Below are positions 1-64,000 of a stretch of 64,000 nt of DNA, in pieces. The number at the start of each line of letters is the position of its first letter. The first letter of the stretch is position 1. The DNA is from Candidatus Bathyarchaeota archaeon (GTDB taxonomy: Archaea; Thermoproteota; Bathyarchaeia; 40CM-2-53-6). The notes beneath the pieces were generated by a model, which made no database searches, was not told where the DNA came from, and was given only the letters and a program-made list of their open reading frames with translations. The stretch spans positions 109,344-173,343 of the forward strand of contig CAVPLU010000012.1 of assembly GCA_963706285.1 (NCBI GenBank). Reading direction: 5' to 3'. The translations under genes and the position numbers were made by a program.

Positions 1-14
1 CAGGTGGTGAAAGG

Positions 15-536
15 ATGACCGACAAAGTCGAAAAGCTTTCCGAGCGCGTGTCCAGGTTGACTCCTGACGGTAACAGTCAGGCGCTGGCGCTCACAGCCGA
101 AGAAAGGAACATGGTTAGTTACTTCTGGAGTCAGCTACACTGGATGCCTGATGAGTTTGAGGAATACTGGGCGATCCGGACCCGGATGGAGGACATTCAT
201 GCTGCTGTAGGTTCCGTCCATTTGGGCGCGGAAGAGAATCGGGAGTACATGAAGCTTAGCGAACGAAGCACAGAACTCGTTCACGACATACTTGGGAAGC
301 GCGTACGCGCTAACAATGTCATTCGTGACATGATCTGGCCGGAGCTTGCTCCACGTGTGGTAAGATGCTGTAAGCTTCAGGAGAAACCGCAACTCACCGA
401 CGATGAGGTTGAAGAGTTGAAAGGGCTGATGGAATGGTTCAGCAAACTACGGCAGGAGGCTTTGAAGACAAGCTGTCAGGGGTTGCAAGCTGTCGGCGGA
501 GAAGGCTATGGAAATGTTGAAAGAGACAGAGTGTGA
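15..536 (+). CDS. hypothetical protein; 3' end possibly frameshifted, continuing to ~591
   Basis: 173-aa ORF with helical, charged composition and a purine-rich SD-like leader; no recognisable family. Confidence 0.55.
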   Translation: MTDKVEKLSERVSRLTPDGNSQALALTAEERNMVSYFWSQLHWMPDEFEEYWAIRTRMEDIHAAVGSVHLGAEENREYMKLSERSTELVHDILGKRVRANNVIRDMIWPELAPRVVRCCKLQEKPQLTDDEVEELKGLMEWFSKLRQEALKTSCQGLQAVGGEGYGNVERDRV

Positions 537-669
537 GGAATGCGGCAATGCGGGAGAGCAAGCGAACGCCGTTGGCGCCAGCACACAATAGCACGCAAGA
601 CCCTGATGTTGTCAGGGCAATGAACCTTGAATAGAGTTAGCGTTCAACACTGGGTGGGAGAAGCGACGC

Positions 670-1149
670 TTGCCGAAGCCTAAGCCGCAACGGATTCGTA
701 AACCCGTCCTGATCGGAATATCCGCCCTGATCGGTTTTGCTGCAACATTTGGTTTCGATATGATCTATGACGTCCCCGGATTGATCTACCCCGTCATTGA
801 TGGAGTAATCACAGCAACCCTCTCGGCTCTGCTGGCATTTTTCGGGTGGTCGCGAAGTGGGCAAAGGTTCAGAGAAGTTCTGGTGCTAATGCTTGTCCTG
901 CCATTCCTTCAGTACATGTTGTCGGGCTTGGCATTGTCGATAGCTTATGGAATTCCTCTTCAGGCGGGTATGATAGTGCCATTGGATCCTAATGGTATTG
1001 CATTCCTTGTTGTCAACGGGGTGGTGTTTGCCGTGATTGGCGTTCTGTCGAGCTCCCACGGTTTATCGGTCCCCATCTCTCTCGGAAGCAAAGGAACAAG
1101 AGTCGAGTCGAGAGAGAGCATGGGACTAGGAGCTGCAAATGCTAGTTAG
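670..1149 (+). CDS. hypothetical membrane protein (about 4 TM helices)
   Basis: 159-aa ORF with four hydrophobic segments. Confidence 0.65.
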   Translation: MPKPKPQRIRKPVLIGISALIGFAATFGFDMIYDVPGLIYPVIDGVITATLSALLAFFGWSRSGQRFREVLVLMLVLPFLQYMLSGLALSIAYGIPLQAGMIVPLDPNGIAFLVVNGVVFAVIGVLSSSHGLSVPISLGSKGTRVESRESMGLGAANAS

Positions 1150-1368
1150 ATTCAAAGGCGACTACGAAGCCTCCTTCCAATGACACGACACAATACACCA
1201 GAAGACCAAATACGGAACCTGTCTCTCACACTATGTTCATGTGACGACACATTCACGGCACGAGAAGAAGCAAAGAATTATTCTAGCGTGCAAACTCAAA
1301 CGAACCTTATATATTCACGCGATTAATGGGTGCGCCACCTTACTAAGCAAAGCCACGGAGATCCCTTC

Positions 1369-2298
1369 ATGGAAAGACGAGCGACCTTCACAATTTGCTT
1401 GTTGACCATTCTGGCATTCTCGTGGTCAGCAACCTGTGCACACGCTTCGTCAGTCAACTACGCGATTCATGGCGGAAAGGTGACCGTGGAACTTTCCCTG
1501 CAGTTCTTCCAGAACGTCACAGCAATGCCAAGCGTGAGCCAGACGTTCTCGGGTGCAGCGTCTCAGAGTCTTTCATCCGCAATAGAAGGCAGCCTCAGAA
1601 ACGAGGCCCGCAGCGCCTCAGTTTCCTCGCTTTCAGGTGATCTGAAATCAACAGGTAACTGGATCAACACGACAATCCGATTCGATATCAGCGGGGTTTC
1701 CACCCAAAATGGGAGCCTCCTGAATCTGAATTGCTCTTGGATTCGCTTCAAAGTAGCCAACGATCTCAAGCTCGGAGATCTTAGCTACAACCTAATCGGA
1801 GCGACCTACATCAAACCAACATTTGAGAAGTATGCAGACTTTCAGATCGCTCCCCTCAATGCAACCGTTTCTGGAGTCGTATACAGACTTGACACATTGG
1901 ATGTGACTCCTGAAGTCGCGGCTCAGAAGGCTGGCAACGCGACACTGCTTGACTTTAGCTACGTTTCACCGCCAGTTGAAGAGTGGAAGATGTCATTCAA
2001 CTTAACTCAGGCTTCAACAACGTGGACTTACGCACCAGTTCCCGCTGTTGCAATGCAAATGGCGGTAACACCGAAAATTGGAGCGGCATTTCATCTGGAT
2101 GCTTCGTATGCCTACAACGCGACCCTTTCAGTCGATGGATTCGCTCATGTGCACGCAGACACAATAACCACGGATGTTTCAAGTGGTTATGAACCGCTGC
2201 TCATGCTGGCTGTCGTGATCGCGACTTTCGCGGTCGCTGTGGCGACAAGTTGGGTTTACAGGTCTCGACGAAAGCAATTGCCTCGAAGACGAAAGTAG
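1369..2298 (+). CDS. secreted/surface protein with signal peptide and C-terminal membrane anchor
   Basis: N-terminal MERRATFTICLLTILAFSWSATCAHA, Ser/Thr/Asn-rich body, C-terminal TM plus RRKQLPRRRK; TATA-like CTTATATA at ~1305. Confidence 0.8.
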   Translation: MERRATFTICLLTILAFSWSATCAHASSVNYAIHGGKVTVELSLQFFQNVTAMPSVSQTFSGAASQSLSSAIEGSLRNEARSASVSSLSGDLKSTGNWINTTIRFDISGVSTQNGSLLNLNCSWIRFKVANDLKLGDLSYNLIGATYIKPTFEKYADFQIAPLNATVSGVVYRLDTLDVTPEVAAQKAGNATLLDFSYVSPPVEEWKMSFNLTQASTTWTYAPVPAVAMQMAVTPKIGAAFHLDASYAYNATLSVDGFAHVHADTITTDVSSGYEPLLMLAVVIATFAVAVATSWVYRSRRKQLPRRRK

Positions 2299-2303
2299 CG
2301 CCG

Positions 2304-2828
2304 CTAAGCGCTTATTCTGGCGCTCGCCATTTTGGTGAGGGCATCTTCGCCGAATGAGCTTGAGAAGTGCTTAAGCAATATCCCTCGATAGAGTGCAGCC
2401 TCGTCCTCGCTCATGTACTGGAACATGTACGGGCCTTGGTATGGCGATGGTGCTCCGTCTCTTGTTATGAACTCAATGTGCATGAGCGGCTCTCCGCATT
2501 TGATGGTTATGGGCTGGCGATCGTTGCTCAGATTCACAAGCTCCAGCGCCAATCGTCCGACGAAACCGCTGTGGACTTTGGCGGCGTTCAAGAATGATAG
2601 CCCCATTCTTCCATATCGACTCTTGGCAGTGAGGTGAGCCACGTAGTTCGGAGGAGTGAAAACCACCTCGTGCGAGATTAGATTCTTGTGCTCCAGATAG
2701 TGCAGCGTCGTCTCATCTCTGACGGTTAAGACATATCCGTCACCATCTAGAAGATCGAAATCGAACGGGTGAACGCACTTGAAGGAGTTGACGAGTTCAA
2801 GGAGTTTGTCTTTTCCCAGTATGCCCAA
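2304..2828 (-). CDS. dcd: dCTP deaminase / trimeric dUTPase family protein with divergent motifs
   Basis: AKSRYGRMGL, VHSGFVGRLALELVN, GEPLMHIEF and PYQGPY.FQ follow the Dcd/dUTPase motif order. Confidence 0.7.
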   Translation of the reverse strand: MGILGKDKLLELVNSFKCVHPFDFDLLDGDGYVLTVRDETTLHYLEHKNLISHEVVFTPPNYVAHLTAKSRYGRMGLSFLNAAKVHSGFVGRLALELVNLSNDRQPITIKCGEPLMHIEFITRDGAPSPYQGPYMFQYMSEDEAALYRGILLKHFSSSFGEDALTKMASARISA

Positions 2829-2896
2829 CGCTCGTATCCCACCTGTCTGGTGAACTGCTCCATTCCTCTGTTTTGTGAGTTTCGGATCGCAATATG

Positions 2897-3412
2897 TCAG
2901 GCAGAAGGAACGGCTGTGAAGGGCAGTTTCAAGCTCGCGCCACCAGCGTTCTCCTGGACTTCCGGGGCAACCTTCAGCATAACGACGGTATTCGTGCCGA
3001 ATTGAACAAGGAACGGAACAGAGACCGAGATCACGCTGGATTCTAGCTGAAGATTTCGTGAAGCGCCGTTGGTTATCATCGTCGCGTTCGTCACCTTCAC
3101 GCGTATTGCTTCATACTGCCCGAGAGGCAGGCTACCCAACGCAACAACCTCGCTCATGTTAGTCATTGCCAGATCTACAAGAGTTGATTTGTTTGATATG
3201 GACTGCCAAGCCGACGGCCCGCTAATGTCCAATCGGTGGGCACTGATTTCCGAGATGGTGACGTAGAGATGGTCTGCGTGAAGAGAGGTTGTCGAGGACA
3301 AGGTCACCTTCACGCCTCCGTTTATCAGCGGCGGAAACACTATGAGAAATGCCACTACAAGCAGCACGATCACGGCGATGATTCGTTTTGCCCGCATCGT
3401 CTTCAGCTTCAA
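2897..3412 (-). CDS. DUF4382-like exported beta-sandwich protein
   Basis: N-terminal TM/signal; HLYVTISEISAH...W...VDL...LPLGQYEAIRVKV pattern typical of DUF4382. Confidence 0.7.
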   Translation of the reverse strand: MKLKTMRAKRIIAVIVLLVVAFLIVFPPLINGGVKVTLSSTTSLHADHLYVTISEISAHRLDISGPSAWQSISNKSTLVDLAMTNMSEVVALGSLPLGQYEAIRVKVTNATMITNGASRNLQLESSVISVSVPFLVQFGTNTVVMLKVAPEVQENAGGASLKLPFTAVPSA

Positions 3413-3702
3413 GCGGCTCTATCAGAAGTGAATTCCATATAATCGTATCTTCGGTCAAGATACGTTCTTGTACAGACTGCTCGCTTCCGAGCGCCTCGTC
3501 CTAGCCGACGGTGAGACGTGGAGAGAAACAAGCGAAACGTTAGCTGCTGACTTCACTGTATGAAGATCCAACCCAGTGACGCCATCAGTAGTATGCGAGT
3601 GCTTCACCTAGTCGATTAGTGCATTTCATGCGGAATGGTTATCTAGCGCCAGACGAGCGTCGCTAGGTTGATCTCTAAAACCATTGGAGACTGAGATAGG
3701 GT

Positions 3703-4140
3703 TTGCCGAAGAATATCCTGGCTCCTGTCGATGGTTCTACGTACATGGAACGAAACGTCAGATACACGTGTCACATCGCCAAGAGTATGGGTTGTGACAT
3801 GACGCTACTTTACGTGGTGACGATGCCGATCGGCATCATGTCGGACTACGGATATGCACCTCCTGCATTTGTCGACATTGAGCAGTTTCGACGAATCGGC
3901 TCCGAAGTTCTTGAGAAAGCCAAGAAGATTGCACAAGAGAGCGGAATAGATGCCAAGACTAGGCTGGAGGTAGCGTCTGGGAACGCTGCACAGAAGATCC
4001 TTGAAGTCGCCGAGAGCGGAGGGTTCGACCTAATCGTCATAGGCTCCAAGGGCCACAGCCTTCTCAGAAACGTGCTCGTCGGAAGCGTCTGCGACACAGT
4101 TTTCCGCCACTCTAAGTGTCCGGTCCTGGCGATACGGTAG
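3703..4140 (+). CDS. universal stress protein (UspA family)
   Basis: ILAPVDGS, DLIVIGSKGHS...VGSVCDTVFRHSKCPVLAIR. Confidence 0.92.
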   Translation: MPKNILAPVDGSTYMERNVRYTCHIAKSMGCDMTLLYVVTMPIGIMSDYGYAPPAFVDIEQFRRIGSEVLEKAKKIAQESGIDAKTRLEVASGNAAQKILEVAESGGFDLIVIGSKGHSLLRNVLVGSVCDTVFRHSKCPVLAIR

Positions 4141-4334
4141 AGCCGAACAGCCACCAGCCGTACATGTGAAATATGCTGTTACTTAGCAGCCTTGGCTTTT
4201 CGTATTACGTCACCGTTGGACCTGGTGAACTTGATGCTGTCGCCTTTCTCAGCTCGGCTTCAACCCTATTCATTAACGAGTTATCTACACCCTCGAAAGG
4301 GGTCTAGCACAGCAATCCAGAGAACTCGTATCGA

Positions 4335-4391
4335 TTGAAAAGAAAGAAACCAGAAAAAAGGGAAGTCGGCAAGAAGCGAACCCGAACTCCT
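4335..4391 (-). terminator. hairpin plus T-rich tract downstream of the Tyr-rich peptide gene
   Basis: Minus strand reads GGAGTTCGG...CCGACTTCC followed by CTTTTTTCTGGTTTCTTTCTTTTC. Confidence 0.5.
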
Positions 4392-4440
4392 TCTGGTCGA
4401 GTTTGCTTCTATGCTAACAGAATAGCCTTGTCGTTTTTGT

Positions 4441-4608
4441 CTAGTAGTGGTGGTAATCAGCGTGAGGTGGTATCATGTGACGATCAAACCACTTGTAGTC
4501 ATAATGTCCTCCGAAGTACGGATAGTCATAGAACTGTACGGGGTAGTACCAGTACTGCGGATAAGAGTACTGAGGATAGTACCAGTATTGGGGATACCAG
4601 TATGACAT
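4441..4608 (-). CDS. 55-aa Tyr/Trp/Pro/His-rich peptide with YPQY repeats (absent from the ORF track)
   Basis: Hand translation: MSYWYPQYWYYPQYSYPQYWYYPVQFYDYPYFGGHYDYKWFDRHMIPPHADYHHY*; strong SD AGGAGGTGAG 6 nt upstream; repeats vary at synonymous positions. Confidence 0.75.
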   Translation of the reverse strand: MSYWYPQYWYYPQYSYPQYWYYPVQFYDYPYFGGHYDYKWFDRHMIPPHADYHHY

Positions 4609-4690
4609 ACCTCTCTCACCTCCTAACCACTCATGAACTACTGCCTAGACGCTAGAGAAAGTGCGATTGACTGTCGACGAGTTTCTCAGG

Positions 4691-4960
4691 CTAAAGGTGG
4701 TGCCATTGAGAGCGTCCACAGTTCGGACAGTAGTCAATGCCTGCATCAGTTGTAGCAATCAAGGGCTGGAAGCAATACCTGCAATCCTCCATCCTCTCCA
4801 CTTCTTGAGAATGGTTGGCAATAGTGCGGATCCATTCAGAGCCAGGCTTCGGATAGACGTACCAGTGCTCATGTGGAAATCCATAGTCGTGGTATTCATA
4901 CGTCCGATGTGCTGGACAATAAGCCACATCCGGCAGAGCACTTAACCCTCTATATGACAT
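4691..4960 (-). CDS. small Tyr/His-rich zinc-ribbon protein, paralog 1 (start could be 4966 or 4972)
   Basis: YCPAH...CRYCFQPLIATTDAGIDYCPNCGRSQWHHL; clearly homologous to 6320-6574. Confidence 0.8.
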   Translation of the reverse strand: MSYRGLSALPDVAYCPAHRTYEYHDYGFPHEHWYVYPKPGSEWIRTIANHSQEVERMEDCRYCFQPLIATTDAGIDYCPNCGRSQWHHL

Positions 4961-5001
4961 ACTCATTTTCATCCTTCCCTGCCATAATGGTAAAGCAAGG
5001 T

Positions 5002-5023
5002 CAGCATACATCTTTCAGTTTAC
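5002..5023 (-). promoter_or_regulatory. 22-bp upstream motif shared with 6264-6285
   Basis: Minus strand GTAAACTGAAAGATGTATGCTG versus GTAAACTGGAACACGTATGCTG (19/22 identical), both ~35 nt upstream of an ATG. Confidence 0.6.
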
Positions 5024-5238
5024 AAGCGTTAGATATTGACGCCCCCGACAAGATGTGCACAGAAACATTGAGTTCTGGATCAATGTGGTGTAAAGCCTAG
5101 TAGTATTCAGCGTTAAGAAAACCTCAACCGAGGAAATCCGCAAGCCTCATGTGCTCGCTGTCAGCTTCAAGCCCTCGACGAGATGCGAGTGGCAAGGTCT
5201 TTATTGGGAAACAGAGAATTCACCAAGGGGTGCAACAG

Positions 5239-6033
5239 GTGCAGGTCTCAATCGATGGAACAACGATACACTACGTTGACTCCGGAGATCCTGCAGGCTA
5301 GACCCATCGTTCTTATTCACGGATTTCCGTTCAGTCATGAGATGTGGAGCCCACAGATCGCCTTTCTAGAAAAGAAGCTGCGTGTCATCGCCTACGACGT
5401 TCGAGGGCATGGCAAGAGCGATGTTGGCGACGGCCAGTACACCCTCGAACTGTTCGTGGACGACCTCATAGGTCTGCTAGACCATCTGAAAATAGAGAAA
5501 GCAGTCTTGTGCGGGCTATCGATGGGGGGTTACATTGCTCTGAGAGCGATTGAACGAAACCCTGAACGCTGGCATGCTCTCGTTCTCTGTGACACCTCCT
5601 CGCAGGCCGATTCGAATGAAGCTAAGCTTAGACGTGCAGCCACGATAAGGGCGATTAAACGTGAAGGCGTGAAACCATTCGCAGACACATTCTTGGAATC
5701 AGCCTTCGCTCAGACGGCCAAAGACGCCGAAGCTGAGACTGATGATGAAGAAGATCATCGAATCGAATTCGCCCATTGGAATTTGCGGAACCCTCCTTGC
5801 GCTTGGCTGGAAGAACAGATACAACAGCCGCGTTGAAAACAATCAACGTTCCAACGCTCATTCTTGTTGGAGAACTCGACAAGATTACCCCGCCCGTCCT
5901 CTCGCAGAGGATGCATGACGAGATCAAAGGGTCCGAACTTCACATTATTCCTCATGCTGGACATTTGAGTAACCTTGAAAACTCGGCGGAATTCAACAAG
6001 TGTCTGCTTGACTTCCTACAAGGACTGACTTAG
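5239..6033 (+). CDS. alpha/beta hydrolase (enol-lactonase-like), split by two frameshifts
   Basis: VLIHGFP, YDVRGHGKS, nucleophile elbow GLSMGG, GELD and HAGH across ORFs 5183-5836 and 5776-6033; N-terminus VQVSIDGTTIHYVDSG lies in another frame. Confidence 0.85.
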
Positions 6034-6263
6034 AACCACTTAGCCATCAGATGATGCTTGAGCTTTGGCCTATTGCTGACTCTAATATGCTGGCATTTTC
6101 GAAGGCTGGCCCGCAGTTGATGCCAGCGCAAGTGCTCGCCAGACTCTTGGACGAGGCAAGGTATCTTTCTCACACTCAGGCGTATCATGTTTGGCGAAAC
6201 CATTGATAGACCCTCCTTAGCTCTTGTCTCTGTTCGGAAAAGAGCCTACAATGGTTAGCGGTC

Positions 6264-6285
6264 GTAAACTGGAACACGTATGCTG
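6264..6285 (+). promoter_or_regulatory. 22-bp upstream motif shared with 5002-5023
   Basis: GTAAACTGGAACACGTATGCTG, ending 34 nt upstream of ATG 6320. Confidence 0.6.
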
Positions 6286-6319
6286 GACTCGTCCATTCTC
6301 TTCTTACAGTGAAATTGAA

Positions 6320-6574
6320 ATGAGCTACGTATACCAAGCGTTACCGGGGTACTGTCCTTGGCATCAGAGCTACGACTATGACTACCTGTACTCCTACAGT
6401 CCTCAGCCACTATCACATGTGGACATGCAGCATTATCCTCTTGTAGGTGAGCATCACGGCGGGGTACACATCTCAGAGAACTGCAAATACTGCTTTCAAC
6501 GGCTGGTAGCCACCCAAGATCCAAGCATAAACTACTGCCCACAGTGCGGAAGGTATCAGCCGCATCGAATCTAA
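6320..6574 (+). CDS. small Tyr/His-rich zinc-ribbon protein, paralog 2
   Basis: MSYVYQALPGYCPWH...CKYCFQRLVATQDPSINYCPQCGRYQPHRI. Confidence 0.8.
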   Translation: MSYVYQALPGYCPWHQSYDYDYLYSYSPQPLSHVDMQHYPLVGEHHGGVHISENCKYCFQRLVATQDPSINYCPQCGRYQPHRI

Positions 6575-6698
6575 ACATACTTTCCAAAACGACATTGGGG
6601 GCCCCAACGGCCCCCGTAGGCACAGTAGCTGAAACCTTCCACAATTCGATTATCTGCTTTACCCTTGAGATAGAAAATAATCGTTTCAATTCCTTTGA

Positions 6699-7646
6699 CT
6701 AGGCAATGAGTTGGCTGGTAGACGAGGCGATCTGTATCGGCGCTTCGCCGCACAGTTGAGCGATCCTGTTCCAGTTATGTTCGACTTGCCTCCGCAATTC
6801 TTCAAGATCCTTGGTGAATTCTGGCGCGAACAGGTGCCTGAATCTGCCTTGGGGTTTGAGGAATTCCTCAAGCGGGATTGGTTTCGGTATTTTCATGCTG
6901 AGTTTGTACTTTCCATTTTCCACTTCGTAGAGAGGGAAGTACCCGGTCTGGACGGCTAGCCTGGCGAGCTTGATCGTCTCACTGGTCTCGAATCGCCATC
7001 CGAGAGGACATGGCGCCAGCACATGTATCACCGCTGGACCTTTGATCGCTGTAGCTCGCCGAACTTTGGTTATGTAATCGTTCCAATATGCAACGGAAGC
7101 CGTGGCGGCATATTCCACTCCATGTGCAACACAGATGCCGATGAGGTCCTTCTTCGCGTCTGTCTTGCCAGGGATCTTTGAGCCTGCGGGTGTGGTCGTT
7201 GTGGCTGCCCCATATGGTGTTGCGCCAGACCTCTGTATTCCGGTGTTCATGTATGCCTCATTGTCATAGCAGATGTAGGTGAAATCGTGCTTCCTCTCGA
7301 GAGCGCCCGACAGCGCTTGGATTCCAATATCAAATGTGCCTCCGTCTCCGCCAAACGCGACTATGTCAACCGCGTCGGCCTTTCCCTCTTTTTGTAGGGA
7401 CGCTTCGATCCCCGACGCTACCGCAGAAGCGTTCTCAAAGAGTGTGTGAACCCAGGGCACCTTCCAGGCTGTGTCAGGATAGATTGTGGTCGCAACCTCA
7501 AGGCAACCGGTAGCGTTCACAATGATTGTGGGCTTCTGCAGGGCTTTTAGTGTGATGCGTGCCGTGGTTGCAGGACCGCAACCAGTGCACATTCTGTGGC
7601 CTGGACCGAAGGACTCTTGCGTTGAAAGCTCTTTCAGACTGACCAC
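6699..7646 (-). CDS. porB: pyruvate/2-oxoacid:ferredoxin oxidoreductase beta subunit
   Basis: GHRMCTGCG, NATGCLEV, TPP motif GGDGG...YDNEAYMNTGIQRS. Confidence 0.93.
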   Translation of the reverse strand: MVSLKELSTQESFGPGHRMCTGCGPATTARITLKALQKPTIIVNATGCLEVATTIYPDTAWKVPWVHTLFENASAVASGIEASLQKEGKADAVDIVAFGGDGGTFDIGIQALSGALERKHDFTYICYDNEAYMNTGIQRSGATPYGAATTTTPAGSKIPGKTDAKKDLIGICVAHGVEYAATASVAYWNDYITKVRRATAIKGPAVIHVLAPCPLGWRFETSETIKLARLAVQTGYFPLYEVENGKYKLSMKIPKPIPLEEFLKPQGRFRHLFAPEFTKDLEELRRQVEHNWNRIAQLCGEAPIQIASSTSQLIA

Positions 7647-8840
7647 TAAGCTCGCACTCCCATGAAGGTCACCGGATCGTCGATCTCAGCACCATTGGCC
7701 TGATGTAGCGCGGTTTCGAATATGCCTTCGATGTCGCTTGGTTTGATGTCTCTTCCGCCTAAACCGCATATGACGTTGAAGATCTTGGTCTGAATACCTG
7801 TAAGTACTTTGGTTGAGGCGATATCGCTGCATAACGCACCGTAAGGTGCCCCGAATGATATGGCTCGGTCAATTACGCCGACGCTCTTCGCTTTTGACAG
7901 CACCTCGTGCAACTTCTTTTGTCGGGAAAGGTCTGTACTGCCAAAGCTTGACAACACCGACACGCTTGCCTTTCTGCCTCATCTTTGCTGCAACAGCGCG
8001 AGCTGTTCCGGCGACGCTGCCCATGCATATCACCGCGGCATCGGCGTCTTCCATGTCGAAGGCGGATAGTTTTGAGTATTGTCTGCCCGAGATTTCTTGG
8101 AACTCATCTGCTACTGAAGCAATAACCGGCGGTGCGTTCTTCATTGCCTCGACTTGCTGTCGTTTGAACTCTGTATAGTAGTCAGGGAGCGTCAGCGGTC
8201 CGAAGGTCATTGGATTCGTCGTGTCCAGCTTATAGAGTGGGTTCCTCTTGCCGAGGAAGGCGCTGACTCTGTCATCTTCGAGTACGGCTACGCCTTCCAT
8301 TGCATGAGAGATCGTGAATCCGTCTAGGTTCACGGTCACTGGAAGCGATACCTTGTGATCTTCTGCGATCCTGAAAGCCTGGATAGTCCAGTCATATGCC
8401 TCTTGTGCGTTCTCCGCATATATCTGGATCCAGCCGCAGTCTCTGGAACCCATCATGTCTGAGTGGTCGTTGTGGATGTTGATAGGCGCGGAGAGTGCCC
8501 TGTTAGCAACCGCCATAACAATCGGCGTGCGCAAACCTGAAGCGAGGTAGAGCACCTCATGCATCAATGCCAGTCCTTGGCTCGATGTTGCCGTGAACAC
8601 CCGTGATCCAACAAGGCTGGATCCAACGCATGCCGAGAGCGCTGAGTGCTCGGACTCAACGCAAACAAACCGAGTGTCAACTTCCCCGTTTGCCACATAG
8701 TCGCTGAATCGTTCAACCATTATCGTCTGAGGAGTTATCGGATAGGCGGCAACAACGTCAACTCGAGCTTGTTTGGCTGCAAAGGCAACAGCCTCATCGC
8801 CATTCATTCCGACGATCTTCTGAGAAATCGTCTTCGACAA
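7646..8840 (-). CDS. porA: pyruvate/2-oxoacid:ferredoxin oxidoreductase alpha subunit, frameshift near 7910
   Basis: AAYPITPQT, ESEHSA, ATSSQGL; C-terminus (VIDRAISFG...GLGGRD) in ORF 7646-7963. Confidence 0.92.
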
Positions 8841-8841
8841 C

Positions 8842-9129
8842 TCAGCTCTCCTCCATCATCGTAATAGCTTTCATGGGACATTCGGTGGCGCAGATCCCGC
8901 ATCCTTTGCAGTAATCATAGCTGAACTCGATTGTCTTCGGTCCGCGCAGGATCGCAGGTTCTGGGCAGTAGATCCAACATATCAGACAGTTTGTGCATTT
9001 TTTTGCATCCAAGGTCGGACGCTTGAGTCGCCAAGTTCCGGTCTTGTTTCGCTCAGCAGATCCGGGAGTCACAAGTACTGCGCCCATAGGCAGCGAACTC
9101 CATCCGGGCTTGTCTTCTGCTGCGCTCAT
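8842..9129 (-). CDS. porD: oxidoreductase delta subunit (2x[4Fe-4S])
   Basis: KTGTWR, CTNCLICWIYCP, YCKGCGICATECP. Confidence 0.93.
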   Translation of the reverse strand: MSAAEDKPGWSSLPMGAVLVTPGSAERNKTGTWRLKRPTLDAKKCTNCLICWIYCPEPAILRGPKTIEFSYDYCKGCGICATECPMKAITMMEES

Positions 9130-9132
9130 TCC

Positions 9133-9681
9133 TCACTCCACCGTCTCATAGACACGCCGTATTAGCTCTACGTTCTTCTCTCCGAGGCTTCCCGAGAAAC
9201 GATCCTTGATCGCCTTCTCAATCGAGCTTAAGGCTGCGAGTGGCGCAACCTTTGCGAGCGCACCCAGCATTGCAGTATTAACGATTGGCCGCCCAGCGAT
9301 CTTCATCGCCAGATGTGTTGCGTCTATGGTTCGAACTTGGCTCTGGCTCAATGAGAGTGTTGAAGCCATCTCACTTGACCGCTTGGGAGAGTTCAGAACC
9401 ACTTGCCCATTTTCTAACAGGCCCTTTGTGACTCTGACTGAAGCTAGGAGTGAGGAGTCGAGAACCACAACGAATCCCGGGTTGTAAATCTGGCTTCTTG
9501 TTTCTATTACCTCGTCGCTTATCCTCGTAAATCCAGAGATGGGAGCGCCAAGTCGCTCAGGCCCAAATTCCGGAAAGGCTTGGACATGTTTACCCTCAAG
9601 AAGGGCAGCCTGGGCAAGCAATCTGCTTGACGTGATCACGCCCTGCCCAGCCCGTCCATGCCATCTTACCTCATGAAGCAA
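9133..9681 (-). CDS. porG: oxidoreductase gamma subunit
   Basis: EVRWHGRAGQG, FPEFGPERLGAP, NTAMLGA. Confidence 0.93.
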   Translation of the reverse strand: MLHEVRWHGRAGQGVITSSRLLAQAALLEGKHVQAFPEFGPERLGAPISGFTRISDEVIETRSQIYNPGFVVVLDSSLLASVRVTKGLLENGQVVLNSPKRSSEMASTLSLSQSQVRTIDATHLAMKIAGRPIVNTAMLGALAKVAPLAALSSIEKAIKDRFSGSLGEKNVELIRRVYETVE

Positions 9682-10093
9682 TGAGAAATCTCCCGAAACT
9701 CTCGGGCGTGTACGCGAAAGCTACATATTAACAGCACGCAGGTCAATTTTCTATATAGGTTCGACAATTCGCTGTGAGTTCATTGTTAGAAGGGACGAGT
9801 TGAATCCTCTGGAAATCGCGCGTCCTATCGGATTCTTTCACGCGGAATCGGAGCATCTCACTCACGCCACGTGTTTTCGCGATGCAACTTGCCGATCTTG
9901 GAGGGCGACAGCGATGTCTGAGTTCAGCTTCTGAATGAGCACTTTCAAGTAGCTTTTCTTTGATTGACCGGCAAATGATTCCGTCAATCGACTTATCCTT
10001 TCATGTGGAGCACTAGATGCTTACATGTGATCTCTGCAACACGCGACAAAACTGAGATATGCTGGGTCGCGACAGAACTTGGTCTGACAAGGC

Positions 10094-10801
10094 TTGACGT
10101 ACTCCCCCATCATCGCAGTTCTCGTATCTGCATTGTTTGCGGCCATTTCCGATCTTGCTGGAGCTATACTCTTTCTGAAGTCGAGGTTTCGGTCTATTCA
10201 AACCAGGTACGCTGTAGGGTTTGCTTCTGGGATTCTGGTCTCCGCCGCATTCCTTGAACTTATTCCGCAGGCTGATGTGTCGACAAACGCGCTAATCGTT
10301 CTCCTAGGCTTCTTCACATTCTACTTGGTCGAGAAGGCGATAATGCTCCACTCTTGCGGTGAAGCTGAGTGCGAAGCGCATACTGTAGACTGGATCTCTA
10401 TCGTCGGAATGGCTTCTGACAACATTGTTGACGGAATAGGTATTGCGATCGGTTACGCGACAAATCCCTCCCTTGGTCTCGTGATCACTTTGGCAGTAAT
10501 CGCTCACGAGATCCCTCAAGGCTTCACGACAGCAGCACTCGCAACCAGATCGGGATTTCGCGTGTGGCGAATCATAGTTTTTCTCCTTATTGCGGGTGCC
10601 ATGTATCCAATCGGAGCTGCGCTGGCGTCACTCATACCGGCCAATTTCTACACCATGGCAATAGCATTTGTTGCAGGTGACTTCATCTACATAGGCGCGG
10701 GAGACCTTCTCGGGGAAGCCCATAAGAAGTTCAACGCAAGAGTGGTCATCTCAGTAGTTCTGGGCGGCCTAATCGCTGTAGCTCTCAACTTCCTCGGCTA
10801 G
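10094..10801 (+). CDS. ZIP family metal transporter
   Basis: About 8 TM helices; GFASGIL..AFLELIP, DNIVDG, AVIAHEIPQG, AFVAGDFIYI. Confidence 0.9.
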   Translation: MTYSPIIAVLVSALFAAISDLAGAILFLKSRFRSIQTRYAVGFASGILVSAAFLELIPQADVSTNALIVLLGFFTFYLVEKAIMLHSCGEAECEAHTVDWISIVGMASDNIVDGIGIAIGYATNPSLGLVITLAVIAHEIPQGFTTAALATRSGFRVWRIIVFLLIAGAMYPIGAALASLIPANFYTMAIAFVAGDFIYIGAGDLLGEAHKKFNARVVISVVLGGLIAVALNFLG

Positions 10802-10957
10802 AACTGGCTTGAGGTCAACCAAATCCTCTAGATCGAGACTCACGTTTTCTAGTCCATCACGACGACTCGCTACTCGCATGCATTGTACCATTCGCGTGCC
10901 CACCGTGGCCGAAACTGTTATCGTGATTGGAGCTTGAGTATGCCCTAGAGGCCGAAA

Positions 10958-11533
10958 GTGATGACACAGAAGATGATTCTCTACCACGAATCCTCGGGCG
11001 ATGCTAACACCGAGGCCACGCTCCTTGCCGCTAAAGACAGAGCTGCAGCATTGGGGATTCGCGAGATTCTCGTGGCTTCAACGGTCGGCAAGACCGCTGT
11101 GAGAGCCTTGGAGATATTCAACGGATTCAGGCTGATCGTGGTGCGTCACCATACGGGTTTTCGGCGCCCTGGATCGCAAGAAATGACAAAACAGAACGAG
11201 GATATCCTAGTCAAATCGGGTGTACCGATGGTGACCGCAGGTCATGCTTTCTCAGGTGTCGAACGTGCAATGAGAATAAAGCGAGGCACAATAGGGCCTT
11301 TGGAACTCATGGCCGACACGCTCAGACTCTTCGGCGAGGGCACAAAAGTCTGCTTGGAGATCACTGTTATGGCTGCAGACGCGGGTGCGATTCAAGTGGA
11401 TCAACCAGTGATCGCGATCGCAGGAACCGGCGAAGGAGCGGATACTGCATTAGTGGTTCAGCCTGCTCACTCGAACAACTTCTTTGACCTCTACGTGAAA
11501 GAGATCATAGCAAAGCCCTCAGCTCGAACATAG
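10958..11533 (+). CDS. MTH1675-like pyruvate kinase alpha/beta-domain protein
   Basis: NTEATL, VASTVGKTA, HHTGF, HAFSGVER, FGEGTKVCLEITVMAADAG, GTGEGADTA. Confidence 0.85.
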   Translation: MMTQKMILYHESSGDANTEATLLAAKDRAAALGIREILVASTVGKTAVRALEIFNGFRLIVVRHHTGFRRPGSQEMTKQNEDILVKSGVPMVTAGHAFSGVERAMRIKRGTIGPLELMADTLRLFGEGTKVCLEITVMAADAGAIQVDQPVIAIAGTGEGADTALVVQPAHSNNFFDLYVKEIIAKPSART

Positions 11534-12002
11534 GGTCGAGGACACTGTCGGCACGTACAATAGAGGTTAAGATCGCAGTATCATCTACTTATCTGGGGGT
11601 CCGAATGCAGCTTCGTCAAATGCTGTGGGCTCCGCGTCGGGTTCCCGTATGCGTGTTCGAAAAGACTCGTGGGAATAGTCTGACCTCTGATCGTCGACTC
11701 ATCTTCCTGGGAAGGATGACTGTCTCGCCTTTGCTATCCATCGGCGCTACAGGATATTTCGCCTATCTGGCTAACTGGGGGCGATTCCGCTCGATCGTGC
11801 TATCTGAGCTGAAACGTATCATGTCAGCTGCGGGCCTTGACAACTCGTATCAGATAGAGAATTGGTTCATGGCTAAGGATCGTTTGATTATTCATGTCGC
11901 AAAGAACTCTCAAGAAAAATGCAAGCCAATCCAATCTACTATACAATAGGGGACGACATTGGCTGAGACGAAGATTCCTCGAGACTGCATTAGGGTAAGA
12001 TC

Positions 12003-13099
12003 AATGATGGGCGTTCCATTTTTTGGAAACGATCAGCTCTCGTCCAAGACCTCTCGCTATCGTGCAAGTATTGTGGTTCAAGCTCGCTAGTCAAGCGCGG
12101 AAAACGACAGACAAAGCTCGGCGTGAAACTTCAGTATGAGTGTAAGGCGTGTGGACGATGGTTCGTCCAGAACGGAACGCATCTTCCACGCGCACGAATA
12201 GATGAACGCTTACAAGGCATGGCTGTCGATCTCTATTTCAGCGGGTTCAGTGTTCGCAAGATCAAGCGGTTCCTAGAAGAATACTACCACGTCCACAGTC
12301 AGCCATGTTGCGATCTACAAGTGGCTTCGCAAATACAGCCAACTACTAGACAGACTACACGCGCCAATTCAAGCCTACAACAGTCAGGCGTATGGAACGC
12401 GGACGAAATGATGGTCAAGGTTTCACATGAGAAGGTTGACCCAGTTAAGGCGCATAGAGGACGCTACTTCTACCTCTGGAATGTGGTGGACAACCAAACA
12501 CGGTTCCTACTAGCAAACAAACTCAACGCTCAATCGTGGCTATCCAGAAGCACGAAGCGTATTCCAAGAAGCACGACAAGTTGCCCGACAAGCTCCAAGC
12601 GTCGTCATAACGGACGCGGCCAAAGCGTACGAGGGCGCATACGCTGAAAGCGTACCCGAACTTCGCAAGATCGTTCACCTAAGCCGATGCAGTCTACGAT
12701 CAGGCCACAACGCAAGAATCGAACGGTTCCACGGCTCAGTCCGTGAACGCGAGAAAGTCATGCGATCACTGAAGCATCAGAAAAGCGGTCAAGAACTCCT
12801 AAACGCCTACCGAGTCTGGTACAACTACATTCCGACCACACATGAGCTTAGGCGGCCTAACGCCAGCACAAGCCGCAGAAATCCCACTAGACCTCGGACA
12901 AAGCAAGATGCTCAACCTAATCCGCAAAGCACGAGGACTAATCGCTAGACATACGAAGAGTTTCTACTACGACACAGGGTCACTGCTGAAATATGGACAT
13001 GGCTTGTGTGAGTGGCTGATCTCTTTCGGTCTCATAAGCATGTTTCCAAGTGTGCCGAGAAATCGGCCCGAATTGCTCGCATTCGACAACAGTCGGTGA
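12003..13099 (+). mobile_element. IS6-family DDE transposase with N-terminal zinc ribbon; multiple frameshifts
   Basis: CKYCGS...YECKACGRWF, WNADE, YLWNVVD..TRFLLA, ITD, NARIERFHG, WYNY, HMSLGGLTPAQAA spread over several frames; element ends not established. Confidence 0.8.
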
Positions 13100-13348
13100 T
13101 GAAGGGAAGAGCTGTCGTGCAGGCAGCGACACGAGCTGTAGTATGCGACAGTCTACAAGTCATCAACGATGAAGGTGAGGAACGCTACGGATGGAGGAGC
13201 CTAGCGCATCCGCGAACAGCCTTGACAGAACACCGAAACCCGATTCAACTTACGTGACAAAAGTTAACAGAACCTGATTCTTTACGCTCCAAGAAATTGG
13301 AGCCTGCCCAGATGCTTCCGTGGATTTCGCGCGTTGCCTGAGATTACC

Positions 13349-13711
13349 TCAGCCGGCCTTGGGGTTACTCTCCATGATTCCGAATGCGTTCCCTTCGGTG
13401 TCGACGCAGTAGCAGAAGTATCCTATGCCTGGGATGGCTGTTTTCGGTGTGACGGTTTTGCCCCCTGCCTCGATGATCTTCTTGGCGAATTCGTTGACCG
13501 ATGTAACTTCGATCGTGTTGACTGTGGTCTTCTGAGTTTCCCTAGTCATGATCGCACCGTTGATCCCCGGCTGGTTGTCTGGTCCCGTCGTGGCGAGCCA
13601 GTAATCGATCGGGCCCCATTTTTCGATCTTCCAGCCGAACACTCTCTCGTAGAACTTCACAGCTCGACCAGGATCGTCTGCGGGAATCTCGAAATGCACT
13701 ACCCTAGGCAA
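13349..13711 (-). CDS. VOC (glyoxalase/bleomycin resistance) family protein
   Basis: VVHFEIPADD...FYERVFGW...DTEGNAFGI. Confidence 0.92.
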   Translation of the reverse strand: MPRVVHFEIPADDPGRAVKFYERVFGWKIEKWGPIDYWLATTGPDNQPGINGAIMTRETQKTTVNTIEVTSVNEFAKKIIEAGGKTVTPKTAIPGIGYFCYCVDTEGNAFGIMESNPKAG

Positions 13712-13802
13712 AGAACTTGCACACTCATTGTTGACAACGTCCTTTCAGCTTCAAAAGCGTTGGGAGGTCCTTCTTGATGCAGGTCGCGGATCGATTATCC
13801 AA

Positions 13803-13933
13803 TATGGGGTAATTCAACGACTTCAATACGAGCTTCAGCACGTAGTCTTGATGTGTTAGTGCACCCGGGGGCCCATTTACCCCATTTGGGAATACTTATC
13901 CAGACAGACACCATTCTATACTATGGGGTAATT
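13803..13933. repeat. three copies of an ATGGGGTAA box (two direct, one inverted)
   Basis: TATGGGGTAATT at 13803-13814 and 13922-13933; TTACCCCAT at 13877-13885. Confidence 0.75.
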
Positions 13934-14369
13934 GTACGTGTCCATCCCTGAGACGATCAAGGACAAGGAATACTGGGCCGAGTACATGAAAAAACATGGC
14001 TTCGCAACCCCCAAGATCGAGGCCGATCGCACCAGCATCGGCGACTTGAAAGTATTCTGCAGCATACTATTCCCATACAATCCAAGGAAGGCTGAGCTGG
14101 CAGAAGCGATCCTTCGAGAAATGAGCCGAGCTCGCCTCAGCAAAGTCGAACTGTACAAGGACCTGGCTCCAAAACTGATCCGAGAGAAGCATTGCTCTGC
14201 GAGAACGCTAAGCCAAACTTGGCAGTCGCTTCTAAGGAGCGGCCTCCTAAGCCGCGCAAGAAGAAATGAACCAGCACAACTAAGCGACAAGTTCTCTAAC
14301 AGATTGGAAATGCTCGCACGCTATTGGCGCGAAAGGATCGTCGAAATACCCAAAGGAGAACTGGCCTAA
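13932..14369 (+). CDS. hypothetical winged-helix-like protein
   Basis: 145 aa; helical pattern ending SARTLSQTWQSLLRSGLLSR, then a short beta wing and a C-terminal helix. Confidence 0.6.
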   Translation: MYVSIPETIKDKEYWAEYMKKHGFATPKIEADRTSIGDLKVFCSILFPYNPRKAELAEAILREMSRARLSKVELYKDLAPKLIREKHCSARTLSQTWQSLLRSGLLSRARRNEPAQLSDKFSNRLEMLARYWRERIVEIPKGELA

Positions 14370-14520
14370 TCCTCGAATCTTGACCTCATTGAACGCAACG
14401 CCATCCTCAGTGAATGTGCTCATGCCCCCAATGGGTTGCGGGCTCTCCGGCACGTTGGCCGTTGCGAAAACTCGGCAATCCAATTTTTTGGATTGTTTCT
14501 GAACAATCCAGTTTTTTGGA

Positions 14521-14943
14521 CTACGCGGTGTATCGATTGTCAGTCTTTGGAGCGGCTTGACTTGCAGCCGGACTGGGAAGGGGCGGCAACGGGGCCGGAA
14601 TGCCAATCGTCTTTGAGATCAAAATCGCTTCCGCGATCGCCGTGCCTGAAATGGCTTGAATGACTTGCCCTGGAGGAGCTTTCTTCTCCTTCTGTTCCTG
14701 AAGGATCTTCTGCAGCTCATCCTTCTCGCCTTGGATCTTTGCGCGACCTTTGATGCTGATCTGCGCGATCGCAGGCGTGAAGTTAACAGTGAACACGAAC
14801 GGCGACCGTAGGCTCCCGTCGCTCTGCTCTTCTATCCCAAGCACGTTGATGTTCACCCCTATCTGAATCTGCGACGGCAAGTCCTTCTCGACATCCCACA
14901 AACGCTCGCCTGTCATGTTCGTCACAAATACGTTGACCTTCAC
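14521..14943 (-). CDS. conserved archaeal protein, probable SecB-like fold
   Basis: Four-strand then helix pattern: FVFTVNFTP..AQISIKG, ISKTIGIPAPLP. Confidence 0.65.
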   Translation of the reverse strand: MKVNVFVTNMTGERLWDVEKDLPSQIQIGVNINVLGIEEQSDGSLRSPFVFTVNFTPAIAQISIKGRAKIQGEKDELQKILQEQKEKKAPPGQVIQAISGTAIAEAILISKTIGIPAPLPPLPSPAASQAAPKTDNRYTA

Positions 14944-15078
14944 CCTGCAAACCTCAACCTACTACGCAGTCCCTCACGCCTCTTTAACCTTGTCAAACCA
15001 CCCCTGTCACGACTCGGTTCGACTTGACAGAAAGCCTCAAGTCATGGTTTTATGCGTGCGTTCCATTTTCCTATCCAT

Positions 15079-15103
15079 ATTCCGTTCCGCTTTGGAACGG
15101 AAT
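15079..15103. promoter_or_regulatory. perfect 10-bp inverted repeat upstream of the AbrB-like gene
   Basis: ATTCCGTTCC-gcttt-GGAACGGAAT, 16 nt before ATG 15120. Confidence 0.6.
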
Positions 15104-15119
15104 GCACATCGACTGACAG

Positions 15120-15389
15120 ATGATCGAATTGCTGGAAGTTTTGGCAAATTACGTCGCGACGAGAAAAAGAGGAAGAAACGGAAAAGTGTACGAATCGCCG
15201 CGGATCTACCTTCCAACGAAGCTGACGTGTGATTCGGGCTTTCCGCTGGCTGGAAGGATGACTAGAGTGAGAGTAAGGGTAGAGGGAAGGCGCCTGGTCG
15301 TAGAGAAGGCGTCAAAGAAGGATCTGAGGAGATTCGGCGAGTTGCCTGTCAAACGGACCAAACGTAAGAAACGCAGGAAGAGGCGATAG
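15120..15389 (+). CDS. small basic AbrB/MazE-like DNA-binding protein
   Basis: RIYLPTKL...FP...VRVRVEGRRLVVEKA swapped-hairpin pattern; Arg/Lys tail. Confidence 0.6.
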   Translation: MIELLEVLANYVATRKRGRNGKVYESPRIYLPTKLTCDSGFPLAGRMTRVRVRVEGRRLVVEKASKKDLRRFGELPVKRTKRKKRRKRR

Positions 15390-15915
15390 TGCTCGTTACT
15401 TTGGGAGAGGATCGAGCGCGACCAGACTGATGGATACGTTCGAGGTAGCCCTCGCGGTCTATCTCCCCCGCCCTTATGCGCGTCGAGGAAATCGGCTCGA
15501 AGTCCTCAGCGACAACCATTCCGATAGAAAGTACCGGTAAAGGCCTGAGGCCACGCCGTCTCCTTATCGTGTTGATCCTGTCAGCTGTCTTCTTGGTCAG
15601 TCGGCTCACTATGAGCGCAGCAATTGTCGAGTCATTGATCGCGGGGCCGTACGGGTCGTCCAAGGGCACTATCTTTGCCCTATCAGCAAGCTGCTCCTTC
15701 TTGAGGAAGGAGATGAGTTCCCGTTTTCTTTTCGGGTAGGGATCCACTCGATGATTCTTGACGAGTCGTTTGACGAAACCGTTGCGGCTCAAGCCAATTA
15801 GGACTCGGTCGCCTGCTCGAAAAGCCGTTCTGAGGAGGATCTTGTGGCCCCTGTGAAGTGCATCGAAGGTTCCGCCAACGGCCACTTCTCGGAAAGGCGG
15901 CCTTTTTGAAGTCAG
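15349..15915 (-). CDS. coaD: phosphopantetheine adenylyltransferase (archaeal type)
   Basis: VAVGGTFDALHRGH, DPYGP, ISSTRIRAGEIDREG; the upstream part of the 308-aa ORF overlaps the pantoate kinase gene and is spurious. Confidence 0.9.
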   Translation of the reverse strand: MTSKRPPFREVAVGGTFDALHRGHKILLRTAFRAGDRVLIGLSRNGFVKRLVKNHRVDPYPKRKRELISFLKKEQLADRAKIVPLDDPYGPAINDSTIAALIVSRLTKKTADRINTIRRRRGLRPLPVLSIGMVVAEDFEPISSTRIRAGEIDREGYLERIHQSGRARSSPKVTSTIASSCVSYVWSV

Positions 15916-16838
15916 AGCAACCGAGCCCCTGCGAAGTCCAAGGAAGACGAGAATGCTTGCACTCTGGGAAAGCGTTTTTTGACGGCTGCCAAGACCCTGC
16001 CTGCCAAATCCTCGATGGCAATCGCGTGAACTGCTTGTCCCAGCATGTTCTGGGTTGCACCGATTGCTCCAGCGTCCTCCATCACCTCTATGAGTTGGGC
16101 AGTCTGAGGCGACATCAAGCCCAATCCATAGGCAAATTCCTTTGAGGCAGTCATGAAGTTGGATGGTCGAAGATCTCTCACGATCGATTGAAAGGCCTCC
16201 TTGCCCAACGCATTGACTTTCTTCCTCAGATCTCTTGATCGTAGGGCTTCCTTGGTCGGTATTGGACCAACACATGCGGAGACAACTTTCAGATCAGGCG
16301 GGACTGATACTCTGTCAATCACAGCAATACCGGGACCTCCACTCTTCCGAGTAATGACAAAACCCCCCGTGAGGATTGGACCTACAGTTCCCAAGCCCGT
16401 TCCGTTAGCGATCTCTGCTCCATGCACTATTCGTCCAATCTCGTTGACGGACATTCCAAGATCTGCACCTTCAGCGAACGCAAGAGCTGCTGACATAGAA
16501 CCCGCAGCGCTGGCTCCGTAGCCTGCGCCAATCGGAACACGTACATCGTGCTCGACGATGACTTCGTACTTCTCTCCCGAGACCTGAAGAAGTCTTGAGA
16601 TCGCTGAAATGGTAGTCCTCGCTTCCTTGGCAAGCCGCTTGTTGATTCGAACAGAAATCTGCGATGTGTTTGCGTGCTTCAGTCGCACACGTGTTAGCAC
16701 GCCTCTGGATATCACCAACCCGCCACCTCGGGCGCCGGCGTATGAAGGATCTTTGAAGGGGCGCCCGTCGGGCCGCTTGTCGCGAATCTCGAAGAAGCTG
16801 CTGATCCCCGCAGGTGAGAACGCAGATGTCTCATGCAT
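15912..16838 (-). CDS. pantoate kinase (GHMP family)
   Basis: AFSPAGISSFF, PIGAGYGASAA, HGAEI..GTGLGTV, QNMLG; adjacent to coaD. Confidence 0.88.
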   Translation of the reverse strand: MHETSAFSPAGISSFFEIRDKRPDGRPFKDPSYAGARGGGLVISRGVLTRVRLKHANTSQISVRINKRLAKEARTTISAISRLLQVSGEKYEVIVEHDVRVPIGAGYGASAAGSMSAALAFAEGADLGMSVNEIGRIVHGAEIANGTGLGTVGPILTGGFVITRKSGGPGIAVIDRVSVPPDLKVVSACVGPIPTKEALRSRDLRKKVNALGKEAFQSIVRDLRPSNFMTASKEFAYGLGLMSPQTAQLIEVMEDAGAIGATQNMLGQAVHAIAIEDLAGRVLAAVKKRFPRVQAFSSSLDFAGARLL

Positions 16839-17584
16839 TTGCGTTCTTGCTCTTCGCTGCTCGCCCGATTCTGAGACTTGGCAAAGTCGCCTGTACTGCC
16901 TTGACTATGGGCGGGGTAAGCACCAGTAGGAACGGGATCTCAGACAAGTAGGTCCAGAGCGTGGTTCCGTATGCGAAGACGATCGGCAGAGGGCTAGAAC
17001 CCAGACCCAGAACTTGAGGCATCACAAACAAAGAGCTGTACGCGACTAACCCGAATCCGATTATGAGGCTTCCTAACGCGAGCCCGATTGACGAAGCCGC
17101 TTGCACATCCGCCCAAGACGAGCGCGCCAGATAAGGCACGGCGACCAGCGCGACCACAAGGGCACTGATTCCCGGCGAGAATTGACAATGTTGACCCCGA
17201 AAGACGCGTACACGCCGTACGCCGCTATGATGATCGGAGCCGCAATGCCTGCAATGATATTTCCGTATCTTGCTGCACCTTTCAGCGACCTTTGGAGAGA
17301 AATCCTAGAACACTGAATGCGACAAAGTTCGATGGCACACCGACGAGAAGACTGAGGAGCGCGTCGTGATGACCGTAGACTACGTCGGCGATGAAGATTC
17401 CAACTGCTGCACCTACGCCGCCGACCCATGGCCCAAAGAGAACCGCGAACGCGCCAGGAACAAAGACTTGGGGCCAGAATCTAACCCCGAAGAGAGTCGG
17501 AAGCGAGGCTGACAGTACACCCAAAGCGGCGTATAGCGCCGCGTTGAGGGAGGCCGTGGCTACCTGTAGTGCGGTCTCTCTCAT
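16831..17584 (-). CDS. ECF transporter S-component-like membrane protein, frameshifted
   Basis: VRFWPQV..P...LFGPWVGGVGAAVGIFIAD; pieces in 17282-17584, 17073-17429 and 16831-17157; co-oriented with CoA genes. Confidence 0.75.
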
Positions 17585-17677
17585 CTCAAATCGTCAGAGG
17601 CACGAGGCGCATATGCCTTAACACTTCCCTAGAGACACTGGGCATGTCTCCAAAGTGTATATAGAATGGATTTCAGC

Positions 17678-17692
17678 ATTTCCACTGGAAAT
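17678..17692. promoter_or_regulatory. 15-bp palindrome resembling a mini-ORB / operator
   Basis: ATTTCCA-C-TGGAAAT, just upstream of the TATA-like CTATATAC of the minus-strand CoA operon. Confidence 0.45.
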
Positions 17693-17960
17693 CGACGAGC
17701 GCTAGGACCACCGCGCCGCATCCTTTCTGTCTGAACTTCGATGAGCTCCAAGCGCGTTTTGATTACTTTTGATGGTGAGTTGCTGCATCTTCGCGACATC
17801 TGGAGCTTCCATGATAACAATTCCGAATTCTGCGAATCCACAGTGACCAGAGAGTGGACACTCGCTTTTTCGCGCCCAGTCGCAAGTCATCAACACTGCG
17901 GATCAAGAAGATCCGGATGTGAAGGTTTTTACGGGCACAAGCGCTCTCAACTGTTTGCGT

Positions 17961-18125
17961 AGCCCGGTGGTGTAGCGGTCAAACAGCCTAATGGACTAGG
18001 CATAGCAATGGCGCCAGACCAATGAGGCCACTAGATGGCTCTGGATCCCGCACTAGGAGAAGAAACCTGCCGACGGGAGTTCGAATGGTTCGTTAGAGAA
18101 CCCGAACATCTCCCCCGGGCTACCA
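17961..18125 (+). tRNA. tRNA-Gln(CUG) with four introns (17983-17999, 18008-18036, 18045-18064, 18086-18108) and encoded CCA
   Basis: Spliced product AGCCCGG TG GTGT AGCGGTCAA GCAT A GCAGG CTCTGGA CCTGC CGAC GGGAG TTCGAAT CTCCC CCGGGCT ACCA (76 nt); BHB-type motif at each junction; TTTTTA about 30 nt upstream. Confidence 0.9.
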
Positions 18126-18213
18126 TCAACCACCGCCATTAGATTAGAGGTGGTTTCTCATCAGGGCAATCAACGCCATGACCCACGCCTTTCCGGCGTT
18201 GATGAGAACTCTC

Positions 18214-18250
18214 AAAGCGGCCCCTCTTTCCCGGAAAGCGGCCCCTCTTT
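18214..18250 (+). repeat. 16-bp direct repeat with 21-bp period
   Basis: AAAGCGGCCCCTCTTT at 18214-18229 and 18235-18250. Confidence 0.8.
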
Positions 18251-18426
18251 GGAGGATGTGATCAAGCACCATGCTAGCGGTCCACCACCTAGACGGCAAC
18301 AAGTGCAATCTTCTACCCGTGGAATCTGGCTCAACTGAGGACTCTCCTGCTGTGACGAGCCTGGCGTGACTCAAATCCATGCATCTGAACCCAAAGACAT
18401 CATTATGCTTCCAAGAAACCGATTAG

Positions 18427-20856
18427 CTACGCACTAGCCCGTTGACGCTTCTTCTTCATCACAAGTGAGAGGCCCGCAACACCCAATATCACTGCCACAA
18501 TTGTCGCAACAACCATCGGCATTTGCAGCAGGTCTAGGGACCATGGACCACCGTTCGATGTCGTTCCTGTCTCTGTCTGAGTTTGATACTGACTTCTCAC
18601 AAAATAGTAGATGCCGTCCGATCCTAGTGCGGCTACGATGCAGCATGCATTCCCTGAGATCGCGACGTGGCCACCACCCGTAACATCCGCTTGTCCCGGG
18701 TAAGTGTAGTTCCCCAACAAGTGACCGTCGTCGCTCAGAATTTGAAGCGTTCGAAATGTACCAGAATCAGAATAGGGGCTTGAAATAATCACGACGGAGA
18801 CGTCTCCTCTGTCCGACATGGATACTGATACAACTGATCCGTTCACGTCCGTCTCCCAGTACGGTCCGGTCGCATTTCCAAGGAGCAACGCTCCTTCGGG
18901 GCTACCGGCAAGGAATCTTTCGCCACTCTCAGAAATCGTGACCATAGGTTTGTTCACGGACCTGCTCCATAGGATTCTCCCTTCGTGATCAAATGCATCA
19001 AGCTGGGAATCGCTCCCAGCCAGAACGTATCGGCCATCTTTGGATACAGCAACGTTCCAGACACATCTTGGAGCGACATATTTCCAAATCTGCTTTCCTT
19101 CTCTGTCGTACAGAACTACTCCATTTCTTCCACCGCAGACTGATCCGAAGCGGACGGACTGTTCTCTCATAGCGGCGGCCACGTACAATCCGTCAGCGGA
19201 GACTGCCACGTTACTGTGCACGTGAAGGAATTCATAGTATCCCACGAGTTCAGTTGCATTCGTGATCTGTTTCCACAACTGGCGGCCTTGCGAGTCGAAT
19301 GCAGAAATGAAGGTATAGTTGCCCCAGACGACACCTGATACCGCCACCAGACTACCGTCATCAGACATTGATAATGAACTTGCGACTGATTTCGCGTCCA
19401 ACGCCGTGGTCCTAATCTGGCGTCCGGTGCTTACGTCATACCAGGCTAGGACAGTCTGCTCTTGGTTCCCTGTTTCGGTCGAGTTGACTGTCACTAGAAT
19501 TTGGCCGTTCGACGAAATTGCCGAGATACTTGTGGATCCGTAGATTCCGATTGGGCTTATTGTTCCAGTCATCATTATCGTTCCATTGTCATTGATGACA
19601 GCAGTGCCCAGTGATTCTCCTGATGAGTATCCGATGGCTATTCTTTTCCCGTCCTGTGAAGTCTGAATGTTGAACGGGAGGGAGGACCCGATCTCGGTGT
19701 GCATCCATAGGATATTTGCCCCTGCATCTAGCACGTACATCACGTTCTCGCCTCCAACCGCGGCCATTATTCCCGGCCCTCCTATTGCGACCGATCGCAC
19801 TACCGAACGCAGATTTCTCCTTGACAATACGTTGCCAGATCGGTCCAGAACGTGGATAGTGCCATTCAAATCGCCTACAACGAATCTGGAGCCATCGTTG
19901 GCTACGGCGAAGGCTTCCACGCTATAGGGCACCTGAGAATCCCACAGTTTCTTGCCGTTCACATCGAACAATATGACATGAGCGTCGTTGAAGAGTCCGC
20001 CTGCTACAGCGACGTATTCTCCTGAATCAGACACCCAGAGGTGCGGATACGACTCAGCGTATTCGAAAAGGCGGGGTAGTGGTGCAGACCATAACGGATT
20101 GCCGTTCTGATCGAAAAGATAGACCCCTCTTGGGCCCGCGGCAGCAATCACCAGTCCATTCGACGACATAGCCACGTAGACAACAGCATCGTGAACGGTT
20201 GCATTCCATTTCTTTCCGGAATCAAGATTGGCAAAGTAGAGGAAGTGATCTCTGTCTGTCCTGCTCCATGTTCCAACCGCAACGTACCGTCCGTCCTTGG
20301 AGATGACCGGTGCGCTTGCAAGATCTGATTCGCTTCCGAATCTCTGATCTAGAAGAATGGCTCCACTTCTGTCCTTCACGACAAGCCGTTTTTGCCACCC
20401 GTTCGAAAGGCGATTGGCGCCCACTATCGCTGCCCTTACGCTATCCGTGGAAAGTGCAGAGTGATCGATCTTATCTAGGGTGTAGTTCCATTGCCTTTGC
20501 AGTGTGTCCGTGTCAATCAAAGACACTCCCTGTGCTCCCACCACGGTAGGGTATTCGGTTCCCAGAAGTGCTGATTTGCCATCAGAGGAGAACTGCGCGA
20601 AAACAGCATTACGATCGGGCAGATGCCAGATCAATCTCCCCTTGGAGTCATAGAGGTAGTAACCATCAAAAAGAACTGGGAGTAGGATCTTCTGGCCGTC
20701 TGGTGAAACAGCTGCCAACTGAAGATCTCCCACGGGGAGTTTCCAAGCCAGTTTGTAGTCATCGGAGACTTCGTTAGAAGCCACTGATAGTTGACTGCTT
20801 GATGCACAAGATACTAGGATCAGCGTCATTAGCAGCAGAGATGACAAAGATTTCAT
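18427..20856 (-). CDS. membrane-anchored PQQ/WD40-like tandem beta-propeller surface protein
   Basis: Signal peptide, many S.DG..vav / fd..G..lW blade repeats, Thr-rich linker, C-terminal TM plus KKKR. Confidence 0.88.
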   Translation of the reverse strand: MKSLSSLLLMTLILVSCASSSQLSVASNEVSDDYKLAWKLPVGDLQLAAVSPDGQKILLPVLFDGYYLYDSKGRLIWHLPDRNAVFAQFSSDGKSALLGTEYPTVVGAQGVSLIDTDTLQRQWNYTLDKIDHSALSTDSVRAAIVGANRLSNGWQKRLVVKDRSGAILLDQRFGSESDLASAPVISKDGRYVAVGTWSRTDRDHFLYFANLDSGKKWNATVHDAVVYVAMSSNGLVIAAAGPRGVYLFDQNGNPLWSAPLPRLFEYAESYPHLWVSDSGEYVAVAGGLFNDAHVILFDVNGKKLWDSQVPYSVEAFAVANDGSRFVVGDLNGTIHVLDRSGNVLSRRNLRSVVRSVAIGGPGIMAAVGGENVMYVLDAGANILWMHTEIGSSLPFNIQTSQDGKRIAIGYSSGESLGTAVINDNGTIMMTGTISPIGIYGSTSISAISSNGQILVTVNSTETGNQEQTVLAWYDVSTGRQIRTTALDAKSVASSLSMSDDGSLVAVSGVVWGNYTFISAFDSQGRQLWKQITNATELVGYYEFLHVHSNVAVSADGLYVAAAMREQSVRFGSVCGGRNGVVLYDREGKQIWKYVAPRCVWNVAVSKDGRYVLAGSDSQLDAFDHEGRILWSRSVNKPMVTISESGERFLAGSPEGALLLGNATGPYWETDVNGSVVSVSMSDRGDVSVVIISSPYSDSGTFRTLQILSDDGHLLGNYTYPGQADVTGGGHVAISGNACCIVAALGSDGIYYFVRSQYQTQTETGTTSNGGPWSLDLLQMPMVVATIVAVILGVAGLSLVMKKKRQRASA

Positions 20857-20947
20857 TTGGACTCCACCTCACACGACCAGAATTCAATCTGCCCAAAACG
20901 GAGAGCGGAAGAATAGTGTCTGCGCTCGCACAACACGATTCCTGCGA

Positions 20948-22727
20948 CTAGAAGTGTGTCAGGCGGTACTCAAGCGCATCCATTTCAGTGAGGATCTCGC
21001 GTGGTAGTCGGTCGCCGAATTGTTCAAAGAATTTGCGCTGGTCAGTGATGTCTTCAAGCCAGGCGGATCTATCTACTTCAAGGAGCGCCTCCATGTCGTG
21101 GTCCGATATTTCAAGTCCCGTCAAATCGAGGCTTGACTTGTGGGGCAGGTAACCTAATGGAGTGGTGACCGCTTCTGCTTCGCCTCTACTCCGTGCGAGG
21201 ATCCACTCGATGATCCTTAGATTCTCTCCGTAGCCTGGCCAGAGGTAACGTCCGTTGGCGTCCTGCCTGAACCAGTTCACGTGAAATATCTTGGGTGGCT
21301 CAAGCATTCGGGCGCCCATCCTAAGCCAGTGCACGAAGTAGTCAGCCATATTGTACCCGCAGAATGGCAACATCGCCATTGGGTCACGCCGCAACTGGCC
21401 CTGCTTGCCGTACTGAGCAGCAGTCAGCTCCGATGCTGCCGTCGCTCCGACATAGACGCCGTGCTGCCAACTGAATGCCTGATAGACCAATGGAGCCAAG
21501 TGAGCGCGTCGGCCTCCAAAGACGATCGCCGAGATCGGCACGCCGTGGTGCTGCTCAAGCCGGAAGGAGACAGATGGCACTTGAGAAAGAGGCGCAGTAA
21601 AGCGGCTGTTAGGGTGCGCCCCCAAGACGGGGTTACCGTTCTCGTCTTTCATTCTGAGAGTTCCAAGGGCGACCACGCCAATCGAGACCTTCGCTGGGAG
21701 GCGGATCGTCTCCGCCCTCCCACCACACTCCTCCATCCGATGTCAAGATCACGTTTGTGTAGATGGTGTTCTTTCTGATCGCGGTCATGGCGTTAGGATT
21801 CGTCTTGGTATTGGTTCCGGGCGCGACGCCGAACAGACCTATCTCCGGGTTTACTCCCCAAAGGCGCCCGTCGGTGTCAATTCTCATCCACGCGATATCG
21901 TCTCCGACGGTCCATATTCGATACCCTTTCTGTTGCAACCCTTTCGGGGGAACCAGCATTGCCAAATTCGTCTTTCCACACGCGCTTGGAAACGCAGCCG
22001 CTAGATACTCGATGCGGCCGTTCGGCTCTTCGACGCCCATGATCAGCATGTGTTCTGCAAGCCAGCCTTCCTGACGGGCTGTGTAGCTTGCCATGCGTAG
22101 CGCGAGGCATTTCTTCCCGAGAAGCACGTTCCCTCCGTATCCGGATCCGACGCTCCAGACAGTGTTGTCTTCGGGAAAGTGCAGTATTAGTCGCTTGTTG
22201 ATGTCCAGCTCAGCCTTGCTGTGGAGGCACTTTGTGTACTCCCGGTTGCTGTCCAGATAGTCCAGCACCTTGCTTCCCATTCGAGTCATGATGTGCATGT
22301 TTTCGACGACGTATATGCTGTCGGTGAGCTCAACTCCAGTCTTGCCGAAGGTTGACCCGACCGGACCCATTGAGAACGGGATCACGTACATGGTGCGGCC
22401 CTTCATCGAGCCCGCGAAAATCTCACGTCCTCGCCGGTATCCTTCCTCTGGCGACATCCAGTTGTTGTTCGGTCCGGCTTCATCCTTCTTGCTCGTGCAA
22501 ATGAAGGTCAGCTGTTCCGTTCGAGCTACATCATTCTCGGCGGTCCTATGCATGACGCAGCCGGGCAGCTTCGACTGATTCAGCAGGATCAGTTCGCCGG
22601 TCGAGATCGCCTCTGCGCGTAGCCGTTCCCTCTCAGAGTCAGAACCATCACACCAGTAAATCCGCTCAGGCTGACAAATATCCGCCATATCACGCACCCA
22701 AGCGTGGAGCTCCTTGTGGTATCCCAT
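20948..22727 (-). CDS. pckG: phosphoenolpyruvate carboxykinase (GTP), frameshift near 21655
   Basis: GYGGNVLLGKKC, AFPSACGKTNLAM, VGDDIAW, HPNSRF, DPMAMLPFCGY, VNWFR. Confidence 0.93.
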
Positions 22728-23015
22728 CTTGTCTTCTTCCTCTGTTTGACCGACCGGCTTGCGTTCCGGCGTAGTGATCGCTAGGCTCCGTCGTATGAGG
22801 TTTGTTCTTGTTCTCGGAAGGCCCTTCATCGCGAAAGGCACCTTCAAAGAAAGCTGATTGCAGAGATCCACTAGGCGAATCCTGCATACGCGCAACGCCA
22901 GATCTGACGAATCGGATTTCCTGTTAGGTTGTCCTGACGGCTTGTCTCGTTGTTCCACCCATCGCCTTTCTATATATCATCGGGGGACCAGTTGGGGAGA
23001 AGAGTGGTTCCACGC

Positions 23016-25115
23016 ATGGATTTGGGTGAATATCCGAAATACGCCATCGTCACACTTGCTGGTCTTCTCCTTTTCTTCTTGGGCGCTTCTCTGCCCTTCC
23101 AGCCTAACACGGTGGCTCTTGTTTCGCTCTTCGCAATGGTCTTGTTGACCGTTGCCATGAGTTATGGGAATAGAAGTCCGTCGGGCGGCTTCTTCCTGGG
23201 AGTATTTGCTTCGATCACTTTCCTGCTTGGCTTCTTCGTCATGACTTGTGTTTGGGAATTGTACCAGCCTTTCTCCGTCACTCCGTCTCCATTGCAGCCT
23301 GGAGAACACCCCTACATAATTGGTCCAGTTGGATTCTCGGAGGGGAGCCTAGACCTCCTAACGCGGATACTGTCTTCTTACGGCACACAGATGCTCTCCG
23401 CGGTTTTCGCCTTTGCCTCAATCGGTCTCTTCTTCGGAACATTCGGGTACGTATCCAGTCACATATCCCTGCATGCCTCGACAACGCAACCTCGCATATT
23501 CAGAGATTACTGGTCAAGTGTTCTCCAATTGGGAAAAAGCGAGAAAAGAGAGTTCGACTCATTCGACAGAAAGCTCAGCACCTGGAGCTTCAGAAAAAGG
23601 GAATGGTGGAAGAGGATTCTTGAGAGGATAACAGAACCGCAGGCTGATCTCATATTTGTCCCGCAGAAGAAAAAAACACCCGAGTTCGGCAAAGGAGATC
23701 TGTTCGACTTGTCGTCTGGCCGAATGATCGGTGATGGCCTCGCAGACCCGTCTGATCTGGCATCTAGATTCAGGCCCTCTGTCCTCAAAATTGCAGAACT
23801 GTCGTCTGATCCGAAGGGCGTTAGAAGGGTTGCATTGGAGAATCTGTTAGCCAAGTTTCTGAAACGAGTTATGTTCTCTCGTGGAATCTGGGTTATCTAT
23901 CTCCTGCTCTCCGCCGTTTTGATCTATGCAGTCAATTCTGCCTGGGCTTCCAAGTTGGCTGCGCAAGCCACACAACTTGCAGGATCATTTCGTTTAATCT
24001 CCGATGGGGGAGGCCGTGGCTCCTTCTATGATCTGATAGCGCTTAGCAATGGAACGAGCGCACAGGTCACAGTATATCCCGCAGCTGTGGCGTCGGCCCT
24101 TGTAGCGTCTGCGATGACGCTTTTCTTTGTGTGGCGCTGGCGCAAGGCTTCAAGGGAGCTCTTTGTCAGGCGCCCAGACGAGAGAGTTCTGATTTTCTTT
24201 GTGTACATAATCCTCACGCTTCTCTACGGCTTCTACTATGAAGTTATGGTGAATCCTCCTGCGATTCCCGAGAATTGGATTGGATCTTGGTTTGTGTGGA
24301 CTCGGTGGCTTGTGGCTCTGACTGTTCTGTTAGGGGTGGGGTACATTTGCATACATCGCGAATGCGAGGTTGTGAACATGTACTTCTATGATAACCGACC
24401 ATCCACGCCGAGCCTCTCCAAAGTGGCACCCTTCAAAGAATCTGATGAGGAGCCCTTCTGGCTGAAAGAAGAAGGGGTCAAAGCGTACTGGGTTCTCCGG
24501 TTCATGTACTTCTGGCGATATGAACTCACAACCGTGCCACACTCCGACTGGGAGCGTGTCGAGGTTTGGATTGATGCGGAGAACGGAGCAGTAAGATGGG
24601 TAGTAAGCGACTACCATTACAGAGAACTCTGGTACAAAGTGGAAGGTAATCTACCCTTGGTCTACGTGCGGTTCTTCATGAACTTCCACACGCCGATCCC
24701 GATCGTAGACTCTGACGAGGCCGGACTCCTCTCTGGAATATTCGGCCAAGAGGCTGGGAGACTGGTAAGGATAGCTACAAGTGGGAAAGCATCGGAGGTC
24801 GTCGAACAGTTGCGCTCTTTTGAGGCCTCCGATGAGGCAAAGCAAGATGTGCACCCGGCAGGTTGGATTCAGAGTTACGGATTGCCGCGCATGGCAGCCG
24901 AGTTTTGCAGCAAATTAGACTGGACCTACTGGCGGTATCCACACGGCCTCGACAAGCCAGAAAGATACGTCGAAAGCCCGGCTGCTACGGTCGAGGATCA
25001 GCCAAAGATCCGTGTTGGACCTCGCGGACCGGCCCAACGTTTCTGTGTTCAGTGCGGTGGTGCACTGGCCTCAGGCGCCGGATTCTGCACAAACTGCGGA
25101 AAGAAGACTGCCTAG
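23016..25115 (+). CDS. polytopic membrane protein with a C-terminal HxDWE-motif domain and zinc ribbon
   Basis: About 8 TM helices in two blocks; YFWRYE...PHSDWERVEVWID...SDYHY...NFHTP; terminal CVQCG...FCTNCG. Confidence 0.75.
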   Translation: MDLGEYPKYAIVTLAGLLLFFLGASLPFQPNTVALVSLFAMVLLTVAMSYGNRSPSGGFFLGVFASITFLLGFFVMTCVWELYQPFSVTPSPLQPGEHPYIIGPVGFSEGSLDLLTRILSSYGTQMLSAVFAFASIGLFFGTFGYVSSHISLHASTTQPRIFRDYWSSVLQLGKSEKREFDSFDRKLSTWSFRKREWWKRILERITEPQADLIFVPQKKKTPEFGKGDLFDLSSGRMIGDGLADPSDLASRFRPSVLKIAELSSDPKGVRRVALENLLAKFLKRVMFSRGIWVIYLLLSAVLIYAVNSAWASKLAAQATQLAGSFRLISDGGGRGSFYDLIALSNGTSAQVTVYPAAVASALVASAMTLFFVWRWRKASRELFVRRPDERVLIFFVYIILTLLYGFYYEVMVNPPAIPENWIGSWFVWTRWLVALTVLLGVGYICIHRECEVVNMYFYDNRPSTPSLSKVAPFKESDEEPFWLKEEGVKAYWVLRFMYFWRYELTTVPHSDWERVEVWIDAENGAVRWVVSDYHYRELWYKVEGNLPLVYVRFFMNFHTPIPIVDSDEAGLLSGIFGQEAGRLVRIATSGKASEVVEQLRSFEASDEAKQDVHPAGWIQSYGLPRMAAEFCSKLDWTYWRYPHGLDKPERYVESPAATVEDQPKIRVGPRGPAQRFCVQCGGALASGAGFCTNCGKKTA

Positions 25116-25137
25116 AACGGGCTCCTGAATCTTACCG

Positions 25138-25578
25138 TCAGCTAAGAAATGTCAATATGGAGATTGCAGACCAGGCTAGTAGAAAGATAATCGGCAAGAA
25201 CTGAGTAAGGTATGATGGGCTTGAAAACGGTTCTCGCGATGCGTGACTTTCAACTTGGGAATAGCATCGAAACGGATCCAGCTCCTCGTCAAGCCTTATG
25301 ACCTGTTCCCTCCACAACTGAATCCACTTGATCGAGCTTCGCAGTACCAGCAACCAAAAGACGGCCGTGAATGCACCCAGTATGGGAATGACTCTCAGGA
25401 CAGCAATGCCTCCCTTCAAACTGGGAAACGATACGGCAAAGGCTGAAAGAAGACCGGCATGAGCCAACAGGAAAAAGTTGGCTCTAATCCAGTACTGCGC
25501 TGTATCTTGCTTCAGATGGTCGGTCACAACTTTGAAGATCTCAATGTCACGCTTGAGGTTCTTCCGCCGCGTTGGCAT
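25138..25578 (-). CDS. 3-TM protein resembling the RipA-type octameric membrane protein family
   Basis: W.RANFFLLAH..LL, G....FW..., IRLDEEL, LPIIF pattern. Confidence 0.55.
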   Translation of the reverse strand: MPTRRKNLKRDIEIFKVVTDHLKQDTAQYWIRANFFLLAHAGLLSAFAVSFPSLKGGIAVLRVIPILGAFTAVFWLLVLRSSIKWIQLWREQVIRLDEELDPFRCYSQVESHASREPFSSPSYLTQFLPIIFLLAWSAISILTFLS

Positions 25579-25896
25579 GATTTGTCCCAGTTTCTGCAGA
25601 TGCTCATAAGCAATTGAGCTTTGTGCAACCCTACGGATTCGCAATCCAGACTTCCCTGGAGAGAGCCATATCTATCCGAATGTTCTGGGAGCAACCACAT
25701 CACCTGCGGAAACATGGCACAATTGAAGCGGTCCAAACAATCCCAAAACGTGGAGAATTCTGACGACCGCGGATTGGGAGCAGCTGCTTAGAAGAAAAAT
25801 AGAATCTCATCAACTGCGCGGGTAGGGTGGCACTCGCAGAACCAGCTTAAACGTCACTCAAGGCTCCAAGGCTAGTAATGCGGCGCCAAGAGCTCC

Positions 25897-26375
25897 GGTG
25901 AGTTGTGGATTGTCGGGCAACCAGAGCTCGGTGCCAAGCTGCTTAGACAAGTAGTATCTGAAGGCGGGATTCAAGGCCACGCCTCCAGCACATGGACGAT
26001 GAGGGCTTTTTCATGTTGATCTCAGACGAGAACATATGATGAACTAGGCGGTCTGTAAAGCGTGGTCCGCGCGTCAATCGAGGCTGACTTCATGAACCTC
26101 GCGAAAGTGAGAAATGGTCGCCGCACTCATTGTCGTTCCGCGAGCCAGGCCGAACCTAGCTACACTGAATTCGTCAAGGCCATCATCAATCAACAGACGG
26201 ACCGGGTCAAGGTGCAACTCCTGAGGAGTTCATTAAGTTGGCGAGGGGAATGATGGTGGGATACAAGAGACCAAAGGAAGTCGAATTTAGAGATTCGTTA
26301 CCAATAGCACAGGTCGGAAAGTACTGCATCGAGTGCTCAGAGAAGAGGAACTCAAGAAAAGGACAGCCAAGTGAT
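25897..26375 (+). pseudogene. degraded C-terminal remnant of an acyl-CoA synthetase
   Basis: Scattered GELWI, DDEGFF, EFVKAII and GYKRPKEVEFRDSLP...VGK fragments with stops and frameshifts. Confidence 0.65.
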
Positions 26376-26616
26376 AGCACAAAAGAGAACGACCTGCTGA
26401 ATATTCCCAGCCATCGTCGCCTGTGTGCTCGCTTAGGTGGTCGTCTCCTCTCTAGTAGAGATAGGTCACAAACGAAATTCTGATTCGTCTACAGAAATCA
26501 GCGCCAGATTATTCACGGAAATCCAGATCGTTCTGGAAGGCGTTTCGGTTTACGAATAGAATCCATCGCTCGTCACGGGCTGGAGTCTTACTCGTAATTC
26601 AATTCATATATCAGCG

Positions 26617-27193
26617 ATGACTAAAGGGCTTCAACTGACTCTACCAAGGTGTAATGTCGTGTTCGCGGATTTTGCGCTGTCGTTGCCGCCTCTCTGGTTT
26701 GATCCAGCCGTGTTCCTGATTAACCTGGCTTGGGTTCTCATACGCAGCTCCATCACGTTCATAATGTGTTTCTTTCTTGGGCTGGCGGGACTCAAGATTC
26801 TCGATAGGCTTACTCCTGGCATTACGGAAATGCACAACATCAAACGCACACCTTTGTCGATGGCTGCTTTTCGCACTAGGGATGTTCATATTTCTCTCGC
26901 TAACATTCGTCGGCTCCGTCACCGCGCCACTCCCTATCGGAGTCTCATCAGGTCTTGGTGCAACCGTCGGGCCCTTTCTTGTTCTGGGTTATAGACTCGT
27001 TGCGCTACTTGCAGGCTTCATGATCGCAATGGTCTTCGCAGGCATCTTCTACAGGATGCTTTCCAAAGCGGGACCATTTGGAGTAGATCTCGATGATGTG
27101 AACAAGGACCCAGTGGCCACAGGCATCTACGTTGTGGGGTATCTGATATTCTTGGGCGCGATTCTGTACGCCGCTTTGCTCATACCTGTCTAG
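26617..27193 (+). CDS. DUF350-like membrane protein with internal duplication, frameshifted
   Basis: GLKILDRLTPGI.EM..I and a second similar TM-loop-TM unit in 26777-27193. Confidence 0.55.
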
Positions 27194-27214
27194 GACATGA
27201 AGAGCCGACATCGC

Positions 27215-29031
27215 ATGAAATTCATGCCGGGTCCCATTACGAATTGCCTCAGTTGTCTTTCTTTGCTTAGTATTCATTTCCCCTCTCATCACCGGAGGCA
27301 CGGCGTGGAGTGCAGCCAGGTCCTCGACACATGCATCTGAGGTCACAAATGATTCGAAGCTCATGTCGATAACTCCATGGAAGCCGAGGCCAGTTCTGGG
27401 ACCCCAGGACACCATCGTTCTCCTTGTGCAATTCCAGGACGTCAGGTTTCGGAGTTCGATCACAGATATTCATTCCCTGGTTGATCATGTTGACAAGTGG
27501 TTCAGAAGATCATCCTATGACAAAATGTACATCAACTACTCGATCTATGAGCATGTCCTCACGCTTTCCGACAGGATGTCCTCATACGGTGCGCCTAAAG
27601 CAGGGGACCAGCGAGGAGATGATTCCACTAGAAGTGAGAGGTATGTGAGCGACACACTCAACCTAGTCATGTCCCAGGAGAACTTGAATCTGGAAGACTA
27701 CAAGCATGTTGTGCTAGTTCATGCTGGCGGCGATGAAGCAGATACCGGCAACCCAAATGAGATTTGGAGTCACTGTGACTGCGTGGGACCGATTGCCGAT
27801 GAGGACCCCAGCAATGAAGCACCCTGGGTGCTCTCTGATTCTGGAAGGATAACTCACGCATTCTGGGGTATTTCGACTTTCAGTGAAGACGAGCCGTGGG
27901 CGGTCTTCGTGCACGAGTTCACGCATAGTCTGGGCGTGTCGGACCTCTATGTGTACGGTTCCGACGGATACTCGGAGAGTCCGGGAATTGGATTCTGGTC
28001 AAACATGGCAACAGGTGCTTTCTTGGACCCGCCTTCTGATATTGACGGATGGAGCAAATACATCCTAGGCTGGATCGATGCCGTCACGATCGGTTCGCCT
28101 CAGGGCGAATACACGATTCACACGCTTGACTCAGTCCAAGACCCCAAGGCACTGCTAATAGAGATCAAGGGCAACGAGGACGAATACTATTTCGTTCATG
28201 CACGTCGGAGGGCGGAAACAGATGCTGCCTTGCCGAGCGAAGGAGTCCTTGTCTTTAGGGTGAATCGTTGGCGTGATGTAAGTCTCGCAGGCGAGGAGTT
28301 GGCTGTCCTCTACGACGCAAACCCTGACACACCCCGAGAATGCAATAACTACGAAGGCGATGGACGTGAACTCTGCAAGTTGCTGGACGCTCCCTACAAC
28401 GTAATGGGGAAGCAGTATCAATTCAGCTACTATGACTTGTCAGCCAACCTTCTTCTGAACGATAACGGTTTCTGGGACGAGAATGCCCGAATTGCGTTCA
28501 AGGTTGAGGCCTCTGGAGACGAGGCGTTCAAGATCACGTTAGGCGGCTCGCCCGATGAAGTGGGCATAACAGTAACAACGACTAGCACAACAGGAACAAC
28601 TGAAGGAGGAACGCAGGGTTGCATCATAGCAACCGCGGCTTATGGTTCAGAGATGGCATCCGAAGTTGTCTACATGCGCTTCGTCCGTGACAAGCTGATA
28701 GGTTCGACAAGTGTGGGCAGCACGCTTGTCGGGGGCTTCAATGCATTCTACTACTCATGGAGTCCTCCAATAGCCAAAGCGATTGCTCCGAATTTCATTT
28801 TGCGAGCAATCTTCCGAGTCCTCTTGGTACCTCTTGTATGGATAGTACACGTTACAGCTGGGATTGTACACTGCGGTGGTGCAAATATCCGGTAGCGCAG
28901 ACATCGCGTCTATGGTAGCGTTTCTGCTTGCAGCGTTCATGTCCGTGATGTGTTACGTCGCTTTGCCAATCTTTGCCACAAAGAAATTCTTGGATTCAAT
29001 GAGGATGCGCCGTCTGAATCTACGACACTGA
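27215..29031 (+). CDS. M6-family (immune inhibitor A-like) metalloprotease with CFI-box-CTERM anchor; frameshifts near both ends
   Basis: VLLVQFQD, VHAGGD, IWSH, HEFTHSLGVSDLY, WSNMATG; Thr linker; GCIIATAAYGS...FYYSWSP. Confidence 0.88.
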
Positions 29032-29228
29032 TAGTGTCCAGACCATCCAAATCCGGTGCCTGTTGCGGACCTTTCCTCCGCAAATTTCGCGACTTGGCTG
29101 CTCGAATAGGCTCTGCAACTTCACCATATTCGCAAGTTGACTGTTCACAGCATTGTGGCGCTCAGATTCGATTTCTCCAGCCCTGCATTATTCGCCAGTA
29201 GATAGAGGAACTCCATCCCGACAAACGG

Positions 29229-30461
29229 CTAGTAGACTTTCTCTTCGGTCCGTTGCGCTTCCGGAGCATCTGCTTCAGTCTCCCGCACTTGCGATTTCGT
29301 CGCAAGAAGTTCGCGGTAGTACTCGTGTTGTATTATGAGATCCATGACTTCATTCGTTCCAGTCCAGATCATGATCAGCCTCGTGTCTCGCAGGAGACGC
29401 TCGATTGGGTAGACGTTGGTGTAGCCTATGCCGCCCATAATTTGCATGGCATGGTTGATCACCTGCCAAGCTGCATCAGTCGAGAATTTCTTTGCTTCGG
29501 AAACCAAACGTCGGCAGCGGCCTGGATCATCGTTCGCGTCTACGCAGCTGGCAGCAGCATGCACAAGTCCTCGTGCAGCATCAAGCAAGGTAACAGAATC
29601 AGCCACTTTGAAACTGACTGCTTGGAACCTGCGTATGTTCTCGCCGAATGCCTTGCGTTTGTCTGAATATCGTGCCGCAACTTCGAGCCCGGCGCGCCCC
29701 ATTCCGATGGCTCCGGCGGCGCTGGTCATCCGCTCCGGAATCATCATACGGTAGAAGATGTCGCTCGCACAGTTCTCCTTGCCAACGAGGTTCTGGGCGG
29801 GCACTTCGACGTCGCGTAAGACTAGACGTCCAGTTCCGCCACCTCTGGTTCCCAGCAACCCGTAGAGGTATTCTGCGTCGACCCCCGTTCCTCGCTCGAC
29901 AATGAACGCACTGATTGACTGGTGTGGTGGACCGTCAGGCTTGGTTCGGGCGTAAACTAGGAAAAAGTCGGATTTCGCTGCCCCCACAATGAAACGTTTC
30001 TCACCGCGTAAAACGTAGTAGTCGCCTTTTCGTCGGGCCTCGGTCGTTGTTCCGAAAAAGTCTGAACCGCCTCGTGGTTCAGTCAAAGCTTCAGCGGCAA
30101 CCCTCTCACCAGCTACCAGCGGCGTAAGCCAGTGTTCCTTCTGTTCGTCAGTTCCGAATGCGTTAAGCGCCTCACCGACGATGCTTGGCATCACATAGGC
30201 GCAGGCAAGTGATGTACCAAGGACGCCGACTTCTTCTATTGCAACAATCTCGTCCTTCCACCCGAGTCCTCGGCCGCCGTACTTTGAGGGGAAACGTAAA
30301 CCCAAAAGTCCTCGCCGTCCGGCTTCTCGAACATAGTCGCGCGGGTATTGTATTCGGTCAGCATCCATGTCTAGGATCAGCTGACGAGGCACAGACCGGA
30401 CGAACTCTCGGACCTCATCCCGTAACTTCCGCTGATCCGCGGTCAATATTGGCTCAAACAT
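29229..30461 (-). CDS. acyl-CoA dehydrogenase
   Basis: [41 protein letters not shown]. Confidence 0.92.
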
Positions 30462-30785
30462 GATCACCCATTTGCAGCTGAATCATATTTGTAGTAGTAT
30501 CCAAGTCGGAGAGAACGATACGAGTGTGTACGAAGTAAAACCACAGCTGCAGCTAATGGTAACGATACTACAACCTTACCAAGCTTAGCGTGCCGCACTT
30601 TCAATGAGTTCGGGATGCATGAAAGATCTAGCAGGGGGAGGAGACTGACTCGAGGCTTGAGATGCCTCTTAGCAGCAACTCCTGGCAAATCTGTAGACTG
30701 CTAGGAGCTGTGAAGGAGCCCTGTAAGAGTGAAGGATAAAGACTCTTCCAAGACTTAAGAAGGGAATCCTAGGATACGTGAAACC

Positions 30786-32039
30786 ATGCCCTCGAAAGTA
30801 AAGGATCCATCTCTTTCGCAACAAGGAATGCTCAAAATAGAATGGGCAGAATCTCGTATGCCTGTCCTTATGGCTTTGAGAAAGAAAGCATTGAGAAATC
30901 GACCGTTGAAAGGTATGAGAATCGGCGGTTGCCTTCACGTTACGAAAGAGACGGCAGTTCTGGTAAGAGCTATCCGAGATGCAGGCGCAGAGGCGGCTTG
31001 GTGTGGCTGTAACCCGCTTTCGACCCAAGATGATGTCGCTGCCGCATTGGCGAAGGAAGGCGTGTCCGTGTTCGCTTGGCGAGGATTGTCCACACCTGAG
31101 TACTACTGGTGCGTCAACCAAGTGCTTGACTGCAAACCTCAGCTCACGCTTGACGACGGAGCCGATTTGGTCTTCACGATTCATCAAGAACGAGCCGATC
31201 AGATAAGCGGAGTAATCGGGGGAACTGAAGAAACCACAACGGGCGTTCATCGCCTCCGCGCCATGGCAGATCAAGGCAATCTGAAATATCCGATTATGGC
31301 AGTGAACGACGCCAAAGTCAAGTCTGATTTCGACAACGTCTATGGAACGGGCCAGTCTTCTCTGGACGGAATCCTGAGAGCTACAAACGTGCTCCTGAGC
31401 GGTAAGAGTTTCGTGGTCGCAGGATACGGACACTGCGGACGAGGTCTGGCAACCAGAGCAAAGGGGATGGGATCCAATGTCATCGTCTGCGAGGTCGATC
31501 CTTTGAATGCTCTCAAGGCAGCAATGGATGGCTTTCGGGTCATGCCGATGGCCGAAGCTGCCGCTGTGGGAGACATTTTCGTCACAGCAACCGGCTGCAA
31601 AGATGTCATCACCGAGAAACAGATGAAACGCATGAAAGACGGATCCATTCTCTGTAACACAGGTCACTTCAATGTTGAGATCGCAGTGAAAGACCTTGAA
31701 CGTTTGGCAAAGAAGAAGCGGGAAATCAGACCAAACAACGTAGAGTACACGTTGCGAGATGGTCGCAGGATCTATCTTCTTGCCGACGGAAGGCTTGTCA
31801 ATCTAGGTGCAGCGGAAGGGCATCCTTCGGAGGTAATGGACATGAGCTTCGCTACCCAGTTCATGTCGCTGATCTACTTAGCTGAGAAAGGTAGAGACCT
31901 TCAACCCGGGGTGTATCCGGTTCCGGAAGAACATGAACGAGAGATCGCAAGGACAAAGCTTGCAACTATGGGAATGAAGATAGACACTTTGACAGGCGAC
32001 CAAGATCGTTACTTGCATGACTACCGCGAAGGCACTTAG
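30786..32039 (+). CDS. ahcY: adenosylhomocysteinase
   Basis: CNPLSTQD, EETTTG, FDNVYGTGQS, GRLVNLGAAEGHP. Confidence 0.97.
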   Translation: MPSKVKDPSLSQQGMLKIEWAESRMPVLMALRKKALRNRPLKGMRIGGCLHVTKETAVLVRAIRDAGAEAAWCGCNPLSTQDDVAAALAKEGVSVFAWRGLSTPEYYWCVNQVLDCKPQLTLDDGADLVFTIHQERADQISGVIGGTEETTTGVHRLRAMADQGNLKYPIMAVNDAKVKSDFDNVYGTGQSSLDGILRATNVLLSGKSFVVAGYGHCGRGLATRAKGMGSNVIVCEVDPLNALKAAMDGFRVMPMAEAAAVGDIFVTATGCKDVITEKQMKRMKDGSILCNTGHFNVEIAVKDLERLAKKKREIRPNNVEYTLRDGRRIYLLADGRLVNLGAAEGHPSEVMDMSFATQFMSLIYLAEKGRDLQPGVYPVPEEHEREIARTKLATMGMKIDTLTGDQDRYLHDYREGT

Positions 32040-32053
32040 CTGGAACCCGAAAC

Positions 32054-33022
32054 CTATAGCGTGACTTTGACTCTGCCCTCTTCAGATTCTCTAACGAGAA
32101 CCAGCGAGACGCTATCGCCGGCTTTTCGCGTTCTTATCTCTTTCTGAAGATCTTCCATAGAAGTCACCTCTTTGTCACCAATTGCGACTATTACATCGCC
32201 TGAGCGCAATTGTGCGCGTTCTGCTGGGCTTTCTGGGATGATTTGCATCACGATCACTCCAGAATCAGCTGCCAAATTGAACCTTCGTGCGACTTCTCGG
32301 GAAACGTCGAGCCCAATGACTCCTAACCAAGGTCGGGTGACCCGACCATATTTCACAATATCTTCTAGCACCGCTTTTGCTGTATTGACCGGAATTGCGA
32401 ACCCTATGCCTTGAGCTCCGGGGATGTGAGCGGTGTTGATTCCAATCACTTTGCCTGCCAAGTTGAGCAATGGGCCGCCGCTATTGCCGGGGTTGATTGA
32501 TGCGTCTGTCTGAATCAAGTTCTCGTACACTCTTTCTGCTAGAATATGGCGGTTCAGAGCGCTGACAACGCCGACTGTGACCGAGGGACCGCCGACCAGT
32601 CCAAACGGGTTCCCGATAGCGATCACTGTTTGTCCTACTCGCAGTTCACTTGAATCTCCCAGCTCGGCGAGAGGCAAATCGCGTGCATTGATTCTCACAA
32701 CGGAAAGATCGTTGGCGGGATCTGAGCCTACCAGTTTTCCCTCGAACGCTCTGCCGTCTGTCAAAGCGACCTCGATCTCACCTGAACCAATAGTGATGTG
32801 ATGATTAGTCAGTATGTGTCCTTGATCGTCAATTATGAATCCTGAACCGAGCCCGCGAGCCGGATGCACATGGAGGAACGCGTCCCTTTCAAAGCGAATA
32901 GTATTGATGTTGACCACGCTTGTCTCAACTTTTGCTATCGCTGCGATAACATCGTCATCGTTTGGCACTAGCCATTCCTCGCTCAGCACATAGGGCGTCT
33001 GCTGAAAAAGGTGCCGAGACAC
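32054..33022 (-). CDS. HtrA/DegP-type serine protease with PDZ domain (start uncertain)
   Basis: GSGFII, LTNHH, DLSV, IQTDASINPGNSGGPL, RPWLGV. Confidence 0.92.
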   Translation of the reverse strand: MSRHLFQQTPYVLSEEWLVPNDDDVIAAIAKVETSVVNINTIRFERDAFLHVHPARGLGSGFIIDDQGHILTNHHITIGSGEIEVALTDGRAFEGKLVGSDPANDLSVVRINARDLPLAELGDSSELRVGQTVIAIGNPFGLVGGPSVTVGVVSALNRHILAERVYENLIQTDASINPGNSGGPLLNLAGKVIGINTAHIPGAQGIGFAIPVNTAKAVLEDIVKYGRVTRPWLGVIGLDVSREVARRFNLAADSGVIVMQIIPESPAERAQLRSGDVIVAIGDKEVTSMEDLQKEIRTRKAGDSVSLVLVRESEEGRVKVTL

Positions 33023-33386
33023 TATCAGATCGGATCAGTCATGCTCAATTCTCATGCTCTTGCCCGAATAATATTGTCTTCACGATTTTCAGAACGAATA
33101 CGCGCTTTTTGGGCGCACAGTGTTACCGATTCACGGCATCATTGACCTTTTAGGCCTATAAGTGCCTCTAAATCTGAATTAGATGCTATTTTACGAGCTA
33201 ATGAGCTGCTACGAGGGCCTCAACTTCAGGGCTATATCGTCCTTTTGGAGAATATTTATATCAGACGATTATGACGCTAATATGCCTTCCGACCAAATGG
33301 CCGCCTTCCGTTCCCGAAAGCGTTGTGGAGGTTCGTTTTGGCGACAGATGGTGCAGGCACGTCATAGTATGAAGAGTGGAGAAGAA

Positions 33387-34313
33387 ATGGCCGCAACAAC
33401 CAAGAAGATTGGAAAGATAACGAACTGCCCCGAGTGCGCGAGCAGCAACCTTGTCGAGGACTTTGACCTAGGCGAGGTTATCTGTCAGAATTGCGGCCTC
33501 GTTCTGAGTGAGCATGCAATCAATCGTGGACCCGAGTGGCGGGCTTTTACAAAAGAAGAGAGAGATGAAAGGGGGCGCGTCGGCCTTCCGACTTCATTCT
33601 CTATTCACGACAAGGGCCTCTCGACTGTCATCGACAGAGTAAATCGAGATGCCTATGGACGTCAGTTGCCTCTGGCGACACGCCTTGAGATGCTGAGGCT
33701 TCGAAAATGGCAGATCAGGACACGCGTTCATTCATCCGCTGATCGAAACCTTGCTCAGGCAATGGCTGACTTGGACAGACTAACCGACAAGCTTCACATC
33801 CCCAACCCCATCAAGGAGAGAGCTGCCGTCATCTACCGGAAAGCTCTAGAGAGCGGACTTGTAAGGGGAAGATCGATCGCTGCAATCGCAGCAGCCTCTC
33901 TCTATGCCGCATGCAGACTTTCGGAGACACCAAGGACACTCAAAGATCTCGCCGCAGCTACCCGCATACGCAAGAAAGACGTCGCTCGATGCTACCGACT
34001 TCTCGTGAGAGAGCTTGACCTAAGAATGCCAGTCGAAGATCCGGTCAAATGTGTTTCAAAGATCGCAACGAAAGTCGATATCAGTATGCCGACACAACGA
34101 CGAGCCATGGACATTATCAACGAAGCACGAAGGAAAGGAATTGTTGCAGGCAAGGACCCGATGGGTCTAGCCGCCGCAGCACTGTATGTTGCATGCGTGC
34201 TGGAGCAAGAGAAGAAAACTCAGAAAGAGATCGCTGAAGTCGCGAATGTGACCGAGGTCACCGTCCGCAATAGATACAAGGGGCTCAAGGAATCTCTCAA
34301 GCTCAACGTGTAA
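33387..34313 (+). CDS. tfb: transcription initiation factor IIB
   Basis: Zn ribbon CPEC...CQNCG, GPEWRAF, two cyclin repeats, VTEVTVRNRYK; T-tract at ~34337 downstream. Confidence 0.97.
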   Translation: MAATTKKIGKITNCPECASSNLVEDFDLGEVICQNCGLVLSEHAINRGPEWRAFTKEERDERGRVGLPTSFSIHDKGLSTVIDRVNRDAYGRQLPLATRLEMLRLRKWQIRTRVHSSADRNLAQAMADLDRLTDKLHIPNPIKERAAVIYRKALESGLVRGRSIAAIAAASLYAACRLSETPRTLKDLAAATRIRKKDVARCYRLLVRELDLRMPVEDPVKCVSKIATKVDISMPTQRRAMDIINEARRKGIVAGKDPMGLAAAALYVACVLEQEKKTQKEIAEVANVTEVTVRNRYKGLKESLKLNV

Positions 34314-34484
34314 CTGGGCAGTTCGTTATCACACCCTTTTTTTCTTTGGCATCCTCTGTTGCCGAGGAATGGAATGCCACACGTTGCCCGGCAAGTCAAG
34401 GATTTGTCATTCGCAACTGCTTATCGTACGAGCCGCAATTAGTCAGCAGGCCCGCTGACCGTGATGAACACCAGATGGATCCTG

Positions 34485-34715
34485 CTATGTGACCTGTTCT
34501 TTGTTATCGGAAGCTTCTTGAACAGAGTCCGGCAATTTAACCTCTAGAACTAGTCTTCCTGCGTAGCCGCATTGATTGCACAGATACAGTGGCGGCATGA
34601 GCCACCCGTCCATCCCGCTTGATTTGCGGATGTTCAGACTTCCACATCTCGGACATGCTGCGGTGGATTCACTGCGACCCTTTAGCGACTTAACTACCTC
34701 GATGAAACGGTTCAC
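34485..34715 (-). CDS. small zinc-ribbon protein
   Basis: CPRCGS...YLCNQCGY. Confidence 0.75.
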   Translation of the reverse strand: MNRFIEVVKSLKGRSESTAACPRCGSLNIRKSSGMDGWLMPPLYLCNQCGYAGRLVLEVKLPDSVQEASDNKEQVT

Positions 34716-34739
34716 CTTTGCATCCCGGCAAATGATCGC

Positions 34740-35048
34740 TTAGTGTATCTCGATGCTTGTTTCAGGAAAGCCTTGTTGTACGAGTATTTTTCGAACTTTG
34801 TCGCGATGATCGCCCTGCAGTAGTATCAGGCTGTCTTTTGCAGTTCCTCCGCATGCACAATAACTCTTGAGTTTCCCAGCCAGACCGTTGAGGTCAACGC
34901 TCTTGGCGTCGATTCCTTCAATGACTGTGGTGGGTTTACCCCATTTCCTTGTCTCAAGGCGGACCTTCACAAGCTGTTGTTCCATGCTGATGGTGCCGCA
35001 TACGCAAAGATCCTTTGGGAGACCGCAGGTCGAACAGACATCCGCCAT
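34740..35048 (-). CDS. translation initiation factor aIF1 (SUI1)
   Basis: CSTCGLPKDLCVC, LKSYCACGGT, LQGDHR. Confidence 0.95.
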   Translation of the reverse strand: MADVCSTCGLPKDLCVCGTISMEQQLVKVRLETRKWGKPTTVIEGIDAKSVDLNGLAGKLKSYCACGGTAKDSLILLQGDHRDKVRKILVQQGFPETSIEIH

Positions 35049-35217
35049 TATGGGACTCTAATGCTCCTTGACTTGGTGACCAGGCGTTAGCACTTAGAAC
35101 GTATTTAAAGGTACTCACATATTCAACCTTCACGATCTTTCCTGAAAAGTAGAGGTTCGAGATAGAATTCCTTCCACACGAATCTTTTTTCGAATCGATC
35201 TGAGGTTCTTGCTACGG

Positions 35218-36392
35218 ATGTCTTTGCCTGCGAATCTCACGGCTGAAGCGAAAGCCAAGTGGAACAAGGCTCAGCAGGCAAGAACAATCAAAGAGAAGAT
35301 CATAGCGCTGCAGGAATTCTTATCTGCAATTCCAAAACACAAGGGAAACGAACGCCTTCGTGCACAGACAAAGCGGAAGATTGCTCTACTGAAAGCGGAA
35401 ACCCAGGCCAAGCGCAAGCCAGTAGGGATTAGGATTGCCGAACGAGGCATACAAGAAGGCTGGCGCCGCACAGATCGTGATCCTTGGGCTAACGAAAGTC
35501 GGACGAAGCAGTTTGCTAGGCGCCGTCACTGGCGCCAAACCGGTTGTGGCATCGTATCCGTACGCCACTAAAGAGAGCGTGCCTGGAATGCTGCGATTCG
35601 AGGACGTGCAGTTTCAACTCGTTGAGCTTCCGGCTCTCGTGCCAGGAAACGAGGAGGAATTTGTGTTTCAGGAAGGCTCCGCGGATCTAGTCCGCAACTC
35701 TGATGGCCTCATCGTGATGGTAGACCTAGGTGCTGATCCTGTCAAACAGTTGGACGTCATACTCGCTGAACTTGTGCGCTCGCAAGTCAGCCCAGAGAAG
35801 TTGGAATCGAATGCAGGCATTTCCAAAACGAGATCTGGGGGCGTGCACCTTGTCACCACTGGTCGCCTCTTGGCTGCACACGCGAAGAAATCGCGTCATT
35901 GCTGAAGAACTACGGTATCTCGAACGCAATTGTCCGAACAACGGGAGATGTGACACTTGACAATATCGAGGATGTGATTCTTGAAACCAACCTCGTCTAC
36001 AAACCTACAGTTGTCATTGCCAACAAGGCAGATTTGCCGCATGCTTTGGAAAGACATAGACAACTTCTGGACATCGTGGGCTCGAAGATGCATATTCTTG
36101 CGGTTTCATCCCACACTGGGATTGGACTCTCAAGTATTGGAAGGAACTCTTTGAGGCCTTGGATCTTGTCCGAGTCTATACTAGAGAACCGAATGCCACT
36201 CGTCCGTCACCCGACCCCTTCATCATTGGGAAAGGCTCAACGGTTGGGGAGCTAACTCACAAGATACACAGCGCACTCTTCAATGATTTTGGGTACACGC
36301 GAATTTGGGGCAAGAGTGTAAGCTATGGTGGGGAACGCGTTGGAATCGGGCACATCCTCTCCGACGGGGACGTTGTGGAGATACACGCGTGA
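35218..36392 (+). CDS. DRG/OBG-family GTPase with TGS domain; three frameshifts
   Basis: PANLT, IPKHKG, GLTKVGRSSL, YPYAT, ANKAD, C-terminal TGS (RVG..H.L.DGDVVEIH). Confidence 0.88.
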
Positions 36393-36419
36393 ATGACTTC
36401 AGGAGCACATAGTCGCCGG

Positions 36420-36509
36420 TTAGATTGTCGAGCGACGACGTCTCTTGATGTTTTTTACGCGCCAGAATCCGCTTGCGTCGCGGTAGTATTCGAAAGATTC
36501 CATTGACAT
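36420..36509 (-). CDS. candidate 29-aa basic microprotein
   Basis: MSMESFEYYRDASGFWRVKNIKRRRRSTI*, preceded by GTGAGG; below the ORF-track cutoff. Confidence 0.35.
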   Translation of the reverse strand: MSMESFEYYRDASGFWRVKNIKRRRRSTI

Positions 36510-36792
36510 AATTTCGCCTCACACTATACTACGTCAAATTGTGACTTATTCCTTGGATCATCTTCTACAGCTGATCCGCAATCGAAATAGCCAGAAAACG
36601 CATGGCTCACCTGCACATATGCGTCAACGCAACTGGGAACGCATGCCTAGGATTCGCAGATGAGGCTCAACAACTAAACTGACTGAGCAACTCCACTTCG
36701 ATGAATCAACGGTATTTTTGCTTATATCGTATGCTCACTTGATATGCAATCTAGGTCGGATAGGAACGCGGTGTCGCAGCGCGACCAGACAC

Positions 36793-39273
36793 CTATCTCC
36801 TGAGGATCCCAAGTATGCCGGCGATGATTCCGAGGATTCCCCCTGCCAGGAATCCTCCACCTATGATGAAACTCAGCACGGCGAACGGGAATGTTATTAG
36901 CGCTCCAATTGGGCCGCGCCTCATTAGCATCATGAAACCACCGGTCATTATAGTGAATCCAGCGATGAGGCCGATGAGAAAAGCGATCGACTGTCCCAGA
37001 CCAGATGGACCTCCCAACCACCAGAATATTCCGGACCAGTTGGTCGGCGCACCCCAGAAGCCAGGCGAGAGTAATGCCGCGGCATTAAGGAGTATCAGCA
37101 CCGCGGACGCCATTGCTAAAACGAAAGCCCAAATCGCTCTCCTTCCGGTGAACGTTGGGAGCAATTGCCTTGAGACCACAGCGGGGCCCGCGACCAAGCC
37201 CGTGCCGACCATTGCTCGCCTGTATCTGCAGTATGGACAGTACACAGCGTGAATACCAATCGGTCTCCCGCAGCGTGGACACCGTACGCGTTGTGCATCC
37301 GCGGGAACAACATACATCGGCCTAGCGGGGACTATTACTGGCGCCGCGGGAACGCACACGGGTCGAACTGGGGGCGGTCCTCGCCGCCGTGATGACGCGG
37401 CAAATGCGAGAAGACCAAGTGCAATCCCCAACGCGGCCATCAGCAGAAGTAGCAGTAGCGTGATCAGTGGGATACCCCCCGGCGGCGGCACGACTTTCAC
37501 AATAGTAAGAGTGAATGGCGTTGATCTCGTCGCGGTGCCATTTGAGCCAGTTATGATGAGCGGATAGGTGCCGTTGACTGCGTCTGGACCGACGCAGAAT
37601 CTCATTATTGAGCTAGCGGTGCTTCCCGGCAAAGGCTTGGGCGCAGGAGGGTTGAAAGTCACTGTCACATGCTCCGGCACACCGGTCACATTGAGCGTTA
37701 CATTCTGATTGAACGCCGCGATCGAGGTGACTGTAACGATCGCTGTCTTACATTCCGTCGCATTGATAGTCAGTAGAGTTCGGGGAGACGGATATTCCGA
37801 AATCGGTTGGGCGTCCGATCACATTCAAGGTGACAAGAGTCCATTTCGGTGTGAGAGATGTGGATGATGGAGGATATCCGGTGACATTGAGGACGTAGCT
37901 TCCAATCGGAGTTGCGATTGGCACGTTGACTGTCAAGGTCGAGGTGGCGATCCCGCCTTCCGGCGGCTGTGGCGCTGACGGGCTAAATGTGGCCGTTGCC
38001 CCAGCAGGAAGGCCCGTGACTCCGAGAGTTGTGGAAGAATTGTAGATACCGAATGCTCTGACGGTGATTGTGTAGCTTGCCGAACTGCCCTGAACAACTG
38101 TGACAGATGCTGGAGCAGCTTCCACTGAGAAAGTCGCTGGGCGGAGGACCGTGGACAAACTTGTTGCCGTAGATCTGGTGTACAGCATAGTAACCGTTGT
38201 CGCCAACAGTCGCCCGGTCCTGTTGTTGTGGATGGAAAGCGAGACCCTCCACAATCCCAGCCCCATATTGGAAGTAGAACGCTAGAATTGCGTATTCATT
38301 GCTGAAGACTGCCGAAGTTGTTCGAGTCGGCGAGGATCCGTACATCATTCACTCTGCCCGCTGGCACCGACGAAACAACATAACCCTGGGATTCGGTAAA
38401 GACGTTAATCTCATTGGGTCGCGGGAGAGGATTGTAGTATTGACTCGGAAACTCCGGTATGAGTCTGTCGGCCGAGGCACCGTACTTCGCGGGGTCGTAC
38501 TTTCTAGGCGGATTATATGCGTAGGCAGATGCGACTCTGTCAGTCGGCTGGAGCCCTGAAATCGTTACGTATCCCGGAAATGTCGAGTCAAGGTCCAGCA
38601 ATGCACGATCAGTGAAGATCACTTCGTTGCCAGTGGTGACCTGGCTTCTGAGATTGCTGGCAATCTGACCTGGAATGAAACCATTCCAACCATTACAGTC
38701 CACAACAATCAGCGAGTAGCTGAATATGATGTTTGGATTTGCCTCAAGCTCACCGTGACTGATAGCGTCATAGGGTATTTGCATCTCATCGAGGGTGACA
38801 TCAGTTCGTTCCCCAAGGAGGGTTCGCCCCTTACGAGCGAGGATCTTCGTTGGCTGTCCTGACTCTGAATATGTTGTTCAACACTTGCTGTGATGTGAGC
38901 ACCCCGACTGTTACAGTCTCAAAGCCCGGTGTGCTTCTTCACCTGGGCTACCTTTGCCGCGTCAGTCGGAAGGACTAGGAATGGCCCGCCAAGGAAGACT
39001 GCTGGCGATGCGGTCATGTTAGTGGATAGAGTGACGTTTGGCGGCTCTATCACTCTGAACAGCGGAATTCGGTTCGGATCACGCAAGAAGGGCGTGCACG
39101 AATCCGAAGACCAAGATCCTTTCTGCTTGTTTATCATCCATCGGAATTACGAGCGTGCCGGCCGGAAAAGATAGGCCATTCTCCAAAGGTGGAAGGGCAA
39201 ACGCTACTGGCATAAGTGTGGAGGCTATAGCAAGCGCTATCACAAGAACTGCCACTACAATCCTACGTCGCAT
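36793..39273 (-). CDS. large multidomain surface/membrane protein; several frameshifts
   Basis: Signal peptide, FPAGTLVIPMD domain, two Thr/Ser-rich Ig-like repeats, TM, Pro-rich linker, CPRCG/CPYC zinc ribbon, 3-4 further TM helices. Confidence 0.75.
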
Positions 39274-39615
39274 CTGGATACAAGCTCCAAACGTTTTGCT
39301 ACTGGTAACCTGAAGTTCTGTCGTGTCTAGACTGGTTCTGGAAGTCATTTAAGACTTGACGAGTTCCGCCTACTTACCTAAGACCTGTTTTCGCCTGCGA
39401 ACAAGTCATATTTCATGCTCGCTTGACTTGAATGTGCTGATCTTGAACCGTTTGGGGGCTTGCCATAGTCAGAAAAGCATGATCATTTGCGTCAATTCCC
39501 TACGCCACAGAGGCCCATTGGCATGAGAGCCTCTCAGGGTTGCCTCATTAATGAGCCGATCAGCTCCCGGAAGCCGTTCAGGCGAGAGATGGACTCCATT
39601 GTCCGCGTTCTTGGC

Positions 39616-40176
39616 TTAGGCCTTGAACCAGCGGAAGACCAGATAGTCCATCTTGGCTTTCTTCTTCTTCGGAACTGCGATGGTGAATTGTTTTCTCACA
39701 GTGGTCGCAAGTCTACCGGCTAGCACAATCTCGAACGGACCCATCTTGTCGTTCTCGGTTCTTCCGGTCACTATGAAGGGCGCATGGTCAATGCCGGGGC
39801 CATGCTCATAGACGGCAAAATCCGATCCGAATCGAATTCCTGGAGTAACGATGAATCCTTGATTGCGGAGGTCCTTGTAGACTGAATAGCCAAGTTCGAA
39901 GTTCTTGTATGTAACCGCAGCTAGCTTCATCAACCGAGCACGAGTTATCGGTTTTCTAGTTTTCGTGTCAATGACATTGATTCTCCTTTTCTCTTGAAGG
40001 TAGAGCGCCTCCATCATGTCCAAGACTAGGGGAGCAGAGAATTCCTGGTCCGGTTTGGGTTTTGGGATGCCAACCGGTTTTCCAAAGAATCCTTGTCGGT
40101 AGATGGCCACGCCGTCTCTGGGTTCCCATACAATGAGTCTTGTCCCTACGAGTTCAGCAACTGTCTTGCCAGGCAA
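39616..40176 (-). CDS. endA: tRNA-intron endonuclease, catalytic subunit
   Basis: VYKDLR, GIRFGSDFAVY, DHAPFIV, RLATTVRK (Tyr-His-Lys triad); loop GFFGKPVGIPKPK. Confidence 0.95.
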   Translation of the reverse strand: MPGKTVAELVGTRLIVWEPRDGVAIYRQGFFGKPVGIPKPKPDQEFSAPLVLDMMEALYLQEKRRINVIDTKTRKPITRARLMKLAAVTYKNFELGYSVYKDLRNQGFIVTPGIRFGSDFAVYEHGPGIDHAPFIVTGRTENDKMGPFEIVLAGRLATTVRKQFTIAVPKKKKAKMDYLVFRWFKA

Positions 40177-40187
40177 ATGGGAACCCT

Positions 40188-40847
40188 CTAGCCGGTCAAC
40201 GCGATTACTCTGATGAGGTCAACAACATCTACGCCGAGGTCGGCAATTTCCTCGGCTCGTTCTACGATGTCGCGCAAAAGGAAGATTTCGTGTAGGGGAA
40301 GCTTGCCCGATAGTATTTCAAAGTCGAGATTTCTAGAATTGATATCGATCTTTCTCTCAAGCTCCTCCACCGATTTGGACGATTCAACTGCCTTGTCGGG
40401 ATCGAACGCTAGGGAATGAAGAGTCTCCTTCATCCTTGTCACTTCGCTAAGAACGAGCGACAGTATCTTGGACAGGCTCTCCATGTATTTCTTCTCCAAC
40501 TTCCAGTTCCTGTCCGTTGCTCCCATTAACCGGAATCCCAAAGCCTCCGCGTAGTCTGCGATTGTGGTCATGCAAAACATCAGACGCAGGAAGTCTTCCC
40601 GACTGGTCAGAAGCGAACCTGCGGAAGCAACTTCCTCCAGCAAAGTGGTTCGAAGCTTGTCATTGTCGGCGATGAGCTTCAGCATTCCTTCATAGTGCGT
40701 CTTCGTAGCCCTAGGTTTCCTTTCAGCGACACTGTCAACCATGAGGGCAAGTTCTCGTACAATATCAACAATCGTTCGCGCTTGGCTCTGGCAGACGTCA
40801 AGTATCCTGCGTTTGATTGTGGGTTGGTTCTCGATGGGAAATGTCAT
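40188..40847 (-). CDS. DUF47 / PhoU-like protein
   Basis: All-helical repeat; REDF..L...IADYAE, ELERKID, E.IAD. Confidence 0.8.
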   Translation of the reverse strand: MTFPIENQPTIKRRILDVCQSQARTIVDIVRELALMVDSVAERKPRATKTHYEGMLKLIADNDKLRTTLLEEVASAGSLLTSREDFLRLMFCMTTIADYAEALGFRLMGATDRNWKLEKKYMESLSKILSLVLSEVTRMKETLHSLAFDPDKAVESSKSVEELERKIDINSRNLDFEILSGKLPLHEIFLLRDIVERAEEIADLGVDVVDLIRVIALTG

Positions 40848-40979
40848 TGACGTTCATCCTTTAGCTTGCTCAGATGGTCGCTATTCATTGTCTCCGACGC
40901 CAAATTAAAGGTCTCTCCTAGATCAAGCGACGGTCCGCTCAGCGCTCAATGTGCTTGCTGAGTGGTATCGGCTATGGGC

Positions 40980-42770
40980 TTAGGAGTCAGTACCGTCTGG
41001 TAAGGGGGTTCCGAGCGTCAAGAACGGGCAGGATCTTTCTAGGTAGGCTCTCAGTTTGTCGACGAGCGTATCAATGGGAGTTCTTACTTGTTTCCATGTC
41101 ACGCGATCCCGGAGCGTGACCGTCTCATCGCTCAGGGTTTGGTAGTCGATCGTCACGCCGATTGGAACGCCGATCTCATCGGCTCTAGCGTATCGTCTTC
41201 CGATCGTCCCACTCTCATCGTAGTCAACTTCGACCTTGGCGCGGCGGAGCATCTCGCACACTGACCGAGCTTTCACATCTAGACCATCTTTTGCCATCAG
41301 CGGGAATACAGAAGCTTGGATTGGTGCAATGTCGATTGGAATGTTGAGGACAACCCGGTCCTTCACTTGCGTGTACGCATATTCAAGAGCCGCATATAGG
41401 AGTCTTTCAGCACCGAAGCTTGGTTCTACTACTTTCGGCACGAATCTTCTGCCTGACTCCTTGGTTTCTATCCAGTCGAATCTTACATGTTCTGGAAGTA
41501 TCTTGAACCCGTCTGCCGCGTAGAACCCCTTCTCTTTGATCGATTGTTCGACATCCCCACTCTTGGCGCTCTCAATCAACTTCCTAACAGTCGCAGCTTG
41601 CCCTCTGAACGCGGGTCCTATAGCCGAATCAATTGGACGTGCAACTCTCTCTTTGCGGATCACTGGTTCGTCGTACTTCTTGAATACCGTGAGATCGGAG
41701 CCTGATCCTTTGATGTGACTTGACAGGTCGTGGTCTGACCGGTTGGCGTGACCTGCCACTTCAACCCATCCCCACCGATCCAACAGAACCTCATGATCGT
41801 ACGTCTGAGAGGAATAGTGTGCACGTTCGGTTGGCGACTTTTCCTGAAAACGCTGATTTGCGGCAGGTATCCCCAAGTCTGACATGAATTGCTGTGACAA
41901 ACCCATGAAATATGCAGACCATTCAGATAGAATGAATTTCTTTTCGAGGGCTTGCCTGATCGTCGCTGTGGTTGGTTCCTCAATTCCTTTGTCTCGAAGC
42001 TGGAGCGGGAGAATCTGAACCTCCTTGTTCGCTACTTCATCGAGATATGGACATGATTGCTCTTCAGGATCGTAGAATAGCTCGAACTCCATGATTGTGA
42101 ATTCTCTAAGCCTTATTGGGCCCTGACGCGGGGAGATCTCGTTCCTTAATGCGGTTCCGATCTGGGCAATAGCAATGGGCATCCTCTCTCTGAGCGACTC
42201 GTATACCCGTTTGAAATCCACGAACATGCCCTGAGCAGCTTCGGGCCGGCCATAGGCTACTGAATCGCTGTAAGGTCCAATTGTGGTTCGGAACATGGTG
42301 GAGAAGTGTTCTGGTTTGGAGAGTTGACCGCCACATTCGACGCATCTGATCTGCTTTTCCTTGATTGCTTGCTCTATTTCCGAAAGCGAGAAGGCTTCTG
42401 CCTGAATGTTGGCGGCCTCTTTCAGTAGGCTATCGGCTTTGAATCTGCGCTTACAGTTCAGGCATGCAACCATCGAATCCTTGAATTGGGCCACATGCCC
42501 CGAGGCTTCAAGGATACGCTCAGGAGTTATGATGGGTGTGGATATCTCGACGAAACCGTGCTTCCGAATAAACGTGTCGAGCCATTTCTCAATGATCCGT
42601 CTCTTCATGATCGTTCCAAGCGGTCCGAGGTCGAGAAACCCGCTGACTCCACCATAGATTTCAAACGATGGCCAGAAAAGACCTCGTCTCCTTGCCAGAT
42701 CTGCGACCATTTCATACTTGTCCAGTTTCGCCATGTCGTCCATGTCACTGCCTTGAGTTGTTCGCGGCAT
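40980..42770 (-). CDS. glyS: glycine--tRNA ligase (archaeal/eukaryal homodimeric type)
   Basis: RRGLFWPSFEIYGG, RPEAAQG, RNEISPRQG..RLREF, EPSFG, IGRRYARADEIG. Confidence 0.96.
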   Translation of the reverse strand: MPRTTQGSDMDDMAKLDKYEMVADLARRRGLFWPSFEIYGGVSGFLDLGPLGTIMKRRIIEKWLDTFIRKHGFVEISTPIITPERILEASGHVAQFKDSMVACLNCKRRFKADSLLKEAANIQAEAFSLSEIEQAIKEKQIRCVECGGQLSKPEHFSTMFRTTIGPYSDSVAYGRPEAAQGMFVDFKRVYESLRERMPIAIAQIGTALRNEISPRQGPIRLREFTIMEFELFYDPEEQSCPYLDEVANKEVQILPLQLRDKGIEEPTTATIRQALEKKFILSEWSAYFMGLSQQFMSDLGIPAANQRFQEKSPTERAHYSSQTYDHEVLLDRWGWVEVAGHANRSDHDLSSHIKGSGSDLTVFKKYDEPVIRKERVARPIDSAIGPAFRGQAATVRKLIESAKSGDVEQSIKEKGFYAADGFKILPEHVRFDWIETKESGRRFVPKVVEPSFGAERLLYAALEYAYTQVKDRVVLNIPIDIAPIQASVFPLMAKDGLDVKARSVCEMLRRAKVEVDYDESGTIGRRYARADEIGVPIGVTIDYQTLSDETVTLRDRVTWKQVRTPIDTLVDKLRAYLERSCPFLTLGTPLPDGTDS

Positions 42771-42850
42771 CTTTGATTTGTGACGAGACTTAAGCGTAGT
42801 GCAGCAAGTACAGTGCTCGTGGCACCCACATAACCGTCGTTGAGTATTCT

Positions 42851-43267
42851 CTACTGCGCTCGCAGTTCCGTACGGGCAAGTTCAACAAGACAGCGAAAGA
42901 ACTTCTCGCCTCTCTTCGGTCCAGTGCCTATTCCTGAACAATCCAAGTCCACTCCGATTTCAAGCGAGTCGGTTCCTGAGGGACGAATGCAGAATGGGTA
43001 GAATCGACAGATGAGAGGCCTTGCTCTATAGATGGAGCATGTTGAGCCTCGAAGGAAGATGCATCTTCCCTCTCGTTTCCTAATCTTCCTGGTGTATGGC
43101 GCCGGCGCTCGCGTTGATACGCTGAACTCCCTAGCCGTCAGCTTTGTCGCGTCGGTGATCCGCTTGACGTCAAATGGGGCAAGCAGCACGTTTCTTTTTC
43201 GCCCTGGAAGATCACTGCACGAGTTTGTGCATCGAACGCAGACCCACCGAACGCACGCAGGATATCT
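42851..43267 (-). CDS. YkgJ-family cysteine-cluster protein (start not resolved)
   Basis: WVCVRCTNSC in frame upstream of the called ORF; CIFL...CSIYRARPLICRFYPF. Confidence 0.85.
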   Translation of the reverse strand, partial: RYPACVRWVCVRCTNSCSDLPGRKRNVLLAPFDVKRITDATKLTAREFSVSTRAPAPYTRKIRKREGRCIFLRGSTCSIYRARPLICRFYPFCIRPSGTDSLEIGVDLDCSGIGTGPKRGEKFFRCLVELARTELRAQ

Positions 43268-43448
43268 AACCTTTCCCTCTTTCGAGTTGAAATTGGCCGA
43301 GGATCGTTGCTGAGGATCTGGAACTACGAGAGTTGCTTCGAATCAGATGATCCAAGCTCGAGCCTTCGACCGGCATGTTAGTGCGTTTTGTGGGGAGATA
43401 TGATCAGAAGAGGAGTCATGTTCGGTGGCGAGGTGGGTCTGGCAGGAT

Positions 43449-43625
43449 CTATCTTGCCTTGACTCGCTTCACGACGGGCGGTCTCACTTTCTTCAGGACT
43501 CGGTAGCCGCAGAATGGGCATTTTGTTTCCGGAGTCATAGCCAACTGATCTAGAGTGAGCTTCTCACCGCAGCTGATGCACTGATACAGTATTCCTGTGG
43601 GAGATTGTTCTTTCTCTTCGCCCAT
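43449..43625 (-). CDS. rpoP: RNA polymerase subunit Rpo12 (P)
   Basis: YQCISCG...CPFCGYRVLKKVRPPVVKRVKAR. Confidence 0.93.
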   Translation of the reverse strand: MGEEKEQSPTGILYQCISCGEKLTLDQLAMTPETKCPFCGYRVLKKVRPPVVKRVKAR

Positions 43626-43792
43626 CGCGATCACTGGAAGACACCGCACGCAGGTTAGATTAAAGTGTTGATCAGCAGGTCTCGACGTACTCGATCACGT
43701 GATTCGATTGGGAAGTCCTGCTAAAGCTCGATCTTTCTTGACCGTTGCTCATGCAAATCTACTGGCGTATCTCTCTCGGTTTCAAGCGATGC

Positions 43793-45937
43793 TCATTCGC
43801 GTTTGCTGTGCCAAACGACGACTGCCACTATTGCGAGCAGTGCCACTGACAGGGCCCCAGTTATCAAAGGCTCTTCCCTGGATTGCAGAATCATCGGCGC
43901 GAATAGCAGTGAGATTAGGTTGATCACTTTGATCATGGGGTTCAAGGCTGGTCCCGAAGTATCCTTCAATGGGTCACCGACAGTGTCACATGTCACGGCG
44001 GCTTTGTGCTCCTCGGAACCTTTGCCGCCGTAGAATCCATCTTCAATCTTCTTCTTTGCGTTGTCCCAAGCTCCTCCAGAAGTTGCCATGAAGACTGCGA
44101 GCAATTGCCCCGTGACTATGATCCCGGCGAGGAATCCTCCGAGGGCCGCTTCTTTCAGCAGGAAGCCGAGCGCGATTGGCGTCAGGATAGCTAGCAGAGA
44201 AAGGCTGAAGAGCTCTCGTTGGGCCGCCGATGTGCATATGCTAACCACTCTTGCATAGTCCGGAGGTTTAGTTCCCTCAAATACTCCAGGAATCTTGAAC
44301 TGGGCACGGACTTCTTGCACTATGAGGGAGGCTGCGCGTCCGACCGCTCGAATTGAGATCGAACTGAACAGGAACGGGAGAGCCCCTCCGATTAGCACAC
44401 CTACAAGCACTATTGGATCTGCAATATTCACGCCGACTTTCTGCAGGCCAGTAGTTTCTGTGTAGGCACCGAAGAGTGAAACCGCTGCAAGGACGGCTGA
44501 GGCTATTGCGATCGACTTTGTAACTGCCTTGGTTGTGTTGCCGGCGGCGTCCAGATCAGCCATAATCTGTCGCGCTTCAGGCTCCAACTGCGCCATCTCT
44601 CCGATCCCATTAGCATTGTCGACGATGGGACCGTACGTGTCCATTGAGACATTGTTTCCCGTCAGCGTCAGCATGCCGATTCCTGCAAGTGCGACTCCAT
44701 ATATCGCAAAGATTGTGGAAGAACCTGTGAAGAAGAGAACTGACGCTACGATCGTTATCGCAATCACCAAGAGCCCCCAGACAGTTGCCTCAAATCCGAT
44801 GGCTAGGCCTTCGAGGATCTCGGTCGCGGCTCCAGTCTGAGAGGACTTCGCCAGTCGATCGATCGCACGTTTTCTCGGATTCGTGAAGTGATCGGTAATC
44901 TTGTTGAAACATATCGCCAGCAGCACCCCTACTGTCGTTGCAAGAAAGACCCGGTAGTCGTGAACGTAGAGCTCTGCTAAGACGAAGAAGCTGGCAATTG
45001 AGATCCCAGCGGACAGATCGTATGAAAGGTCCATTGCCTTGAAGGCGTCGCCTTTCGTCATGCTATCCGGCCAAAGTGAGACCGCATAGGTTCCAATTAT
45101 CGTGCTAACGACTCCAATGCCACGGACAAGCAGTGGGAATAGTATCCATTTGATGTCGAATGGCGTAAGGGCAAGGCCTAGGATCATGCATGAGACTATG
45201 GTGACTTCATAGGATTCGAATATGTCAGCAGCCATTCCAGCACAGTCCCCAACGTTGTCGCCCACTAGATCTGCAACAACGGCCGCGTTTCTGGGGTCAT
45301 CTTCAGGGATATTCTTCTCAACCTTCCCGACAAGGTCTGCTCCGACGTCGGCGGCTTTGGTGTATATGCCTCCGCCGACTCGCATGAACAACGCAAGCAA
45401 GGTGCCTCCGAACCCGAATCCCAGGAGAACTTCGGGGGCAGATTGACGGTATATCATGAAGATCATGGTTCCTCCGAGAAGCCCGAGTCCGTCCGTTAGC
45501 ATGCCCGTTATCGTGCCCGACCGGTAAGCGATTTTGAGGGCATCACGGAAGCTCCGTCTCGCTGCCGATGCGACTCTAACGTTTCCTCTTACGGCCATGT
45601 TCATGCCCAAATATCCAACTGAGGCCGAGAAGACCGATCCCATCAGGAAGGCACCAGCTCTGCCGATGGAGATATTGAATGGGCCTCCTACAAGGGCTGA
45701 AGTCAGATAGAGCACAATCGTCAGAATAGCGATGAAGGGTATAATGGATCTCAGTTGTGTTCTCAGGTAGGCATTGGCGCCGTTCAGTATCGCCTGCCAG
45801 ACTTCTTTCATTTTGCCTGAACCGGAATCTTGTCGCAGAATCTGACGCGCGAGAAGCATTGCGTAGATCAGAGCCGCTACTGCAATTGCCATGACGCTCC
45901 AAAGCGCCATTTCCTCAAATGACCATGCCAAAGCCAT
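43793..45937 (-). CDS. hppA: membrane pyrophosphatase, K+-independent H+-pumping type
   Basis: GGGIYTKAADVGADLVGKVE, DNVGDCAG, GGAWDNAKK; GNTTKA signature. Confidence 0.95.
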   Translation of the reverse strand: MALAWSFEEMALWSVMAIAVAALIYAMLLARQILRQDSGSGKMKEVWQAILNGANAYLRTQLRSIIPFIAILTIVLYLTSALVGGPFNISIGRAGAFLMGSVFSASVGYLGMNMAVRGNVRVASAARRSFRDALKIAYRSGTITGMLTDGLGLLGGTMIFMIYRQSAPEVLLGFGFGGTLLALFMRVGGGIYTKAADVGADLVGKVEKNIPEDDPRNAAVVADLVGDNVGDCAGMAADIFESYEVTIVSCMILGLALTPFDIKWILFPLLVRGIGVVSTIIGTYAVSLWPDSMTKGDAFKAMDLSYDLSAGISIASFFVLAELYVHDYRVFLATTVGVLLAICFNKITDHFTNPRKRAIDRLAKSSQTGAATEILEGLAIGFEATVWGLLVIAITIVASVLFFTGSSTIFAIYGVALAGIGMLTLTGNNVSMDTYGPIVDNANGIGEMAQLEPEARQIMADLDAAGNTTKAVTKSIAIASAVLAAVSLFGAYTETTGLQKVGVNIADPIVLVGVLIGGALPFLFSSISIRAVGRAASLIVQEVRAQFKIPGVFEGTKPPDYARVVSICTSAAQRELFSLSLLAILTPIALGFLLKEAALGGFLAGIIVTGQLLAVFMATSGGAWDNAKKKIEDGFYGGKGSEEHKAAVTCDTVGDPLKDTSGPALNPMIKVINLISLLFAPMILQSREEPLITGALSVALLAIVAVVVWHSKRE

Positions 45938-46177
45938 GCCCACCCCTTGTTTGTGAAAGTTCCACGTTCCACTGATTTGGTTCCATAAAAGCTCTTCTTG
46001 GTCTGGCACTCTTGCCGATCAGCAAATGCGGTCTGAAGCCCAGAACGCTTCCTGGAGATGAGCACCTTGAGTCTTCAGCGCAGTAAGCCCTCGGCCCAAT
46101 TCGTTCTAGATCATTGAAGGGTCTTATCTAGGCGAGGAATATGATTCGAGAAGATTCGACATCGATTCGTGATTGGC

Positions 46178-46952
46178 ATGAGATACGACGTGAGAATCCT
46201 CGGGCTGAAAGGCTTTCCACTGGTGAAACCCGGTGATGACATCGCGAAGCTAGTGATAAGGAGAGCAAGATCCCTTGGCATCTCAATCGCTGATGGCGAT
46301 ATCCTCGTGATCGGTCACAAGATAATATCGAAATCGGAAGGCCGAGTGGTTAGCCTAGCTGGGAGTCAAACCTTCTATTCGCGCGGCCAAGATCGCTAGA
46401 AGATGCCTAAAAGATCCTCGGCTTGTGGAACTCATTCTCAGCGAGTCACGCCGCATCATAAAGGTCGAACCCAAGATACTGTTGGTTGAAACGAAGCATG
46501 GGATTGTCTGCTTGAACGCTGGCATCGACAAGTCCAACGTGGAGGGCCCCGATACGTACTGTCTTCTTCCGAAGAACCCGAAGCTTTCCGCCTCACGTAT
46601 TGCCAGGCGGATATTGGCGCAGACAGGAAAACGCATTCGGGTTGTCGTCACTGATACATATAGCAGGCCATTCAGGACGGGACAAAGCGAGTTCGCGATC
46701 GGCGTCAGCGGACTCGATCCATTCGTAGACTACCGCGGAACCAAGGACTTGTTCGGAAACATCTTGAGATTCAAACGTGTCTCGATCGCTGACGAGCTCG
46801 CTTGCGCTGGAGAACTTGTAATGGGTCAAGGCTCGGAAGGCGTACCGGTGGCAATCATCAAGAGCGCTGACAGAACCGGGGGGCGCAAACGTAAGGCTGG
46901 TTCTCGACTTACGATGCAGAGAAACCGAGATCTTTTCCGAGGGGCACTTTGA
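46178..46952 (+). CDS. cofE: coenzyme F420-0:L-glutamate ligase, frameshift near 46365
   Basis: PLVKPGDD, HKIISKSEGR, NAGIDKSN, TDTYSRPFR, ADELA. Confidence 0.9.
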
Positions 46953-47058
46953 AGCGTCAGAACGGTCGTCCTGAGAATAATCGGAAACCATTTAAGATTC
47001 CAGCCATCCTCACGCGTCCCTATTCTGAGCCGAGCATCGTAGATCTAAGTGATCGGAT

Positions 47059-47316
47059 TTGAGTGAAATCCCGGAAGACAAGTACCAGGTCGATGTGGTG
47101 GAGGTCCCGAAGGCGATCCCTGCACCCAAGGAAAGCCTCGAGGCGATCAAGGGCGCAGTGAAAGGGAAGGCCTTAGCCAAGATGAAGAAGGAGGCTGTAG
47201 ATTGCCCAGTCAAAGGCAAGAGAGTATCATTCGTTGAATGTTTCACTTGCTCCAACTTCAATAGACGGGTTAGAGGCAAAGTCGGTTGCGCAGGCCTACC
47301 TCTGAATGCATCATAG
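47059..47316 (+). CDS. small Cys-containing hypothetical protein
   Basis: VDCPV...VECFTCSNF...VGC; TATA-like TTTAAG upstream. Confidence 0.65.
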   Translation: MSEIPEDKYQVDVVEVPKAIPAPKESLEAIKGAVKGKALAKMKKEAVDCPVKGKRVSFVECFTCSNFNRRVRGKVGCAGLPLNAS

Positions 47317-47401
47317 AATGGATGCTTCGCATGCGATTGATTGAAAGAAAAACAACGGAAGTTGACGCACCGAAACCTTCGGTGACTACCGCGAGAGGCG
47401 T

Positions 47402-47626
47402 CTACTTGACGACCTCACCGGTTGCAAATCTTGGACCAACCTGAGTTATGCGCACCTTAACGTGCTCACCAGGCTTGGTCTCGGGCACGAAGATGACGAA
47501 ACCTTCCACGCGGGCGACTCCGTCGCCTCTGCGGCTGGTCTCTTTGATGTCAACCTCGTACTCTTTGCCCTCTTCAACTGGCTTGTTGAAGGATCTGCCA
47601 CCGGATCCACTTTCCTCGGAACTCAA
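47402..47626 (-). CDS. single TRAM-domain RNA-binding protein
   Basis: KPVEEGKEYEVDI...RGDGVARVEGFVIFVP; SD GAGGTGA before TTG 47626. Confidence 0.93.
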   Translation of the reverse strand: MSSEESGSGGRSFNKPVEEGKEYEVDIKETSRRGDGVARVEGFVIFVPETKPGEHVKVRITQVGPRFATGEVVK

Positions 47627-47870
47627 CAGATTCACCTCACGTCACAGTCGTTCTACGCTAGGACAGGGAAAAGGAGCGTCGGCCTACACGCATACACGTT
47701 ACGGCTAACAGCCAGCCTTCCACCGTAGACCTAACAAGATCGGCCATGGCTCACAGATGTCTTATAAGTATTTTCAGATCGATTTGACACGCACGACTGT
47801 GACACGTTCGGAGACGCACGGCTAAAAGGACGAGTGCGCCATCTCAAACAATCCATCGTGCTGAATCCAA

Positions 47871-49707
47871 ATGCACAGGCAACCATACGATCGAAATGCG
47901 GAACACACCACGGAGGAGCGCTCCGATCGCTCAGATGAAGCCCCGAGGATTGCTGTGGTTACGCCTGCCTACAAAGAGGAAAAAAATCTTACACGTGTTG
48001 GGGCGAGCGTGTTGGCGCAGAGTCTTAAGCCTAATCTGTGGGTTATTGTTGACGACGGAAGTTCGGATGGGACCTCTCGCATAGCGAACAAGCTGGCAGA
48101 AGGACAAGGTTGGATCAGCGTCACCAAAAAGGAAAGGGATAGTGGAATTACTGACGGGAGCTTTACAGCTTTCAGTTTTGGCGTCAGCAAGATTGGATTC
48201 GACTGGCATTACCTCATGAAATTGGATGCCGATACGGCGCTCCCGCAAGATTTCCTCACTCGACTTGTTGAGAGATTTGAATCGAACCCAGATCTTGGGA
48301 TCGCCAGTGGTGTCTGTGCCGGAGAGCCCGGGTTGGGTTCGCACCCGCGCGGGAACAACAGGATGTATCGGCGCGAGTGTTGGGATGAGATCACTTTTCC
48401 GGACGGACGGCTTCGGCTGGGATACCGTCGATGAAGCATTTGCGAGACTGAACGGATGGAAGGCTGTCGCATTTGACGATCTTGTATGCGAGCACATGAG
48501 GTCGAAGCTTCTTGACGCGGACTACAGGTTCCATCAGGGGAGGCTAAGCCGACACGTAGGTTACTATTGGTGGTTCGCAACTGGCAGAGCAATCAAGATG
48601 CTCGCCTCCTTCGGCCCGGTAGCCTCGCTCGCCTATTTCGCCGGTTATCTGAGAGGGGGCTTCGATCACGTCAATCGATCGGTCAAACAGGCAGTCAGGA
48701 CCGATCAACGCCGCCGTGTGATGAACGCCTTGGGGTTCAAATCAAGGTCGCCCGTGCGAGCAAATGCATACGTGCCGCGCTTGGACGGCCATGATCCACT
48801 GATCGCTGTGGGAATGCCAACACTTAATCGAGCGAAATATCTTCCAGGGGCTCTTGATGCCCTGCACAATGTCTCATATCCGCGAGATAGAATGCGTTTG
48901 ATCTTCGTAGATGGTTATTCAACAGATGAGACATACCAAATCCTTCAGGATTTCCGCAAACAGCATGGCTCCGAATACAAGGACATCGTGCTCCTTCAAG
49001 AGAAGGGAAACATACCGGCGGCTCGCAACTTATGCATTCGAAACATCGGAAGCGCAGAATTCCTCGTCTTCGTCGACAGCGATGTTATCTTGACGCCAGA
49101 CTCAATCAGTAGACTAGTCGGTCTTTCTAGCGTGGGACAGATCGCGTCCATTTTCTACAGTAGCTTCAGCTATCAGCGACCAGCAGCGACGGTGAAGTAC
49201 GTTCATACGGTCGGCATGGGTTGCACGCTTCTAGGGAGAGCGGTCATAGACAAAGTTGGCTTTTTTGACGTGACGCTTCCCGTCAACGAAGATACGGACT
49301 ACTGCCTCCGTGCGAATGCGTCTGGGTACAAGATCGTACAGGACACAACCGTCCAACTGCTCCACCAAGAAGAAGGGAGATATCGCCCTGAGCAGACAAT
49401 TCGCCAGAGCATCAAGTACCGACGCGTATACGCGAAGACCTTCAGGCTGGGAATATATCGGAAACGGCTTGTCTTGTACGCCGCACTTGATGCCGCAACC
49501 ATCTTGGGCTTTCTACTGCACCCTCTCTTCTTTGCAGCGATCGGTGCTTACTTCGCTGCTCAGTTGGCAAGGCGTCGGAATCTGAAGCTAGCTTTCTATC
49601 TTACGGTCAATAGCCTCATCATTGCACCTTTGGCTCTTGTAGGCCTCTTTGAGAGGGGGCTCTCTCGGCCCCAGTCCAGCGACGTGGACAACCATGGAAA
49701 GACTTGA
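47871..49707 (+). CDS. two-domain GT2 glycosyltransferase with C-terminal TM helices; frameshift near 48400
   Basis: Domain 1: VTPAYKE, VDDGS, LDAD. Domain 2: MPTLNR, VDGYS, VDSD, NED. Confidence 0.8.
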
Positions 49708-50458
49708 CATCGTCGTCTGTACGAGGAACAATGAACCAACCTTACGACAGAGCCTCCAAAGGATCCTCTCCTACGGAGCCCCCGCTCGACTGATAGTCGT
49801 TGACGGCAGATCAACAGATCGAACCACCGAAATAGCCACGGATATGGGCGCTCAAATCTACAGCGACAAAGGAAGGGGACTAGGATATGCTCGCAATATG
49901 GCCCTTCAGCTTGTGCAGACTCCAGTTTTTGGGTTCGTTGACGCGGACGCTTTCATACCGAAAAACTGGACAGATCTGCAGAGACACATGACAGATCCGA
50001 CAGTAGCGGCAGCAAGTGCCACCACAATATATGGATACGGAAATCCACCGCTGCAGAGATTCCACGAGTGGATGGCAACAAGAGGTTCGGAGGACGTGGG
50101 TTTCGTCAGTACGATTGTCAGAAGAAACGCGTTCCTAAAGGCGGGTGGAATCCGAGAGGATCTGACGGCGTATGAGGACTGGGAACTTTATGGCCGACTC
50201 AAAGCGCTCGGACTCAAATGGATCTCCGATAGAAGCGTGGTAACCTATCACCCGCAGACCATGCTATCGTTCCTGTCCCACGCACGGCGGTGGGGATCTG
50301 GAGCAAAGCGGAGCGGAGTCGACGCAACAAGATTCGTGCGACCCTTGTTGACAAGCCCGTTTTGGGGGGTCAGAATGGCCGCTCGGGTGCATCCAATTCA
50401 CGCGATCTACTACCCGCTCCTTAGACTCTCTTATCTCGTCGGATACATAGAAGGTTGA
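49694..50458 (+). CDS. GT2 glycosyltransferase
   Basis: VVCTRN, VDGRSTD, ARN, VDAD, YED. Confidence 0.88.
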   Translation: MERLDIVVCTRNNEPTLRQSLQRILSYGAPARLIVVDGRSTDRTTEIATDMGAQIYSDKGRGLGYARNMALQLVQTPVFGFVDADAFIPKNWTDLQRHMTDPTVAAASATTIYGYGNPPLQRFHEWMATRGSEDVGFVSTIVRRNAFLKAGGIREDLTAYEDWELYGRLKALGLKWISDRSVVTYHPQTMLSFLSHARRWGSGAKRSGVDATRFVRPLLTSPFWGVRMAARVHPIHAIYYPLLRLSYLVGYIEG

Positions 50459-50497
50459 AAGATAGACCAACAGACACGCACTAGGTAACAACAGGGG

Positions 50498-51660
50498 TTG
50501 TCAGCAAACGCCCGACAGACTTGTAGTTCATGCACCAATGAGCGTCATGGGAGGCGCCGAACTCGTAAGCGCCTACATTGTGAAGACTCTAGTTGAGACC
50601 GGATTCCCTCTGACGCTCCTTTCCGACTCCTGGAACCCGAAACTGATCGAGGAAAGATTCGGCGTTAGCATATCGGGGAATGTTGCTTGGAGAAAGTTGG
50701 AGACCGCAGACTTCGTTCCCAGCCTTCGCTTCGCCAGTGCATATCAGAGACTGCAATTCATGCGATCTAGGCAATCGAAAATCGACAGCACCATAAACGA
50801 TCAATATGACCTTGTTATTGATACTCATAATGGGTGGGATCTGCCTCGTTCAGTGCCCTCAGCTCGCAAAATCATCTACTTCCATGAAATTCCAGTTTTC
50901 AAGAGACCGCACGGATTGTTCTGGAACTTGTATTACTCACCTGCTGAGAGCATGTTTCGAGACTTCATTCGAGAAAATTCTGGATGCAGAAGCAATCTGT
51001 AACAGCAAATATACGAAGCAGATGCTACATGACGCCTACGATATCGAAGGGACTGTAATCTATCCACCAGCGAATGTTGAGTTCTTCGCGGAAGTCGCGG
51101 ATCTGGAGCCGAGGGAGGATAGATTTGTCGTTTTGGCAAGATTCAGCGTAGAGAAGAGACTCGTCTCGGCCATCGAGGCACTTGGAAGGATAATGAATAC
51201 AGTGCCCACTGCAAGATTGTCATTAGTAGGCGCCACCGGTAGCAGAAGCTCTGCCCAAGCCTTGAATGAGCTAAGCAGAGCCATGCGTCAGCATGACCTG
51301 GCCGAACGCGTGTCGATTATCAAGGATGCGGATCTAACTTCAGTGCGAGAAATCCTGTCGAGGAGCAAGGCAATCGTGTCAACTATGCATGATGAACCAT
51401 TTGGCACAGCGATCGTTCAAGGAATGGCGGCAGGATGCGTACCGATCGTGCACAAGAGCGGCGGACAGTACGAGGATGTTCTCGACCATGGAAAGTACGG
51501 GCTCACCTACGAAGATGACCAAGAACTAGCTGAGAAGATCAAAACAGTTCTCATGGATGAGAAACGCAGACTTCAATTGAAAGAGCAAGCCCGAACCCGC
51601 GCGTCCATGTTTACCACTGAACGTTTCTCGAGTCAGATGCGGGAAAGGTTTGCAGAGTGA
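50498..51660 (+). CDS. GT4 glycosyltransferase (ALG11-like), frameshifted
   Basis: GGAE, CNSKYT, VIYPP, RFSVEK, EPFG..IVQGMAAG. Confidence 0.85.
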
Positions 51661-52657
51661 GCCACTCCAAGATCATTCACATCGGCAACATAGGCAATAT
51701 CGGACCGCACCTGGTGAATGAACTACGCAGACGAGGATATGATGCACTGAGCGTTGGGTATGGCAGAACCGACTGGCCCCACGCCCTCATCCCTACTGAT
51801 CTCCAGTTCCAGAGCACAAATTGGAGAGAGTTCTATTCGGTTGTGAGAGAACTCTCTGAAGACTACCAGATAGTACACATCCATTACTGCCATGTGAGTC
51901 CATCGGCGACTGCGATCCTGTTGAAGCTGCTTCACCACAAGATCGTGGTTATGCATGCACATGGAAACGATGTTAGGTTCAGTCTCGGCCGCGCCACACC
52001 GGTCAGAAACCTAGCTATGAGGCTGGCGGATAGGGTCATCGCCTCAACACCGGACCTACTCGAACACATCCCCCGAAACAAAGCCGAATTCTTAGGACAA
52101 CCTGTGAATCTGGACATCTTCAAGCCGACCCCGTCGGACCTCTACGCAAAGCTTCACGACGGAGTGGATTTCGTCTTGTTTCACCCAGTTGACCCCAAGA
52201 ACAAGTACACGACTTGGATCAAAGGAACACACCATGTACTTGAGGCCATGCAGTCGCCTCGAAAAAGAGTACAGTCGTCAGATTGATCATGACGCGAGAC
52301 ATCCTGTACTCAGACATGCCAAAGTTCTATAGCGCCGTTGACGTGGTCTTGGACCAATTCTTCTACGGAAGCCTCACCAATGTTGCGCTTGAGACGATGG
52401 CATGCGAAAGGCCTTTGGTCACCGATTTCAGGCACTATGAATCCTACACGATGAAACCACCATGCCTACCCGCAAGATCCGGCGACAAAATTCATGATGC
52501 CGTAGCTTCGATTCTTGATGACAAATCGTTGCGCCTCCGTCTCGGTCGCGAAGGACGAGAATTCGTATCCGCTGAACACAGCATCCAACACATTACAGAT
52601 AGACTATTGCTCATCTACAACCGGATACTAGGTCGAATTGCCTCGCTCGAAACCTAA
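51657..52657 (+). CDS. GT4 glycosyltransferase, frameshift near 52270
   Basis: VHIH, HAHGND, STPDL, KG, DVVLDQF...ALETMACERP. Confidence 0.85.
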
Positions 52658-53114
52658 CTTGCTCAAGTGAGCCACTATCTCGTCGGGTCGTTTGAAACTG
52701 AATCGTAGAAAACCGAACGGAATGTGCACATCTCTAAGCGACACATTCAGACGACAATCCACGTCAAGTCTTGAGCAGGCCTCTGTGAACCATCTTGGCG
52801 TTAAAGAACGATACGTGATGAGGATCACGAAGCGCATTCACGGAATAGCGATGCGGCGTCCTGATCTCAATATCTTGACTCGACACACGAACCAACTCCA
52901 TGAGCAGCCCAAACGGATCGTTTGTATGTTCGATCACGTGATGGCAGAGCACCTTGTCGAATGTGCCGTCACGGAATGGCAGATGCTTGCCGTCACAGAA
53001 TATGTCCGCCGTTGTGGGTACGCCTTCACGACCAAGGGCTTTGACATGCGGAAACAGGTCGATGTTGACATCTCCCTTCGGTTTGTCGCCGCAACCTACA
53101 TCCAGAATGATCAC
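52628..53114 (-). CDS. class I SAM-dependent methyltransferase, frameshift near 52795
   Basis: ILDVGCG, LPFRDGTFD, HVIEH, DPHH. Confidence 0.82.
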
Positions 53115-53337
53115 AGACACCTCATAGCTACGACTCATTCTTCTGCTGATGCAAAACGAACATACAATCGTGAACTCTTCACTGCTTACCAGCCATTCCA
53201 AGTGGTGCATCATTCGTTTGAATCGGACGAATAGTGCGAGGTTCAGCTTGATAAGATAGGTTGCTTTCTCGCAAAATCACCACACGCTTTCCCAGTTGGC
53301 GGCCACGAGCTATCGGGTTGAAAAGAATCGTCTATTC

Positions 53338-54073
53338 CTATGTGAAGAGGCCCTTGTCGACTGAGCTATCAGTCCGCCAGTAAGAGAAGGGGATTGTCAT
53401 AGAAACGGCCGTGGGAAACAAGCTGGCCAAACGTAACTGAAAATCGCGATCGGCAGGAGGCACCACACGTCTAGATTTGTCCGAGTAGTAACCTCCAACA
53501 ACCTCCCAGGCGGTTCTGAAGAATGTGCTGCCAGAGTGGGTTAAGTTGAGATCGTTCGGATGGGAGAAATGGGGTATGTCCTTCGGCGCGTAGCGGGTAA
53601 GCGGGATCGCCGAATAGTCGGAACAGGTGTTGCGAATGAACAGATGGGGATCATCAGGCCGGGGATTTCGGTAAGTTTGACAAAGGTGCTGAAGTTGCGC
53701 CGAAAAGAAACAGGTCCGGGTTATGCTGAAGTATCTTGACTGTTGCTTCCACAGCGTCGTGCATCAGGTAATCATCATCGTTGAGGATCATGAATAGTGA
53801 GGCTTGCGAGCTGGATACGGCGAGATTGATGGCAAAGGCTTGCCCGGAGTTGCGAGGGGTCTGGAGTATCGTTGATTTGATGCCCTCGGGGAGCTGATTG
53901 CGAAGTTGCTGCAGATGAACAAGAGTGTCATCTGTGGAATGGTCTTCTACGAGGATTACCTCGAAAGGCCGATGGGTTTGCTGGATAAGGCTTAGGAAAG
54001 TGGACTCAAGGTAGGCAGAGTGGTTGTAGCAGGGAACCACAATCGAAATATCATCATGCCAATCACGACCCAC
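53338..54073 (-). CDS. GT2 glycosyltransferase, frameshift near 53660
   Basis: SIVVPCYNH, EDHSTD, LNDDD; continues in another frame through VVGGY and DRDF. Confidence 0.85.
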
Positions 54074-54187
54074 ACGGCAAGTCGGACTGATGCGTCTCTT
54101 GAAAGCGCCTCACTGCCGCTTGGTCAATTCTGCCAACGACCGGCTGCCGAGAACTTGAGCGACGGAAACGACTCATCCCTGCCGATA

Positions 54188-55584
54188 TCACATTCCCTGC
54201 CAAATGCTTGCCTGGAAACAAGTCGGAAGACTTGCCTGTAATCTCTCTAACCAATCTAGATTGTACAATGCGCTCGAGGAAAGTGCCCCCAGGAAAGTCG
54301 CCATATCTGGTATTTGATTCGTGTCTGAGGGTTTCAGCTCCTCGAGGTTGAGTTTGATGAGAAAGACGCCTAACAGGCCGTGAAAGACACCCATGAAGAA
54401 TGGCACGTACTGCGTGCACCTGTGGGAAGATTTGATATTGGATTAGGGCCGCACGCTGCATTGCTGCCGTGTAAGCTGGGATAAGAAAGATAGTGTGCCC
54501 GAGCGTGGAGACGTTCGCATATGTGTACATTGCAAGGAAGGCCGCGACGAATAGGATCGCAAGTGGTCTGAAACGACGTCTATCGATTCCGTAGTAGACG
54601 GCCAACATGGGCGTGATCCAGGTGAAGTGATACGGCTCGTACGTGGTGGCTGTGAAGTGTATCAGAAGGAAAGCTAATACGAGGCTGTCGATTCGGTGTC
54701 TCTTCCACAAATTGGTGGCAACGTACAACTGAAGAGGATACAAGAAGAGCGCTAGGGGAACGCCCAGCCTGTCAAATGTGCCCTGTATTCCAGGCACGAC
54801 AATTATCCCATAGAAACGGAGCAACCATGCATTGCCGAAAGCTATCCCAACAAAAGACGATACAATTGCTTCAACTGATCCGAATATCCGAAGCAAAACG
54901 TAGAGTGCAGCAACAAGTGGTGCCAGAAAAGAAATCATGAAACCAACTGTCATTCTACTCGAACATTTACGAATCCAATACAAGAGAAAGGCGGGCAGCA
55001 AAAGCAGTGGGAAGATCCTGAGAAGAGTCGCTAAAGAGAGAGTTAGTCCTGAGGAGACCCAGCGTTTCCTCAGAGCAAGAAGAACAGCGAGAACAACAAA
55101 CGCAGCGGGGATTACATCCATGGATCCCCACATCTCAATCATGAAAACATTGAACGGATTGAGATACCAAAAGAGGAAGGCTTTCCCCCCGCTTTGAGCG
55201 GAACCCGTGATGTCACGGACAAGAAAGAAAACGAAAACGCCAGCCAACACATCAAAGATCAGAATGGGCAGCTTGATTGCGAAGGTCAACAGGAACGCCT
55301 CGACGGACGGGTGGAAATAGTACATCCCAAGCATCGCACCAACTTGTGGATGTGCAACGGGAATCGCGTTCCAGAGCCAGAAGAACGGAGCGAGAAGCAG
55401 AGCAAGCCCGGTGTAGACGCCATGGAAGGACACTATTCCGTGGCTTAGACTATGATACTCACATGGAAGCGTAATTGAGGAATGTGATGAAGTCTGCGCC
55501 TAGTGGAGTCAATGTGGCCAGTACGGTCTTGACTGCGGCCACAGCGACCACACAGATGATCCATCTTCTTGAGAGTCCAAGCAT
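54188..55584 (-). CDS. polytopic GT-C (GT87/PIG-M-like) glycosyltransferase, frameshifted
   Basis: About 11 TM helices; KLPILIFD, WYLNPF, WGSMD, RIFP, PYHFTW. Confidence 0.7.
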
Positions 55585-55609
55585 AGCAAGACAACCCACT
55601 TGGCTGCCA

Positions 55610-57106
55610 CTAGGGTTTGGAACTATCATCGTTCGGTTCGCGGCGAACCCAGAGTCGAAAAATCGCAATAGAATAGACCAAACTGGTCGCGGACAAGCTA
55701 GCCCTAAGCCAGGGCGTCACCAGCACACTGACCTCCCTACTAAACAGTGTCGAGAACATGGACTGCACATACCACGGCAGGGGCTCAACTCCGCCTACAG
55801 TGGGAAAGAGCAACAGGCTATATCCGCTCGGCGTGCTGTAGGCAGCAAAGGTCGTAAAACCCCAGCCAAAAGCCAAAGTCAACAAGATACCAAGAAGTGC
55901 CAGATGCCGCCGCCCGAACAGCACGAGATCAAGCGTCAGGAACGGCAAGACCCACACAAGGTACTGCGGATACGGATCAGTGAAAGCATAGTAGAACAAT
56001 AGAATTGGCACTATCAAGCTGACGAGCGAAGGTTCATGAGTTTTGCCAAAGTGCCAGATGACAAAGTATACCACGACAAGAACTGCAGTAAAGTAGCTAA
56101 TTGGGATCTGAGGAATCGCCGTGCTCACTTTGGCTATCTCGAAGAGGGCGCCTATCGGTTGCGATATAGGAGAATACTGAATGAGCGGAATCAAAGAGAG
56201 ACTCCCTTTCAGATTCCAACTCAGATAGGCACTGAGCCCCAGAAACGCGAGACAAAACGTGAACCATTGTAAACGAGTTCTTACCTTATTGCGCTCCTCG
56301 TACAATAGTACGCAGGGAAGAAGAAAGATAGGATAAAGTTTCAGAGCGATCCCGCCTGCGAAAGCTAGGCTCGCGAGCTTTGTCCTTCCCTGCAGCAGCA
56401 TCAGGACTCCAACTGCAACCAGCATGGAGACAGCCACGTCTGGCATGCTTAGCATTTCAATTGCGAACAGTGCGTAGGGATTGACCAGCCAAGCAAGCGT
56501 TGCAAGACGGGCAAGTTCAGTTGATCCCTTGACCCGCAAGACTGTGAAATAGAGAACGAAGGCGATCGCCAAATCGCATAACAACACCGGAAGACGCACG
56601 AGGACCGCCAAAAGACGCAGGTCCATGGGCATTGCCATTGGCGGAGTCTGCCACCACACTTCAGGTTTGGACGTCACAAAGGGCATCGTCGCCCACAAGT
56701 CTATGATTTGCTTGTTCAGAACTATCCATGGGGCCCATTGTGTGCGAGAGTCATTGGCTATTGCTAGCTTGAGGATATCCACAAGATCACTGCTCGCTGG
56801 AACAAGAGCGGAGACAACGAACTTCACGACGACAGACGCGATCACGAGGAACAAGAAAGCGTTTCTGTTGCGGACGAAGAGTGAAAGACACCGGGACAAG
56901 GCTGCTCGAATTCTAACAAGATTGGGAATCACAAAACCTGCCCCAAAGACATCATTGGCTGTCCATGCCTGAGCGGGAACTGAGTTTTTGAGCTTTTGCA
57001 CAACCTCGACGGTGGTCTTTCTTGCCGCGAGGGTCATTTCCACATAGCTGGCGGAGCTGGCGGCCCAAGCGGAGAACACTGCTCGTGTAATGCGAGACCT
57101 CCACAA
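55610..57106 (-). CDS. polytopic GT-C (GT87/PIG-M-like) glycosyltransferase (start probably downstream, e.g. 57037)
   Basis: RLPVLLCD, WLVNPY, MPD, KLYP, PQYLVWVLPF. Confidence 0.75.
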   Translation of the reverse strand: MWRSRITRAVFSAWAASSASYVEMTLAARKTTVEVVQKLKNSVPAQAWTANDVFGAGFVIPNLVRIRAALSRCLSLFVRNRNAFLFLVIASVVVKFVVSALVPASSDLVDILKLAIANDSRTQWAPWIVLNKQIIDLWATMPFVTSKPEVWWQTPPMAMPMDLRLLAVLVRLPVLLCDLAIAFVLYFTVLRVKGSTELARLATLAWLVNPYALFAIEMLSMPDVAVSMLVAVGVLMLLQGRTKLASLAFAGGIALKLYPIFLLPCVLLYEERNKVRTRLQWFTFCLAFLGLSAYLSWNLKGSLSLIPLIQYSPISQPIGALFEIAKVSTAIPQIPISYFTAVLVVVYFVIWHFGKTHEPSLVSLIVPILLFYYAFTDPYPQYLVWVLPFLTLDLVLFGRRHLALLGILLTLAFGWGFTTFAAYSTPSGYSLLLFPTVGGVEPLPWYVQSMFSTLFSREVSVLVTPWLRASLSATSLVYSIAIFRLWVRREPNDDSSKP

Positions 57107-57722
57107 CGTGCCGAGCTTTCCGGAAGAAGTTCACTCGTTTCGAGTTGGCTGTCAAGAACCGTCGGGTGCAAGATGCTGTCATAATACACGGGTAACTTAT
57201 GCTTATCGGGCGGTAGAGCGCTCAATGCCGCAATCTTATGCTTGACTTGACATGGGGGTCCTAGGAAAATATTGCGAGGATGCCCACGGGATAGAGGGGC
57301 TGTTGGATCATGAGTCTCGTCGGAATGGGTTATCTCGTTGGCACATTCTCACTTGGAAGTCCCAGAGACATTATCATGACTATCGTTGTTCTTGGAGGCC
57401 TTGGTCATGCCTACTTGATATCCGGCACTTCTTTAAGCAGTTGCAGACGGGTCAAGAATGCGGCATCGGCGTTACTGATGACGAGCACGATCATGCTGAT
57501 CATTACCCAAAGGATGTTCCACGCAATGACACTCTCCCACGATTCTATAAGGTGCTGACGTCCACTGTGGTATTGAACTCATTTTCGCTCGCTGGACGGT
57601 TGATCTCGAATTGAGAAAGGTCGGAATAGTTGCGAGCGGCTCAACTGTGATTGATGCCATTACGATTCTAGATGATGGCGAAGAGAAGAGTTTCAAGCAA
57701 TCTCTAAGTCATTGCCCGGGGC

Positions 57723-58344
57723 ATGATGCGCAAGCAAGTGGACAAGCAGCATTATGACGGCATGCAGTATGACACGAAGTCTCGTTTCGCAAGCTACTGG
57801 CACCAGCTCGACGAGATCATGAAGTGCAATCCGAAGTCTGTTCTTGAGATTGGCAAAGGATCGGGATTCGTGAGTGCATGGTTGAGATCCCATGGAACCA
57901 ACACTAACTACGCTTGATGTAGATTTCGACTTGCAGCCGGATGTCGTTGGCTCGATCCGTCAGTTGCCATTCAAGAAAGCTGAATACGATGTTGTAGCGT
58001 CTTTCCAGGTCCTCGAACACCTTCCCTACAAGTGGTTCAGAAGCGCCATTTCTGAGATGACTAGGGTGACCAGTATGATGGTACTCCTTTCCCTACCAGA
58101 CAGTACCCCAGCATTCTCTTTCAGCTTTCACATTCCGAAGCTCGGCAATGTGAAGTGGATGCTCGAGTTACCGCTGGCACTCGAGCACAAGTTCGACGGC
58201 CAACACTACTGGGAGATAGGCAAGAGGCATTACCCTCTCGCAAGGATTGTCCAAGATATTCGATCGGCCGGTCTGAGAATCGAAAACACATATCGGGTTC
58301 TTGAACGTCCGTATCACAGGATTTTCGTCTTGCGAAAACTCTGA
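57723..58344 (+). CDS. class I SAM-dependent methyltransferase, frameshift near 57900
   Basis: VLEIGKGSG, LPF, FQVLEHLP, QHYWEIGK. Confidence 0.85.
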
Positions 58345-58924
58345 AGGAAAGAGTCAGATTAGAAAAGGGAACCAGAGAATCGAAGATGCAACGTTACTCG
58401 CTTTGAAGCTATCCGGGTGACGACGCAATCAGGAAATGATTGGGAAATCAGAGAAGATCTGCATGAACGATGAGAAAATGGCGACCAGATCCGCAAACAC
58501 TACCGCAGACCGTGCGGCTCGTTCGCCCATTGTTTCTCTTCGCCAATCTTCGTGCCAGTTTCCTGTGTAGCTTGACGGCTTTCGGTGCCTTACCCTCATG
58601 GTAGAGCCCCCGGCTCCACGACACTTCAATTCACTGAAGACTCCATGCAGCACCGCATACCCGGCAAGTTGGCGTCTTCGGCGGTAAGCTAGGCTCGGGT
58701 CCTACGTAGGTTCCAAAGGATTGGGTCATTAGGACCTAAACTCAGTCAAACAGGAGGCCGTGATTGATTCTCCGACAGGCTAAAGCTGCAAGCCACCCAA
58801 CGAATCTTGACACTAGCCAGAAGCGGAGGTGCCCGATGTAGACTTGGACAATGCCATTCACAGAAGCAGAGCAGCATCTCGACACCCAACCGGTAAGCGA
58901 GATGGAACTTGAAGAGCCGATCAC

Positions 58925-60476
58925 CTAAACATGCGATGTGGCCGTTTGCACTTTTTCTCGTCGGTGGCTTGACATAAGAATCTTTGACAGTATGTTGATC
59001 GGTGTCCAGTACCGTTTTCCGAAGGATTGTTTGGCCAACTGGATGTCAGACGGGCGAATCGCTCTGAGAAGTCTAAGGCCAATCAGATACGCGCATGCTC
59101 CAAGAACAACGTATACTGGAAGCAAATGCTTATCGTACCAGAACTCCTGAGCGAGCCAAACCACCCCGGCCATTACAAGGCTGGCTGCGAAGCTCTTCCA
59201 CAAAGCTTCACGGTCGATAGAAATTCTCAGCCGAGTTCTAGCTAGTGCAAGAGTCAAACCGAAGCTCACCATCATTGCGACTCCGCGGCTAACCGCGGCT
59301 CCGTTGATGCCTAGATAGGGTACGAGAACAAAAGCTGCACATACGCTGCCAACAACGCCTGTAATCGCAACGCCTGACGCGGTCACCGTCATGTCAAGCA
59401 AAAGGAGTATGTTTCCGAAAGCGTTACCCAGAAGCGTGACACTGAAGAAAATAGTCAAAACCTGCAGAACCGCCGAGCCGTACTCGTACTGCTCCCCCAA
59501 TAACAGCGCTAGGGCGGGCCTGGCTGTTGCGAACAGGCCGAGCGCCAAAGGCACCGCAATAAAGGAGACGTACCTAGACGCCGTGTGTATTGCATCTTCA
59601 AGTCCGGCTTTCCCCCTGACGCTCTGGATCTCTGCATAGGCAGGGTAGAGGACTTTGGACATTCCCACAGGCATTGCCGATAGGACACCGAATGCTGTGA
59701 GCGTCGCATTGTAAACCCCCAACTCCGAAAGCGACACAAACACCAAGAGCAGGGCGCGGTCGTACCAGCTGCGGGCGAAGTCGATCAAGCGCCCCGGCAT
59801 CAAAGGTACAGAGAATCTCAGGAGCTGTTCTAATTTAAATTCAAAACTTGGAGGCCCGAGTGTTCGAATGACCAAGGCAGTCGTCATAATAACATAGCTC
59901 AAGTCCGAAAGCACCCAAGCGAAAATAAGCCATGAGAAGTCATGGAGCGAAATTAGCAGTACAACGATTAGTGTCTGTCTAATGGCCATGTAAGCGACTG
60001 CCGCAATGGAATATTCACGGAACTTGTGTGCCCCAATGAGTGCGCTGCCGAGAGTCTGAGACAATCCTGCGGTGAGGAAAACGTCAAGAGCTAGCAACTG
60101 AAATACCAACGGCTCGGTCGAAAGCGCTCCCGAGAGTTGTGAAGCAAACATGAAACAGGGCAGGACCATAATTCCCGAAAGGGTAAGGCTGATCTTGGTG
60201 GACTGATAGAAGACGGCAGCCGCGCTTTCTTTTCGACCCTGAGCGAGTTCTTCGGCGACAAATCTGGCAATTGCGTCTGGCAGTGCGAGAGGTGCAACTA
60301 GTTCTATGAGCGCGAGCTATAAGGGTCAATATCGCAAGGAGGCCCATCTGGGTCGTTGTGATCAGGCGAGCGACAAGGGCGAAGGCCGCGACTTGGATTA
60401 GATTTGTTGCCAGCGTCTGGGTCAGCATGTATGATGCACCCCTCGCGACATGAACAGCCGAAGTTCGCTCATCCAT
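58925..60476 (-). CDS. Wzx/MurJ-like oligosaccharide flippase, frameshifted near the 5' end
   Basis: About 12-14 TM helices; LLRFSVPL, DR..L, LGVY, LVPYLGINGAA. Confidence 0.88.
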
Positions 60477-60737
60477 TTCTTGAGACCTTCTCCAAGTGCG
60501 TGCGTCGTCCACCAGAACAGGCTTTCTGGAGCAGTAATCAGAGAGACCCTTGGCTTTTCAGAAGCTGATTTGGCCCTAAGATGTGCCCTTGAGGAGTGGC
60601 TCCCGGCACATGGAGGACTAATGGTGAGGCGAACGACTGTTTCTGCGAAGATCCATTTCATTGAGCTGACAACCTGGGCTGCGGAGGACACTACTGGTGT
60701 TCTCCAAGTAGCCCAATAATGCACAAAACAGGGTAGG

Positions 60738-62040
60738 CTAAGGAGTTATGGGCTGTGCAAGTTCGGAGACAATCCATCTATGCTTGCCTGGCGCGGTAGG
60801 CGGAATAGCCTCAGTCAGCCTGACCTCAACGCTCTGTCCCTCCAGGATTGTGGTAAGCTTTCTCTGTATGCCATTGACATCGATATTTCGCGCAGAAGGA
60901 TCCGCCTCCAGCCACAAGGTTACCGCTCCGTCAGAGAATTGGTGGGCTCTGAAACGCCTGACCAGACTCTCATATCCAATCATGTGTACCATAGCCCCAG
61001 CATCAAGGCGTACAGGTCGGCCCGAGCGGCTGATCAAGAGATCGTTGCTTCTTCCTATGATCTGCCCCAACACAGCAAATCCCACTCGGGCTTAGTGATC
61101 AGACCGGTCGGTCAAATCACCGATATTGTATCGCAACAAAGGAAAAGAGGGGTTATCCAAAACCGATATTACAATTTCATAGTAGCTACCTTGCGTCGGC
61201 AATGTCTCAACCATTACAAGGTCTTCTCTCGCCCGCAGCAATTGCAGGGGGTCCTCACACGCGATAAGTTCGCACTCTGCAGCTCCATACTCCTCAACAA
61301 CGTTCGTGTGAAAAGCACGCTTGACGGTCTCACGGATTTCACGAGTGAGTATCTCGGCCGTTAACACTATCAGTTTGAGCGACGGCACGTTGACGCCGAT
61401 TTTTAGCGCCTCCAGTGCAAGCAGGTAGACCGCCGAACTATAGCCATAAAGGAATGCTGGTTTGAAGTGTTCCATCTCATCGAGATACCGTCGAAGATCT
61501 TCTTTCCCCAGTCTGTACGATGAAAAGCGGACACGATCACGCAGGGAGTCTTCAATGGTCTGCCTCAGCCCAGACAGACTCGGCGAGTAAGACGATCCGT
61601 GACCCCAAAGCATGACGGACCGATCGAATATTCCGACGCCCCAAAGTGCACGCGAACGGTACTGACAGCACGTCATCTTCAGCGCAAGGTCGTTCTCACG
61701 ATAAATCGCAAGAGGAATTCCCGTCGATCCGCCTGTGTGTTTCCATTTGCCCGGACGTGGTCTTTCTGATAAGAGTGCACCACTTCTGACGTCTTCCTTC
61801 TCCAGTAGTGGAACGTTCGAGACGTACTCGTTGAGGCTTTGGAATTCCGCAGGGCAAGTTCCTCTCATGGAGTAGTTGTCGATAGTACGGAACATGAGCG
61901 GTAGCGTGGCGCCAAACCTGATTGATGCTTCTGAGCTGCACACTTTCGATCTCGGAACGGGACCACCGCTCATGCTCTGCTAAGACCTGCGTCAGGCTCG
62001 AAGCTTTCCGAAAGAACGGGTGCAGCCGCAGAAGGTTCAT
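60738..62040 (-). CDS. phenylacetate-CoA ligase-like (CapK-type) adenylating enzyme; two frameshifts
   Basis: VPYYR, TGGSTG.P, YGAAE, PLLRYNIGD, IIGR, GKHR. Confidence 0.85.
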
Positions 62041-62250
62041 GGGGCATTCCCGAGAAGTCCAGCATTCGCTTGGGTGCTGAACTCTCTAATTATGGTTGTC
62101 TTTAGGAAGGCTCTCATCCGCAATAGCAGGGAACAACGGGCATGAATTCTTGAGGTGTAGAGCTACCTTCAGAATCGCAACGCCCAATTTCTGATACTCG
62201 ATATGTTTGAGTTTGTCCTCGATCGACCTTGCAGCAGGACCTCGCCTTGC

Positions 62251-63468
62251 TTAGTCTGATCGGTGCTCCGTGACTTGCCTCAGCACGCTTACTACTTCCT
62301 TGGCGTAACGAGCGCGGCTGAAATTAGCCCGTGCCCACGCCTCGCCGTCCCGACCCATCCTCCGCGCCTCGCTAGGATTCTCGTGAAGATAGATAATCTT
62401 CCTTGCCAAATCATGATAGTCGCCGGGAATGTAGAGCAGACCGTTGAATCCCTCACGGATCAGCTCCAATGTGCCCCCTGCTCTAGTGCCTATTACTGGC
62501 TTGCCAGCCAACATCCCCTCCAACGTCACCCGACCAAACGCCTCACTCCTCGAGCACATCAAAACGATATCAGCCTGTGATACAACTGAAAGCGTGTTCT
62601 CCATTGGGCCGAGGAATTTGATATTATCCAACTGCAAATCCACAACCAGTCTGCGCAGGTGCTTCTCGTAGTTACGATCCAGTGTAGGCCCCACGATCCA
62701 GAGGGTCACATCGATTCCCAGGCGACGTAACTCGGCCGCAGCCAATACCGCATCCTCTTGTCCCTTGGCCTTCTGCAAAGAGCCAACGATAACACAGCGA
62801 ATGCCCGCACCCTTGGTTAGAGCAGGCAGCATCTTGCCGTTCGATTCTTGGCTCTGAGCAACAACACATGGATAGATCAGCCTAACCTTCTTTGAACCAA
62901 AACGCGGAATGAATTTGCTCGCAACAGCCTGAGAATTCACCACGATCGCTGACGAAAGACGATTCATGAGGTTCAGCGACATTTGCTCGCCAAGATCGAA
63001 GACCAGTCCAAAATCTTCAGCTCCGAACTCGCGAATATCCCAAACGTGGGGGCGACGAATGAGCCATGCAGCAAAGGCGCCTACGCAGACCGTCATGGTG
63101 TTCGTGTAGACGACGTCGCATTGACGTAGCTTGATGTGCGATACGAGGATCGGGAATGTCAGGAGATTCAAGAAACTCCTGATTGCTCGTGACGCGACCG
63201 ACGATCGGACGAATAGCCCACGGATTGTGTGCGAGGTAATTGATGAGTTTGAACCCATCCACCACGCGAACGGCACTGTGACGACATCGATACCTAGGTT
63301 GGTCAGTTCTCGAGAGAGGGCCCCCTTGTAAGGCAGAATCACGGAGCACTGTATGTTCATGCTTGCGAGCATTTTCACAAGCTCTAGAAGCGACCGTTCA
63401 GCACCGCCGAGCCCTGCCGAGTGCGAAACGAAACAGATCCTCACGCTGGTTTCCTCATATCTGGTCAT
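62251..63468 (-). CDS. GT4 glycosyltransferase
   Basis: GGAERS, KGQ, EAFGRVTLEGM..GKPVIGT. Confidence 0.92.
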   Translation of the reverse strand: MTRYEETSVRICFVSHSAGLGGAERSLLELVKMLASMNIQCSVILPYKGALSRELTNLGIDVVTVPFAWWMGSNSSITSHTIRGLFVRSSVASRAIRSFLNLLTFPILVSHIKLRQCDVVYTNTMTVCVGAFAAWLIRRPHVWDIREFGAEDFGLVFDLGEQMSLNLMNRLSSAIVVNSQAVASKFIPRFGSKKVRLIYPCVVAQSQESNGKMLPALTKGAGIRCVIVGSLQKAKGQEDAVLAAAELRRLGIDVTLWIVGPTLDRNYEKHLRRLVVDLQLDNIKFLGPMENTLSVVSQADIVLMCSRSEAFGRVTLEGMLAGKPVIGTRAGGTLELIREGFNGLLYIPGDYHDLARKIIYLHENPSEARRMGRDGEAWARANFSRARYAKEVVSVLRQVTEHRSD

Positions 63469-63695
63469 CTTTCAGGAGGAGACGGATCGAAAAAGAACGC
63501 AGGAGGCTCTACCTCAAGTCGCAGAATTGCTACTTCCATTTCGACTGGTCTTTCGACAGAATCTATCATCGTATGACCATTGTCCTACCGCGCACGTCCG
63601 ACTTAGGAGCAGAGTTCGCACCTTTTGGGTTTTGCTTGTTTCGAGAAGCTACTTATCCTTGCAACTGTGCCATATCCTTGAGGTGTGAAACGGAT

Positions 63696-64000
63696 TTGAA
63701 GCGCATCTATGTTGCGGGAGCGGGATACGTTGGCCTCGTTACCGCTGCGCTCTACTCCGACAAGGGAAACCACGTGCTCCTATACGACAAAGACAGGACA
63801 AGGCTTGCGGCGGTGACAACCGGTGAGATGCCGATACTCGAACCTAATCTTGAAAAAGTTGTCAAGCGTGTCGATCGATACAGGACATTTGGAAGTCGTA
63901 ACGGATCCTGCGCTCGCGGTTTCCATGTCGGATTTCTCGTTTGTCGCAGTTGGCACCCCACCGCGCAAGGATGGATCCATCGACCTTTCGCAGGTGATGG
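63696..64000 (+). CDS. UDP-glucose/GDP-mannose dehydrogenase, 5' part (runs off the window; frameshift near 63870)
   Basis: Hand translation: MKRIYVAGAGYVGL...PILEPNL, then FVAVGTP...DGSIDLS. Confidence 0.85.
   Translation, partial: MKRIYVAGAGYVGLVTAALYSDKGNHVLLYDKDRTRLAAVTTGEMPILEPNLEKVVKRVDRYRTFGSRNGSCARGFHVGFLVCRSWHPTAQGWIHRPFAGD

Follow-up and report, generated by a model that had tools for sequence, protein, structure and literature searches.

Two genes in this Bathyarchaeia genome encode ancient paralogues belonging to a rare, unnamed family of zinc-ribbon microproteins of about 85-91 amino acids. New here is a 37-nucleotide block common to the upstream regions of both genes, and its conservation suggests that they are co-regulated through a common cis-element. 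The genes lie within the window, i.e., the whole stretch of 64,000 nucleotides that was analyzed, and the features discussed below are as follows.

3703 to 4140, plus strand: UspA-family gene, a neighbor only (Pfam Usp, 98.1 bits versus a cut-off of 24)
4441 to 4608, minus strand: aromatic (YPQY) peptide of 55 amino acids, 82 nt downstream of paralogue 1 on the same strand
4691 to 4966 (stop codon included), minus strand: paralogue 1, a type A microprotein of 91 amino acids, MSMSY...QWHHL (from the list of open reading frames and the orthologue alignment)
5002 to 5038, minus strand: upstream element copy 1, core GTAAACTGAAAGATGTATGCTG, 36-72 nt before the start at 4966
5149 to 6033, plus strand: frame-interrupted, esterase-like alpha/beta-hydrolase between the paralogues (Pfam Abhydrolase_1, 81.3 bits)
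6249 to 6285, plus strand: upstream element copy 2, core GTAAACTGGAACACGTATGCTG, 35-71 nt before the start at 6320
6320 to 6574 (stop codon included), plus strand: paralogue 2, a type B microprotein of 84 amino acids, MSYVYQ...QPHRI (from the list of open reading frames)
10094 to 10801: ZIP zinc-transporter gene (Pfam, 70.2 bits)

A paralogous pair derived from a double ribbon

A preliminary description of this DNA had proposed paralogous open reading frames at 4691-4960 (minus strand) and 6320-6574 (plus strand). Both are real; their coordinates were confirmed, and the two proteins matched by BLASTP (E = 1e-14), with 21 identities in 43 positions across the C-terminal ribbon. When aligned using MAFFT they were 48% identical over the whole alignment, with 38 invariant columns; the segments M-S-Y, ALP, YCPxH, CxYCFQxLxAT and YCPxCGRxQxH were invariant. 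Identity at the first, second and third codon positions was 0.60/0.65/0.28, a signature of purifying selection at the protein level, and the two reading frames are therefore not chance occurrences. In paralogue 1, initiation most likely occurs two codons before the proposed start at 4960, at 4966, because orthologues read MSMVY or MSMIY and because the upstream elements of the two genes then agree within 1 nt.

Orthologues of both type A and type B were found elsewhere. The type A clade had support of 100/99, and paralogue 1 was sister to P0001, also at 100/99. The family is rare: one collection of 5.8 billion proteins contained 7 of its clusters and another of 1.84 billion contained 12 representatives, all of them metagenome-derived. 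In species-representative genomes, 25 pattern matches yielded 0 confirmed members.

The motif originally read from the sequence, i.e., an N-terminal CxxH, two CxxC pairs and a histidine near the C terminus, proved to be right. In paralogue 1 the order is a CPxH remnant (C17, H20), a histidine pair in PHEHW (H32, H34), a Tyr/His-rich linker and a Cys4 ribbon (C62-C65...C80-C83). In paralogue 2 it is CPWH (C12, H15), SHVDMQH (H34, H39), a conserved hairpin and a Cys4 ribbon (C55-C58...C73-C76). Each protein has one CPxCG (YCPQCGR or YCPNCGR), one CxxC without the glycine and one CPxH, and contains 7 His and 5 Cys. Motifs were counted over 24 short-form family sequences. YCxxH was present in 23, with P0005 lacking both the Cys and the His. 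The Cys4 ribbon CxxC-x(13-16)-CxxC and the C-terminal QxH tail were likewise each present in 23; P0007, which stops within the ribbon, has neither the tail nor a complete ribbon motif. The type-specific histidine pair was matched by regular expression in 23 of the 24, and the remaining sequence (P0008) reads RHVDLQH by eye. Within the ribbon, conservation extended to the non-ligand residues E-N-C, Q-x-L, A-T-x-D-P, N-Y-C-P and Q-x-H-R, giving a family-specific hairpin-plus-ribbon signature, W[HR]G-x3-ENCxxCxQxLxxTxDPxxNYCPxCGxxQxH.

Sequence comparison indicates that the family derives from an ancestor that carried a single ribbon module twice in tandem. The distant relatives P0012-14 carry two ribbons; their N-terminal ribbons matched positions 55-85 of the family profile, i.e., the C-terminal ribbon, and in the MAFFT alignment YCPxH falls under the second knuckle of this N-terminal ribbon. 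Using hhalign, the family N terminus aligned with its own C terminus (PDVAYCPAHRTYEYH with AGIDYCPNCGRSQWH; E = 4e-4, at a probability of only 35%). In the window proteins the first ribbon has decayed to the single CPxH knuckle, which is followed by a linker predicted to be disordered, the hairpin and the intact Cys4 ribbon.

In AlphaFold2 models, pLDDT was 55 overall and 73-74 in the ribbon blocks of paralogue 1, and 63 overall and 76-89 in those of paralogue 2; values for the linker were below 50. Strands were placed around both CxxC knuckles, consistent with a generic zinc-ribbon layout having a knuckle at each strand turn, and zinc binding is predicted. The histidine pair and CPxH remnant together form a candidate second metal site of the Cys-His3 type (C17/H20/H32/H34 in type A, C12/H15/H34/H39 in type B). 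This site is a reading of the sequence rather than a result of the models, because the N-terminal halves modeled poorly (means for 10-residue blocks of 43-55 and 36-54). When the Protein Data Bank was searched using Foldseek, the top rows included zinc-ribbon proteins, with a best E of 0.2 for a query model of low overall confidence; there were 0 matches at E ≤ 0.001, and the alignments spanned about 30-37 residues. The best matches were 2ba1_A, 6hko_I and ribosomal chains, i.e., the ribbons of Csl4, RPA12/TFS and ribosomal proteins, and the likeness to these is in fold only.

The first reading had not recognized the family, and this held when databases were searched: no cut-off was reached in Pfam, NCBIfam, PHROGs or PADLOC, and there was no significant match in the Protein Data Bank. 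The window proteins scored 17.1 bits against Zn_ribbon_8 (PF09723; cut-off 34.4) and 16.2 bits against the FmdB model TIGR02605 (cut-off 31.3), while paralogue 1 scored 16.4 bits against A2L_zn_ribbon (PF08792; cut-off 22.9). Neither protein matched DZR (PF12773; cut-off 27.3 bits), which was passed only by the N terminus of a relative, P0018 (29.8 bits), and PF07754 gave 16.1 bits against a cut-off of 33.2 for the relative P0001 only. The two-knuckle Cys4 ribbon is common to DZR, Zn_ribbon_8, A2L_zn_ribbon and the window proteins; unlike DZR, the latter have a first ribbon reduced to CPxH and the hairpin-plus-ribbon signature of their own family. Models for HVO_2753 and HVO_0758 were below cut-off or absent. 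The PADLOC anti-phage models matched 0 families, the best PHROGs hit (E = 0.027, below cut-off) was to a family of unknown function, and tblastn against 50,697 phage records found no match. By sequence profile, the best hits in the Protein Data Bank (E = 0.032) were unrelated cytochromes and antibody chains. In the ESM Atlas the best score for paralogue 2 was 0.81, and the 55-residue peptide had no usable match. A literature search found nothing on tyrosine-rich archaeal zinc ribbons, and the Bathyarchaeota papers on small proteins and zinc were, going by their titles and opening lines, not about this family.

A shared upstream element and an adjoining aromatic peptide

The earlier suggestion that the two paralogues are co-regulated now has real support. 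Between about -72 and -35, with registers offset by 1 nt, the blocks upstream of the two genes are identical at 28 of 37 nucleotides, a value reached in 0 of 300 shuffles (maximum 23). The core motif, GTAAACTGnAAnAnGTATGCTG, sits at about -55 from the start codon and had 2 sites only in the window, versus 0.00 expected. Synonymous sites between the paralogues are saturated (12/37 identical at the third codon position among identical residues), and retention of the block despite this suggests shared regulation. In orthologues with extended open reading frames, the core fitted at 19/19 positions at -54 nt in P0024 and at 17/19 at -56 nt in P0008, with 0/1000 shuffles as good in either case. Given how close P0024 stands to paralogue 2, recent divergence alone may account for part of its upstream conservation. 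Support from the type A orthologue P0038 was weak (16/19 at -82 nt, with 17/1000 shuffles equally good), and there was no match to the core in the 80 related loci examined around porB.

Judged by position alone, the block would be promoter or operator DNA. There was no canonical TATA box; a scan for sigma-70 sites and terminators, not designed for archaea, found sites no commoner than in shuffled sequences. An RNA element was also considered, but RNAalifold of both upstream regions gave only -2.35 kcal/mol with 8 pairs, favoring an element acting at the DNA level. Scanned with Rfam at gathering thresholds, the whole window gave 0 matches.

As first described, paralogue 1 lies directly upstream of the YPQY peptide gene and is co-oriented with it. 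T runs of 5 or longer are absent from the 82-nt spacer, and the two genes are probably co-transcribed in this genome. The peptide has a strong Shine-Dalgarno sequence, GGAGGTGA (plus-strand 4616-4623), 7 nt before its ATG. It is composed of 17 Tyr, 4 Trp and 3 Phe (44% aromatic) with 5 His, and has the sequence GGHYDY and a terminal cluster of His and Tyr. With 13 Tyr in a 30-residue stretch, it ranked top of 1324 segments of open reading frames in the window, ahead of paralogue 2 in second place (8) and paralogue 1 tied for third (6). Conservation in nine sequences (eight in a 90% cluster, plus P0021), with 37 of the 55 positions invariant across eight aligned sequences and sequence-specific conservation of the C-terminal 23 residues, indicates that this is a real conserved gene. 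The peptide may be a partner of paralogue 1. In a close peptide relative, P0034, the 249 nt upstream cannot encode the C terminus of any of 32 family proteins, and among 22 candidates for fused long forms of the peptide there were none at E ≤ 0.01. When the longest contig per protein was compared, no peptide relative and type A relative among the members listed had contigs of equal length. Homology between the peptide and the ribbon family was rejected (hhalign, E = 0.27, probability 0.2%).

The paralogues do face outward around the hydrolase gene, paralogue 1 leftward and paralogue 2 rightward, as had been noted, but the hydrolase is not one intact open reading frame. Its coding sequence is spread over at least two frames, three or four by eye: two are collinear with residues 27-158 and 192-268 of the esterase 4uhh_A, and a third (5149-5301) looks by eye like a typical N terminus. 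The frame changes here, like those in porA and the PEPCK gene, may be either assembly indels or signs of true pseudogenes. The UspA gene does border the cluster, but an operon relation does not hold, since it is convergent with the peptide gene. We infer that the hydrolase and UspA genes are ordinary neighbors.

Candidate roles for the ribbon microproteins

We infer that the proteins most likely act as zinc-stabilized binding or regulatory microproteins. The best explanation of the whole, which we favor although tentatively, is that these ancient paralogues with a decayed ribbon are jointly switched on and serve as cytoplasmic zinc-containing binding knobs with a sticky linker. We propose that the upstream block acts as core-promoter or operator DNA, so that both genes would be switched on together. 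The proteins would be cytoplasmic, a location suggested by the Cys4 zinc sites; the envelope structure once envisaged for this cluster is unlikely, given these sites and given that no hydrophobic signal or membrane segment could be read in either paralogue or in the peptide. The zinc-stabilized ribbon, with its conserved non-ligand residues, would provide a specific knob for a macromolecular partner, either protein or nucleic acid, and would work as in other archaeal zinc-finger microproteins, while the Tyr/His linker would supply multivalent aromatic and histidine contacts.

The closest known systems are the haloarchaeal C(P)XCG microproteins studied by the Soppa laboratory, such as HVO_2753 and HVO_0758. 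Like the window proteins they are small and archaeal, with CxxC or CPxCG knuckles, and they are cytoplasmic, as we propose for the window proteins. Of 16 Haloferax deletion mutants, 12 had stress, biofilm or swarming phenotypes, which points to roles in regulation or adaptation and not to enzymatic ones (PMC6562870) and would fit the window proteins. A second report describes 5 of 14 C(P)XCG proteins as zinc-free after purification, with AlphaFold2 unable to tell the binders apart, and one predicted zinc site of HVO_2753 as possibly non-functional (PMC11241148), which may also hold for one site of the window proteins. The window proteins do not belong to these families by sequence. Whereas the haloarchaeal proteins have fewer than 70 residues, they have 84-91; they also differ in phylum of origin and in carrying a CPxH remnant and a long linker rich in Tyr and His.

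Other explanations seem less probable. Metal buffering or storage, in which the microproteins and the His-bearing peptide would sequester Zn, Ni or Cu, perhaps with the ZIP transporter, is unlikely. The 7 His and 5 Cys of each paralogue and the 5 His of the peptide speak for it, as do the conserved His positions, the ZIP gene nearby and the non-zinc metals carried by some Haloferax C(P)XCG proteins (PMC11241148). However, two sites at most per approximately 90 residues would give poor capacity; the ZIP gene forms its own divergent transcription unit on the far side of the por operon, at a distance of about 3.5 kb; and conservation is strongest at non-ligand surface residues of the ribbon, which fits recognition better than bulk metal binding. 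To a self-assembling aromatic material, in which the peptide and the Tyr/His linkers would condense, gel or cross-link in response to pH or metal to give a stress or dormancy matrix, we assign a similarly low likelihood. Here the evidence is the Tyr densities, the highest in the window, the pI values of 5.9-6.3 and the linker YYPEQYYPQQYY... between the two ribbons of the relative P0017. There is also the precedent of squid-beak histidine-rich peptides (GHGLY repeats), likewise short and rich in His and Tyr, which phase-separate via His-Tyr and Tyr-Tyr contacts and self-coacervate upon a pH shift (PMC10766971). Those peptides are animal, extracellular and non-homologous, and resemble the archaeal peptide by composition only. 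The case as a whole comes from composition, no homology to known phase-separating or structural proteins was found, all three proteins lack a secretion signal, and the sequence-specific C terminus of the peptide is unlike generic low-complexity drivers. A still less probable combination would make the ribbon microproteins and the peptide an undescribed archaeal system: with a shared promoter, the Cys-His3 site and the His-Tyr and other aromatic contacts would form a zinc- or pH-responsive intracellular condensate or redox-buffering matrix, tethered by the ribbon to a specific cellular target.

The module centered on the hydrolase, with UspA, that was initially proposed has physical adjacency alone in its favor. 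Membership of either gene is not supported, because two or more breaks interrupt the frame of the hydrolase and UspA is convergent; moreover, the conserved block serving paralogue 2 lies past the hydrolase stop, and the 80 related loci contained no family member closer to porB than 10 kb. We regard this module as very improbable. The idea that the peptide is a ribosomally made natural-product precursor, which the ribbon proteins help to recognize or process, would account for a short, conserved aromatic-repeat peptide beside a small binding protein. However, the scanned open reading frames of at least 100 residues in the window contained no radical-SAM, cyclase, P450 or peptidase-maturase domain, the sole peptidase, a trypsin-PDZ protein, is encoded 27 kb away, and leader/core architecture is not evident, making this the most remote of the readings considered.

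Small zinc-finger proteins are abundant in archaea and largely unexplained, and the Bathyarchaeia are an uncultured and globally abundant archaeal group. The family offers a tidy evolutionary case in which a ribbon was duplicated and one copy then degenerated to a segment rich in Tyr and His, and two paralogues have long been retained with a conserved control element and an adjoining conserved peptide that is extraordinarily aromatic. If neither the second metal site nor the peptide partnership were true, this would be one more lineage-specific hypothetical family. If either were true, it would provide a model, open to testing, of the way in which a folded zinc knob and sticky disordered regions are joined in one microprotein.

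Two paralogous microprotein genes and their family

The two microprotein ORFs, the block repeated upstream of them and the adjoining aromatic peptide gene lie as follows.

Microprotein genes, upstream block copies and aromatic peptide gene
4691-5011 (-), ORF of paralogue 1 (type A), with an internal MSY start at 4960
6224-6574 (+), ORF of paralogue 2 (type B), with an internal MSY start at 6320
5002-5038 (-), upstream block copy 1, 72-36 nt before the 4966 start of paralogue 1
6249-6285 (+), upstream block copy 2, 71-35 nt before the 6320 start of paralogue 2
4441-4608 (-), aromatic peptide, 55 aa, with 17 Tyr, 4 Trp, 3 Phe and 5 His

The two proteins matched each other in BLASTP with an E value of 1e-14 (21/43 identities in the C-terminal part), and a MAFFT alignment gave 48% identity and 38 invariant columns, in which the motif proposed in the preliminary description recurs. 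Identity between the two genes at codon positions 1, 2 and 3 was 0.60, 0.65 and 0.28, and the third base was common to just 12 of the 37 identical residues other than Met or Trp. Because of this pattern, the sequences indicate purifying selection on the proteins, with saturated synonymous sites. Together with the BLASTP match and the overall identity, it also bears out the earlier proposal that the ORFs are paralogous; judged from these comparisons, the genes are real and arose from an old duplication.

In a maximum-likelihood tree of 22 sequences, type A proteins formed a clade of seven rows (support 100/99) in which the metagenome-derived relative P0001 was the sister of paralogue 1 (100/99). 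Paralogue 2 fell in an unresolved type B grade, and three double-ribbon relatives (P0012-14) lay on the opposite side of the tree (100/100). Among 24 short forms, ten were type A (YEYxDYGxPHxHW) and 14 type B (YDYDYxY...SHVDxQHYPxVGEHW). By the tree and the short forms, the duplication is older than the divergence of the carrier organisms, and the A/B paralogy is ancient.

The profile search suggested earlier, with a profile built from the pair, returned seven clusters among 5.77 billion proteins, every one metagenome-sourced. When a 9-sequence profile was run exhaustively with HMMER against 1.84 billion representatives, 12 proteins were found at E <= 1e-3, six at E <= 1e-10 and one at E <= 1e-30; near-identical members were gained through cluster look-ups. 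In one-genome-per-species GTDB contigs there were 25 pattern matches, none of which was confirmed. Across 27,439 six-frame segments from the window and 80 loci of PorB relatives, there were no members besides the two window ORFs (E values of 7.6e-44 and 3e-42; next best 0.047).

As the preliminary description had supposed, the family is unrecognised: the paralogues had no Pfam match at cut-off (best scores 16.4 against a cut-off of 22.9, and 17.1 against 34.4), fell below cut-off in NCBIfam (16.2 against 31.3), gave PHROGs matches only at E values of at least 0.027 and had no match in PADLOC. Nothing significant was found for the family by sequence in the PDB, in phage genomes or in the ESM Atlas, and a literature search on tyrosine-rich zinc-ribbon proteins of archaea, or on small zinc proteins of Bathyarchaeota (the latter as represented by titles and the start of abstracts), found no paper on it. 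These results establish a real, rare and unclassified family of zinc-ribbon microproteins.

Architecture and predicted metal sites

Each of the distant relatives P0012-14 (85-86 aa) has a pair of ribbons, and the N-terminal one matches family profile positions 55-85, i.e., the C-terminal Cys4 ribbon itself. In longer relatives (P0016-18; 197-257 aa), a DZR-like ribbon at the N-terminus and a long coiled coil are added. With MAFFT, the YCPxH of the paralogues aligned with the second knuckle of the first ribbon of P0012-14, and hhalign paired PDVAYCPAHRTYEYH in the family N-terminus with AGIDYCPNCGRSQWH in the C-terminus, with an E value of 4e-4 and a probability of only 35%. These comparisons provide moderate support for an ancestral tandem double ribbon, of which the first copy would have decayed in the window proteins.

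The Cys4 ribbon was kept in 23 of the 24 short forms, the exception (P0007) stopping within the ribbon. YCxxH was also kept in 23 of 24, all except P0005, which lacks both the Cys and the His, and a regular expression found a type-specific His pair (PHxHW in type A, HxDxxH in type B) in 23 of 24, the remaining one, P0008, reading RHVDLQH by eye. Because YCxxH and the His pair are conserved across the short forms, a second metal site of the Cys-His3 type is possible. In P0005, a type B protein, YYPWL replaces YCPWH, so that the Cys and His of the N-terminal half-site are lost together; P0029, from the same 90% cluster, retains both. The double loss could mean that the two residues function as a pair, or could be a sequence error.

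AlphaFold2 models had mean pLDDT values of 63 (paralogue 2) and 55 (paralogue 1), with 73-89 in the ribbon blocks, less than 50 in the linker and low confidence in the hairpin around CPxH. The top rows of a Foldseek search against the PDB included zinc-ribbon proteins (best E value 0.2). The paralogues and the aromatic peptide have pI values of 5.9-6.3. No hydrophobic signal or membrane segment was found in their protein sequences, which does not support the envelope structure suggested earlier.

The shared upstream block

The segments at 5002-5038 and 6249-6285 form the best inverted repeat in 4140-6700. In gene orientation both are one 37-nt block, identical at 28/37 positions (no shuffle out of 300 reached 28; the maximum was 23), with a register offset of 1 nt between the paralogues. 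Its 22-nt core, GTAAACTGnAAnAnGTATGCTG, occurs at these two sites only in 64 kb (expected 0.00), and was absent from the 80 porB loci. A hidden coding sequence as the origin of the block is ruled out, because its reading frame relative to the coding sequence differs between the two genes, and it corresponds to no RNA family and to no stable common fold.

The core was tested in orthologues, without their DNA, through N-terminally over-extended ORF calls. P0024 was compatible with it at 19/19 specified bases, 54 nt upstream, and P0008 at 17/19, 56 nt upstream (0/1000 shuffles as good in each case); the type A orthologue P0038 was weak (16/19 at -82 nt; 17/1000 shuffles as good). That the block is 76% identical while synonymous sites are saturated implies that it is under selection. 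It contains no canonical TATA box; with a 5' UTR of about 25-30 nt, its position would suit a core promoter or operator, through which the paralogues would be co-regulated.

A second short shared patch, CATTGAT, lies at about 5078-5085 (-) and 6199-6206 (+), some 118-121 nt before both starts. This stretch translates as LAKPLI in the in-frame upstream translation in the window and in the P0024 extension. The patch could mark another regulatory footprint or have arisen by chance.

The aromatic peptide and other neighbours

The aromatic peptide has 13 Tyr within a 30-aa stretch, the highest of 1324 window ORF segments. An 82-nt spacer without a T-run separates it from paralogue 1, GGAGGTGA stands 7 nt ahead of its ATG, and a T-rich tract (4337-4359, minus strand) follows the gene. 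Its 90% cluster has eight members, P0021 being a more distant relative, and 37 of 55 positions were invariant across eight aligned sequences, including the non-repetitive tail GGHYDYxWxDRHMIPPHxD. By this conservation it is a real gene, and the microprotein genes are accompanied, as judged by sequence, by both a conserved upstream block and a conserved aromatic neighbour. The peptide had no match in Pfam, NCBIfam, PHROGs or PADLOC, and neither homology to the ribbon family nor a longer fused form was detected.

Evidence on linkage of the ribbon genes to the peptide, expected in the preliminary description, is mixed. In its favour, P0017 (197 aa; YYPEQYYPQQYY...) joins Tyr-Pro-Gln repeats, as the linker between its ribbons, with a ribbon in one chain, which may hint at a functional link. 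Against it, in P0034, an ORF-extended copy of the peptide, none of 32 tested family proteins has a C-terminus that the 249 nt upstream could encode: the longest compatible run was eight codons, compared with 55/55 for paralogue 1 of the window as positive control. The ~80 nt before the peptide gene (window 4609-4690) are apparently conserved in the P0034 contig, since in translation the ten codons ahead of the start are identical and some 14 others are similar with a two-codon indel, and the similarity stops about where the stop codon of paralogue 1 sits in the window. This suggests that the peptide cassette is separable from the type A gene. The inter-ribbon linker of P0017 in full, YYPEQYYPQQYYSQRYYPEQYYSYP, resembles the repeats of the separate peptide, and the word QYYPE is common to it and P0021.

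Other genes around the paralogues
3703-4140 (+), Usp-family gene UspA, convergent with the aromatic peptide gene
5183-5836 and 5776-6033 (+), two overlapping alpha/beta-hydrolase ORFs
6699-7646, PorB, with best relatives in Bathyarchaeota/Bathyarchaeia MAGs
10094-10801 (+), ZIP-family zinc transporter (Pfam Zip, 70.2 bits)

The hydrolase gene between the paralogues (5149-6033 (+)) is collinear with the esterase 4uhh_A in two frames, one covering residues 27-158 and the other 192-268, and a typical N-terminus, VSIDGTTIHYVDSGDPAG, was seen by eye in a third; it is either a pseudogene or an assembly artefact. Several core genes are likewise split: porA (7646-8840 (-); PFOR_II profile positions 1-48 and 43-102 in two ORFs), PEPCK (20948-22958 (-); PEPCK_GTP positions 1-135 and 133-356 in two ORFs) and a DRG-like GTPase (35435-36255 (+); one ORF for the G domain, another for the extension). 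These splits, due to frame changes, suggest probable indel errors in the assembly rather than gene decay. With the hydrolase in several frames and UspA convergent with the peptide gene, a module including these two, as first proposed, is not supported.

The closest PorB loci (L001-L006) were 63-69% identical, and a seventh, labelled Acidiferrales, 63%. Paralogue 2 and the por operon converge, and the gap between the former and porB contains, at 6597-6615, a perfect 7-bp GC hairpin (GGGGGCC...GGCCCCC) that is possibly a bidirectional terminator-like structure. The ZIP gene, divergent from the por operon and about 3.5 kb from paralogue 2, could be relevant to microproteins predicted to bind zinc, or a coincidence. 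Elsewhere in the window, the genes are those of an ordinary archaeal chromosome (TFB, SUI1, tRNA-intron endonuclease, H+-PPase, PEPCK, AdoHcy hydrolase); the scanned window ORFs of at least 100 aa showed neither a radical-SAM domain nor any other domain of a peptide maturase. Unrelated to the finding are an 809-aa PQQ_2/beta-propeller protein (18427-20856 (-)) and a member of the 8xMP octameric membrane-protein family (25138-25644 (-)).

The ribbon microproteins are predicted to bind zinc and are probably cytoplasmic. By analogy with the Haloferax zinc-finger microproteins, as described in PMC6562870 and PMC11241148, they may have a binding or regulatory role, with the aromatic peptide as a possible partner. 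An archaeal zinc-finger microprotein is a known kind of protein; what is new here is the putatively decayed double ribbon with its Tyr/His linker, the conserved candidate control element and the adjoining aromatic gene, which may encode a partner.

Follow-up and report, generated by a model that had tools for sequence, protein, structure and literature searches.

A predicted tRNA-Gln(CUG) gene with four BHB introns in a Bathyarchaeia genome whose detected tRNA genes are all interrupted

Introduction

Bathyarchaeia are among the most abundant archaeal groups of sediments and wetlands. In the split and tri-split tRNA genes of Nanoarchaeum equitans and Caldivirga maquilingensis, separate exons are joined by BHB and EndA logic. 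For Thermoproteales, intron transposition was reportedly proposed by Fujishima et al. in 2010. The available portions of papers from 2015 (PMC4390854) and 2021 (PMC8450103) give at most three introns per archaeal tRNA gene. Three introns each are found in tRNA-Glu(UUC) of Pyrobaculum calidifontis and tRNA-Pro(UGG) of P. islandicum (PMC4390854), and P. calidifontis is the densest genome cited, with 71 introns in 46 genes, or 1.54 per gene (PMC8450103). Valentin-Alvarado et al. 2024 found 92-95% of tRNA genes interrupted in three Asgard genomes (PMC11291895), for which an October 2026 preprint (10.64898/2026.10.13.758758) counts 2.2 intervening sequences per gene and an Asgard maximum of "up to five in a single gene". 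The available part of the preprint's main text holds no mention of Bathyarchaeia. Nuclear tRNA genes of the red alga Cyanidioschyzon merolae have up to three introns (PMC3728597). Our literature search returned no paper describing tRNA introns in Bathyarchaeia, and the Asgard preprint was the sole source of a count above three per archaeal tRNA gene.

We analysed a stretch of 64,000 nucleotides (the window) from a Bathyarchaeia MAG of 2.13 Mb in 21 contigs (89.2% complete, 7.5% contamination). Within it lies what is very probably a single functional tRNA-Gln(CUG) gene, whose sequence predicts a precursor of ~165 nt that carries four BHB introns and would be spliced to 76 nt. The gene shares with those of Thermoproteales its short BHB introns, which occupy non-canonical as well as canonical sites, 29/30 and 59/60-type positions among them (PMC4390854), a host with two-subunit EndA, and the failure of simple tRNA finders to detect such genes. 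The gene differs from those of Thermoproteales in having four introns instead of three, two 8-nt micro-exons and a host among the Bathyarchaeia, and the genome carries about 2.4 introns per gene where P. calidifontis carries 1.54 (PMC8450103). A preliminary description of this DNA had pointed to Thermoproteales for multi-intron tRNAs; three-intron genes do occur there, but the host here is a Bathyarchaeia MAG. It had also suggested that four introns may lie at or beyond the known maximum, and four does exceed the three printed in 2015 and 2021 but falls short of the five in the Asgard preprint. Four introns per gene is thus no longer a record, and the lineage-level pattern in Bathyarchaeia appears to be unreported.

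The likeness to the Asgard genomes, as far as the available portions of those studies describe them, extends to the interruption of nearly all tRNA genes, at an average above two intervening sequences per gene, to the many introns in the D arm, the BHB-compatible boundaries and the repeated gain, and also to the many genes missed by standard annotation and the origin of the genomes in wetland samples. The present host belongs to a different phylum (Bathyarchaeota, on the TACK side), and the maximum is four here as against five there. C. merolae likewise has multiple and ectopic BHB introns, which occupy the D arm, the 37/38 site and the T loop, but in a eukaryotic nucleus and alongside permuted genes (PMC3728597, available portion), whereas no permuted or split tRNA form was found in the present genome. 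In contrast to the split genes of N. equitans and C. maquilingensis, tRNA-Gln(CUG) is contiguous and predicted to be cis-spliced.

Results and discussion

Gene structure and splice motifs of tRNA-Gln(CUG)

The coordinates and lengths first described for five exons and four introns were reproduced exactly on re-slicing, with introns accounting for 89 of the 165 nt.

17926..17931, + strand: putative promoter, TATA-like box TTTTTA, 30-35 nt 5' of the mature 5' end
17961-18125, + strand: tRNA-Gln(CUG) gene, 165 nt, five exons and four introns
17961..17982, + strand: exon 1, 22 nt, acceptor 5' strand, U8, D-stem 5' strand and D loop to A21
17983..17999, + strand: intron 1, 17 nt at 21/22, relaxed BHB
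18000..18007, + strand: exon 2, 8 nt, positions 22-29
18008..18036, + strand: intron 2, 29 nt at 29/30, relaxed BHB
18037..18044, + strand: exon 3, 8 nt, positions 30-37, anticodon CTG at 18041-18043
18045..18064, + strand: intron 3, 20 nt at the canonical 37/38 site, relaxed BHB
18065..18085, + strand: exon 4, 21 nt, positions 38-59
18086..18108, + strand: intron 4, 23 nt at 59/60, strict hBHBh'
18109..18125, + strand: exon 5, 17 nt, position 60, T-stem 3' strand, acceptor 3' strand and discriminator A, ending in the encoded CCA (18123-18125)

The TTTTTA box is a putative archaeal promoter element of the gene; A/T-rich boxes at equal spacing lie 5' of other tRNA genes in the genome and of the Gln(UUG) paralogue. 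The joined exons give 76 nt, which ARAGORN calls tRNA-Gln(ctg), in line with the 76-nt cloverleaf with encoded CCA that had been proposed. In this call the acceptor stem has 7 bp, the D stem 4 bp (two of them G-U) and the anticodon and T stems 5 bp each; the variable loop has 4 nt, and the 3' end has discriminator A and the encoded CCA. In the literature on GatDE and tRNA-Gln, the archaeal tRNA-Gln identity features are an anticodon CUG or UUG, a first pair A1-U72 and discriminator A73. The spliced molecule has anticodon CTG, an acceptor A1 pairing with T72 and discriminator A, and these features recur at each of the 29 loci, orthologous or paralogous, as well as in the intron-free genes described below.

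A pair-by-pair check agreed with the motif details given earlier for all four sites, namely a perfect 59/60 motif, one mismatch each at 29/30 and 37/38, and cuts two bases into 3-nt bulges around a 4-bp helix (H); by BHB geometry, the cut position in every intron follows base 2 of the 3-nt bulge. Intron 4 is a strict motif, in which H is a perfect TTCG/CGAA helix with bulges AA^t and ca^T, h' has 5 bp and the T stem, also of 5 bp, serves as h. Introns 1-3 are relaxed motifs, with 3-4 of the four H pairs formed and an h' of 2-4 bp. In intron 1, H is GGTC/GACT with one G-U pair, the bulges are AA^a and ag^G, h' has 2 bp and an adjacent outer helix is absent. In intron 2, H is ATAG/CTAG with one A-G mismatch, h' is TGGC/GCCA and the outer helix has 2-3 bp. 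In intron 3, one C-A mismatch and one U-G pair occur in H (CTCT/GAAG), h' has 3 bp and the outer helix consists of the first two anticodon-stem pairs. Local minimum-energy folds recovered the BHB clearly for intron 4 only and partly for intron 3.

Intron 2 would use G31 and C32 in its outer helix and intron 3 would use them in its helices, so that the complete motifs of these two introns cannot form together. This mutual exclusion probably means that introns 2 and 3 are removed stepwise or are recognised through a relaxed core (H + h'). In C. merolae intron removal is ordered and set by motif stability, according to the available portion of PMC3728597, and the same may hold for introns 2 and 3 here.

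Detection by tRNA finders and chance controls

Standard finders had been expected to miss the gene, and those that we ran did so. ARAGORN reported 0 genes over the whole window and made no call on the unspliced precursor in intron mode; Rfam gave 0 matches over the whole window at the gathering score, and RF00005 gave 0 on 17901-18200 even at E<=10. We used a custom parser that walks the cloverleaf columns backwards from the encoded CCA and may skip segments that obey a relaxed BHB rule. At the locus its optimum, at cost 7 and free of stem mismatches, has the same four introns, and the only alternatives were weaker placements of intron 1 at costs 9-10. As the parser proposes introns through the BHB rule, its own agreement is partly circular, whereas the evidence from alignment and intron-free homologues is not.

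Run over the whole genome, the parser gave 33 hits at cost <=13. In the control, a reversed and uncomplemented copy of the 2.13 Mb genome read in one orientation, and thus half of the real search space, the best of 44 hits cost 14 and none cost <=13. The structure of tRNA-Gln(CUG) therefore exceeds chance. An assembly artefact, or a chance cloverleaf arising from the free choice of eight boundaries in 165 nt, might be suspected given the many possible boundary choices and the 7.5% contamination of the metagenome bin that the sequence comes from. Besides the control, what stands against such an origin is that the intron-bearing structure recurs in contigs from independent runs and, at 95% identity across 223 nt, in a genome of the same genus, and that orthologues from 10 families have the exons in common. 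We hold an artefact or chance origin to be exceedingly improbable and treat the locus as a genuine interrupted gene.

Conservation of exons and motifs and intron-less counterparts

The locus was searched by BLAST against 40 relatives, and the 76-mer was then aligned in spliced form to 30 fetched loci, at 29 of which a tRNA-Gln gene was recovered; the remaining locus, L027, was spurious as a tRNA-Gln locus and was left out. The exons are identical at 75-76 of 76 positions in all eight nearest orthologues, which come from two genera, and exon 1 is the same in all eight bar one C>T in two of them. The introns in these orthologues are 10/18 to 29/29 identical (21-29/29 for intron 2), or are missing, or lie at different sites. 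When intron boundaries were set by exon alignment alone (91 introns at 29 loci), they obeyed the BHB rule in 87 of the 91. Boundaries shifted by -15 to -1 or by +2 to +15 did so in 0-6 introns and those shifted by +1 in 18, the latter because many junctions slide by one identical base.

All 29 tRNA-Gln loci of the order have an intron at 37/38, and introns 1, 2 and 4 have exact intron-less counterparts among relatives. L028-L030 and L035-L038 lack intron 2 and have positions 22-37 without a break, and intron 4 is missing in L031, L032, L034 and other relatives. In other orders of the Bathyarchaeia, ARAGORN found intron-free 76-nt genes for tRNA-Gln(CUG) and tRNA-Gln(UUG) at all eight loci scanned, which come from four of the five genomes searched in those orders, and the sequence is uninterrupted across all four junction positions. 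Intron-free tRNA-Gln genes with an encoded CCA are L057-L064 and L066, in genomes G056, G062, G072 and G092. The genomes with intron-free tRNA-Gln genes have near-normal RF00005 counts of 36-45 per genome.

The same comparisons bear on whether all four segments are introns. Fewer than four would be real if, likeliest, intron 1 were retained as an enlarged D loop or were cut at other boundaries; its 2-bp h' without an adjacent outer helix and the costlier placements offered by the parser would suit this reading, and the Asgard preprint (10.64898/2026.10.13.758758, available portion) says that software leaves D-arm insertions in the "mature" tRNA. Yet precisely these 17 nt are missing from relatives (L020, L022-L024 and others), in which 17982 directly abuts 18000, and from DNA alleles seen in three metagenome runs, where loose contig ends carry the end of exon 1 directly before 18000. 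The intron-free genes of other orders moreover share a D loop of identical length, 9 nt, with the spliced tRNA-Gln(CUG). The H helix of intron 1 is retained by compensatory change, GGTC/GACT in the CUG gene covarying with GGAC/GTCT in the UUG paralogue, and its pairing is 4/4 in the orthologues L019, L021 and L025. We consider a lower intron number very unlikely and retain four introns in what follows.

The gene with its introns was also found, piecewise, in contigs of four wetland metagenome runs from four studies. A 94-nt contig spans 17958-18051, from exon 1 to intron 3, with 0 differences, and a 155-nt contig spans 18022-18176 with 3. Variants inside 17961-18125 occur at 10 substitution and 5 indel places, 15 of 15 in introns; relatives and strains are non-independent samples, and the placement is given without a P value. 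Among the 24 runs, no RNA run carried the locus, and the contigs compared are DNA only. Two small Nanopore metatranscriptomes contained almost none of the sequence words sampled.

Turnover of introns in the D arm and T arm

Within the genus, orthologous tRNA-Gln(CUG) genes carry at least four different intron sets:

Set A: 21/22, 29/30, 37/38 and 59/60
Set B: 21/22, 29/30, 37/38 and 53/54
Set C: 29/30, 37/38 and 53/54
Set D: 9/10, 29/30, 37/38 and 53/54

In the same-genus loci L019, L020 and L022-L024 and in L025 of genus g4, the 59/60 intron is absent and an unrelated intron lies at 53/54. A T-arm intron lies either at 53/54 (13-17 nt; L019, L020, L022-L025) or at 59/60 (23 nt; L017, L018, L021), never at both, and its site differs even inside one genus. 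This difference could reflect independent gains or replacement. We infer that the four tRNA-Gln(CUG) introns arose inside this Bathyarchaeia order, whose tRNA genes are generally heavily interrupted.

Genome-wide load of tRNA introns

RF00005 matched the genome 16 times, 13 matches being full-length and 3 partial; the full-length ones are 88-129 nt each, all with CCA directly after. The parser returned 30 hits at cost <=11, and after splicing ARAGORN agreed on 30 of 30 with the same anticodon. These represent 28 distinct mature sequences, with two near-identical duplicate contigs and two slightly different Arg(UCG) variants among the hits. The 28 tRNAs carry about 66 introns, or 2.36 per gene, and 0 of the 28 detected genes are uninterrupted; the census depends on CCA and motif and is a lower bound, of about 46 genes expected. 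One doubtful parse, t29 (Val GAC, with introns after positions 32 and 33), was kept in the totals. Among the 28, six have four introns each, namely Phe(GAA), Gln(UUG), Arg(CCU), Glu(UUC), Gln(CUG) and Asn(GUU), and four introns are thus unexceptional in this genome.

Predictions with five or six introns were rejected; all cost >=13 and had long introns, and the mature sequences of t32, t33 and t35 were non-tRNA-like and resembled control hits. The parser thus found no credible five-intron tRNA gene in the genome. Intron transposition between tRNAs was likewise set aside: blastn-short among the 66 introns matched only the 59/60 introns of Gln(CUG) and Gln(UUG), and the absence of detected similarity between the introns of other tRNAs is a difference from Thermoproteales. 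The tRNA genes at G000:C20:1503-1613 and 9022-9127 and at G000:C1:14034-14186 are identical or near-identical duplicates of C4/C6 genes with matching flanks, probably as strain-level redundancy in the bin (7.5% contamination).

As a proxy with groups defined by taxonomy, counts of RF00005 per genome were taken from genomes >=90% complete, with the present genome (G000, 89.2%) included in its family, f1:

Window's family (f1): range 10-16, median 13.5, n=8
Other families of the order: range 14-30, median 19, n=18
Other orders of the class: range 17-46, median 34, n=65

The genome was also checked for another Gln(CUG) tRNA, and only one such gene was found; the MAG is 89% complete, and a further copy could therefore be unassembled. 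This result bears on whether the locus might instead be a decaying pseudogene with four insertions that makes no working tRNA, CAG being read by another copy or by tRNA-Gln(UUG). The incompleteness of the MAG would leave room for such a copy, three of the four motifs are imperfect, orphan copies of exon 5 lie elsewhere in the genome, and no RNA run among the 24 carried the locus. Decay is at odds, however, with exons that stay at 75-76/76 identity over eight orthologues from two genera while the introns diverge, with the confinement of all 15 population variants to introns and with the BHB geometry retained in 87 of 91 homologous introns, as well as with the lack of a second Gln(CUG) gene among those found. 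In addition, all the other detected tRNA genes are likewise interrupted, and they cannot all be pseudogenes. We judge a pseudogene highly improbable and favour a functional gene.

Splicing enzymes

Genes for the enzymes expected to process the precursor are present in the genome, one of them in the window:

39616..40176, - strand: EndA of the catalytic type, 186 aa, PF01974 87.9 bits, about 21.5 kb from tRNA-Gln(CUG)
G000:C6 (L052:1474-1998), - strand: second EndA paralogue, 174 aa, non-catalytic-looking, PF01974 44.8 bits
G000:C4:105729-107043, - strand: RtcB, in two overlapping reading frames

The window EndA scores 89.2 bits against TIGR00324 endA (cut-off 59.6) and matches over its full length PDB 2cv8_A (E 4.4e-40) and 3p1z_B (E 1.6e-37) as well as the catalytic chains 3ajv_B and 2zyz_B. 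The C6 paralogue stays under the TIGR00324 cut-off and has weak matches to the beta-subunit models NF007085 and NF007086. Judged by these matches, the two separate EndA genes represent the arrangement of the crenarchaeal alpha2beta2 heterotetramer, and the window EndA is the enzyme expected to cut the tRNA-Gln(CUG) introns. Crenarchaeal heterotetrameric EndA reportedly cuts relaxed motifs, an ability that Hirata et al. in 2011 are said to have traced to a Crenarchaea-specific loop of the alpha subunit. The alignment of the window EndA with 2cv8_A has no gaps over query residues 30-50 (the GKPVGIPKPKP segment), which may indicate that this loop is present. The RtcB profile PF01139 is covered whole, in two overlapping frames (profile 1-243 and 236-426), which may reflect a frameshift, an assembly error or a split gene. 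The EndA type was rejected as the cause of intron accumulation, as two paralogues are also present in four of five genomes from other orders, and four of the five other-order genomes examined for EndA yielded intron-free tRNA-Gln genes. The two-subunit EndA thus permits introns without explaining them.

Reading the gene structure, motifs, conservation, intron-free homologues and enzyme content together, we propose that transcription would yield a precursor of roughly 165 nt in which each of the four introns could fold as a BHB, one strict and three relaxed. The two-subunit crenarchaeal-type EndA would then cut after the second bulge base at each junction, with introns 2 and 3 taken out in steps or through the relaxed core, and ligation of the five exons by RtcB would complete a tRNA of 76 nt that has A1-U72, discriminator A and the encoded CCA.

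Implications for tRNA intron gain and annotation

On balance, and with some reserve, we favour the view that this Bathyarchaeia order is a third independent archaeal lineage with near-total tRNA interruption, after Thermoproteales and two Asgard classes, and that the condition arose after the split from orders with intron-free tRNA-Gln. If so, about 2.4 introns per gene and six four-intron genes among 28 would match or exceed the Asgard record holders, and the rapid turnover within one genus (53/54 vs 59/60, 9/10 vs 21/22) would offer a natural system for intron arrival, the step that both Asgard studies leave open in their available portions. Because close relatives differ in their intron sets for one and the same gene and sister orders have intron-free orthologues, the clade could illuminate tRNA intron gain. 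Introns have reportedly been thought to shield tRNA genes from integrating elements, an idea attributed to Randau and Söll in 2008, and the clade could serve to test this intron-protection idea.

With four BHB introns and two 8-nt exons, the predicted gene would be near the fragmentation limit for a 76-nt RNA gene rebuilt by one enzyme pair. Standard annotation makes the lineage look short of essential tRNAs, with 10-16 RF00005 matches in family f1 as against a median of 34 elsewhere in the class, and tRNAs missed in this manner affect MAG quality scores and codon-usage inferences for Bathyarchaeia.

Paralogue, orphan exon copies and flanking repeat

The tRNA-Gln(UUG) paralogue at G000:C4:264371-264535 (+ strand) has four introns, at 10/11, 21/22, 37/38 and 59/60. 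It matches the Gln(CUG) locus at 91-95% identity over its 3' half, its 59/60 intron and some 150 nt of 3' flank, and intron 4 of tRNA-Gln(CUG) is 95.7% identical to the 59/60 intron of Gln(UUG).

Orphan copies of exon 5 with about 200 nt of downstream sequence lie at G000:C3:122445-122669 (- strand, 95% identity) and G000:C18:10363-10573 (- strand, 82%), and their homology starts exactly at the boundary of intron 4 and exon 5. Metagenome contigs show the same junction type, with a loose end before 18109. The copies superficially resemble the 3' half gene of a split tRNA, a reading that was rejected: a partner with a complementary leader was not found in the genome, the roughly 220 nt upstream of each of the C3 and C18 copies showed no 5' acceptor strand, and no BHB emerged when the C3 junction was paired by hand. 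They were also rejected as attachment sites, as the genome contains no PF00589 integrase and the neighbours are housekeeping genes.

The sequence just downstream of tRNA-Gln(CUG), at 18175-18331 of the window, belongs to a dispersed repeat, of which 11 contigs of the genome carry at least 15 partial copies. The summed metagenome contig depth over its region 18209-18242 is 2673-2902, compared with a few hundred nearby. A tandem 15-mer occurs in the repeat, as does an inverted repeat with TGATGA-like boxes.
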